A stretch of DNA of 63,232 nucleotides, counting the filler, from Collodictyon triciliatum (taxonomy: Eukaryota), in the NCBI GenBank assembly GCA_043381765.1. It is 15 parts of 15 records of this genome, joined end to end, with 100 filler letters (N's around TTAATTAATTAA, not from the genome) between each part and the next. Parts side by side here need not be neighbours in the genome. Positions count along the whole stretch, not along the records: positions 26,968 to 31,004 come from JBHJMP010006570.1; 14 more parts are not named here. One strand, given 5' to 3'. The position numbers and the translations under genes were made by a program. Below are positions 1-63,232 of the stretch, piece by piece (positions within the stretch are counted from its first letter, which is position 1; every line of letters begins with the position of its first letter). Below the pieces are notes generated by a model, which made no database searches, was not told the origin of the DNA, and saw only the letters and a list, made by a program, of their open reading frames with translations.

Positions 1-15749: not shown

Positions 15750-18592
15750 TTTGAAGAGAAGATATGTGAAGCTGTCTATTCTTCAAAGGACAGGAAAATA
15801 CTCTCGAAATGTTCGAAATATCTCCTTAATTCCGATTCAAAATAACCGTCTCAATCCCAATCCCAATCCCAATCCCAATCCCAATCGAAATCTCCGTCTC
15901 CGTCTCAATCATTTTCAGAGTCATTTTCGTTGTCAACGTCAGCCTCTCCCTCGAAAACTCAACCTCAGTTCCAATCTCTCTCAGATGTCAACACATTGTC
16001 AAAGTCTCATTCAGAGTCTTCGCTTAAATCCTTATTCTCCATCAAGCATCTGTTACAATCAGAATCAGAGTCCAAACCTGAAACTCTTTCGATATCACCA
16101 ACACAGGCCCATACATCAACAGATATGTTTTCAGAAATTCAGTACGAGTAAAATTCATATAACTCACAAACATATTCCGGTACCAATCCAATACATTAGA
16201 ACCATCAGCTTCGAAATCTAATAATAATTCAGAATCCTCATCACAGCTCCCATCTCAGTCGTTGTCTTTTCCTCCTCAGCCGTCATATTCAATTTCTGAA
16301 GCCTACGAAGTCGGATGAAAGCCAAATAAATTTATTAACGAATGTGGAGACTGTGGACCAAGAAAGCCGCAGATTGACGTAGATTTCTCGGTTAACCCTG
16401 TCGATGAAGCTTTCACGACAAGAAAACCAAACTTTTTTCAAACCCAACCTTGGTCTATGATTCAAAACTTCACAGGACTGAGGTACGGGCCCGCTACAAA
16501 AGTAAGCGCGTCAGTAGCGAACCTAAGTGCCTTTGCTATTATACCACACACATCTGTGCGTGCTGTAGAACCAAAGGGCCTAACCATGACAAAGAGCATT
16601 TACAAGGGTTCTCCACCAATCAAGATTCGTGTTTGGCTTGTTGGAGGTGTAGGCGAGATAATAACAAGCGGTGGTGTAATCCAAGCACACATCAAGCAGC
16701 TTACTTCTGCATCTGTATCTCGCATTAACGACGGAGCTAGTCCGTGCCTACTGACCCTAGTCATGCCAGATAGCATCTTCTCTACGCAGTATGACAGAGT
16801 GATAGCCCCTGCGGTGGTTTTTGGCACGCAATCGCTGGAGCTAGAGTCGGTCACAGCCAAGAGGGCTCCGACATATGAGCCTGCACCCAACAGGGGAATG
16901 GTTATGCAAATTCCCATAGCGCCGGTAAGCGCCGGCGAGACATTCCAAACGTCTATAAGCGCATACACCCAACAATCCATATTGCAAGGTTTCTCGCTGC
17001 TTGTATCATTTAACATGGGAGCCTTTGAGGTCGCTTCCATCAGTGGAGGGAGCAAGCATGCCATTAAGTCAAACCTACAGACTCAGCCCATCTCTCTGGC
17101 GTGTCTGAAGTTAGATTCTTTCGACAACAGCGCGGCGAAAGGAGAAATAAGAGATGCGCTCATCATATCGTGGAAAGTGAAGGCCCTGGTATCTCAAAAG
17201 GAGGCGGGCATGTCGTTTGTGATAACCGAGATGACAGACATCCAGTCATACCCCATCCTGAAACCAAAGACCTCGGGTGTGATGCAGGATGGGAAAGGCT
17301 TGGATACGCTTGGCTACATGGTAATCACTGAATACAGTGTGCGAGGCTAATATATGAGGCCAGAGGAAGCAGAGGTCTTCAATGTGGCATACTTGACATG
17401 GGTGAAGATTAACGTTCGAGTCTATGTCTACGAGTTCTGAGAGCGTAAGGGCCAGGTACATGCTGGGTCTTTCGCTGTCTGTTCATTGAGTGACACAGAA
17501 GTAGCGTCTTTGGAAGGATGTATTGTGGTATTGGACGGCACGGAAAAGAGAGGGGTTTTATTGTACATCAGTAGCAACGGAACATCAACAACCATCCGAG
17601 TTTGGAGGATAGATGCACCTGTCAGGCTTAGCGTAGATTACATCACATTAAATGCTATCAACTGGATGCTGGGCTGGGAGTGTGAGGCTCTATGGACCAA
17701 AAAAGCAGATGGAGAGTCGACGCCAGATTCTACAGTGGGTAAGATACATTTATTGGGGACATCTCATACTTTGCAAGGGTGGTCTCATCCAACATCAAGG
17801 CTGCCTCCATAAAAGGCCAAGAGGTGCTTGGAGTCAGTCCAGGTATTTCGACATTGACTGTATCCAGGGCGTCATTCAACAAAGTAGGCATTACAGTCAG
17901 TAGCGACGTTGTTACGGTCAAGAGACTGGATGTCTCTGTGATTACGGACATGGAGATAAAGACAAACAAAATCAATCAAGGATACACTACAAGCGAGTCA
18001 GGAAGCATGGCGGTAGATGCAATTCAATCATTTACAGAGCAGATGAAGACAGGAGGCGTGGCTGCATATGCAGTGTTTTCAGACGGAAAGAGAATAGCCA
18101 TTACGGAGAGCATGGGGCTTTCCGTCTCTTCCCTTAACAAGGCTGTTGTGGTGACCTCAAACCCTATCAAGGTGGTAGCACAGGACTTGGGGTGCGAATA
18201 TTACGTGCAAGCAACCTGAATGGCATGCGGTGCTCGAGTCGCAACAGGTGTGGGCCTTGTTAATCTTAAGCTTCCAGAAATTACTCAAATAACTGTACGC
18301 ACGGTCGAAAGTAGAGTCACTTCCGTAGACGACATCAGTGCACAAGCTGGGGCGCCCACCTATTTGACGCTATCTGTTGTGGCCAAGTTTGAGGATGGAC
18401 GGACTCTGGACTACACGCTGAACCCAAGAACATCTTATTCAGTCTCAAGCGAGTCCACCGACATGATAGAACTTGTTGTGGATGACTCAGGCGGAGTCCG
18501 AAAAGGCGTTGGATTGCGAGCACGCGGCCATACAACTGGAAGAGCAACCGTACTAGTCTCCATAGCTGGAGATTCAAAGGCAGACCCAGGGA
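15750..18592 (+). pseudogene. Disrupted intronless gene for a large cell-surface protein: Ser-rich stalk plus TMEM132-like cohesin/Ig-like domains
   Basis: SQSQSQSKSPSPSQS low-complexity region (15850-16300). It is followed by PVSAGETFQTSI...FSLLVSFN (cohesin-like), EAEVFNVAYLT, CSLSDTEVASLEGCIVVLDGTEKRG and VWRIDAPVRLSVDYITLNAI, then Big-like repeats (AYAVFSDGKR, VAKFEDGRTLD). In-frame stops end at 17350 and 18219, and there are frameshifts. Confidence 0.6.
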
Positions 18593-18692
18593 NNNNNNNN
18601 NNNNNNNNNNNNNNNNNNNNNNNNNNNNNNNNNNNNTTAATTAATTAANNNNNNNNNNNNNNNNNNNNNNNNNNNNNNNNNNNNNNNNNNNN

Positions 18693-21600
18693 GAAGGTGA
18701 ATTACCAACTAACCCACAATACGGAGAATTTTTCAATCCAAATCATGGCCATACCCTCGATGATGGGAAAACGCCTTCTTACTCGATATTTGTGCTACGA
18801 TGCGCACCCATTAAGAAATCTAGCGCCACGACGTATGAGTTCTTCCACAAATCGCTCTACGAATTCTTTGCTGCTGAATACATCAAAGATGAAATCAATA
18901 GTTCCGATGTGGAAAATAAAGATTCTGTCCAACCATCAACAGAGGCTCAAAATGTTGCATATTCTTCTGAAGCCGCGAATTCTAATAATGGAAAATCTGA
19001 TGCAAAATCATCAAGCACCGTGCTCTCCCATGTTGTTAATTCTGTGATGAAATCAAAAGTGAAGACAAAAGTTCTGGATAAAAAGCTTGAGCCTGCCATT
19101 CTGCTCAACCTGAGTGAAAAAGTGAACAAAGACAAAGCCTTCAAAGACAATCTGTTTTCAATCATCGAGCAGTCTAAGACAGATGCAACCAAAGCGCAAG
19201 CTGCGTCGAATGCCATCACAATTCTGAATTATGCTGATATTTCATTCAGCGGCATGGATTTCAGAGGGATTCAAATTCCAGATGCCGACATGTCACAGTC
19301 TGTTGCTGATGGTGCTAACTTCACTAATGCCAACTTGGAGGGTGTTTTGTTCTATAATGCATGTATTTCGAACTGTGTTTTTGATGACGCAATCATGAAA
19401 GGTGTTAATTTTGGTCGCTTGCCTTTGTTTTTGGGACATAGAAGTGATGTCACTGGTGTTTGCAGCATTCAAGGACCGAATGGTGAAAATTGGCTGGCTT
19501 CTGGAAGTTGTAATCCCTATAGTATTGTTGATAAAAGCATACGTATTTGGGATGTAGCCACAGGAAACCAAATCAAAATATTAGAGGGTCATACATATTT
19601 TGTATCGTGTATTTGCAGTATTCAAGGACCGAATGGTGAAAATTGGTTGGCTTCTGGAAGTTTTGATAAAACAATACTTATTCTTGATGTAGCCACAGGA
19701 AACCAAATCAAAACATTAGGAGGACATACAAATGGTGTCAATAGTGTTTGCAGTATTCAAGGACCGAATGGTGAAAGGTGGTTGGCCTCTGGAAGTGCTG
19801 ATATCTTTGGAGGTGGTGATAAAACAATACGCATTTGGGATATAGTCACAGGAAACCAAATCAAAACGTTAGAAGGACACACAGATAGTGTGACCAGTGT
19901 TTGCAATATTCAAGGGCCGAATGGTGAAAATTGGCTGGCATCTGGAAGCTATGATAATACAATATGCCTTTGGGATGTAGCCACAGCAAACCAAATCAAA
20001 TCGTTAGAAGGTCATACAGAACGTGTCAATAGTGTTTGCAGTATTCAAGGACCGAATGGTGAAACCTGGTTGGCTTCTGGAAGTAGTGATAATACAATAC
20101 GTATTTGGGATGTAGCCACAGGATACCAAATCAAAACATTAGAAGGACATACAAGCGACATTCGAGGTGTTTGCAGTATTCAAGGACCTAGTGGTAAACC
20201 CCGGTTGGCTTCTGGAAGTAGTGATGAAACAATACGTATCTGGGATGTAGCTACTGGCAACCAAATCAAAACATTAGAAGGTCATACAAGTTTTGTCAAC
20301 AGTGTTTGCAGTATTCAAGGACTGAATGGTGAAAATTGGTTGGCTTCTGGAAGTTATGATAAAACAATACGTATTTGGGATGTAGCCACAGGAAACGAAA
20401 TCAAAACATTAGAAGGTCATACAAGTTTTGTCACTAGTGTTTGCAGTGTTCAAGGACCGAATGGGGAAAATTGGCTGGCTTCTGGAAGTTATGATAATAC
20501 AATACGTATTTGGGATGTAGCCGAAGGAAACCAAATCAAAACATTAGAGGGTCATAAAGAGCCAGTCATGAGTGTTTGCAGTGTTCAAGGACCTAGTGGT
20601 AAACCCCGGTTGGCTTCTGGAAGTAGTGATAAAACAATACGTATTTGGGATGTAGCCACAGGAAACCAAATTAAAATATTAGAAGGACATACAGGTGAAA
20701 TCAATAGTGTTTGCAGTATTCAAGGACCGAATGGTGAAAAGTGGCTGGCTTCTGGAAGTGCTGATATAACAATACGTATTTGGGGTGTAGCCACAGGAAA
20801 TCAAATTAAAACATTAGAAGGTCATACAACCGCTGTCACTAGTGTTTGCAGTATTCAAGGACCGAATGGTGAAAATTGGCTGGCTTCTGGAAGTTATGAT
20901 AATACAATACGTATTTGGGATGTAGCCGAAGGAAACCAAATCAAAACATTAGAAGGACATATAAGAGGTGTCATGAGTGTTTGCAGTGTTCAAGGACCGA
21001 ATGGTGAAATATGGTTGGCTTCTGGAAGTGAGGATGGAACAATACATATTTGGGATGAAGCCATAGGAAATGAAATCAAAACATTAGAAGGACATATAAG
21101 AGGTGTCATGAGTGTTTGCAGTGTTCAAGGACCGAATGGTGAAATATGGTTGGCTTCTGGAAGTTGGGATAAGACAATACGTATTTGGGGTGTCGCTACA
21201 GAAAACCAAATACAATGTTCTCAAAAACCAAAAATGACCTACAACGAGAATAGTCGATTCATCATGAAAGATAAACCAGAAAAAATCATCGCAGTATTCA
21301 ATGTAAGAAGTGATAGGATTAACACGATCGATGCAAACAGAATAATGAATGTGAGAACTGTTCGAATTATCGGCCCAAGAACTGTTGAAGCTGTTAATAC
21401 TCGTATAAATAGAGCTGAACTGAGTGCGATGAACAAGAAACTATTCCTGCAAGAAGGTGCTGCTTCCTTTGATACGGACTTTGTTGCTTATTGTGAGCAG
21501 GGTAAGTTCACCAAGTTCCAAGCTCAAATGATGGCTGAGTGTTATGATAATGGATGGGGTGTTGAAAGGGACACCAAGAAAGCAGCTGAATGGTTTGGAA

Positions 21601-22025
21601 AGGCTGAAAACTTTAAAAAACTGAAGCAACTCGCACAACAAGGCTCAAAGGAGGCATTCAATGTCTTGAAAGAAATGGCTGATATGAAATATGAATATGG
21701 CGGATACATATATACACATGCTGTCTCTATTGTTGCTGAATGTTATGAGAATGGATGGGGTGTTGAGAAGGACACTTTACTGTCTCTTAAATGGGAAATA
21801 TTCAGTGGAAAAGCTGAAAACCTTGACAAATTGAAGCAACTATCCCAACAAGGCTCAAAAGAGGCATTCAATATTTTGAAAGAAATGGCTGAAATGAAAT
21901 ATGAATATGGCGGATACATATATACACAGGCTGTTTCTATTGTTGCTGAATGCTATGAGAATGGGTGGAGTGTTGAGAAAGACATCGAGAAAGCTGCTGA
22001 GTGGAAACAGAAAGCCTCAGCTTAA
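18693..22025 (+). CDS. NLR-like STAND protein (5'-truncated): NACHT winged-helix tail + pentapeptide repeats + 13 WD40 + SEL1-like repeats; intronless
   Basis: The frame is open from the contig start at 18693. It contains YEFFHKSLYEFFAAEYI (NACHT WHD motif), AASNAITILN..ISFSGMDFRGIQIPDADMS..ANFTNANLEGV (pentapeptide), 13 GH...WD repeats and AECYxNGWGVEKD SEL1-like repeats. Confidence 0.88.
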   Translation, partial: EGELPTNPQYGEFFNPNHGHTLDDGKTPSYSIFVLRCAPIKKSSATTYEFFHKSLYEFFAAEYIKDEINSSDVENKDSVQPSTEAQNVAYSSEAANSNNGKSDAKSSSTVLSHVVNSVMKSKVKTKVLDKKLEPAILLNLSEKVNKDKAFKDNLFSIIEQSKTDATKAQAASNAITILNYADISFSGMDFRGIQIPDADMSQSVADGANFTNANLEGVLFYNACISNCVFDDAIMKGVNFGRLPLFLGHRSDVTGVCSIQGPNGENWLASGSCNPYSIVDKSIRIWDVATGNQIKILEGHTYFVSCICSIQGPNGENWLASGSFDKTILILDVATGNQIKTLGGHTNGVNSVCSIQGPNGERWLASGSADIFGGGDKTIRIWDIVTGNQIKTLEGHTDSVTSVCNIQGPNGENWLASGSYDNTICLWDVATANQIKSLEGHTERVNSVCSIQGPNGETWLASGSSDNTIRIWDVATGYQIKTLEGHTSDIRGVCSIQGPSGKPRLASGSSDETIRIWDVATGNQIKTLEGHTSFVNSVCSIQGLNGENWLASGSYDKTIRIWDVATGNEIKTLEGHTSFVTSVCSVQGPNGENWLASGSYDNTIRIWDVAEGNQIKTLEGHKEPVMSVCSVQGPSGKPRLASGSSDKTIRIWDVATGNQIKILEGHTGEINSVCSIQGPNGEKWLASGSADITIRIWGVATGNQIKTLEGHTTAVTSVCSIQGPNGENWLASGSYDNTIRIWDVAEGNQIKTLEGHIRGVMSVCSVQGPNGEIWLASGSEDGTIHIWDEAIGNEIKTLEGHIRGVMSVCSVQGPNGEIWLASGSWDKTIRIWGVATENQIQCSQKPKMTYNENSRFIMKDKPEKIIAVFNVRSDRINTIDANRIMNVRTVRIIGPRTVEAVNTRINRAELSAMNKKLFLQEGAASFDTDFVAYCEQGKFTKFQAQMMAECYDNGWGVERDTKKAAEWFGKAENFKKLKQLAQQGSKEAFNVLKEMADMKYEYGGYIYTHAVSIVAECYENGWGVEKDTLLSLKWEIFSGKAENLDKLKQLSQQGSKEAFNILKEMAEMKYEYGGYIYTQAVSIVAECYENGWSVEKDIEKAAEWKQKASA
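19430..21205 (+). repeat. Coding tandem array of 13 highly similar ~135-bp (45-aa) WD40 units
   Basis: GAAGG(T/A)CATA recurs every 135 bp (e.g. ~20007, 20142, 20277 ... 21087). The consensus unit is LEGHTxxVxSVCSIQGPNGENWLASGSxDxTIRIWDVATGNQIKT. Confidence 0.95.
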
Positions 22026-22330
22026 CAAGGTAAGTAACATCAATGCATCTTATTACTCTACATGTTCTTACACCATAATCATTTTAGAAGGAGAGATTCT
22101 CTGGGTTTTTTTCAAACAGACATCTGCCTTTTTTACCAGATGGACGCTCCATGAAAACATAATAAAAATTGAAAAAAATTAATTCTACGACTGATTGATG
22201 TATATTGAATTTTTTTACTCTAATTTTTTATTTTGAGACCTCAAATATGTGTTTCTAATACTCTGGAAAGCATTCATGACTTTATAGCTTCTTTGTTCAT
22301 ATGCTTCGTTATTTTACTTCCCATAATCTC

Positions 22331-22730
22331 TATTATTCACTCTTTCAATTTTGTGCGGGATGGTGGCGTCGTTGGCTTTGGTTCGCTAGCCATCGTTTGC
22401 ATGGACGCTACTTGGTGGCCGGGTGGCGGAGAAGTAGTCGGGAATCAGGAGTTGCATCCTGCGGTTTGGCATGTAGCCTTGGTCTTGTGCTTGCATGAGA
22501 AAAACAAGGCGAGGTTTAATCTCTTTCATGGCTTCTTTCCACATGTCTCTTCTCACAGGTTCTGAGTAGTAGAGAACGTGCAGGTGGCGAAGAAAGCTAT
22601 TGAGTAAAGAGATTTGTATGATTTCATCAAGCCTATTATCAGGAATGGGTGGCTGGTTGTTGAGTCTTGCTTTGCGTGAGTATATGCGTGCTATCCACAT
22701 AGTCCATAGCAAATGGCCTCGCGTCACTGC
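22331..22730 (-). mobile_element. 3' end of an L1/Tx1-like non-LTR retrotransposon (ORF2 C-terminus + 3' UTR; family 'B')
   Basis: LLWTMWIARIYSRKAR resembles the WxIWxxRN ORF2 C-terminal motif. It shares >200 bp homology with 50244-50470, and its terminus CACCATCCCGCACAAAATTGAAAGAGTGAATAATA also occurs at 50492 and 61415. Confidence 0.65.
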
Positions 22731-24417
22731 NNNNNNNNNNNNNNNNNNNNNNNNNNNNNNNNNNNNNNNNNNNNTTAATTAATTAANNNNNNNNNNNNNN
22801 NNNNNNNNNNNNNNNNNNNNNNNNNNNNNNTATGTATGTATGTATGTATGTATGTATGTATGTATGTATGTATGTATGTATGTATGTATGTATGTATGTA
22901 TGTATGTATGTATGTATGTATGTATGTATGTATGTATGTGTGTGTATGTTATGTTTTATTGAGTAGTCAGTCACCTTTTTTTTTCTTTTCTTATTTATTT
23001 TTCTCTTGAAGGTGATCAAAATGCAAGCCTCTTCTGATCGAGTATTAAGTCAACAACCAAAAAAAATGAAAGAAAGAAAGAAAAGAAAGAAAGAAAAGGC
23101 ACAAAGTGAGTTCCTGGGAAGCGCCTTTGATACTGTCATTGGCTTGATAGTTTTTCTTGTGCGATGGAAGAGGATCATCGAGTTACTGGCCAGGGCTTCG
23201 GATATACAGAAAGACTCGTCAAGGAAATGACAAGGAGCCCATCGAACAAACGAACAAACTAAATAACAAAAAAATAAAAAAGAAAAAGAGTGCCTTGCAC
23301 TGAAAGTGGGTTTGCTCTGCGCGGCGGGGTGGGAATTGGCGAGCATCTGACGGATGTGGGTGCGAAACCATACCATAAACAGGCAGGCATCTGAATTTGC
23401 TTCCCACTCCGCCCTTTGTCCAAAGGAAGAAATCTAAGACTACTTATGGATAAAGATGGATTCACAGATTTTTAGACACAAATGCACATATTTCTGCACA
23501 GGTCTCACATCTCGATTTGGCCATACCAACTTATTTTTGCATTTTCCCTTTAAATTTTTCGTTTTATCCATATTTTTTTCTTCGACCATTGCGAGCCACG
23601 CCCAGAAGATACGATCGAAGCACGATCAAATATCAGCCTGTCTCGGATCAAACAAAGCGGTGAAAGCCAGCAACCAGAGACGAAGCAGCGTTGAGAAAAC
23701 AAAACAAAACAAAAACTACANNNNNNNNNNNNNNNNNNNNNNNNNNNNNNNNNNNNNNNNNNNNNNNNNNNNNNNNNNNNNNNNNNNNNNNNNNNNNNNN
23801 NNNNNNNNNNNNNNNNNNNNNNNNNNNNNNNNNNNNNNNNNNNNNNNNNNNNNNNNNNNNNNNNNNNNNNNNNNNNNNNNNNNNNNNNNNNNNNNNNNNN
23901 NNNNNNNNNNNNNNNNNNNNNNNNNNNNNNNNNNNNNNNNNNNNNNNNNNNNNNNNNNNNNNNNNNNNNNNNNNNNNNNNNNNNNNNNNNNNNNNNNNNN
24001 NNNNNNNNNNNNNNNNNNNNNNNNNNNNNNNNNNNNNNNNNNNNNNNNNNNNNNNNNNNNNNNNNNNNNNNNNNNNNNNNNNNNNNNNNNNNNNNNNNNN
24101 NNNNNNNNNNNNNNNNNNNNNNNNNNNNNNNNNNNNNNNNNNNNNNNNNNNNNNNNNNNNNNNNNNNNNNNNNNNNNNNNNNNNNNNNNNNNNNNNNNNN
24201 NNNNNNNNNNNNNNNNNNNNNNNNNNNNNNNNNNNNNNNNNNNNNNNNNNNNNNNNNNNNNNNNNNNNNNNNNNNNNNNNNNNNNNNNNNNNNNNNNNNN
24301 NNNNNNNNNNNNNNNNNNNNNNNNNNNNNNNNNNNNNNNNNNNNNNNNNNNNNNNNNNNNNNNNNNNNNNNNNNNNNNNNNNNNNNNNNNNNNNNNNNNN
24401 NNNNNNNNNNNNNNNNN

Positions 24418-26736
24418 GGAGACGAAGGCGCGAGAGACACCGATGCAGAGAACGCGGCAGAGCGAGGCCGAGGCGGAAATGCCGGCCGCAATCGCCAGCC
24501 GAATCGGCGGAGAGCATCGCGCTCGAAGGCGTCGGCATCGCGGGGCGCACGTAGTGGAGAAACCGGGACGAACTTTAGTGTCAAGCTGGACAGGATTAGT
24601 GCGATGAAGCGGGACCAGGTTTCGGTTAGTGCCCGCACAAATTCTGATAAGGAGGAGGCTGTGCTGGATGCTGTGGATGCGTTCAGGCAATCGTTTTTCC
24701 ATCTCTTTCCGACTCGGCCGCTCTTGCTTTTGCAGCCGCTCAACGAATGTGGCATTTCGGTGTGGTTTCATATATATATGTATTCTTTGATGGCTGATAT
24801 TTATATATATGCATATGATTTTCTTGTGAAAAAGAAAAACGATTGTTTATTAATCATTGAGTTTGAATAACGAACTCCTTTCCTTTATTATATATTACTC
24901 TTTGAAAACATGAATGGAGTGTATTGAGAGATGATTGCATTCAAATGCAAGTCTTGTCTGATATGTCCTCATTGAAAATAATGTTCATTTGATATAATGT
25001 GGCAACCATAGAAATTCATCTGCACCACCTTGCGACCAACCCAACTGCCTTACGAGCAACTGTATGATTACACAACATGTGCAAAATTTGTCGCAGACTT
25101 CATCACATATGAATCTCTGTTGAAACCATATGAGATAGTTTGTGTTTACTTCTGTACATTATTGTTCTCTACTGAATAATCAGTATCATACACTCTAGCT
25201 CCCTTTTCTCTGATATAATTGTTCTATAATATTTCTTATTCCCCTTCCTTATTTATATATGCTACGTAAAATTTGATTCATATATCAATTATTATTTTTA
25301 ACGAATAACTGATGTATATCCTAGCCAAAGTATGTCTTGTCTCCAAAGAGAACCTTGGAATGGCAAATAGGCGATTCCATCGATATGAGCCTTGTACTTG
25401 CTTCCCTTTTAATCGGAGTAGGCTACGATGCTTATTGCGTTCTTGGATATGCAACCAAGGAAGTAACTCTGAAAGATGAGAGGAAAGCTGAATGTCCGGC
25501 CCTCTCTGATGGGCAGAGGGTTTTTTTTCCCTTTAGAGAATACTACTACTACTACTCCACCACAAAGAATATTCAGTATTTGTGCTCATTCCTGTCTTCA
25601 TCACTTAACAATAGTATCTCTCAGCCATGAAATCCACCTATATATTTTCATAGGAGGACAATGGACGCCCGAACTCTGGGCGTAAAGTCTACAAATTCAA
25701 CTCTAGGCCTGTCTTGGAAAGCAAATTCGTAAAAATGATGGAAGAAAAGAAATTAAAAGCAGAAGAGCTCGAGAGACAGAAAGCCGTCATGCTACTTCGA
25801 AAGAGCGAATCTGTAATAGCTCATACTATTTTATCTACCATTAATAAACCATAACAATATGTTAGTCACTCTCAGATTCATTTAACCAATTTTTCTTGAT
25901 TGTTTATATTCTGATACACATAGAGAGACCAAACCTTTAGAAGAGACCCTTTCTATGGAAAGAGAATTCATTGCTGGGTTATGTTGTTCGCAGGGAAAAG
26001 AGAACTCCCGACTAATATGTTTATTGGTAAGAACATCTAGCGCCATCTTGTTTACGAATCCGACAACTGTCGCTCCAAAGTTGGTAATATATACTGTAGA
26101 AAATCTTGTCTCACATATATTTTTTTCCTCCGCAGAATCTACCACAGGGGCTTGCTACCCTGTGGAGTATCCTTCTTACCTCGGTATTGAGACTATGTGG
26201 AATCATAGAAATGTCTGGGTTAATATGCAAACAAAAGCATCTGGAATCAAGGTAATCACGTTCGTAATATAAAGAACATTATTGTGAAGAAGCGGTTTAT
26301 CTAATTTTTTCCATGCATAATTTTTATACGTCCTTCTAATACTTTAATTCACGGAAAGGATTTGTCGTTTGATTTACACGATGTATCGAGATGGGAACAT
26401 GTTATTCGAGACGCCTCTGAAGTAAAGAAAGGTCAAGAGAGTCTACACTTCCATGAAGAAGAAGACCGCCATAAAGCTGAGCTTGACAATGGAGACGACC
26501 CGGAAAAGGTATATCTCATATAAAAAATGATATTTTATAGATGACATTTTTCAAATGAATAGATAGTCTTTTGAACACCTCAGAAAAGGGAAACCTACCA
26601 ACACAATTATAAAATTGTTATATAGGCAGTCGATCTCCCACCATCCTGGGTTGACAAATTGGAAATTCCAAAAGATGCTTTTCATATGAGATGTCCTCAA
26701 GGGCAGAGGGAAAATGTCTACAGAAAGTGCAAGTTC
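24418..26736 (+). CDS. DRC7: Dynein regulatory complex subunit 7 (CCDC135/FAP50), partial, multi-exon
   Basis: FRQSFFHLFPTRPLLLLQPLNECG|KFICTTLRPTQLPYEQLYD..CAKFVADFITYE|LSPKRTLEWQIGDSIDMSLVLASLLIGVGYDAYCVLGYA...HCWVMLFAGKRE...YLGIETMWNHRNVWVNMQ...DLPPSWVDKLEI. Confidence 0.92.
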
Positions 26737-27054
26737 GTAAGTAGACAATTTTATTACATCCCATTTAACAAGGATGTTGATGACTCTATCAAAAAAATAA
26801 AAGAAAAAAATAAAAGAAAAAAATAAAAGAAAAAAATAAAAGAAAAAAATAAAAGAAAAAAATAAAANNNNNNNNNNNNNNNNNNNNNNNNNNNNNNNNN
26901 NNNNNNNNNNNTTAATTAATTAANNNNNNNNNNNNNNNNNNNNNNNNNNNNNNNNNNNNNNNNNNNNTTTTTTTTTTTTTTTATTCCTAGGGGGTTCTTG
27001 TTTTTTTTTTTTTTTTTTTTTTTATTATTCTAGTCCACCTGCTTCTAAAAGACT

Positions 27055-27505
27055 ATGCCACATATTATGATTCGGCGCCTTATAGTTTCCTCCAAGTGTC
27101 ACCAACACGACGAGGACTGTCTTTTTTGCAAGATCGTTCAAAAGAAGATCCCGTCGCTGAACCTTCTTGAGACAGACTTGACATACTCCTTCCTCGATAT
27201 AAATCCTCTTTCTAACGGCCATGTACTCGTCATACCCAAGCAGCATGGAGTTAAATGTAAGTGGTTGAGTTTTTAGAGGCATTTGAAGACCCACAGTAGA
27301 TTTTATGTATCACGATACCTGGAATTGTGGCAAAAAACAAAAACAAAAACACGTAAAAGCATGAAAGCATACAAACAATGATTGAAACAGCCCTTGAACG
27401 GGTACATACATTATTTCACACGAATGAGCTATCATCGTCACATTATCCATATTATCATTATTTTAAAAGAAAAATACTAGATTCAGTTGTTATACCTGTT
27501 CACCT

Positions 27506-27554
<49 letters not shown>

Positions 27555-27561
27555 TTCTTAC

Positions 27562-27628
<67 letters not shown>

Positions 27629-28198
27629 GAGTTCTTAATTCTATATCTGACAATTAATAAAACTATACATAAAACCAGTACATGAAATCGATGACGAATA
27701 TCTTGCGGACATGCTGCCAGTAGCTAAGAAGATTATAAGTGCCCTCGGCCCCGAGAACTACAATATCCTGCAAAATAACGGGCGCTTGGCCCATCAACAA
27801 GTCATGCATGTCCATTTTCATATCATCCCGAAGCCAGATTCCACCAATGTAACTATGATGACAATAATACATATCTTTGCATAATTTTGGGCAGTGGGTC
27901 TCAAACGTTAATAGCTGACTCCTACAACACAATATTTCTTACTTGGCTTTTTTCTATTTCGATTTCCATCGCAAACCTGAAGCATACCAACAAACGATAA
28001 TGATGGAAAATCATGATCTGAAGAGAGAAAAAAATGCCTAAAATATATGCCAAAATAGACGGTTCTTATCACCCATGCCTTTTTTTTCCCTTTCTTTATG
28101 TAACATAGGGACTCGGGGTCGTTTGGCAACCGAAGAGCGCAAGTGTAGATTCGCTGAAGGCCAGACAAAAGGAAATCTTGGACAAGCTTTCGGCCTGA
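27055..28198 (+). CDS. HINT1: HIT-family nucleotide hydrolase (HINT/Hnt1-like), 3 exons visible
   Basis: DCLFCKIVQKKIPS...FLDINPLSNGHVLVIPKQH|...YNILQNNGRLAHQQVMHVHFHIIPKP|GLGVVWQPK...LSA*, with the histidine triad HVHFH. The start codon is uncertain. Confidence 0.9.
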
Positions 28199-28669
28199 GC
28201 TTTCGCCACGGACAGTTCCACATATGTGATAATATTTCCATGAATATGACTACTATTGGAACATATTTGCTTGAAAAACAAACCCCCAAAATGAAGAAAA
28301 ATCAAAAATTCAAAAATGACAAACAACCTCTTGCCTTGGCCTCAGACAGAACCCGCCCTATAAACCTGCCACCAAACATGCATTTCAAAGAAGCATACTA
28401 TCCACACTTGCGGCGGCAATCATGTTGTTTGGGGTCGATATGTTGACTTTCAGTCGCAATTGCTATGCGGCCGTCCTTTCGAACTCGCCAAATCAGCTCT
28501 CAGCGTTTTGTCTCAAATCACTTATATAAAAAAAAAAAACAACTTCGTGTGACTGCTTGCCACAATGCGCATATTTTGAGGGTCTCGGTGGATGCTTAAT
28601 TTTACATCAATTGATTTTGTGCAGTTATTTTTTATTTATTAAATTGACTGATTGACTAAAGTTTTATTA

Positions 28670-30612
28670 CAATTGAAAACTCGGCAGTTTTCTAAAGGAA
28701 AAAGTAAAGCAAAGACTTTCAGATAAAGAAAAGAAAAAGGTCTTGAGTCTGATTATCTAAAGTATGTAAAACCAGACTATCGAAATGTGAAAACATCTCT
28801 GAAGTCGATTGTAAAGAATGCGAATGACTATTACAAAAAACGATACTGTTTTATTGTGTCATAATTTGGTTACAGACGCTTATCTGTTTGCAAGATGTTA
28901 CATATTGAAATCATAACAACTCCCAACAACCGATGAAATGGGTTTTTTGTACGCTTTAAAGACAGTTCAGAGTAGTTTCACAAGGTAGACTCGCAAGTTT
29001 TTTTTTTAAAAAAACCAGAAAAGGGCTACGACATGATTACTTTTTATCTCTATGATTTTCGATTCCTTTTGTCCCGAGAAGAACGCTTTCCGTTGGTTAG
29101 ACTGTCTCACGTATTACTGTACTTGGCGAAGCAAATGTTAACAGCTTATCATAATAACATTAAGGAGCATTTTGTAAAGAGGTTTCTGCGCTTTATAAAT
29201 CAAACAGTTCCTAAAGATGAGAATATTACGGAAGCTATTAAAAAGGCAGAGTTACGAAAGTTAAAAAAGCCATCTTCAAGAACCTCGAAATACCGAAAGA
29301 ATATAAAGATAAGACTAAAATACATCTGCATCATATCATTCCCAGCAAAGTTGTAAAAGGTATCGAATATGACGTCAAAGTCAATCCAGATAAGTACATA
29401 CCATGTCTGATTTACATGAATCGCATTTTTGGGGACATTGGAACCAAACTGTTTCAACCAATCTCTACAAGAACTACCAATATACCATATCGTATTACTC
29501 TAGATATTGTATGTTTGATAGATTTATTAGTATTATCTGAAAAAGAATCACTACTGAAGAATATATCAGGATGCAAAGAGACCTATGGGATGATTATTTT
29601 GAAATGAAGAAGAGGGTCTTTCATCAAACAGACTACAATTTCAAATACATAATACAAACAGACGGCTTGGCGGTGTCATTATTATTTGAAAAGAAAGGTA
29701 TTTCAAATTCAAAAATCAAAAATAATCAAAAAAAACCCGAGATTATGTTTATATAGATGAACTTTCCGAAGAGCAATTATCTTCATTAGCGACAAAAAAA
29801 TAGTTAGAGTGGACGCATGCAAGTTTGATTTGGTTTATATGGTGGATGAGACAAGTAAGAAATTACGTTACACGGCTCACCAAAGAAGACATGATAGCAA
29901 ATCTCTTAAAAATCACAAAATACCCTTGCGCGAAAAAGAAAGTAGAAAAGTACAACGCTTCAGGGATATGTATGGCAACGGGTTTACAAAGTGCTGTTTC
30001 TTTTGGTCTCATGACTTTTGAAGAGAATCAGTGGTTTGAGACATTAAGAGTATCTTTAATCGATTTAGAGACAAAACTGAGTAAACATAATTCATGCGCG
30101 GTCGATTATGAGAAATTTCGGAAACATTTATCTATGAAATCAAGATACTAGATATAATTATCCAGATTTTATAAACAAGTAACTTTTCGAAAGAATGCGA
30201 GCATGGAGACAGTATGTTAATGCAAAAAGAAGTGAAGAATTCTTTATGGACCGAATCGAAAAGACATTTGGCAAGGATGTTGTACTGGCGTATGGATGCT
30301 GGAGCAGAAAATCTCCGATGAACCATTCTATGCTAACAATCGGAAGAGGATTACGAAAAATACTATCCAAGCGTTTTGAAACAGTTAGTGTAGATGAATT
30401 TAGGACGTCCAAGAAGTGTTTCAACTGCGAAAAAGAACTGGAATATATGACACTGAATGGAAATTCAAAAAAAAGTGCATAGATGTCTCATATGTAAAGA
30501 ATGCCATCGCTCAGAAAGCAAACAAAGTATATTCTTGACAAGGGACTTTAACAGCGCTAAAAATATACTCAAAAAAGTTCTTTTAAACCTTCAAAATATT
30601 CGTACACATCTC
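28670..30612 (+). pseudogene. Fanzor1 (eukaryotic TnpB-like RNA-guided RuvC nuclease), near full length, frameshifted
   Basis: Intronless. Pieces in order: RNVKTSLKSIVKN, LYLAKQMLTAYHNNIKEHF, YDVKVNPDKYIPCLIYMN, LFQPISTRTTNIPYRITLD, IQTDGLAVSLLF, RuvC-I IVRVDACKFDLVYM, VLAYGCWS, RuvC-II VSVDEFRTSKKCFNC, zinc finger CKEC, RuvC-III TRDFNSAKNI. Confidence 0.88.
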
Positions 30613-30622
30613 TAAAAAATAC

Positions 30623-30741
30623 AGGCTGTTGGGGCTTTCCAGGCAGCCTTCACCACTACACGACCTTTGTGAAAAAAGTGGTGAGACTTTGGGTATTAGC
30701 ACACCAGGTTTACCAATTGAAAGGTATTAATACTCCTTCTA
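30623..30741 (+). ncRNA. Candidate Fanzor omegaRNA scaffold / element right end (copy 1)
   Basis: Non-coding and immediately after the RuvC-III end. Consecutive hairpins: AGGCTG..CAGCCT, TCACCACT..AGTGGTGA (inner CACGA/TTGTG) and GACTTTGG..CCAGGTT. Conserved in the second copy at 58869-58987. Confidence 0.6.
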
Positions 30742-30934
30742 TTAAAGATAAATAAATCAAGAATGGAAACTGCCAACGCGAATCCTTATCTCCAGCTTAT
30801 ACTACACGGCGCGCATTAGATATTCTTTCGTCGTGTCACCTTTTGAGTAATCTTTGATCGCTTCACTAGAAGCCACATTTCACTTCTAGAATGCCAGGAT
30901 GTATCGTTGACTCTTATTATTATTGTTATTATTA

Positions 30935-31004
<70 letters not shown>

Positions 31005-31117
31005 NNNNNNNNNNNNNNNNNNNNNNNNNNNNNNNNNNNNNNNNNNNNTTAATTAATTAANNNNNNNNNNNNNNNNNNNNNNNNNNNNNNNNNNNNNNNN
31101 NNNNAAAAAAAAAAAAA

Positions 31118-31177
<60 letters not shown>

Positions 31178-32319
31178 GAAATATATGATAATCAAATCAA
31201 ATAAAAAGCAGTACCAATACCAAAAAAAATTAACCACATGGCACCAACCAATACTGATGAAAGGCAAAATATCTAGTGCGCTCGCAAGGCTTCCAGGAAA
31301 AAAGAAAATGGACAAGAATTCCACGAAATGGGAAAGAACGAGGTTGAGTTCCCGGAAGACCTTGAGCGGATAATGTACGGTAAAAAGAATACGAAGATAT
31401 AGGAAAGTAAAAGTAAAAGTAAAAGTAAAAGAAAAAGAAAAAGAAAAAGAAAAAGAAAAAGAAAAAGAAAAGGAAGAGGAAAAGGAAGAGGAAAAGGAAG
31501 AGGAAAAGGAAGAGGAAAAGGAAGAGGAAAAGGAAGAGGAAAAGGAAGAGGAAAAGGGAAAATAAAAGAAATAGCTTCGTTCCTCACGCCCATCTTTCGA
31601 TGGATTCCAATCACCACCACCAGAAAACTCACCCATGTAATTACACGGCCGATATGCAATCGTTGTCCTTCCATCCCTTTGAATCGAATATACGCAACAA
31701 TGCCTGATAACACAATGACAAGTCATCAAAAACCAAATTATAAAAGAGAAAAAGAAGCAAATAAACAAAAACAAAAGAGACTTTATCTGGCTTACCACTT
31801 GGTGCTGTAAACGGGGGTTCTCTTTTCCGGTGCTGGTGTTCAAACTTCTATCTCCGAGTCACATCACACAAAGCAAGTACAGCGCAAGTTTTTTTAAATT
31901 GAGTTATATTTGAACGCGTTACTTTCAGTTCAAGTGCTTTCCTTAGATTCTATCCGCCCACTTTTTCCTTTTTGAAGTCCATCGCTATTTACAAGATTGA
32001 TAACAACCTCAAAAACTCTATCTTTTCATCAAAAATATATAGAGAATCAAGCGCACGTGACCCTCTCGCAAAGCACCTGCGATGGGTTCAGTTCAGTATC
32101 GTGGATATGTTCATTTCACTATAAAGAAGAATTTGTTTATTTTCCCAACGTAGAACTCATCGGGGTTATCACGGAGCCATCTGCCCACGCACGTGTCCAA
32201 TTACTAGTACTTGAAGCCTCTGCGCAGTGTCAACAAACAATTTAGTGGTGTGTACATGCACCTGAAATAAATATTCCTTAAAAAAATGAATAAGGAGAAC
32301 TAGATGGAAAAAGTTTCAA

Positions 32320-34898
32320 TGAAGAATTCTACTTTGTCGGTATACTAGTTTACGTCGCATTTGAACATCCTCAAAAATCGGAATAAGCTTGGTCCAATCG
32401 ATGAGCACAGTCTGTTTGACAGGTTTGCAGTTTTTCAAGCGACTATTATTCAAAAGATGTGAAACGATAGCTCAAAATGAATGCATGTTTTAAGGAAACG
32501 TGTTGACTCATTATTGTGTTATATTAAGTTCATCGGTGTATTTATTTCAACTGTTTGGTAGTGAACTTACACGTCTGGGTCCATGCGGACAAGTTCCATC
32601 GTGGCGACACTTGTGAGTCGATGCCGGATTTCAGTGAAAGTGTTTCTGTGTTGTGATGAAATTGAGAAGAGACAACGAGATAGGATAATTCGATGAAATA
32701 CCAATTAAATTTATGTGTCGCTTATAATATGTCACTTTGAGTGTGGATGAGCTTACGCAAAGTTGCTATCAGCTATACTATGGGGCAGCAACATTAAGAT
32801 GCCGTAGAGACTCTTGTATAGATACGGGTGCTTTGTTGGCTCTAGAAGTTTCAAACGCAAGTCTACATGAAAATTGAAATTCAAGTCAGAAAACAAAATA
32901 TATCAACGATTTCAAAACCAAATACTCGACCAAACAAAAAAAGTATAAAAAAGGATGGAATCCTAATATGTGTGAAATATCGAATAAATAGGCTGGAAAA
33001 CCTGTGAAAATAGGGGACTCTATCAATTGAACGATTTGGTCAACTTCAAGCAAAAATGTTTGCGTAATTTCCATTTCCGCGCTTAATTAAAATTATGGTG
33101 TTAATAAAGAGTTGACCCAATATCAGGATATGAATAAATTAAATGCAGTGTAAGTTAATGATTGAATTAATAATATCACCCAAATATGTGGACAGAATAT
33201 GCTACTCACAATTTTGTAATAAGGGCACTTGAATGCTCATAAGCCCCAGCAAGCAAACAAAGACAATATAAAGATGCGGGATTATGACACCTAATCAAAT
33301 ATCTTTTTGATTATGAAATGTATATGTATAATGCGAATGCTCGAATCTTAATGTATATGTTTCTGTTTTTTTTGTTCTTCCTTCTATTATATGACACCAA
33401 AAGGAAAAGGAAAAGGAAAAGGAAAAGGAAAAGGAAAAGGAAAAGGAAAAGGAAAAGGAAAAGGAAAAGGAAAAGGAAAAGGAAAAGGAAAAGGAAAAGG
33501 AATACGAATAAGAATAAAATTGAACCCTGATTGAATCATTTGTCAAGAACTAACATACCATGGTTTGTAAAGGGACAAGAAGAGATCGCGCCCCTCCGTT
33601 GCTGAAATATCCTTGAGGGAATTTCTTAGTCCTTCCATATGGCTATCAGTCAGCAGAATTGTATTAAGGATGCGGACAACGGAGAGAGCAAAGTCATGAT
33701 TCTACAATATTTAAATTCGTATTCCAAATTGAAACTTTGAAATTCATTATTAAAGGATGGTCTAAAGAAAAAACAGCGAAAAGAGAAAAAAGAGAAAAGT
33801 AAATATTTGGTTTTCGCCCAAATCGGAGTTGATAATTTGTTGCATCATGTTTACCTCCTCTTTCTGAATAAACTGTGAAAAAGCGCGGTACATCCTCTCT
33901 GGACCCAACTTGGAACACAAACTTCTGATGACCAGGTTCCCGTTCTTTTGTAGTAAGTTTGTTTCTGACCTATTGGGACGTTTGTTGAGATGTAACACAA
34001 CAGAAGTAGCTAAACAAAAGACATCAATTCCTTCAAGTTGAGGAATAATTAAGTACACATTTATCATCTAAAATAGACACCAGTTTTCATTCTTACTCGA
34101 ACAACCGCAGTACTCTATCAACCAATTGTGAAAAATATTTTTCGATCAGAGATATTTGTGATATTAAATCAAGGTCGACAGTAACCACCTGAAGAAGCCA
34201 TTTTTTTTTTAAAGAACATATATATATATTAGAAAGCTAGGAAATAGCCGAAAGATACCCATGGGGACTTTTTAATATATAAATTGAACATGGTTACACA
34301 TAAATTAATTGAAATAAATTCAACCGACAAATGTTCTTCTGTATGTTCACAAACAATTTACATTTTCTTCTGGGTCTCCCAAAAGCTTGATCAAAGCTGG
34401 GAATATTTGGTCAAGGTGTGGCTCCATTTTATCAGAAAACTGGAGTAGTTTATTCCTCGTGAGCAAAATAATCTTCATCAAAAGTACAGAAAGGAGGTTA
34501 TGACAGGAGAAAAAAAAATGTGGGATTCACAAAAAACCTGGACAAATAGGGTCATCATGCAGTTGAGCACAGAAAGTTTAGTCCATTTGTTAGGGTCGTT
34601 TATCTGTGGGCGGTAAAGCAACTTGCAGATGAGCTTATTTTTCAGGCTATATTCGTATACGAAAAATAAAAAAGGCATAGAAGGAAACACACCGCTTCAA
34701 TCAAAACGTCAAACAACGGATCTAAGTCGTATGTTGGGTCGGTAACGATGATTCCCATTAGAGCGACATTTGCTTTCGTAGATATTTGTTGGATGTCTAA
34801 TTTTAAACACATTATAATATCAGCTTTGTTTGCGCCCACCACACTTCAGTATAGGATATCGAACTTTAGGACATTAGAGTCTCGTGTGATTCTGGTTT
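32320..34898 (-). CDS. VAC14: VAC14 (PIKfyve/Fab1 complex scaffold), C-terminal half, multi-exon
   Basis: IFPALIKLLGDPEENV, GNLVIRSLCSKLGPERMYRAFS, VVRILNTILLT, EITQTFLLEVDQIVQLIESPIFT|LRLKLLEPTKHPYLYKSLYGILMLLP, IDWTKLIPIFEDVQ. The 3' end is approximate. Confidence 0.88.
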
Positions 34899-35985
34899 CT
34901 TGCGATATTGAAAAAAAAAAGAAAAAAAAGAAAGAAAAAAAAGAAAGAAAAAAAAAGAAAGAAAAAAAAGAAAGAAAAAAAAGAAAGAGAAAAAGAAAGA
35001 GAAAAAGAAAGAGAAAAAGAAAGAGAAAAAGAAAGAGAAAAAGAAAGAGAAAAGAAAGAGAAAAAGAAAGAGAAAAAGAAAGAGAAAAAGAAAGAGAAAA
35101 AGAAAGAGAAAAAGAAAGAGAAAAAGAAAGAGAAAAAGAANNNNNNNNNNNNNNNNNNNNNNNNNNNNNNNNNNNNNNNNNNNNTTAATTAATTAANNNN
35201 NNNNNNNNNNNNNNNNNNNNNNNNNNNNNNNNNNNNNNNNAAAACATAAAAACATAAAAACATAAAAACATAAAAACATAAAAACATAAAAACATAAAAA
35301 CATAAAAACATAAAAACATAAAAACATAAAAACATAAAAACATAAAACAAAAACAAAAACAAAAACAAAAACAAAAACAAAACAAAAACAAAAAAACAAA
35401 AAAAACAAGAAAAACTTTTTCGTAGTCACATTTTATACCTATTTATACATATTTTCAGACATCTGTTCTGAGTTCTCAATTTTATCTGTCATCAATAGAT
35501 TTATTTTGGAATCTCTGTTGATGATTTTCTTTTCGTCCATACTAAATGTCATCACATAATCAAACCAACAAGGCGACCAGATATAGTTTCAAGAACACAC
35601 TCCCCTTCAAACCGCGAGCACACGTTAGATATTAAGGTTTCATTCGCACATGACGAAATATTTCAAACATCCCCTATCTGTCTCTTTTGTTCAATTTTTT
35701 ATCTTACAAATACATTCAAAGAATCTTATAAATACCTTCCTTTCCTTATCTCAAATTCAACTTCAAAGTCGATAATGGGCCAATTCCTTACTTTTCCTTT
35801 TTCTCTTTGGGAGTTATATCTTTGATATTGAAAAAGAACACATATGTCAGTACTGTATTTCATGGTGATTTTTCTGCTTTTGTGTTGAAACAAATTATTT
35901 TTATTCTTTTCTGTTATGATTAATATTAATATTAGTTATTTTCTTCCATAAATCTTTAAATTTCGTTTCAAATCATGCCATTTAG

Positions 35986-38685
35986 GGACTGAAAGACCGT
36001 CTTTATCAGCTGGAAGTCATGGTCAAGCAGCAAGAAGAAATCCTATCCCAATCAAAGTCAGAATATAAACAAAAAATGTTTGATATAGAAAAAAAAGCCC
36101 ACGAAAGTCGAAGTTATGCACAGAGCCATGAACAAAGAGTTTTATCAATACACAAAAGCACTGAATTGAAAATGTCTGGAGAAGTTTCTGCCACACCAAA
36201 AACCTCAATACATTCACAGAATATGCCAGGGTCTGCTCATCCTTTTCGTTTACACATACGTCTCTTTCTTCTTTCTTCTTCTTCTTCTTAATTGCCTTCC
36301 ACCCCGTTATGATATACCAAATTCTATGCAACTGATAACGTATATTAGCTGAGCATTAGCACACACTAAGTTTACATACAAAGTATATCGAGGGAATATG
36401 ATGTTACGTCCCGTATTCACGACGACAAAAGAGATGAGCAGGAATTATCGTCCCTTTTTGAAAAACACCGGCATGTGAATCGGAGCAAGACATCAACTTC
36501 TTCGACGACAAGAGAAAACCTTTCTCAATCAAATTTAACAAAAAACGTACCCACGGATTCGTCATCAAGCTTTGTAATATTTCTTCGATTTTTTAATTGA
36601 AGAGAAACTTAGATTTTTCTGGATATCCATGTAATCTATTCCTAATATTATCCAACCATTATTCAATTATTTTGAAAAGACGTTTGAGCCACCATCCTCT
36701 AGCACCAGTAAATTTACCACATTCAACCATGAGAATGCACTAAAGCAACTTGGCCCCACATTCATGAAACCAAAAGCGCCTTCAAAGGTAAGTTTGCATT
36801 GTCTTCATTTTTTTTTGTTGTTGTAGAAATATATGCTATATGGGACGATTTAAAATTTTAAAGATGAAAATGAGACAATCCATCTGTAATATTTGTGTCA
36901 TAGGACACGCCATCCGCTATGGAGCCCATTTTGCGTCCGTTGCGCATAACCAAGGGGGATTCGTTGATATTGTCCAGTGTGTGGCATAATTCATCCACAT
37001 CATTCGTATTTAATATGCCTGTTTATGTCCAGTAGTTTTTTTTATAAAAAAAAACTATGAGAATGATTCCTCTGTGGAAGACTGCCATTTTTGAGACAAA
37101 AACATTTCATTCTGTGGAAATAGTTATATCAGCTCGCGGCCTTCAGGATAGTAATGAAGCCCATATAAATTCATATGCACACGTCACCTTGCGCGACCAC
37201 GAAGCAAAAACTGGGGTTGTGAAGAAAAGTGCATCGCCTGTGTGGAACGAATCATTCAAATTGTATGGTAGTTTCAGAAGATCTAATCCGCATATCCTCA
37301 TGCTATCTTCATTCATTGGAGTGGGTGGTAGTATTTCTGAATATTAATTATTTTTTTTAAAAAAAAACCTTAGTTTGGTGGAGAGTACGTTCGACAAGTT
37401 GAAAATAGACGTATGCAATCTTGTGGAACCTGGGAGCCAATCTACTATTGGGCATACAATTATTCCTGTCGCATCTCTTCAAGAAATTGCGTGGTACGAG
37501 CTTGAGAATAAAGGCAAGGATGATCTTAATATATTTTAACGAAACGATCAACTATATAGTAGGAATCCACTCTATAGATCTTTATATATATATGATATCT
37601 CAGAAGACCTGCATTTTTTCTTTGCTACAATTCGACTCTGATTTCTTACTCATTATCATCAAAAACTTCAGGACACTTTGCAGGAGACATCAAAATTCAA
37701 GTGAGAATAGATTCAAAGAGGCAGTCTTTGGACGAAATGAATCCAGTCGAACTGAAGGAACATTATGAGCCTTTTTCTTCAGCCGAAGTATAGTCTAATT
37801 CAGTTGGTATGTAGATACAAAATCTCATTTTTTGTTCACCAAAGGTCGATGATGGGAGCAAAGGAAAGGCAAAAGGGAGACAAAAAACATCGCGAATATT
37901 TACTCAGTTGGTTTTAGATGGTTTGGACTCTTACTTGTTGTCTCTTGTGTAAATCATATATCAGCTAGGCTACTTCGATGTTTAGAAATTACAATGAGAA
38001 AACACTTTTCACCAATTCATTTAAACGGCTCTTTTCTTAGTGGTACAAGCCAAAGACTTTCCACCTGGTGACCGACAAAGTCCTTTTATTTCCTTTTCTT
38101 CTTCTTTATGGATATAAATTATCTATTGCAAATCATTTTGCAAAAATAAAAATAAAATTGTGCACAAAATCCTCAAACTTGGTCCGTTTGCTATTAGGAG
38201 CTTTTGAGCCGTATGTAGTTGTGAAGGTGGCAGGCCAGGAAATGAAAACAAAGTCAGCGAAAAAAAGCAATTTTCCAAAATGGTTCTCTTGTTTTTATTT
38301 CGAATCAAACATTAGCCTAATCATTTTCTGGTATTTACAAAATGGTATATACAATCCAACCACATTCATTCTGAAACTCATTTGGGTTGGTCTTCATAAC
38401 CATACCACCAGGAATGAATCACACACGTTTGAAAATGTCGAACGAAACGACCGGCTCCAAGTTAGTGTGTACGATTGGGATATTTCTTCAAGTTTGTTAC
38501 CATATTGTTGATGTGTTGCTTCCATAATACACTGCTGCTTAACCAAGGGAATATGCTGGTTCAATATTACATATATTCATATTTTAATGAACGAAATATA
38601 ACACTTTTGATAGACATTGAATGGATTGGGTTCACTGTTATACGTCTGGAGAATATCTCTGAGAATCACGAAAACTGGTTTCAGG
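35986..38685 (+). CDS. Tandem C2-domain protein, partial, multi-exon
   Basis: C2-1: VISARGLQD..NSYAHVTL..KTGVVKKSASPVWNESF. C2-2: VQAKDFP..EPYVVVKVAGQEMKTKSAKKSNFPKW|NESHTF..LQVSVYDWD..WIGFTVIRLENI..ENWF. Confidence 0.75.
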
Positions 38686-39136
38686 TACTTACACAACCCC
38701 ATCCCTGGAATGAGACATATAAACACCGCTGCCCAATCGGAAGGAAGAATAGAAAAAATAAAAATAAAAAAATAAACATCACTGCCCAACCACCACAGAG
38801 GTCTATCCTGGCCGTCTGTGCATGTCTTTCGCTTCTTCTGGCCTGTAAAGTTAACTTTACTCTTTTCAATTAGCTCACTAATCTCGGAAGGAAAGGAGAG
38901 AAAAAGGCCGGGTCCATCTTCCTGAGATTCGAATTCCACCCCAGCTGACAAACAGCGGCAAATAAACAAACAACTCACCACACGCCTCAGCCACACCCAA
39001 AAGAAGGGACAGTTCAAATATACCATTTATGGATACAATCTAGATCTACCCAAAGAAGGAAGGCCTCCTCTAGAACATTACGGAACCCTCTCGAAATATC
39101 TTTTCTTCCGCGCACAAAGTCGGATTAGAAAAAAAG

Positions 39137-39221
<85 letters not shown>

Positions 39222-39375
39222 AAAAAAAAGAAAAAAAAGAGAAAAAAAGGGTGGGGCTTGTTCATACATAAACAANNNNNNNNNNNNNNNNNNNNNNNNN
39301 NNNNNNNNNNNNNNNNNNNTTAATTAATTAANNNNNNNNNNNNNNNNNNNNNNNNNNNNNNNNNNNNNNNNNNNN

Positions 39376-39467
<92 letters not shown>

Positions 39468-39575
39468 TTACAAGAATTATAGTATGAACAATTTTATTAC
39501 ATTTAGTGAATTAACAATTTTTTAATGAATAATAATAATAAAACTTTCTGGCCTTATACACAATGATACTACCAG

Positions 39576-42500
39576 ACTACATGTCAATTGCAATCGATTA
39601 TGCCATGATTAACTACTCAAATCACGAGGCGATTAAGGTTTATTTTTGCCTTCTTCCCATTCGTTCTTTTTCGTTAAGATAAAAGAAAAAAGCTCTTAAT
39701 GGCTTCCTTTGTGTAGTATATTCGAGAATGCCTAGAAATCATTCAGACACACGCCTTTCCCGTTTCTGCGGAAAAGATTTTGATTTGGGAGCAAATGCTC
39801 GGCGTGTCTTGTCTTGCCGTCGGAAATAATTTTGAGTCCTCTAGGTAAATATAGTGAATTCGTGCAAATTATTCACTTGTATAAAATGTACATCTTGATA
39901 ATTTACTAGTATACTTGGCACGAATCACCAATTAAATTGCTAATCCATACTTGTATTCAGGCATTTGACCAAGTCCCTTCATATTGGTGGATTTCCTCAG
40001 CCCGAAAGTAGGCTAGTACTTATCACCAAAATCACTGGGCTAGTTTATCGACAAGTGTTGGCAAGATTTCAGAAAAAGCCCTCGAAGCCTGTGACAAAGG
40101 CTCCACAGTTCAAGGTGTTAGTTGAAGAATCTGGTGAAAGTGCTCCTAAAATCAGAGCTTCTCTTTCGTCTACTGCTTCTCGGAAAAGCAAGCTTATGTC
40201 CAGGGCATCAGAATACACTCTCAAGGACATGTCTTATGACAGACGTAAAGTCAAATACTATCCGATAGGATGGCTTTGGCACCAGAGTGATGCAAATTCA
40301 AACCCAAACATCCACTTGCTCCGGGCAGCCATGACATACGACCAAATGATTGTTTTGTCTTACATGCAAGGAGACAGTCTTGGCCTTGTCTATAATGTTC
40401 TACGCTGTCTAGAAGTCTCTGAGCAACTTGCTCCAAGCTCATATCTTGTCAAGTCGTATGCAAACGCAGCCTTGCTGTGTTCACTAAAGGGGTTCAAGCG
40501 AGCTAGCAAGTATGATAGATGTGTTGTATAAGAGTGAAAATTATGTGAATTTATTTGTAAATAATTCTTAATTTTTAATCGATGCTTCGTAGGCTTTATT
40601 CCCAACTCTCTTTAAACTTGCTTGATGAACACGAGAGAAACAAAGAGTATAACGTCGATTCTATACCAAATTAATTTTACATTATAATCAAGTAAAACAA
40701 TCGAATGCACAACATTTGATAACCCTGCATAATACGCTCTCCAGAATTCAAAGTTCTGTTGGTGCTGTTCGACGGTCGCTGGGTATGGCTTGTGGAGCGT
40801 TTGGAGAGTTTCAGGAAGGGCTGGACCATGTGGAGCAAGGATTGGCATTTATAGACAAAGCTGCTGACTACCGTACTTATGTATGTTGGGAGCTGATTGA
40901 AAAATGGTTCATATTCAACTGGCAATTTATCATCATTCACCATGAAGGGCGGCAGTTCTTTATTCTTTTTTCTTTTTCTTTTTCTTTTTCTTTTTCTTTT
41001 TCTTTTTCTTTTTCTTTTTCTTTTTCTTTTTCTTTTTCTTTTTCTTTTTGTTCTCTCTTTTTGCCCACGTCTAATGACCAATTAATAGGAGGAACTGATT
41101 GTTGTCGGATCACATTACTGCTTCATTATGGGTAAATCGAAGCTATTGAACCAATATGCAGACAACCTATTCTTATCTGCAAGCTCGAGAGGCAGTGTCC
41201 AAGGACAATTGCGTTCTGCATTTGAGCACAGTATAGTATGCCTTCGATATGGAGTGGGAAGTGTGCAGGGTTGCATCAGAAAGTATGCATTCATTCATCA
41301 TATAGCCATGTTAGCACTTTAATCTAACTCCTTTTCAATCGAATTTCGTTGCATGAGGCATACAAATATAGTAGGCTGTAGTATATTTTATTTATAATTT
41401 TGGAAATTGAAAGACATTTTACATTTGTTGCTAGGTTGAATGAAGCCATGGACTCTCTCAAAATAATGCCTGAAGCGGGGTCAAAATTAGAAATTGTGGT
41501 TTCATCCGTTTTGCTAGCAACATTAAATCGCGACATATCGAATATTAAAGAGGTTACATATGTTTTATATATGATGAAATATGATTTGATGCATTTCGGA
41601 CGTTTAGTGCGCTTTTATTGTTTTTATTATTGTTTTTATTATTGTTTTGTTTATTGTTTTGTTTATTGTTTTGTTTATTGTTTTGTTTATTGTTTTGTTT
41701 ATTGTTTTGTTTATTGTTTTGTTTATTGTTTTTCTTAATGAGATATAGAGAAAGAGAAAACAAGTACAGAATCTGACTCATCTGTCTTTTTAAATGAAAC
41801 TTAGGTCGTTGCGACAATATGCAAATTCCCTTCATCATCCATGTTCTTAGTCACTTACGTTATAGCTGTCATACATTTGATCTTGTGTGTGATTGTGTCA
41901 TCGATAGGTGCAGGAGGTAATAGCTATATGATTACAAGCATATCCACTGTGTCCATAGCTCAGCACGATGCTAGTGAAGAAGGTATCAAGGGTATCTCTG
42001 TTTTACCCATCCGTATTGTGAGCACGAGGGAAATCCCAGCATTGTGGACTCAACTGAAGCTCGTGCTTGGGCATTTGAAAAAATTGGCAAAAAAATTTCC
42101 CTCTGCCCGACCTCCATTGCTCCGGTTTTCAGGATACGTGGCTTTGGTGAAAGGACAAAAATCTTTAGCCAAGAAGCTTCTTTTAAAGTGAGTTTAGGCT
42201 TGCATCGTTTGCTGAATTTGATTATACAGTACAATACAATTTTTGCATCAGGATTTGCATCTATTTACCAAGCATGAATAATCATAAATTGATCATCTTC
42301 GTTTTCTTTCCTGTTTACTTTTATTTATCTTTAAATATATATTCCACAGGGCATACAAAAGTGCCATCGAAATCGGTTATGTTTTCGAACAGTTTGCCGC
42401 CTCGTGTGACATATACTATTATTTCCCCATGGAGGCTCCCCAAATGCAAGGGTAATTCTTATGAAATATTCTGTCAATCCAAATGTTTCAGTCCGGTCGC

Positions 42501-42603
42501 AGTATTGCGATGCAATCAAATGTAAACATTCTAAATGTTATTTTATAAATATAAAAAAGGCTCACTCTTTCATCGCATAGATTGCAAAAGCCACACGAGT
42601 TTG
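39576..42603 (+). CDS. C-terminal helical/TPR-like region resembling soluble cyclase-STAND-TPR (ADCY10/SgcA-like) proteins; partial
   Basis: Exons AIDYAMINYSNHEAIK, HLTKSLHIGGFPQP..LVYRQVLARF, YNVLRCLEVSEQLAPSSYLVKSYAN, ACGAFGEFQEGLDHVEQG, FPSARPPLLRFSGYVALVKGQKSLAKKLL. No catalytic domain is present in this contig. Confidence 0.45.
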
Positions 42604-43499
42604 AGGATACATGTGACTTTTATGACCCTATCCAAACCATCCGAAGAAATATACTAGTATTCTAGACTCTAGGTGCATACTTGCTCTACTCTTTCATGTT
42701 TGGATACCGCGCAAATATATGTGCCTAAAAGGCGTCTAGTTGTATTAAATTTTATCTGAATAAAAATATACACATTCCAATAACAAAACAAAATAAACTG
42801 GAGGGACTTTCATATCCCGTAATACTTTCTCGTCAAGCATGGGGGCGGGCTTTTGTCTGGAGGTTATTCTTTTGACACGGGTTGAAGGGTGTCGCCCTGT
42901 TAAAATGTCGCCAGGTTTAATCCCTGAGCACAAAACTCATAATCGACAATTATGGAATTTATAAGTATATCTATGTCCATCAATATAAAAACGATTGTAT
43001 TCGCTATATTTTAAAGATTTAATTATATTAAGATATAGATGCGTGTGATTATTGTGCTTCCACACACCCACACAACAAAGCTTCTGATGTCGGTCTGATG
43101 GGTCAGAGAACCTTTATAATCACAAACGCGCCTGATCCGACGACACAGAGTTGGCCAGGCAGGAAGACTACAGAAAACTAAGAAACACGTAACAGCTTCA
43201 GAGACGAGCAGCAGAATCAGTGATCGATCTGCTATTCACTCAAGTTTCCAGAACGCTGAACCTTTCCCTCTCTGCTTTGGTAGAATCCTCCACTGTTTTT
43301 TATTTATGTTTTTTTATTTATGTTTTTTTATTTATGTTTTTTTATTTATGTTTTTTTATTTATGTTTTTTTATTTATGTTTTTTTATTTATGTTTTTTTN
43401 NNNNNNNNNNNNNNNNNNNNNNNNNNNNNNNNNNNNNNNNNNNTTAATTAATTAANNNNNNNNNNNNNNNNNNNNNNNNNNNNNNNNNNNNNNNNNNNN

Positions 43500-43882
43500 T
43501 GTCATTTCGCAGTGAGTATACAGAATCTGCCAACGCGAGAGCAAAGGCTCGGGTGTGTTTGGAGGTGGTCGTGGGATTGTCCTTTGTTGCAACTGTGTTT
43601 TGAAGTCTGCACACCGTTTGGTGATGAGTTTCTACATCCCAGTTTGCCAAAACCCTTTCGGCTGCATGAACATGTCCGTCCACCACTTCATGGTCAGTGA
43701 TATCCATGCGGTTTTGGGTGTGTTGAGTCCAACGCCTCACTTCTGTGGGTGGCTTAATCAGTGTTTTGATTTTATATTGCTGTCTTTTTGTTGTGATGAA
43801 GGTGCGGCATATACTATCCAGTGTGTCGAGATGCTTTTGCGGTAGGTTAGAGCCCTTCATGTTGTGGATGAGGGTTGATAAC
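43500..43882 (-). mobile_element. Degenerate L1/Tx1-like ORF2 fragment (post-RT region)
   Basis: STLIHNMKGSNLPQKHLDTLDSICRTFI...LIKPPTE, a frameshift, then GVGLNTPKTAWISLTMKWWTDMFMQPKGFWQ. This matches the L1 'LP..LD...R.F...P...GGLG......L..KW.W.....W' pattern. Confidence 0.75.
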
Positions 43883-44173
43883 TTTTTTTTTAAAATTTTA
43901 TATGAGTGCCTGAAATATCGATGTTGTGAAAGTAAAGACAAGGTCAAAATTAGGGTTTGAATTGAACTGAACCATTTCATTTGTACGCCAGCATTAGCTG
44001 TTCCTTAATGTTCAAAGGTCTATCATTTAAATTTAATTTTATAGATGAACTAAATCGTAATTATTATCGCTGCGGAAGAAAGTGGTGAGAATGATGTATT
44101 GGAGTAAAGGAAGACATGGAGAAGGACGTCATTTTGAGATGTACTGCTCCCATTTGAAGACTTTATATCAGCT

Positions 44174-46067
44174 TTAGGACAAGCTCAAGCCACTGGAGGA
44201 TGACTTTGTGGATGGTAACTCAATTTCGGTCAAATCCTTAGTGGATAAAGTCCACATCCCCATGAAATCACGAAGTTGGTTTCTTTTCATGCTAATAATA
44301 TTTCTCCATAACTTGAAATTCTCCCTAGAAATGCCAAAAAGGATGAAAACGAAGATACCCTGTCATCATTTATGAAAGCAGATTAGAGACAGGTTAGACG
44401 ATAAGAAGCTGATGTGCCATCGACAGTTTTGAATCGAATTTCAATAACAGTAAAGCTACCATTAATCTTCCTAATTCAATATATATCATTGCTTTTAGCT
44501 TTGCTTCATACCTGTAATCCTGGACTTGTACTTCCTGTGGCCCACAAAATGAATGGTGGTTTTACATAACCTGGGCATGTTTCTACAGGCTCGTATGCAC
44601 GACATATCATGTCATCAACTATGGACTCCTATTTTGAAATTTTTTTTGTGCGTAAGAATGAAAAGAGTAATAAATTCAGTCAGGTACATTCTATATAAAA
44701 ATGTGTAATGGTTGGATAAGAGGAAAGAGGAAAGATAAAAGATAAAAGATAAAAGAGAAGTAGAGTTTAATCTCAGATGCACGTCTTGTGGTGATTCATG
44801 GATCTAAAATACGAAGGGGAAAATAGAAAAAGGAAACCTACCTCTATATCATCTTGCATCACCTTCATTTTGATTCGGAAGGAAAATATCACGGTGAATA
44901 CATACATTAATAGAGCGCAGAGAAGAAACAATCGAAAGTATGCACCCTTTAATCTTAGTCTACCACCTAAAGATACGTTCGCCTTCCAGAGGATGAAATC
45001 GCGTTTGATTAAAAAGAAATTGCGAGAGGAAAGGAGAAAAGAATGAAAATGGAATGAAATAAAAGCATAAGAGAATCAAATAATCAAATGATAATAAGAC
45101 GGAGTAAACTTGTTGGTAAGTGACTCATTCAAGTAGCAATATCAACACGTTAGTCAACTCCAATAATAGATTTAAATAGAAATCATACCCGGAGTGTAAA
45201 AACTATTGTCTTTAAAATAAGAATACAGCCTATCAGAATGCTTAGACCAATCCAACCATAAAATAGACTAAACTGGACACTAATGTCCGTGTCCAATCTA
45301 AATAGGCATCTATGTACCGATATCAATTTAGAAGAGTTCACTCATGCACAATGTTCTAAAATACAAAATGATAATCTCCACCAGTATTTGTAATCCATAA
45401 AAAAAAAAAAAAATTGTTAGCATTGACATTTTAAGAAACAGGGAGAGAGACGGATACATAATAAAAATCGAACATCGAGCTCATGCCATCATATCCTGTA
45501 GATTTGGACAGGGTTGCAGACAGCGACAGTAATAGAGATATACCCCAGCATCCAATATGCATATATTTTTGATACTTTTCCATGATTTCTGAATCAAGAA
45601 CGATGGTTGCATACAGAGATGTGACGATACATAGCCACCAGAAGACTGTTGACATTGCAAACCAGATAATCACAAATGCTTAAGATAAATATGTTAGCTT
45701 TTGAACGCGACTGAAATTTCTGTGCAATAGATTCATGATGCTACTGTGCAATCACTTAAACAATTTCTTTTGCCCTCTTTCTTTTATAAGCCATACTAAT
45801 TATTTTATTTTGGATATTTCCAATTAAAAAAACCTTGGAATATGCAAAACCCCTCCGATTCATTAGGTATGGTCTTAGATTTACAGAATACATCATCCAG
45901 TCCGATATGCCACCCAGTAATCAAAACGAATGAAACCATGGTAGAACCAATTGAGAGGTAGCTGATGTTTTTTTTAAATATTGGTCATATAGAGCAAGAT
46001 ACAAAACCGACAAAATATTATGTCATTTTCCCTTAATTCATATTATGACGTAGTTTAATTACATAAA

Positions 46068-46140
<73 letters not shown>

Positions 46141-46690
46141 GAACAAGAAAAACAAGAACAAGACCCCCCGCAATATCATGACTAAAAACTATGAAGAGGC
46201 AATGAGAGAATTTTGAATCGAATAAAGTCAAAAAAATAAAGAAAAAATAGAGAGAATGAAGGAAAAAGCCTATCAAACTCTGATGAAGAAAAAGTAATTT
46301 CTAGATATTATCTCACACTCACAATGACATGTTTATCGGGAATTTTCTTTTTTGTTTGAATATAACCCATGTCAAGAGTAGAATTACATCCAATGTGAAT
46401 GATATGTGTGCGAGTGTGTACAAGACCTGGTAATATTGTGATTACAAAAAAAGATATAGGAAAATACATTTTGTGGTATTTATTTTGTCTGATATCTTTT
46501 CATTATTTTTACATGACCTTATATCAAACATAAATGAGTATTTTGCTTTGTAAAATCCACCTTATTAAGGTTTGATATTGTTTCCTCTCCGTACAAGTAC
46601 GTTCGGCATGGGGGTTGGCATAAGGGATTAGCTCCATCAACATAAACCGAAGGGTATATACAAGGAAGGGGCTCGACTAGGTACCATTTA
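44174..46690 (-). CDS. Frizzled/Smoothened-like 7TM receptor, 5'-truncated, multi-exon
   Basis: YLSIGSTMVSFVLITGWHIGLDDVFCKSKTIPNESEGFCIFQ|AFVIIWFAMSTVFWWLCIVTSLY..YQKYMHIGCWGISLLLS...AYFRLFLLCALLMYVF. It is paralogous to 52028-55545. Ends are approximate. Confidence 0.75.
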
Positions 46691-46900
46691 AAGTACACAN
46701 NNNNNNNNNNNNNNNNNNNNNNNNNNNNNNNNNNNNNNNNNNNNNNNNNNNNNNNNNNNNNNNNNNNNNNNNNNNNNNNNNNNNNNNNNNNNNNNNNNNN
46801 NNNNNNNNNNNNNNNNNNNNNNNNNNNNNNTTTTTTTTTAATATTTTATCATCATTAACATCACCATCATCAATATTATTCACATAAAACAAACTGACAG

Positions 46901-47334
46901 ATTTACTGTTCTGTCATCCAAACTGGATGCGCGTAGTATTGTGACCATGCTGAACAGTCTGTTTTCCCAGGTTAATACCCATTTTAAAATGTAGGAATCG
47001 ACGCAAACTCTTTATATATGCTAGTAATCGCCAATACCATTTGCACGAAATTTTAGGTAGACGAGGCAGCTGAAAGGAAAGGATTGGAAAAAATTAAGAC
47101 AATAGGTGCGACTTTAATCACTTTGACAGAAATTTTTACATCTGGAATGACGCAGTTGAACGTGTCATTTTTACCTGTGATACAAATAGAAAGGAATGAT
47201 AAAATAGCCACCATCTTTTGCCGATTCAATCGTCCCAGATACTTGTCAAACATATCCGTCATTTATTAAACAACTCAGGGGATGCCTACATGGTGGTTGC
47301 CGGATTGCCTTATCCTCGCCCTGACCACGCAAAG
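46901..47334 (+). CDS. Class III nucleotide cyclase catalytic domain fragment (adenylyl-type), 3 exons
   Basis: FTVLSSKLDARSIVTMLNSLFSQ|VDEAAERKGLEKIKTIG|DAYMVVAGLPYPRPDHAK. The Lys in KIKT suggests ATP specificity. Confidence 0.88.
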
Positions 47335-47463
47335 GTACCACAACCAATTTAATCAATCTTTGGCCTGCCAGGTTTTGTCACCCTCTCCTTAACATGAAGG
47401 GTTTATCACGCCTGACTTTTATCTCCTTTTTTAAATAACAATAACAATAACAATAACAATAAC

Positions 47464-47532
<69 letters not shown>

Positions 47533-47632
47533 NNNNNNNNNNNNNNNNNNNNNNNNNNNNNNNNNNNNNNNNNNNNTTAATTAATTAANNNNNNNNNNNN
47601 NNNNNNNNNNNNNNNNNNNNNNNNNNNNNNNN

Positions 47633-48570
47633 AAGATGTCCAGGTCGGCAAAATATCTTATCTGCTCTTCAAAGCTCATATCTCTCATCACCTCCCAGTA
47701 CTCTACCTCCATTTCAGGGTGAGCGCTTCTAAAAAGAGTTGCAAACTCGGATGCGTCTAACCAGCGCTTGTGACCTGAGTCCCATTTTGCAAAGACAAGG
47801 GTCTTTCTTGGGCACCTTTTCTTCGTCGGCGTAGATATCCCTGCTTGCTGGAAGGAACGGGCACGAATCTTGTCTATGTACTCTCGCACTGCTATAGCAT
47901 CCACCCGAGACATTGTCTTCAGGTTATTGCCATTTCCCTGCGAGGCGAGCAGGTTACAGCACACAACATTTCGCTCAGATGTTTCGAAGACCTGAAGAGG
48001 CTTTCCTCCCAGCTTGACATTGTGCTCGGATATTAATTCAACCAGGAGGTTGTTGAGTCCGCGGTGCCACCGTATTGGGCCGCGTGTGTATGTGGAGCCG
48101 TCGATTAGGATGTTTTCGAAGGTTTTGAATGTGTGTCTGTTCAAGTGTTGTTCCATACCCAGCACAAAGGACGGGAATTGGCGACCATACCACATGTGCT
48201 GCAGGTTGTTGGAGCCACCGAAGTTGCCCAGCAGCGACAAAGTTGGTCCTTGTATATGCTTGCTCTTCGCCCAAGTGTCAGGTGTTGGCGCTATGGGAAA
48301 GAAGCTGGCTGAGCCTGCATCTCTGGCAGCCTTCTTCTGCTCATCAGAGGTCATGTTGAAAAGATAGTACCTGTCTCGCTCCACGCATACATCCTGCAGG
48401 TACAATGTTTTGTACTTGGTATCAACCCGAAGCACTTTCCCGTTTGGCTGCTTTTGGTTTTCTGCGTCCGAAGACTTGAAGAGCCTCGATACTGCAACAT
48501 GAATGAACTGGGTGGTAGAATGCTTCATACTCAGAGACGGAACGTTCGCCGTGTAGAAAGCTTCTTTCAT
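47633..48570 (-). CDS. Intronless GT61/DUF563-like glycosyltransferase ORF, 3'-truncated; upstream part appears disrupted
   Basis: NNLQHMWYG (NxxH), KRWLDASEFATLFRSAHP..VEYWEVMRDMSFEEQIRYFADLDI, cut just before the expected HGA motif. The same-frame ORF 48739-48924 is separated from it by stops. Confidence 0.6.
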
Positions 48571-50243
48571 TAGAGCCAGAAGGCTTAAGGTGATAATTGC
48601 TACGCCGAGGCAAACGACTGTGTGACTTCTGTTGTGTAGTTTTATTGGAGGTCAGGAGTGCGAACGTGGTTTGAAGTGAATTGATAGGCTCTATCTAAAG
48701 TGAGTGCAGAAAAAAATGAAATATAGTCCTCTGAAACTTCATATTCTCAGTATGCCTTTGCCAGCTGGCGAAGAACGATCTTGAAGAGAAGCGATCAAAA
48801 GTGCGAGTGTGGATACAGAGAGGAGTTCTTTGTTTTGTAAGTTGATATCTATGTCATCTAGTTGAGACTTCCACAGATGTAAGAGAGAAGTTACCTTGGC
48901 ATTCTGTGGGACGGCTTCGGCCAACTAGTGTCTGGGTTTTTGCGGATCTGTGTTGCAGGCTTCTTAGTATGAAGTTTGTGTCCTTTTCTCGAGAAGCAGA
49001 CTCATTCTAGTGGCGATTCTCGTCCCGCCAGCCTCGATTGCGTCTGAACTGCCCGAGTTTCTTTTCCTCTCTTCATTTCCATATGCGTCCCAAATTCCAG
49101 ATTTGTCGGCATAGCGTTCCTCGCAGCCTCTGCAACGTCTTCATAGGAAATGTTCCTCCAGCCACTATTTCCCGATTAGGCTCTGCTGAAAATACTACTT
49201 GTATCTTTTGCAATTAAATGTGTGTGCCTGCTTCTGCCCTTTGGGAATCAGGTAATAGGTATTTTCGAGCCCACTTAAATTAGCTTAATGGTGAAATTTG
49301 ATAAACAAAATGGAATTGTTTTTATTTTTTTAATGGACAAAATACCTATTTCCTATTTTACAATCCTATTTGAGCGGACAGATTTGGAATACTTGCAAGA
49401 ACAAAGAACAAATGTCAAATTTTCATCCGAACATTTTCTAAAATAAATTGTCACCCATAATTACCCATCCAAAATATTTTTTCTTGCTATAAACTGCGTA
49501 ACGCCGAAGAAGACCTCAGACCCGAAACGAATACGTTCGTGGCGCTGGAACGGATCGAGCTTCGATTGGAACAACACAAATCTCCATGTCTTTTCACATC
49601 ATTACCATCACCCACGAGACCACCACCAAAGCATTTTCTGGAGACATTACGAGCCAAACTTCAGCTCACTTGGTGTTCACTCAGGGGCTGCGTGTTAGGC
49701 CCAGACTTATCACAGCAGGCGCCTTAATAAGCTGCAGTAACGAGACGAACACTCGAAAATCGAGCGCATAATTTCTCACTCCCCACGCTGAGCTCATGGA
49801 AAAGCTGCCTGCGATTTTCCTTACTCCTAGTTGACACATTGGTCTACATGCATCGTCTTCATTTTACCCCTTTATTCGATTCAAGGTAAGGGTTTTTGTT
49901 TGTTATTTAGGGGCACTCCTAAAAACCTCAAGAAGAAAGAAAAAAACGAGATTAAAACATTATGAACCTCTGTAAAAACTAACAGGTCGTGAATGAATGA
50001 TGCTCCAACTGAACTTTACATGTATAGCTCTATTGGATAGCACCAGGATATTTAACTAATTCATGGTACGAATTTCCTCCTCCCCTCTTTTTCTACGCGA
50101 CATTTCATTTCAGTTGAGCTCTCATTTCTCTACATGAGTGACAAAAATTATAAAGTTCCACCTAGAAGAACTCGAAGCACTTAACACACGGAGGACATGG
50201 TCTATTTCAAGCGCTAAGAACCAAATAAATATAAATGGATAAA

Positions 50244-50523
50244 ACGCGTTCTCTGTTACTCCGACCCTGTGAGAAGAGACATGTGGAAAGAAGCTGAGAA
50301 AGAGATTCAATCTCCTTACCTCTCTCATGCAAGCACAAGGCCCAGGCTACAGGCCAAAGCGCATGATGCAACTCCTGGTTATCGGCTACTTCTCCGCCAC
50401 CCGTCCACCGAGTAGAGTCCATGCAAACGATGGCTAGTGAACCAAGTCCAAACCCCATCATTACGCCCAAATAGAAGTGGTAATTATAAAACATCCTGCA
50501 CAAAATTGAAAGGAAGAATAAAA
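50244..50523 (+). mobile_element. 5'-truncated family B retrotransposon 3' fragment plus a 32-bp terminal piece with 17-bp TSD
   Basis: 50244-50470 aligns with the reverse complement of 22370-22580. AAGTGGTAATTATAAAA (50475-50491 and 50524-50540) flanks CATCCTGCACAAAATTGAAAGGAAGAATAAAA. Confidence 0.75.
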
Positions 50524-50565
50524 AAGTGGTAATTATAAAAAAAATTTTTGGAAAAGTGATGGCAG

Positions 50566-51296
50566 CTTGATTTATGGCTTCACCGGAATACCAAACCAAC
50601 TATGGTATGAGAGCAAACAGGACAAAGAGAACGAAGGTGGAGATGAAGATTATACCCTACTGAATTTCGTCTTCATCGTTCACATCATCACAAAGAACAA
50701 GCCCGAGGTATTCCCTCTTTTTCTCTCTCTCTTTCTCCCTCGTTCCCTCTTTTTCTCTCTCTCTCTCTCTCNCTCTCTCTCTCCTTTTTGAATATATTGA
50801 TGAAGTACTTAGCGAACTTACTCACAAAATCTCCAGATGTTCCCAGAGACCATCCTTCCAGCCATGGTTTGCGGCATTATTTGGGCTGTTGTCAGTGCTC
50901 TTAACTTCATCTCGAACAGTACACTAAGCTATGACATATGTATGTATCTAATTATGCATTCTTTCTTCTACCAAACGTGCTCTATCCAAAAATAAAAAAA
51001 ATAACTATCTGCATAGTCGCTCCTAAGTTGAAAATAATGAACCTTGTGATTTATTCAATTTTATTCATAAAAAAGAATTCACACATATTGTTTGATGAAT
51101 GAATTTCTCTGACAATGCCCTGATAATGTCTCAAACTATAGCCTTCCCGATGGTTTGCATGGGCCCTGTCATTGTGACTGCGCTGTGGAGCATTCTCTAC
51201 TTCAGAGAAATCACACACCCGAAGCATATTGGTCTTCTCGTTGCCGCTTTAGTCTTAAATCTCATTGCTGTCCTCTTCATCGCATTTTTGGTCTGA
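50566..51296 (+). pseudogene. TMEM144: TMEM144-like (DMT/CEO family) transporter, C-terminal part only; possibly pseudogene
   Basis: KNKPE|MFPETILPAMVCGIIWAVVSALNFISN..|SQTIAFPMVCMGPVIVTALWSILYFREI..LFIAFLV*. No N-terminal half is recognisable upstream, where a retroelement fragment lies. Confidence 0.6.
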
Positions 51297-52027
51297 TGTC
51301 GCCAAACACAGCGCTCCAAGCAAGACCTCCACACAAGAAAAATGGCGCAGTCTCCATTTGGGAGGCATGGAGCTCGACCATACCACCCCGTCGTCCGACA
51401 ATGAGAACGGCAGATAAGAAAATAAATAAATAAATAAATAGCTCAATAAATTATGAAGATGAATAGGAAATAGTCAGATTAAACATGCTTTAAATAGCGT
51501 CAATAGACCTCGATGACATGTCAGAAGAGTACTATATAAACGGAAGAAACTAGAGCGACACACGATGAAAAATGAGCCAGTAACGAAAGTAGGTTGTTAT
51601 TTTATTTCTGTGCAGCTTATTTGGAAACCTCAGAAACCCGTGGATGAGAAGCTATAAGAGCTTNNNNNNNNNNNNNNNNNNNNNNNNNNNNNNNNNNNNN
51701 NNNNNNNTTAATTAATTAANNNNNNNNNNNNNNNNNNNNNNNNNNNNNNNNNNNNNNNNNNNNTTGTTTTTTGTTTTTTGTTTTTTGTTTTTTGTTTTTT
51801 GTTTTTTGTTTTTTGTTTTTTGTTTTTTGTTTTTTTGTTTTTTGTTTTTTGTTTTTTCACAATCTACCTTGTCATCTTTCACCTTGTTTTTTTATTATAT
51901 TATATTTTATAATCTATCGTCTACTTTACTAATTTTGATCATATTTTTCTTAATTTGTTTCTTTGGCAGCTCTTTGAAAAGTTGGGGAAAAATCACTTCA
52001 GACTAAGCCAGAGTTTGTTCAGATCAG

Positions 52028-54566
52028 ATGTGCAATAAAAAGGTCGGCTGTTACTTTCACGCTCTTCTAGTGCTCATAGCAATAGCGGCGTTGATCAAAA
52101 GTAAGTCATATCGATTAATCTGCTGGATAATAGTAGCGAAGCTGATAAGAAGCTATCATCAGCGCGTATTCTGGTGATATCTTTTCCTACGTATTCTTCC
52201 TCTCCTCTTGTGCATAATGGGTCAACCCTTTCTGAAGATAAGCTCGTATTCTTCGAGTTCTTACTAACCGCCCATACAAAAATAAATAATAATAATAATA
52301 AGATAGCGAAGCTTCTCCGACATGTGTCTCTGCACTATCAACCATGGAATGTGCAGAAACACCCTACGAAATATTTATCAATGGAACTGCTTTAGTAAGA
52401 CAGTGGGAAAAAAATATTATTCTTCTGAGTAAATATTATGTTTTTTTTTTTTAAAAAAAAAAAAAAAGAAGAGGAAATAAACAACTCTTCTTATGTGGCC
52501 TGATCTGTCCTCTTAATTTTACCCAATTCTATATTTTATTATGTAATTCTGTCACACATACTCATCTTGATTTTCCTTGTTCACCAGTCTACTCTTGATA
52601 TGGCTACTCGTGCCCCATTGGCGTTGACGAAGTTTGAGAATCCAATGTGTCAGAGTATTATTCGGCCTTTCGTTTGTGGGATGTTCCTACTACAGTGCCA
52701 AGATATCGGTGGTCAGATATATCCTCGTGTATGGATTCATTTTTTGTAATTGTATATCTCTGTTTTCCTGTGGTGTGCCTTGGCTTAATCCAGTATACCT
52801 ATCTTGTTGATCGTGTTCCTTTTGCTATGTTTACACCTATATTTTCATATCCTGCTGTTAGTGTTCGATTGATTTCGCCCGCACCATGTCATTGAATTCG
52901 TTTTCTAGCAAATATGTCGCTCCCATTGTGAATATGTCAAGAGCCTAGCACCTAGTTGCCCGTATTCTGCAAAATACCTCGACGTCATTAGTTGCACAGA
53001 TCCTCGCTACTTCGACCAAGTGAATGACGCTTCAACAGAACTCTGTTCAACAATGGATACTTTTGAAGGTGATAACGAAAAAAATTCTTAAATTCGGTCA
53101 TGGTTCTTATGCTTGCTTTGGTTGGACGTACTTATTCTGATTGCTATTAATCATTATTAATTTCGATGAGAGCAGCCACTATCACATTCGGTACTCTTGG
53201 GAAATGTGTCAACTCAACTGGAACAGAATGTCAGAGTGTTTACGCCACTGATTCCAGCCCTTACTTCAGCACAGATTTTCCCGTTTATGTTCCATGTATG
53301 ATTATGAATCACCTAATCACTCTTCATCTCTTATGATTATCCTATTTTGTGGTTCATTTGATACCTGATTACAGCACTGTATTCATTTCTGAATTCTTGA
53401 TTCGACAAATGATGGGGAAAACAACTAGTTGGCTCCTCGATTCACTATATCGACTCCATGATTCACAATACCACCCGAAAGTTTAATTTGTTGCTGGCCA
53501 CGGAATATGGTGAGGTGTGTGCCAATCAACTATATCGCCTTTCGTGCTTCACAGGCTATAGAAGGTAATATAGCTTCAATAGCTTCTTTTTTCTTTTTCT
53601 TTTTTCCTCTTCTTTTTTCCTCTTCTTTTTTCCTCTTCTTTTTTCCTCTTCTTTTTTCCTCTTCTTTTTTCCTCTTCTTTTTTCCTCTTCTTTTTTTCCT
53701 CTTCTTTTCTCTTCTTCTTTTCTCTTCTTCTTTTCTCTTCTTTTTTTCTTCTCTTCTTTTTTTCTTCTCTTCTCTTCTCTTCTCTTCTCTTCTCTTCTCT
53801 TCTCTTCTCTTCTCTTCTCTTCTCTTCTCTTCTCTTCTCTTCTCTTCTCTTCTTCTCTCTTTTCTTCTCTTTTCTTCTCTTTTCTTCTCTTTTCTTCTCT
53901 TTTCTTCTCTTTTCTTCTCTTTTCTTCTCTTTTCTTCTCTTTTCTTCTCTTTTCTCTTCTTCTCTTCTCTTCTCTTCTCTTCTCTTCTCTTCTCTTCTCT
54001 TCTCTTCTCTTCTCTTCTCTTCTCTTCTCTTCTCTTCTCTTCTCTTTTTTTTGTGTGGTACGTCTACATTTATCTCATTTAATTTGTAGATTGACTGTTA
54101 GAATATCCTTATTCATACTCTTATTGATTGACGAATCCTATTTGTGCAGATGCGCAACAATACCATATACCTTACCTCTCTCTGAATCACCATTTGGTGA
54201 TTTGACAACGACTATACCTGTTTCTTTCCCCGTGGAGAACCCGTGTCATTCGATGTGTGTTTCATCCAAGCTGTCGTGCATTCCTCTACAGTCAGTCCTG
54301 GAATCTTCTTCTGGAGGCTCCTCTGTTAATTGCGAAGATGTAGACCCTTCCACTCTCACTGACTAGATACAAAACCAACAAACGACATATCTTAAACGTA
54401 TTGTAATTTATCCATCATTTTTCTCTTGATAACTGTCCTCGTCTAGGTCAACCCTGTCACAAAGACACCATTATACCAGCCTGACCATGTAATGTTCCGG
54501 CCCCTCCCAGGATTAAGTTTTGATTGTTTATCAGCGTCAGAGATCAACGAAGATACTTCGAGTAAG

Positions 54567-54606
<40 letters not shown>

Positions 54607-55545
54607 TTCTCTCTTTCTCTCTTTCTCTCTTTCTCTCTTNNNNNNNNNNTTTCTCTCTTTCTCTCTTTCTCTCTTTCTCTCTTTCTCTCTTTCTCTCTTT
54701 CTCCTCGTATATAAGTATTAGTCTCATGTTTTATTGCACTCCAATATAGTGAAGCATCTCTCTTGCATTGAACCTCTACTCTATGACAACGACATGGACC
54801 CTGTTTGTCAAAAGCCCTGCAAATTGTATCTGTTTGATGAGGATACAACGAATAATTTAAGCACGGTTAGCCAATCATTTTCAGTTGAGCTGAATAGCTT
54901 TTTTTTTCTTTTTGCTTTCATATCCGATTATTTTACTAAAATTCGTGTTTCATTTCACTTGTAGGCAGTTAACATTTTTGCGCATTTGTCGTTTTTCCTC
55001 GACCTCTTTCTAGTCATCACCCTCTCCTTATTTAAAACTAAGAGACAATTTCCTAACAATCTTGCATGGTAAGAGATTTCTAAGTCTTTTATCATTTTAT
55101 AATCCCCATCCTGAACTGTATTACCATAGGTTTTTGGCTATTGGATCGACCATCGTTGCTCTAGCCATCGTGATGGGTTATTGGATTGGGACAGATGATG
55201 CATTTTGCGAAGACTCTATTACTCGCTATCAAACTGAGAGTTTTTGTGCTCTCCAAGGTTAAATTTCTCAATAATAATCTCTTTTATATATTCAAATATG
55301 AACTAAATTCATGCTTTGATTTTTTTCTGTACCGCGTTAGGCTTTATGATTTTGAATTTCGGGCTTTCAACAGTTATGTGGTGGTTTGCCTTGATATTAA
55401 CTTTGTTCCTGACTGTTATCGTGGGAAACAAACAAACATACAAGTATGAAAAGTATTATCATGTTCTATGTTGGGGAATCCCAGTATTAATGTCGACTAT
55501 CGCTGCTGGTGTCAATTACATCGGTTATGATGGTGTGAGCTTTTG
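52028..55545 (+). CDS. Frizzled/Smoothened-like GPCR with signal peptide and apparently two cysteine-rich domains; 3'-truncated
   Basis: Signal peptide MCNKKVGCYFHALLVLIAIAALIK. CRD-like segments: CQSIIRPFVCGMFLLQC..ICRSHCEYVKSLAPSC and a second PCHSMCVSSKLSC. TM region: KRQFPNNL..FCALQ|GFMILNFGLSTVMWWFALILTLF..YEKYYHVLCWGIP. Confidence 0.85.
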
Positions 55546-56049
55546 GTATGTCTATATGCTATATAGCAAGTTTATCAACTCCACTAAATTAGTATTGTCC
55601 TCGATATTGTTGAGAATTGAATTTCATCGGTATTCTTACGAATCTTTTCTTCTTTTCCTTTCTTTTCTTTTCTTTTCTTTTCTTTTCTTTTCTTTTCTTT
55701 TCTTTTCTTTTCTTTTCTTTTCTTTTCTTTTCTTTTCTTTTCTTTTCTTTTCTTTTCTTTTCTTTTCTTTTCTTTTCTTTTCTTCTTTTCTTCTTTTCTT
55801 NNNNNNNNNNNNNNNNNNNNNNNNNNNNNNNNNNNNNNNNNNNNTTAATTAATTAANNNNNNNNNNNNNNNNNNNNNNNNNNNNNNNNNNNNNNNNNNNN
55901 CTATATAGAAAGATAGATAAAATGACTAAGAAATAAATAAAGAAATAAATAAAGAAATAAAGAAATAAATAAAGAAATAAAGAAATAAAGAAATAAAGAA
56001 ATAAAGAAATAAAGAAATAAAGAAATAAAGAAATAAAGAAATAAAGAAA

Positions 56050-56084
<35 letters not shown>

Positions 56085-56479
56085 AGAAATAAATAAAGAA
56101 ATAAATAAAGAAATAAATAAATAAACATATAAACATATATTCATATGACCATATCGTCGTGAAGCCATGTATAGACAAATAGAAAAATTGATAAAATAAA
56201 TTTAAGAGATAGATGAACACACTAATAATAAATTAAATAAAATGATAATAAGAAAACAAAAAGCTATTACGCACTACTGAATTAAAGTCTTAGCCACATT
56301 GGCCATGAAGTTTGAGCCTGAATAGAATCATTTCTTTCATTTAATTTCTATTTACTACTGTTACATATTTTCATCCTGGAAGCTTCATTATTGTTATTAT
56401 TTGCCAACATAAATGGCCATCTATATGCTAATTTGTCCTCAACTATGCAGAACCATGTCTCAACCACTCTTATTCATAG

Positions 56480-58167
56480 TTCATATTGAGGCTATCGGGA
56501 ATCCAATTCGAGGTCAAAAATACAGGGAATCCTAATCGCTCACCCAAAGGTTTGTGCAAGTATTGGGTTGTTAAAATGTTTGATCATAATATATGTGCCT
56601 TGTATATTGATCTATACATTTCTATCAGAAAATAATCAGATCATGTACTTACTTTCCTGTGATGAACCGTTCGATTTTTTATTTACTTAAAGAGTCGAAT
56701 AAGTCGAGTAAAAGACATTGACCCCAGTCTATCTTACTCACAAATTTTCATTATTTCATAACAGGACAGCTTCCATTCGGTTACTACGGCGACAGAGTTT
56801 TTTCTGATTTCCTGGAAATCATCAATCTGGTTCATCAACAAGTAACACAAGTTTTAATTTTATCAAAAGTTTGAATGGGATATTGAAAAAAAAAATAGGG
56901 GAAGTTTTTAAGTTATATTCTTGTACAAACTTCGTATTCATACAGGGAAAATTTCCTCGGCCTTTTTAGAATTTTTTTGATTTATAAATAGCAAAACTTT
57001 TATTTTGCGTAATCATTTATACAAATTCCCTCATTCAGACCAAAATATCTTCAATATTTAAAACGAGCAAAAATTGTGATAGAATTTCATTTGTTTCCTT
57101 AGACTTCACACATCGACTCGCACCTACATGAAAGTGATATGGGACGACTCAAAGTGTTCGTAGAATCTTTGTTTCTTCAGCTCCATCCTTTATACGTGAG
57201 TTTATAGCAACCAAAAGCTCAAGCTTCCATTGATTTTTAACATATGCCTGATATTTTCTCCTTTTCCTTTTCTTTTTATCCGTAATCAAAGTCATTTGTT
57301 ATTGCAGCATGTATTTTTCCCCCTCAAAGATTCATACATGGCTTTAATATCTAGTACATGTCTGTCAGGGCTACTGATAAACAATCTTCACTTTATATAG
57401 ATCTATTCTCTCTGGCTTGATGATGAAATATTTTCCAATTTTACGTATCAATACGCTGCTTCGATGCACCCGTTTCCTTTGAGTATCATCCTTCCAAGAT
57501 TAGAGCGCTCGCGCATAAAGACAAGAATGGAGCTCATCGGCCTGGAAGACAGCACGCTTGTATGCTTTGATTGTATTTAGCCACTTTGCATTTTTCATTT
57601 GTGTATGTGAAATATTTAACCGATAAGAAGACAGAAAGACAGAAAGACAGAAAGACAGAAAGACAGAAAGACAGAAAGACAGAAAGACAGAAAGACAGAA
57701 AGACAGAAAGACAGAAAGACAGAAAGATAGAAAGACAGAAAGACAGAAAGACAGAAAGACAGAAAGACAGAAAGATAGAAAGATAGAAAGATAGAAAGAC
57801 AGAAAGACAGAAAGACAGAAAGACAGAAAAATAGAAAGATAGAAAGATAGAAAGATAGAAAGATAGAAAGATGGAAAACAGAAAAATATATTGGTAATAA
57901 ATGTTTTATATGAAGAAAAAACATAATTTTGATTATTTATTTATTTATTCGGTTTTTTTTAAAAAAATAAAGGCAAAGCAGAAGGCCACCGCATACTTTA
58001 CCGAGCTATCACAATGTCTCGGGAATTCAGAATTCTTCTTTGGAGAAAAGTAATAATAAAATATAGCGTATTGAGCCTTGAATTCATTACATTTGATAAC
58101 TTCCCATATTGAAACCCTTTCATATGGTAGTTACTTGGTATATATAAAAACATCTTGTTCGTTATTT

Positions 58168-58205
<38 letters not shown>

Positions 58206-58630
58206 TGAGATTAATGTAAAAATTTTATTTTGGGATTATATACAGATTAAGCAGCTTTGATGTTCTGCTATACAGCTACATTCTCTCGCTACGCTCACCA
58301 AAACTCCGAACAAGCATTCTCCTGGAATCATTAGAAAGTCACCAAAATCTCATCAGCCTCGCAGAGAAATACACACGCGTATTTGAGAATGCACCCATTC
58401 CAATCCCAGTGAGATTACAACTACCAGCAAATGCAACGGATGAGAATATTGGAAGCAGCAAAGCGGAAGCTGAGGATGAACAATCCAACAAAAAGAGTAA
58501 GTACAACAAGGTTTTTGTAGGGTTGACCATTTTGGCTTTGTTGATACACAACAGTACTCACTTAGCCGAAGCTGACTATGATATTGGCGATTTTGCGGAT
58601 TTTGGAGGAGATGACGATGACGATGATTAA
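56480..58630 (+). CDS. Metaxin (GST-like mitochondrial outer-membrane SAM component), 5' end missing
   Basis: ILRLSGIQFEVKNTGNPNRSPK|GQLPF...LYSLWLDDEIF..HPFPLSIILP...LSQCLGNSEFFFGEK|LSSFDVLLYSYI, plus a C-terminal hydrophobic anchor VFVGLTILALLI and an acidic tail. Confidence 0.8.
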
Positions 58631-58868
58631 TGGCGCGAAAGACGACAATTACAATAAAGCTTCGCTGTGCCACTCATCACACAATACAGAGAAACGAAGA
58701 AGAAAACTGATTGTAAAAGTTTGTGTAAGCCAATTTTAGATTTGCTGCATTGCTTTTGGAACATGAAATATCACGCCTGTTGATAGTTTCACCTATCCTC
58801 CAGACAATCTTTTTTTTTTTTTTTTTTTTTATTTCCTGGATTTAAATGATTATCCAGTTATTCTAATA

Positions 58869-58987
58869 CTAGAAGGGGTATATCAATCGAAAGATTAGTA
58901 AACCTGATGCGCTGTATCCAAGGTCTCACCACTTTTTTCACAAAGATTGTGTAGTGGTGAAGGCTGCCAGGAAAGACCCAACAGCCT
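58869..58987 (-). ncRNA. Candidate Fanzor omegaRNA scaffold / element right end (copy 2)
   Basis: Minus strand AGGCTGTTGGGTCTTTCCTGGCAGCCTTCACCACTACACAATCTTTGTGAAAAAAGTGGTGAGACCTTGGATACAGCGCATCAGGTTTACTAAT, homologous to 30623-30717 with the stems retained. Confidence 0.6.
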
Positions 58988-59136
58988 ATTACTTTAAAGA
59001 GGAAGGTGTATGCATTTTTTTGAAGGATAGAAAGAACTTTATGAGGTGTATTTTTAGCGCTGCTAAAGTCCCTTATCAAGAATACACTTTGTTTACTTTC
59101 TGAGCGAATGTATTCTTTACATATGAGACATCTATG

Positions 59137-59226
<90 letters not shown>

Positions 59227-59791
59227 TATTTCCTTTCAGTTTCGTATATTCCAGTTCTTTTTCGCAGTTACAGCACATCTTGGAGATTCAAAATTCATCT
59301 ACACTAATTGTTTCAAAACGTTTGGATAATATATTTCGTAATCCTCTTCCGATTGTTGGCATAGAACGGTTCATCTGAGATTTTCTGCTCCAGTCTCCAT
59401 ACGCCAGTACAATATCCTTGCCAAATGTCTTTTCGATTCGGTCCATAAACAACTATTCACTTCTTTTTGTATTAACACACAGTCTCCATATCATCTTTCA
59501 AAAAGTTATTCGTTCATAAAATCTGGATAATTCTATCTGGTATCTTGATTTCATAGGAACATATTTCCGAATTTTTTCATAATCGACCGTGCATGAGTTA
59601 TGTTAACTCAGTTCTGTCTCTTAATCGATTAAAGATACTCTTGATGTCTCAAACTGCTGATTCTCTTCAAAAGTCCTGAGACCTAAAGAAATAGCACTTT
59701 GAAAATCTGTTGCCATGCATATCCCTTAAGCATTGTACTTTTCTTTTGTCTCACGCAAGAGTATTTTGTGATTTTTAAGAGATTTGCTATC
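58988..59791 (-). pseudogene. Second, 5'-truncated copy of the same Fanzor1 family
   Basis: The reverse complement aligns with 29893-30622 (e.g. ATGGACCGAATCGAAAAGACATTTGGCAAGGAT identical). It encodes FMDRIEKTFGKDIVLAYGDWSRKSQMNRSMPTIGRGLR and SKMCCNCEKELEY. A poly(T) at 59139-59225 replaces the short A-run of copy 1. Confidence 0.9.
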
Positions 59792-59800
59792 CTTGGGGCA

Positions 59801-59870
59801 GACGTTGTAGTCCAGCTGGCATGGGACAGCGTCTTACCTGCGCGAATGTGGTTAGAACCCCACAGGGTGC
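59801..59870 (+). pseudogene. Degenerate tRNA-like sequence (tRNA pseudogene or SINE head)
   Basis: GACGTTG-TA-GTCC-AGCTGGCATG-GGAC (perfect D stem, A-box-like), then A-GCGTC-TTACCT-GCGC, then TGTGG-TTAGAACC-CCACA (B-box-like T arm). The acceptor stem is broken, and (TG)n follows. Confidence 0.4.
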
Positions 59871-59872
59871 GC

Positions 59873-59928
<56 letters not shown>

Positions 59929-60032
59929 NNNNNNNNNNNNNNNNNNNNNNNNNNNNNNNNNNNNNNNNNNNNTTAATTAATTAANNNNNNNNNNNNNNNN
60001 NNNNNNNNNNNNNNNNNNNNNNNNNNNNTGTA

Positions 60033-60129
<97 letters not shown>

Positions 60130-60413
60130 TTGTGTGTATGTATGTGTGTGTGTATGTGTATGTGTATTTGTGTGTAAAACCGGTGCAATGCGAGTGGTCA
60201 TAGAAAATCGACGACAACTTTCTATTCAGCCGCTCGGTGGATTGAAAAAAAAACCCCCATGCCGCAATTCTAAACGGCAATCATCATTTGCGCTTGCCAC
60301 AAACGGAGAGCAGTTCTTACGATTCCCATGCGGGAAGTGATCTGTGTGCCTCGCAAGTCCCCGCTTGGCCTGTTGCTTCCTCGCTTTGATCTAACCCTAC
60401 ACGGCTCAAGCAG

Positions 60414-62851
60414 ATGCAGTTCCAACCCTTACTGGGCTCCCCCGAGTCCACTTTTTGGTCTGAGCTGGCTAGATTCAAACTCGACGTCCAAAAGCTTGAG
60501 AGCAAACCTGTTATGATCAAGGGGTAAGCCTTACTTTCAGACCGCACCTTCTTAAGTGTATTTTATTTCTTTAAAGTAGCCTCAGCCACCAAAACTTATT
60601 TTTGCCATTGCAGAAGTCACATATTTTTGAAGATCTTGAGCAGCAAGCTTCTCGTGGTGTTTTGTTTTCTTTTGTTTTCTTTTGTTTCCTTTTGTTTTCT
60701 TTTCGTCTTGTCTTTGGTTACGTATCACATTCTTCGTAGCTACTCCCCAATGAGCGGGCGCGCTCCGGGGGCACAAGTTCGGCTTTGTGTTTCTTCAGAG
60801 TCCTTTCTATCCGAACCAAGGTTCCTCTGCTTCAACTTTTTTTTTCATTAAACTCAATACCGTAGTGAATAGGCAATTGAGGTGAGATCATCATAACTTT
60901 CTGTAATACGAGAGTTTATCTATTTTTCTTTTTTTTCTTTTTTTCTTTTTTTCTTTTTTTCTTTTTTTCTTTTTTTCTTTTTTTCTTTTTTTCTTTTTTT
61001 CTTTTTTTCTTTTTTTCTTTTTTTCTTTTGGTTAAGGTTTGCCTCTGGATTGCTCCCCTGTGTTGGAACACTACACAACGTGAACACGATTGAAGAGTTT
61101 AAGAAAGTTGACAAGCAAGATTTGTTGAACCGTGTTGGGAATGATGTAATCATCTCAATATTCATCCAACTAACGATTTTTGATTATATCCAAATGGCAT
61201 CTTTTTCATATAGTAATTTTAAAAATAGATTTGGACAAACATTCAAAGTGGAAAAGCAATTGAGGACCCAAAGCTTTTGAACCCATTCTACCTCCTTACT
61301 TTCGTGGATTTGAAGAAATATCAGAATTATTTTTGGTAAATGTGATATATTCTTGATTAGACTAACTCGATATGATTCTTTCTGAGATAAATGATCCGGT
61401 CTGATATATTCTCTTTTTTTATTATTATTCTTCCTTTCAATCTTGTGCAGGATGGTGGAGATGTTGGTATTTGATATACTCTTTTATAATACACACCTCT
61501 AAAAAGAAAAACGGGTCTTTCTAGGTTTGCATTTCCTGCTTTTGTAGTAGACGGTCCTTTAGAATCACCAACTAATCAAACTATGAGTGAAACTTTCGAT
61601 ACTCGTCAAGTATTTTTTTCTCCCTGATAAATTCATTTGCTTAATCAATGAATTCAATATCTCACTAGATTTTTTTTGCCTATATTCGAATACGCTTGAT
61701 TAATTATTTTAATTTGCAATTGAAGCTGGACAAAATCAACGACTTCGTTATTCCTGATATCCCTGTTTTTCTTGTGTCTCGATCTATTTCAGGGGTAATA
61801 AATATAACATTTTTTACTTTGGTTCTCTATGCTTCACATATTTCATCCCCAAGCACATCGAGGACATATATTTATTGAAGCGAAAATAAACATTCACTTA
61901 ATTCTTCCATAACATACATAACTATGCAGGAAATATCGCGTCATTCATTTTCAGAATATAAATCTCTGATTTCACCAGAAAACGAGGTTGTATATTGTTT
62001 TCTTTTTCTTTTTTTATTAGTATTTTATTAGGAAAATGAAAATTATTCTTTTGGTTTTTGTTTTACAGTTCTCTGGATTATATTGAAATGAATGCAATGA
62101 CTTGTATCTAGGTTTTCGTTTTCGTTCTGGATTCATCATCACTGCCCTCGAACCCAGGTTATTTTCATGTATTCTCATGCGAAAAAAAACTATAAAAGTA
62201 TGGTCAAGATGGGGATTTTTGTAAATTTATGTTTAAAAGGCTCATATTTTTCTTGTTTTTAGGGTGGTTTGTGCGCAATGTATTGGTTGCTCTGTCTTCA
62301 TTCTTTGGTAAATCGAAAGGGAAAAAAAGAATGAACATTTCATGCGATTATTTTTACTCGGATTCATTTCGCAACATAATGATATATTTGAGTATTATAG
62401 GCGTGACAAAAGCCAGAATTGTGAGCTATCGTGATATACCTTACAAAGGTAATTAAAAGTTCAAAAACATAATTTTAGGTTGATATATTGAAGATAAGCC
62501 TATAATAATAACAATAGCGATTCCTCTGATAACCTAATTTGACATATGTGTACGAACAAGGTGCAACTGAATCAAAAAGTGTGATATTTGATGTGGTGCT
62601 TCCTTCAGCTTCAGGTGATTTATAAATAAAGCAAAATAATATTGATCATATTGAATGTTGTAGATTTTAAGGATGTATCCATTAGGATGGCATATCATGA
62701 AACTCAATTCACATTCATTCTTTCTTATTTTGTTATTTGCACATGAATAAAGTTCAATCTGCATGCCCTCGTGTTGTTGGGTGGGAGAAGAACACTCAGG
62801 GGAAAATGGCACCCCGTTTTGTCGATCTTGGAAAACAGATGGACCAGAAGA
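60414..62851 (+). CDS. ATG7: ATG7 (autophagy E1-like enzyme), N-terminal half, multi-exon
   Basis: [130 protein letters not shown]. Confidence 0.93.
61412..61470 (-). mobile_element. ~60-bp family B retrotransposon 3' terminus inside an ATG7 intron
   Basis: Minus strand ACCAACATCTCCACCATCCTGCACAAGATTGAAAGGAAGAATAATAATAAAAAAA matches the ends at 22331-22375 and 50492-50523. An imperfect flanking duplication TGATATA(TT)CTCTTTT is present. Confidence 0.65.
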
Positions 62852-63098
62852 AGTAAATGATCATTGAATCATCAAATAAACGTATAATTATGCTTTCATT
62901 TAAGGAATGGGTAAAACATTCGATTTACATCACCTCTCTAGATAACCGGGGTTTTATTTATGTACTTTCATGTAGAACCTCTCCTTTTTTTTTCTCCTTT
63001 TTTTTTCTCCTTTTTTTTTTCTCCTTTTTTTTNNNNNNNNNNNNNNNNNNNNNNNNNNNNNNNNNNNNNNNNNNNNNNNNNNNNNNNNNNNNNTGCAG

Positions 63099-63202
63099 CC
63101 ACCAAAGCCTTGAATCGCGGCATTGCAGAGCTCGTTATCCTCGCAGCAGACACCGAGCCGCTTGAAATCCTTCTCCACCTGCCTCTCCTCTGCGAAGACA
63201 AG
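63099..63202 (+). CDS. SNU13: SNU13/15.5K (L7Ae family) internal exon
   Basis: ag|[35 protein letters not shown]|gt. Confidence 0.92.
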
Positions 63203-63232
63203 GTTTCTTTTTTTCTTTTTCTTTTTTTTTTT

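Follow-up and report, generated by a model that had tools for sequence, protein, structure and literature searches.

A previously undescribed Fanzor1 pseudogene, very probably lying within a short multi-copy mobile element, in Collodictyon triciliatum

Fanzor1 proteins are RNA-guided DNA cutters encoded on the mobile DNA of eukaryotes and giant viruses. Generally, the 3' end of the element yields their guide RNA, and DNA is cut beside a short target-adjacent motif; thousands of eukaryotic and giant-virus loci with Fanzor1 genes or their decayed remains are already on record. The closest described proteins with PDB entries are SpuFz1 of Spizellomyces punctatus (8GKH, 9CEU–9CEZ), PpFz1 of Parasitella parasitica (9CF0–9CF3), and GtFz1 of Guillardia theta (9CER–9CET). 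In Bao and Jurka (2013; PMC3627910), the Fanzor1 motif is given as D-X(125,275)-[TS][TS]-X-X-[C4 zinc finger]-X(5,50)-RD, and Fanzor1-only non-autonomous families are described, e.g., PUl-4, CRe-1/2/3, and CMe-1A. Fanzors have a rearranged RuvC-II site with the catalytic Glu relocated downstream (PMC10530073), seen as the conserved G500/E536 in PMC3627910.

The analyzed window is a stretch of 63,232 nucleotides (filler included) made of 15 parts of 15 records of the C. triciliatum assembly. It contains, on the + strand, a broken TnpB/Fanzor-type reading frame at 28727–30603, visible in the list of ORFs and in tblastn, which runs through frames 2, 1, 3, 1, 2, 3, and 1. The original prediction was of a near full-length but decayed Fanzor1, and a frameshift-aware protein-to-DNA alignment agrees with it: 267 of 578 aligned positions are identical to residues 3–599 of the closest full-length relative (P0005, 634 aa; score 903), which itself aligns with SpuFz1 (8gkh) over residues 14–607 and 409–1026, respectively (E 9.2e-37). 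A profile of the family, built from 25 relatives, matches PpFz1 (5.2e-88), SpuFz1 (1e-84), and GtFz1 (3.8e-68), followed by LaTranC (3e-4); at E ≤ 0.01 no other PDB chains appear, and LaTranC is weaker by about 64 orders of magnitude. The 99-aa piece at 30183–30482, taken separately, matches PpFz1 (E 1.3e-8), SpuFz1 (0.019), and GtFz1 (0.07), with no further PDB match at E < 1. A full HMMER scan of a library of 1.84 billion proteins gives 945 matches to this piece at E ≤ 1e-3, including 132 at E ≤ 1e-10, while a word-index protein search for its longer relatives gives 0 at E ≤ 1e-3. Judged by sequence, 28727–30603 is a pseudogene belonging to Fanzor1, with a match far beyond chance; it is a previously undescribed, decayed member of this already known group.

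All motifs named in the original prediction (IQTDG, RuvC-I, VDEFRTSK, CxxC...CxxC, and RuvC-III) are found at the positions given in Table 1. Here, columns of the alignment of the 25 relatives were classed as invariant or nearly invariant. The pseudogene retains 20 of 24 invariant columns, including the four Cys of the zinc finger and the D/E/D catalytic residues, all three of which had been predicted to survive, and 17 of 18 nearly invariant ones. The decay of DPG was also correctly noted, the Asp being followed by Ala and Cys in place of the family-invariant Pro and Gly. The order of residues agrees with the motif of PMC3627910 given above: D at 29812, T-S at 30405/30408, two residues, and then Cys at 30417. 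The last Cys of the zinc finger is 12 codons from R-D (30541/30544), and the spacing from the RuvC-I D to T-S is about 195 codons (read through) in the window copy versus 160 in P0005.

Table 1. Features of the Fanzor1 element and of its second copy; positions count along the whole window.
Feature	Position	Strand	Details
Repeat unit, copy 1 (Fanzor1-only element, ~2.1 kb)	~28631..30745	+	From contig cover, loose ends, and homology with copy 2; 5' end ± a few bases
Fanzor1 pseudogene, remnant coding region	28727..30603	+	Frameshift-aware alignment to P0005
IQTDG motif	29652..29666	+	T318/D319/G320 of the family alignment at 29658/29661/29664
RuvC-I	29812..29820	+	Asp D372 retained at 29812; invariant P373 replaced by A, G374 by C
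Canonical RuvC-II position	30294..30305	+	Gly (G-C-W-S), as in Fanzors; G496, W498, S499 retained
Relocated catalytic Glu, in VDEFRTSK	30396..30410	+	E530 at 30396; T533/S534 at 30405/30408; aligned to PpFz1 and SpuFz1
C4 zinc finger (CxxC ... CxxC)	30417..30504	+	Cys at 30417, 30426, 30493, 30502; frameshift at the A8 run 30467–30474 divides the finger
RuvC-III (R-D-x-N ... N)	30541..30564	+	R580/D581 at 30541/30544, N583 at 30550, N587 at 30562; all retained
Two adjacent stem-loops, 3' of RuvC-III	30623..30684	+	Both stems retained in copy 2; candidate part of an omegaRNA scaffold, or transposon end
Copy 2, 5'-truncated, 85–88% identical	58867..59791	-	blastn and alignment

The rearranged RuvC-II is present as Gly 30294 and Glu 30396, 34 residues apart, both columns being invariant in the 25 relatives. 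Such a Gly at the canonical position with a Glu downstream is the arrangement described for Fanzors (PMC10530073), and the alignment with SpuFz1 also takes in the IQTDG block and extends through the long N-terminal half. Together with the family profile, which at E ≤ 0.01 finds in the PDB the three Fanzor1 proteins and the far weaker LaTranC, these features leave next to no room for placing the locus in another TnpB-derived group (prokaryotic TnpB, Fanzor2, or Cas12-like), the point in favor being that Pfam detects only the common Cas12f1-like TNB zinc-ribbon domain (PF07282). The window piece matches this domain below cut-off (E 0.02), and two of the eight relatives scanned reach the cut-off; all Pfam matches of eight separate window pieces are sub-threshold (Cas12f1-like_TNB, E 0.02; DUF5958, 3.9e-4). 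SpuFz1 and the window family agree in domain order and motifs, including Gly in place of Glu at the canonical RuvC-II, a catalytic Glu shifted downstream, and a C4 zinc finger; in sequence they are far apart, as seen from the E-value of the 99-aa piece, and the gene in the window is a pseudogene. Of the solved structures, PpFz1 matches both the window piece and the family profile best; it and GtFz1 are larger than the window family (~600–650 aa).

The reading frame is interrupted by 9–10 frameshifts (28832, 29028, 29264, 29563, 29724, 29789, ~29929, 30194, and 30465), among which the ~29929 site was placed at 30037 by the alignment to P0005 and repositioned by eye against P0001, a metagenomic fragment. 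In-frame stops of the substitution type occur at 28914, 30149, and 30155; two further ones, at 28986 and 29007, are within a poorly aligned stretch, giving a total of 3–5. The start codon is lost, and TAA at 28724 closes frame 2. Hence, the seven short ORFs of the original prediction reflect a frame that is truly fragmented, although their count understates the damage. Having no start codon, 9–10 frameshifts, at least three nonsense codons, and no Pro-Gly in RuvC-I, the window copy cannot produce a Fanzor1 protein.

Six of nine frameshift sites are at most 8 nt from an A run of at least five, compared to about 25% of the region being equally near such a run; some frameshifts could therefore be homopolymer assembly errors rather than mutations. 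The in-frame stops and the change from DPG to DAC are independent of this question. If all frame changes were homopolymer errors of assembly or sequencing, or short introns, the gene could be functional and an intact Fanzor1 made from the locus; the proximity to A runs fits this, as do other copies lacking the indel at 30195–30202 and some having A7 at 30467. However, the differences at 30195–30202 are between copies, and hence silent on errors in the reads of the window copy, while the stops at 28914, 30149, and 30155 are substitutions, the last two facing sense codons in copy 2. The replacement of invariant P373 and G374, the loss of the start codon, and the absence of any frame-bridging GT..AG segment in an inspection by eye also argue against function, which we consider very unlikely. 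The WD40 ORF at 18693–22025, elsewhere in the window, is open over 1110 aa; it has only two runs of at least six, and thus calibrates little.

The pseudogene fills most of a repeat unit that consists essentially of the gene with ~95 nt on its 5' side and ~130 nt on its 3' side; the limits originally predicted, 28670–30741, are near those of this unit. Contigs of four public runs cover 28600–30745, with zero depth over 30746–30800; loose contig ends are at 28630 and 28632, and the homology between copies 1 and 2 stops at 30744. In copy 2 the A8 run of copy 1 has expanded to A86 (59140–59225), and a single frame runs through 59710–59215, with five stops of its own. The TAG and TAA of copy 1 (30149 and 30155) correspond there to Gln and Glu codons. 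Since copy 2 has five different stops, and sense codons at the positions of the copy-1 stops 30149 and 30155, the lesions examined are specific to one copy or the other, and the two window copies would have decayed independently after insertion.

At 85% likeness or more, the four public runs contain 351, 338, 33, and 126 contig pieces of the family, the two runs with about 350 pieces each being X1 and X3. Internal deletions of the element are visible in single contigs. The 4-nt indel at 30195–30202, a frameshift in copy 1, is absent from most other copies; in X1, seven contigs without it account for 142.5 of the depth of 148.8. A7 in place of A8 at 30467 is seen in a minority of copies (six contigs in X1 and six in X3). 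The suggestion that intact copies may exist is thus made plausible by copy 2 and by the contig pieces of these two runs, among which some of the copy-1 lesions are often missing, but no intact copy was seen, and the frame also appears broken in three short proteins of the window family derived from NCBI. Overall, the stretch is with high probability a dead Fanzor1 gene copy within a short eukaryotic mobile element of ~2.1 kb that exists in multiple copies. By homology, an intact copy would encode a DNA endonuclease of ~600–635 aa that is guided by RNA, with the split RuvC of TnpB type (Asp, relocated Glu, and Asp) and a C4 zinc finger. Two public runs and freshwater metagenomes contain the family in abundance.

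Similar to the window element, PUl-4, CRe-1/2/3, and CMe-1A are short, carry only Fanzor1, and have many copies of varied age, with the transposase elsewhere (PMC3627910). A unit of only ~2.1 kb leaves no room for a transposase, Mariner-type DDE or other, and tblastn with 38 DDE_3-type neighbors of viral loci is negative around the element at E ≤ 1. The original remark that no transposase is visible beside the gene, and that the element is probably non-autonomous, is consistent with both observations; without a transposase of its own, it would have had to rely on an enzyme acting in trans. Among the 25 longest of 110 inverted-repeat pairs in the scaffold, none links the two element ends, those listed being made of low-complexity A/T sequence; comparison of the two termini by eye, with the exact 5' end known to a few bases, likewise shows no matching inverted repeat. 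Neither feature of the Tc1/mariner (PGv-1) type, i.e., a Mariner-type transposase or TIRs with TA duplication, is seen. This differs from the families of Bao and Jurka, which end in recognizable Mariner TIRs and TA duplications or in Helitron2 termini, and from the Spu-1 loci, for which inverted repeats and a guide RNA are described (Saito et al., 2023, PMC10432273); at the window element no TIR was found and the guide RNA is a candidate.

The nearest full-length relatives found are on giant-virus contigs (IMG/VR GVMAG records), nearest of all L001–L006. Relatives are encoded by 518 of 540 IMG/VR pattern matches; 80 loci were kept, 33 of them with GVMAG in the contig name, on contigs up to 289 kb. 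The viral Fanzor1 proteins are of similar length (~590–650 aa) and have all invariant motifs in common with the window family, the identity being 46–48% over pieces and 44% over 551 columns. The viral loci are intact (an ORF of at least 450 aa in 138 of 160), whereas the window copy is broken. L001–L006 have a DDE_3 (Tc1/mariner-like) transposase 322–443 nt upstream on the other strand, without a counterpart near the window element, and 72 of 131 loci have a small coiled-coil ORF directly upstream, not found at the window element. An insert of ~35 aa after RuvC-I is common to the window family and P0001, unlike the viral loci. The nearest metagenome locus, L081, which is intact and 58% identical over the piece, was considered and is outside the window's subfamily.

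These relatives raise the alternative that viral DNA brought the Fanzor in, the stretch then being what is left of an integrated giant-virus genome rather than a cellular transposon. In the tree (LG+G4; built from unnamed relatives alone), the window copy belongs to a 16-row group with all six viral-contig rows (SH-aLRT 80), in line with such an origin; yet this grouping is weak, the window branch is long (0.91), and the nearest viral protein is as distant as stated above. The sharp repeat ends ~2.1 kb apart, in at least two unrelated scaffolds, also speak for a cellular element. The copy-1 scaffold, of 4037 bp, extends 1.7 kb upstream of the element and 0.26 kb beyond its 3' end; a HIT-domain exon lies ~750 nt upstream, no viral hallmark gene is seen in these flanks, and the composition of the element equals theirs (33.8% vs. 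35.2% GC). A viral remnant is accordingly very unlikely as well, and the reading as a mobile element of a eukaryote is retained. An ORF beside copy 2 has a weak, below-cutoff match to GST_C_6.

A broader reading is tentative and, in our view, rather doubtful: the window copy may be one dead member of a still or recently active 2.1-kb Fanzor1-only family, lacking transposase and TIRs, with dozens of copies in a freshwater eukaryote and its nearest full-length kin in giant-virus genomes. If this holds, any intact copies elsewhere in that genome would supply a compact (~620 aa) Fanzor1 together with its own guide RNA at the 3' end, and the family would be a concrete case of Fanzor exchange between giant virus and host. 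The window copy alone is of little weight, being an ordinary relic of a many-copy repeat family, useful as a pointer. Because the family is abundant, other copies are free of some lesions, and the nearest intact relatives are viral, a survey of the full assembly could turn up a compact Fanzor1 that is still intact, together with its guide RNA, and could help to link a giant-virus Fanzor clade to a host lineage.

Again by homology, the 3' end of the element would be transcribed into the guide RNA of the intact form, and this RNA would direct cutting next to a short target-adjacent motif. Rfam gives no match at gathering scores in the whole window; at E ≤ 1, the sole match in 28400–31004 is CrcZ, outside the element and judged to be due to chance. 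C-terminal tails of the relatives, compared with 30540–30780 in all frames, show no significant match (best relevant E 0.047). The wider stretch 30540–30755 folds with a z-score of -1.07. Within it, the two adjacent stem-loops of Table 1 show almost no covariation, as only two sequences are available; for this hairpin stretch, picked after seeing the fold, the z-scores are -3.6 in copy 1 and -4.6 in copy 2, and 0 of 200 shuffles reach that stability.

The 99-aa fragment encoded at 30183-30482 matches three Fanzor1 chains in the PDB, those of Parasitella parasitica (PpFz1, 9cf0; E 1.3e-8), Spizellomyces punctatus (SpuFz1; 0.019), and Guillardia theta (GtFz1; 0.07); every other match there has E>1. 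The full HMMER scan of this fragment against 1.84 billion representatives yields 945 matches at E<=1e-3, of which 132 reach E<=1e-10; a large share of the matched proteins have 590-700 aa, the matched part being at about residues 460-560. In tblastn, full-length relatives tile 29042-30603 of the window in frames 2, 1, 3, 1, 2, 3, 1. A frameshift-aware alignment places 28727-30603 (plus strand, copy 1) along residues 3-599 of the closest full-length relative, P0005 (634 aa), with 267/578 aligned positions identical; this alignment and the stop-to-stop ORF list confirm the original observation that the short ORFs join into one Fanzor-type protein. Residues 14-607 of P0005 align with SpuFz1 (E 9.2e-37), and the profile of 25 full-length relatives (A2) matches PpFz1 (5.2e-88), SpuFz1 (1e-84), and GtFz1 (3.8e-68); besides Fanzor1 chains, only LaTranC (3e-4) is seen at E<=0.01. 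Pfam recognizes in the family the shared Cas12f1-like TNB zinc ribbon alone, at or below cut-off. Strong matches in these searches, proposed against Fanzor, TnpB, and Cas12, are to Fanzor1 chains alone, and the chance that copy 1 belongs to another TnpB-derived group is close to nil.

Copy 1 retains 20 of the 24 invariant columns of A2, including the four cysteines and D372, E530, and D581, hence all three catalytic acidic residues, as predicted, and 17 of the 18 nearly invariant ones. RuvC-II had been assigned to VDEFRTSK; its Glu is indeed conserved, but it corresponds to the relocated Glu that Fanzors typically have, the canonical position being occupied by Gly. The same rearrangement of RuvC-II is documented in Jiang et al. 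(PMC10530073) and, as conserved G500/E536, in Bao and Jurka (PMC3627910), whose motif D-X(125,275)-[TS][TS]-X-X-C4-X(5,50)-RD copy 1 contains. The PDB matches, profile, invariant columns, relocated Glu, and this motif make membership in Fanzor1 well supported at the sequence level; the tree described below consists of unnamed relatives.

Coordinates of features in the window and in fetched viral or metagenomic loci
Feature	Position	Strand	Remark
Frameshifts, copy 1	~28832, 29028, 29264, 29563, 29724, 29789, 29929, 30194, 30465		placed to within a few bases
In-frame stops, copy 1	28914, 30149, 30155
Further in-frame stops, copy 1	28986, 29007		poorly aligned part
D372	29812
E530	30396
D581	30544
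Gly at canonical RuvC-II position	30294		G-C-W-S; 34 residues upstream of E530
Copy 1 vs copy 2	29893-30474 vs 59791-59218		blastn, 87.6% over 582 columns
Copy 1 vs copy 2	30467-30717 vs 59147-58894		blastn, 84.7% over 255 columns
Stem-loop 1	30623-30649		3' of RuvC-III
Stem-loop 2	30650-30684		adjoins stem-loop 1
HIT-domain exon	27651-27884	+	PF01230, E 3.3e-12; ~750 nt upstream of element
Pkinase match	5923-6354
Open 1126-aa ORF	18645-22025	+	ORF list
Transposase, locus L001	4641-5678	-
Transposase, locus L002	4651-5679	-
Coiled-coil ORF	L010:1776-2063, L011:5625-5924, L013:5624-5878		69 further loci

The gene of copy 1 is dead. The alignment counted ten frameshifts, the seventh at 30037; comparison by eye with another relative, P0001, which shares an insert of ~35 aa with copy 1, moved it to ~29929 and also took away one apparent stop. 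The reading frame has no ATG, and TAA at 28724 closes frame 2. The decayed DPG noticed in RuvC-I is confirmed, with Ala-Cys replacing the invariant Pro-Gly, and E399 is replaced by Asp. Six of nine frameshift sites have an A run of at least five no more than 8 nt away, compared with ~25% of the region. This placement fits slippage in a slippage-prone genome, given that the A8 run of copy 1 is A86 in copy 2, and could also be partly explained by homopolymer errors. The in-frame stops and the missing motif residues are independent of homopolymer errors, and it is highly improbable that errors or introns hide a working gene here.

The proposed blastn search for further copies finds, within the window, a second one on another scaffold (copy 2, 58867-59791, minus strand), the homology reaching 30744 and 58867 in the alignment. 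Copy 2 is 5'-truncated and keeps a single frame over 59710-59215, yet has five stops of its own; the TAG and TAA of copy 1 correspond to CAG and GAA in it, hence the two copies decayed separately. The counterpart of the A8 run, in the zinc-finger region, is an uninterrupted stretch of 86 A (59140-59225, T on the plus strand), explained either by extreme lengthening of the homopolymer or by an artefact of assembly.

Contigs from four public runs were placed on 28600-30800 at >=85% likeness, giving 351, 338, 33, and 126 pieces; in run X1, the likeness classes 99+, 95-99, 90-95, and under 90 hold 48, 77, 141, and 85 pieces. Cover extends from ~28630 to 30745, with zero over 30746-30800 in all four runs, and loose contig ends occur at 28630 and 28632, which defines a repeat unit of 2.1 kb (~28631-30745): the gene with ~95 nt on its 5' side and ~130 nt on its 3' side. 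One letter at 30195 is absent from seven X1 contigs carrying 142.5/148.8 depth, and the letters at 30197 and 30202 are also absent from most; dropping these letters, four in all, restores F-R-K-M-R-W-R-Q as in relatives (read against loose-end sequences). Six contigs in X1 and six in X3 have one A fewer at 30467. Thus, at least two frameshifts of copy 1 are private or polymorphic. Single contigs of the family carry internal deletions, and three short NCBI-derived family proteins (P0060, P0093, P0125; 70-76% identical over matched parts) look frame-broken themselves. The suggestion that intact copies may exist gains plausibility from other copies that lack some frameshifts of copy 1, but none intact was seen among the two window copies, the contigs of the four runs, and these three proteins.

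The 25 longest of 110 inverted pairs in the scaffold are low-complexity A/T pairs, and no terminal inverted repeat joining the element ends was found among them; the two termini, compared by eye, do not match either, and with a few bases of leeway in the 5' end they delimit no target duplication. Fanzor elements carry their guide RNA in non-coding DNA on the 3' side, next to the right end (PMC10530073); two stem-loops, retained in both copies, are located in the corresponding place here. Their stretch, picked after the fold was seen, is more stable than shuffles (z -3.6 and -4.6, 0/200 as stable); for the wider 216-nt stretch 30540-30755, z is -1.07. Position 30641 is T in all other contigs and in copy 2, where the first stem is continuous; in copy 1 it is bulged. 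These stem-loops are a candidate guide-RNA scaffold, and 30604-30730 may be a diverged coding tail; Rfam gives no match anywhere in the window at gathering scores, and over 28400-31004 at E<=1 just a chance CrcZ match lying outside the element. A patch of ~8 nt at ~30714-30722 is roughly the reverse complement of its counterpart in copy 2 at ~58889-58897 (TTGAAAGG vs TCTTTCGA), as if a short segment in a hairpin loop had been inverted.

The observations here concern homology and motifs, decay, copy number, and the size of the unit; published work (PMC10432273, PMC10530073) allows a mechanism to be added: an intact family protein would bind RNA made from the 3' end of the element, the RNA end would pair with a DNA target beside a short motif, and both strands would be cut by the one RuvC site. 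Copy 1 performs none of these steps.

Relatives are encoded by 518/540 pattern hits in IMG/VR and by 487/597 in JGI metagenomes. Contig names contain GVMAG, which we take to denote giant-virus bins, for 33 of the 80 retained IMG/VR loci (contigs up to 289 kb), and a Fanzor-like ORF of >=450 aa is intact in 138 of the 160 fetched loci. The nearest ones, L001-L006, are 46-48% identical to window pieces. For a quick LG+G4 tree, 182 proteins, those from the library scan restricted to 560-760 aa, were reduced to 56 (one per group at >=70% identity over >=400 aa); copy 1, read through with X at each break, made 57 rows. Its branch is long (0.91), and it groups, with weak support (SH-aLRT 80), among 16 rows that include all six viral-contig rows; its top identity in this set is 44% over 551 columns, with L001.

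An ATG-started ORF is present in 131 loci, 33 of which carry a DDE_3/HTH transposase close to it. For L001-L006, this is a Tc1/mariner-like DDE_3 + HTH transposase (Pfam DDE_3 1.3e-13 and 1.5e-15 on this type) encoded on the opposite strand, 322-443 nt upstream, the Mariner-type setting that Bao and Jurka report (PMC3627910). In 72/131 loci, the gene is preceded on the same strand by a small lysine-rich coiled-coil ORF that matches no Pfam family (median 94 aa, median 61 nt away) and may represent a partner, so far undescribed, of Fanzor1 genes in giant viruses. Neither partner matches near the window element at E<=1, in line with the original remark that no transposase is visible beside it.

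Pieces of ~4.03 kb are joined in the window by N44-TTAATTAATTAA-N44 linkers (e.g., N-run positions 31005-31104), so features across a linker are not genomic neighbours; copy 1 lies in piece 26968-31004 (4037 bp), hence its genuine context is limited to 1.7 kb on the upstream side and 0.26 kb on the downstream side. The DNA looks eukaryotic, with a mean GC of 37%, very abundant microsatellites, and domain matches on short open stretches (Pkinase, HIT). That the stretch is a piece of an integrated giant virus is very unlikely, given the sharp 2.1-kb element ends, copies on unrelated scaffolds, the HIT-domain exon on the upstream flank, a composition equal to that of the flanks, and an identity to viral proteins of only 44-48%.

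Fanzor1 ranges over fungi, protists, arthropods, plants, and giant viruses (PMC10432273), thousands of Fanzor loci have been found (PMC10530073), and a 2013 study reported non-autonomous families that encode Fanzor1 alone, as well as old, decayed ones (PMC3627910). The window element is of this same kind, a new, decayed member by general literature comparison, mildly interesting in that its family is abundant, lacks recognisable ends, and shows affinity to Fanzors of giant viruses.

Elsewhere in the window, the open 1126-aa ORF shows Pfam WD40 at 12 stretches (E 9.4e-118; 1110 aa scanned), and its tail has repeated A-E-C-Y-E-N-G-W-G/S-V-E-K-D units, presumably Sel1-like. Among the relatives, P0004, a 378-aa Fanzor1 fragment, is named '6-pyruvoyl-tetrahydropterin synthase' in its JGI/IMG source, which looks like a mis-annotation, since it aligns with Fanzor1 relatives throughout.

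Follow-up and report, generated by a model that had tools for sequence, protein, structure and literature searches.

The DNA segment that follows a broken nuclease gene at positions 30623-30717 (+ strand) in Collodictyon triciliatum, together with its twin on the opposite strand, probably makes up the first two-thirds of an omegaRNA scaffold. This scaffold would belong to a transposon family that carries Fanzor1 and that is present in two decayed copies in the window, i.e., the whole stretch of 63,232 nucleotides analysed here. The two leading hairpins of this segment, designated H1 and H2, agree in location, strand, and shape with the leading helices of a structured, covarying 3' module that is found in intact metagenomic relatives. 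In these relatives, the end of the module coincides exactly with the right terminal inverted repeat, and conservation is lost abruptly at this point. The first-pass annotation of this locus had proposed that the tail of the element is an omegaRNA scaffold, that it is non-coding, and that it ends shortly after position 30717; the first part of this proposal is borne out for H1 and H2, both by a match to a structure model (R3) and by covariation in the relatives' module, whereas the tail is probably more than a non-coding stretch, and an end at 30717 could not be upheld.

The window is AT-rich, contains many microsatellites and long homopolymers, and is eukaryotic in look. Comparison of the window with itself by BLAST identified only two copies of the element, in two pieces, namely 29893-30474 versus 59791-59218 (87.6% identity) and 30467-30717 versus 59147-58894 (84.7% identity); overall, the repeat pair thus comprises 29893-30717 on the + strand and 59791-58894 on the - strand. 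A second dispersed repeat pair, which is inverted, was observed at 22350-22578 and 50247-50471 (84% identical), and a tandem array with a period of ~135 nt, the copies of which are 74-83% alike, occupies 19434-21211. Pairs of 44-N runs with 12 bases between them recur approximately every 4138 bases throughout the window (e.g., 4040-4139, 8178-8277, and 14454-14553), and larger N blocks are located at 23721-24417 and 46700-46830; these runs and blocks look like masking or scaffolding rather than biology. Two open pieces that lie shortly before copy 1 (27049-27276 and 27651-27884, + strand) contain histidine-triad-like motifs, and we take them to be, probably, exons of a HIT/HINT-type gene.

The genes in both copies are Fanzor1 relatives. 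A 99-residue piece encoded by 30183-30482 matched the Parasitella Fanzor1 (9cf0) with an E-value of 1.3e-8, as well as other solved Fanzor1 structures at E 0.019 (Spizellomyces) and E 0.071 (Guillardia), and this piece had 945 relatives at E<=0.001 in a large protein library. P0005, an intact relative of 634 residues, could be aligned with SpuFz1 over residues 14-607 (E 9e-37). Matches to the Cas12f1-like TNB domain in Pfam were sub-threshold only, and word-based protein searches yielded no match for either the 30183-30482 piece (among longer proteins) or the tail-spanning frame of copy 2 (P0155). Another Fanzor1-like metagenomic protein, P0004, carries the source name "6-pyruvoyl-tetrahydropterin synthase" and looks mis-annotated.

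With regard to the state of these genes, the window family consists of two copies that are readable as sequence, both of which are pseudogenes. In tblastn searches with P0005, residues 110-599 of this protein mapped to copy 1 (28727-30615, + strand) in pieces that switch among three frames, and copy 1 is thus a frameshifted Fanzor1 pseudogene, with several frameshifts and a premature stop at 30613-30615; its N-terminal piece (28727-28864) resembles, by eye, the start of P0005. Copy 2 (58894-59791, - strand), to which P0005 residues 412-617 mapped, is a 5'-truncated remnant. Its zinc-finger region contains an 86-nt homopolymer (59140-59225; A on the gene's strand) at a site where copy 1 has eight A; this homopolymer is either a microsatellite expansion or an assembly artefact. 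An intact nuclease gene beside the RNA, as would be expected of an active system, is thus absent for both copies in the window. In both copies, the tail is located 3' of the RuvC-III motif in a Fanzor1-like frame and on the same strand as the gene, which is the position expected of an omegaRNA.

The tail shared by the two copies (30623-30717, +; 58987-58894, -), which was the starting point of the first-pass annotation, is real and is 89% identical between them. It had been described as a series of consecutive stems; H1 and H2 are strong and fold as described, whereas the third hairpin (H3) is weak and appears in the 95-nt fold only. H1 (30623-30649, +) is an 11-bp hairpin with one mismatch in copy 1, H2 (30650-30684, +) is a two-tier hairpin with an 8-bp outer stem, a 5-bp inner stem, and an A-rich 3' internal loop, and H3 (30688-30713, +) consists of a 5-bp hairpin (30688-30692 with 30704-30708) that is followed by UUUAC. 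Identity between the copies is 87-90% in the ORF parts and 70% in the linker at 30560-30622, as compared to 93% in H1, 94% in H2, and 81% in H3 plus UUUAC (30685-30717); H1 and H2 thus form an island of conservation (93-94%) behind the 70% linker.

As modelled, H1 and H2 are unusually stable: the z-score of the 62-nt H1-H2 core is -3.05 for copy 1 and -4.83 for copy 2, with 0 of 200 shuffles being as stable in either case, while the 146-nt context folds at z -1.45 and -1.89 only. Predicted pairs are standard in 28 of 29 cases in copy 1 and in 29 of 29 cases in the copy 2 tail (H1, H2, and H3; 58894-58987, -). The two tails differ at 11 positions, of which 4 are located in stems (58 paired bases) and 7 outside of them (37 unpaired bases); in three of the four stem changes, a standard pair takes the place of another standard pair, and the fourth sets a mismatch in copy 1 against a G-U in copy 2, with the two stem changes in H3 both keeping the pairing. 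This contrast between stems and loops is weak and, coming from two copies, suggestive only, and the window family, with only two copies, contains no double compensatory change. Rfam contained nothing relevant for 28500-31000, and a 20-nt pattern derived from H1/H2 had 0 matches in viral_contigs and 0 in genome_contigs.

From the 443 relatives that were confirmed in a metagenome scan, the best 80 were retained; all were 40-55% identical to the window piece, and none of the best 80 was a member of the window's own family. BLAST detected no sequence likeness between the tails of these relatives and the window tails. A recognisable RuvC-III motif was present in 74 of the best 80 relatives, and a common 3' end anchor was located within 450 nt in 66 of these 74 loci (4 of the 8 misses were cut by contig ends). 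Across an alignment of the 66 anchored relatives, column identity is ~0.9 up to the anchor and ~0.4 directly after it. For a structure-aware alignment, model R2 was built from three close relatives and ten relatives were then realigned to it; in this ten-relative alignment, 92% of cells pair in the standard way, as compared to 38-45% when the partners are slid, and both sides change in 29 of 47 pairs, among them the complete first helix (11 pairs); none of 500 shuffles attained these values. While the alignment was fitted to the structure, which favours pairing, the covariation margin is large even so.

The position of the relatives' module within the transposon was apparent from its 3' end. 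The inverse of the module's last 14 nt was found upstream, with <=2 mismatches, in 11 of the 21 loci examined, and in the eight loci inspected further this match was part of a terminal inverted repeat of 29-31 nt, which constitutes the last nucleotides of the module. In these relatives, a scaffold of the omegaRNA type thus ends at the right end of the element with a sharp drop in conservation, and ~73 nt of this scaffold follow a UUUUAC motif. Since the module is encoded on the gene's strand, overlaps the end of the gene, and stops within the right inverted repeat, with unrelated flank after it, it behaves like published Fanzor1 guide RNAs (PMC10432273 and PMC11423790). Intact relatives (L001 174-3503, L004 1260-4575, L078 2186-4568, and others) are 2.4-3.9-kb elements with perfect 29-31-nt terminal inverted repeats, and several of them are located on contigs of 140-255 kb from lake samples. 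A one-motif search of supplementary files of PMC10432273 did not find the relatives' terminal motif as an element end; a closer published relative of the scaffold may exist.

The link between the relatives and the window is provided by structure models rather than by sequence profiles, as a sequence-only profile of the whole clade scaffold (nhmmer) had no match at the tails. R3, which covers the first three helices in the six nearest relatives only and for which the structure was hand-written from the alignment after the window hairpins had been seen, was run with filters off against both strands of the window (126 kb). Its best match was 30618-30699 (+; 21.3 bits, E 0.0066), followed by 58911-58992 (-; 18.5 bits, E 0.028) and by a third match with 11.0 bits (E 1.3), with all E-values being rough due to a short calibration; because the copies are ~93% alike in this region, the first two matches count as one event. 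In the R3 alignment, H1 falls on helix 1 of the relatives; the two stems of H2, outer and inner, each coincide with their counterpart in the relatives, and the A-rich 3' internal loop is common to both. As the best match of R3 in 126 kb falls on the predicted place and strand, we take H1 and H2, and only these two hairpins, as homologous to the relatives' scaffold under this model.

R3 is the only one of three models that matches the window. R2, with its three near-identical relatives and default filters, had no match in the window at E<=1. R1, which does not include the first helix, comprises 26 representatives. These were obtained from the 66 anchored sequences by leaving out L030, L057, and L064, thinning the remaining 63 to 28 below 88% identity, and discarding L040 (wrong anchor) and L073 (long insert). 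Over the whole window R1 was not significant, with copy 2 ranked 20th (8.1 bits, E 8.6); when run on 301 nt, R1 aligned over its full length with copy 2 (58832-58968, E 0.041), and on copy 1 it gave a 3.6-bit partial match on H2 only. The weak R1 alignment of copy 2 is the one result that hints at H3 being the equivalent of the relatives' third hairpin.

That the tail lies after the ORF holds for copy 1 only, and the view that it is purely non-coding is not supported. In copy 2, a frame that is open from the zinc-finger region reads through the tail to a stop at 58858-58860 (58858-59235, -), and copy 1 retains 64 open codons of this frame, which a 1-nt indel near 30594 has separated from the reading frame upstream. 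The relatives' ORFs also overlap the module, within which they end (~47 nt before the module end in L001), and their first helix encodes a conserved "RP..F.R" motif. It appears likeliest that the ancestral ORF overlapped the RNA; an overlap between ORF and omegaRNA is known for GtFz1 and ISDra2 TnpB, as described in PMC10432273.

The open frame in both copies, along with the finding that the tail is no better conserved than the ORF overall (89% versus 87-90%), is also what would be expected if the tail were the C-terminal coding end plus 3' UTR, kept by common descent, and if its hairpins had no role as RNA. We consider this unlikely, as the hairpins are far more stable than shuffles, are found by the relatives' structure model, and have counterparts in the relatives in which the helices covary. 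Furthermore, among five codon differences identified by eye, three change the residue and two do not, so that no constraint at the protein level is shown, and the C-terminal tails of the relatives are not alignable as protein.

An RNA scaffold also accounts better for the tail than does a transposon end that acts at the DNA level, with subterminal binding sites for a transposase, even though the tail is positioned near the 3' end of the element and the last ~30 nt of the relatives' module are a terminal inverted repeat. H1 and H2 are located ~60-150 nt inside the end, outside of the repeat, no copy of H1/H2 is present near the 5' side of copy 1, R3 finds the two tails only, and a search for inverted repeats was without significant result; moreover, the covariation in the relatives preserves pairing and not sequence. 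A DNA-level role is thus very improbable. The best candidate terminal inverted repeat for copy 1 (28621-28640 with 30751-30773; 20/23 with a 3-nt gap) was rejected as being at chance level (62 of 300 shuffles were as good); this candidate would give a 2.15-kb element ending at 30772.

The first-pass annotation had the two copies diverge after UUUAC(C/U)AAU and placed the boundary between scaffold and guide between 30717 and 30741. Identity between the copies does drop, from 81-94% in the tail to 17% at 30718-30729; however, this stretch aligns better as an inversion, and identity returns to 87% at 30730-30744 (13/15, at the same offset in both copies) before falling to 44% at 30745-30760. The stretch is part of an imperfect palindrome, H4 (30711-30732, +), that is inverted in copy 2 (58881-58900): copy 1 matches the reverse complement of copy 2 at 17/20 positions with one 2-nt gap (score 18), as compared to a score of 13 for the direct alignment. 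Because the inverted alignment is better than the direct one, the apparently divergent stretch is probably a fourth hairpin, the loop of which was inverted in one lineage.

Further evidence on this region comes from a related organism, for which four contigs of run X3 extend past 30723. The consensus of their loose ends matches copy 2 at 19/20 positions (0 of 2000 shuffles were as good) and copy 1 at 13/15 positions (8 of 2000 shuffles were as good). A direct local alignment of the two downstream stretches was not significant when taken alone (382 of 2000 shuffles), and the weight of the motif at 30730-30744 thus comes from its equal offset in the two copies and from the X3 consensus, which together suggest that this motif is still element sequence. 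Because the "divergent" stretch aligns as an inversion and the next 15 nt are common to both copies and to the X3 contigs, a boundary just after UUUAC(C/U)AAU is not supported; judging from these sequence comparisons, the end of the scaffold is probably reached no earlier than about 30744 in copy 1 and 58866 in copy 2.

A scaffold that ends at UUUAC(C/U)AAU (30717), with the bases after it representing flanking guide DNA, would agree with the initial drop in identity and with published Fanzor1 omegaRNAs, which are short (75-150 nt in all, as given in PMC11423790), such that a scaffold of 95 nt is plausible. We nevertheless regard an end at this position as quite unlikely, given the renewed identity at 30730-30744, the agreement between the X3 consensus and copy 2, the alignment of the intervening stretch as an inversion, and the length of scaffold that follows UUUUAC in the relatives. 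There is a still slimmer chance that the scaffold ends right after H4 and that the motif at 30730-30744 is a fixed guide and not element sequence; if this were true, the family would occupy, and be directed to, a single repeated target sequence, and its copies would all have an identical guide.

If, as we prefer, the scaffold continues past 30744, its 3' end may be located at 30745-30772 (+) in copy 1, where contig cover ends and similarity is that of chance: no contig in 4 of 4 runs provided cover past 30748 (to 30860), and similarity between the copies beyond 30745 was at chance level (1458 of 2000 shuffles). In copy 2, the region downstream of the tail (58832-58893, -), which reaches up to a 21-nt homopolymer and was included in the R1 alignment, possibly holds the rest of the scaffold. 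An nhmmer search with the relatives' last 34 scaffold columns had no match in either downstream stretch, and a match of the relatives' terminal motif that had been noted downstream by eye was therefore dropped. As a guess, the scaffold may end near 30770 in copy 1, by analogy with the relatives and the ~73 nt that follow their UUUUAC, and near 58832 in copy 2, where the weak R1 alignment stops. The homopolymer directly after the copy 2 downstream region (58810-58830) consists of A on the gene's strand and comes after an AATAAA-like run; it may represent a tail of the retrocopy type or simply another of the many homopolymers in this genome.

In published Fanzor1 systems, the complex of nuclease and RNA cuts matching sites beside the element's target motif. 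In the intact ancestor of the window family, the RNA would have shared a few dozen codons with the end of the nuclease gene, would have been made from the 3' end of this gene, and would have been bound by the nuclease; it would have continued through H3, H4, and a further stretch to the right end of the transposon, with the adjacent flank serving as guide, and the resulting complex would presumably have cut matching sites adjoining the target motif of the element. Since both nuclease genes are broken, the two RNAs in the window are likely to be relics, except if they are acted on by an intact copy located elsewhere in the genome.

Among characterized systems, SpuFz1 of Spizellomyces punctatus (Spu-1 elements; 8gkh and related structures) is alike in that a Fanzor1 is carried by an element with ~30-nt inverted repeats and in that the guide RNA comes from the 3' inverted-repeat region, on the gene's strand, with the guide provided by the flank (Saito et al. 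2023, PMC10432273). Correspondingly, the relatives of the window family have 29-31-nt terminal repeats that form the end of the module, and P0005 aligns with SpuFz1 over nearly its full length. By contrast, the SpuFz1 omegaRNA is 90 nt in all, scaffold plus guide (PMC11423790), whereas the scaffold of the window's clade is longer (~155-200 nt in the relatives) and overlaps the end of the ORF, and the window copies are dead. A first stem-loop of seven base pairs is described in PMC11423790 as contacting the RuvC and TNB domains; H1, for comparison, has 11 pairs. GtFz1 of Guillardia theta also has a scaffold with multiple stem-loops (150 nt in all with the guide, PMC11423790), and this scaffold shares 17 C-terminal codons with the nuclease gene (PMC10432273); GtFz1 differs in being a distant protein relative (E 0.071), and the overlap in the window family would be longer, at ~35-50 codons in the frame of copy 2. 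Finally, the omegaRNA (reRNA) of ISDra2 TnpB, as cited in PMC10432273, is alike in arrangement: it is a guide RNA from the right end, it has sequence in common with the nuclease gene at the 3' end of the latter, and its scaffold stops where the transposon ends; ISDra2 differs in being a prokaryotic, single-strand IS200/IS605 element without terminal inverted repeats.

The tail is thus very probably the front part of a Fanzor1 guide-RNA scaffold, belonging to a known kind of element that is represented here by dead copies. As nothing in the window suggests activity, the practical value of the window itself is small; the finding does, however, add a decayed eukaryotic Fanzor1 family to the loci with a recognisable guide-RNA module, and it indicates that a structure model from intact metagenomic relatives can pick out relics where sequence profiles fail. 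For a long Fanzor1 scaffold of this kind, overlapping the end of the gene and finishing in the right inverted repeat, the consensus obtained from the relatives is well supported, and it could help the annotation of guide RNAs in the clade.
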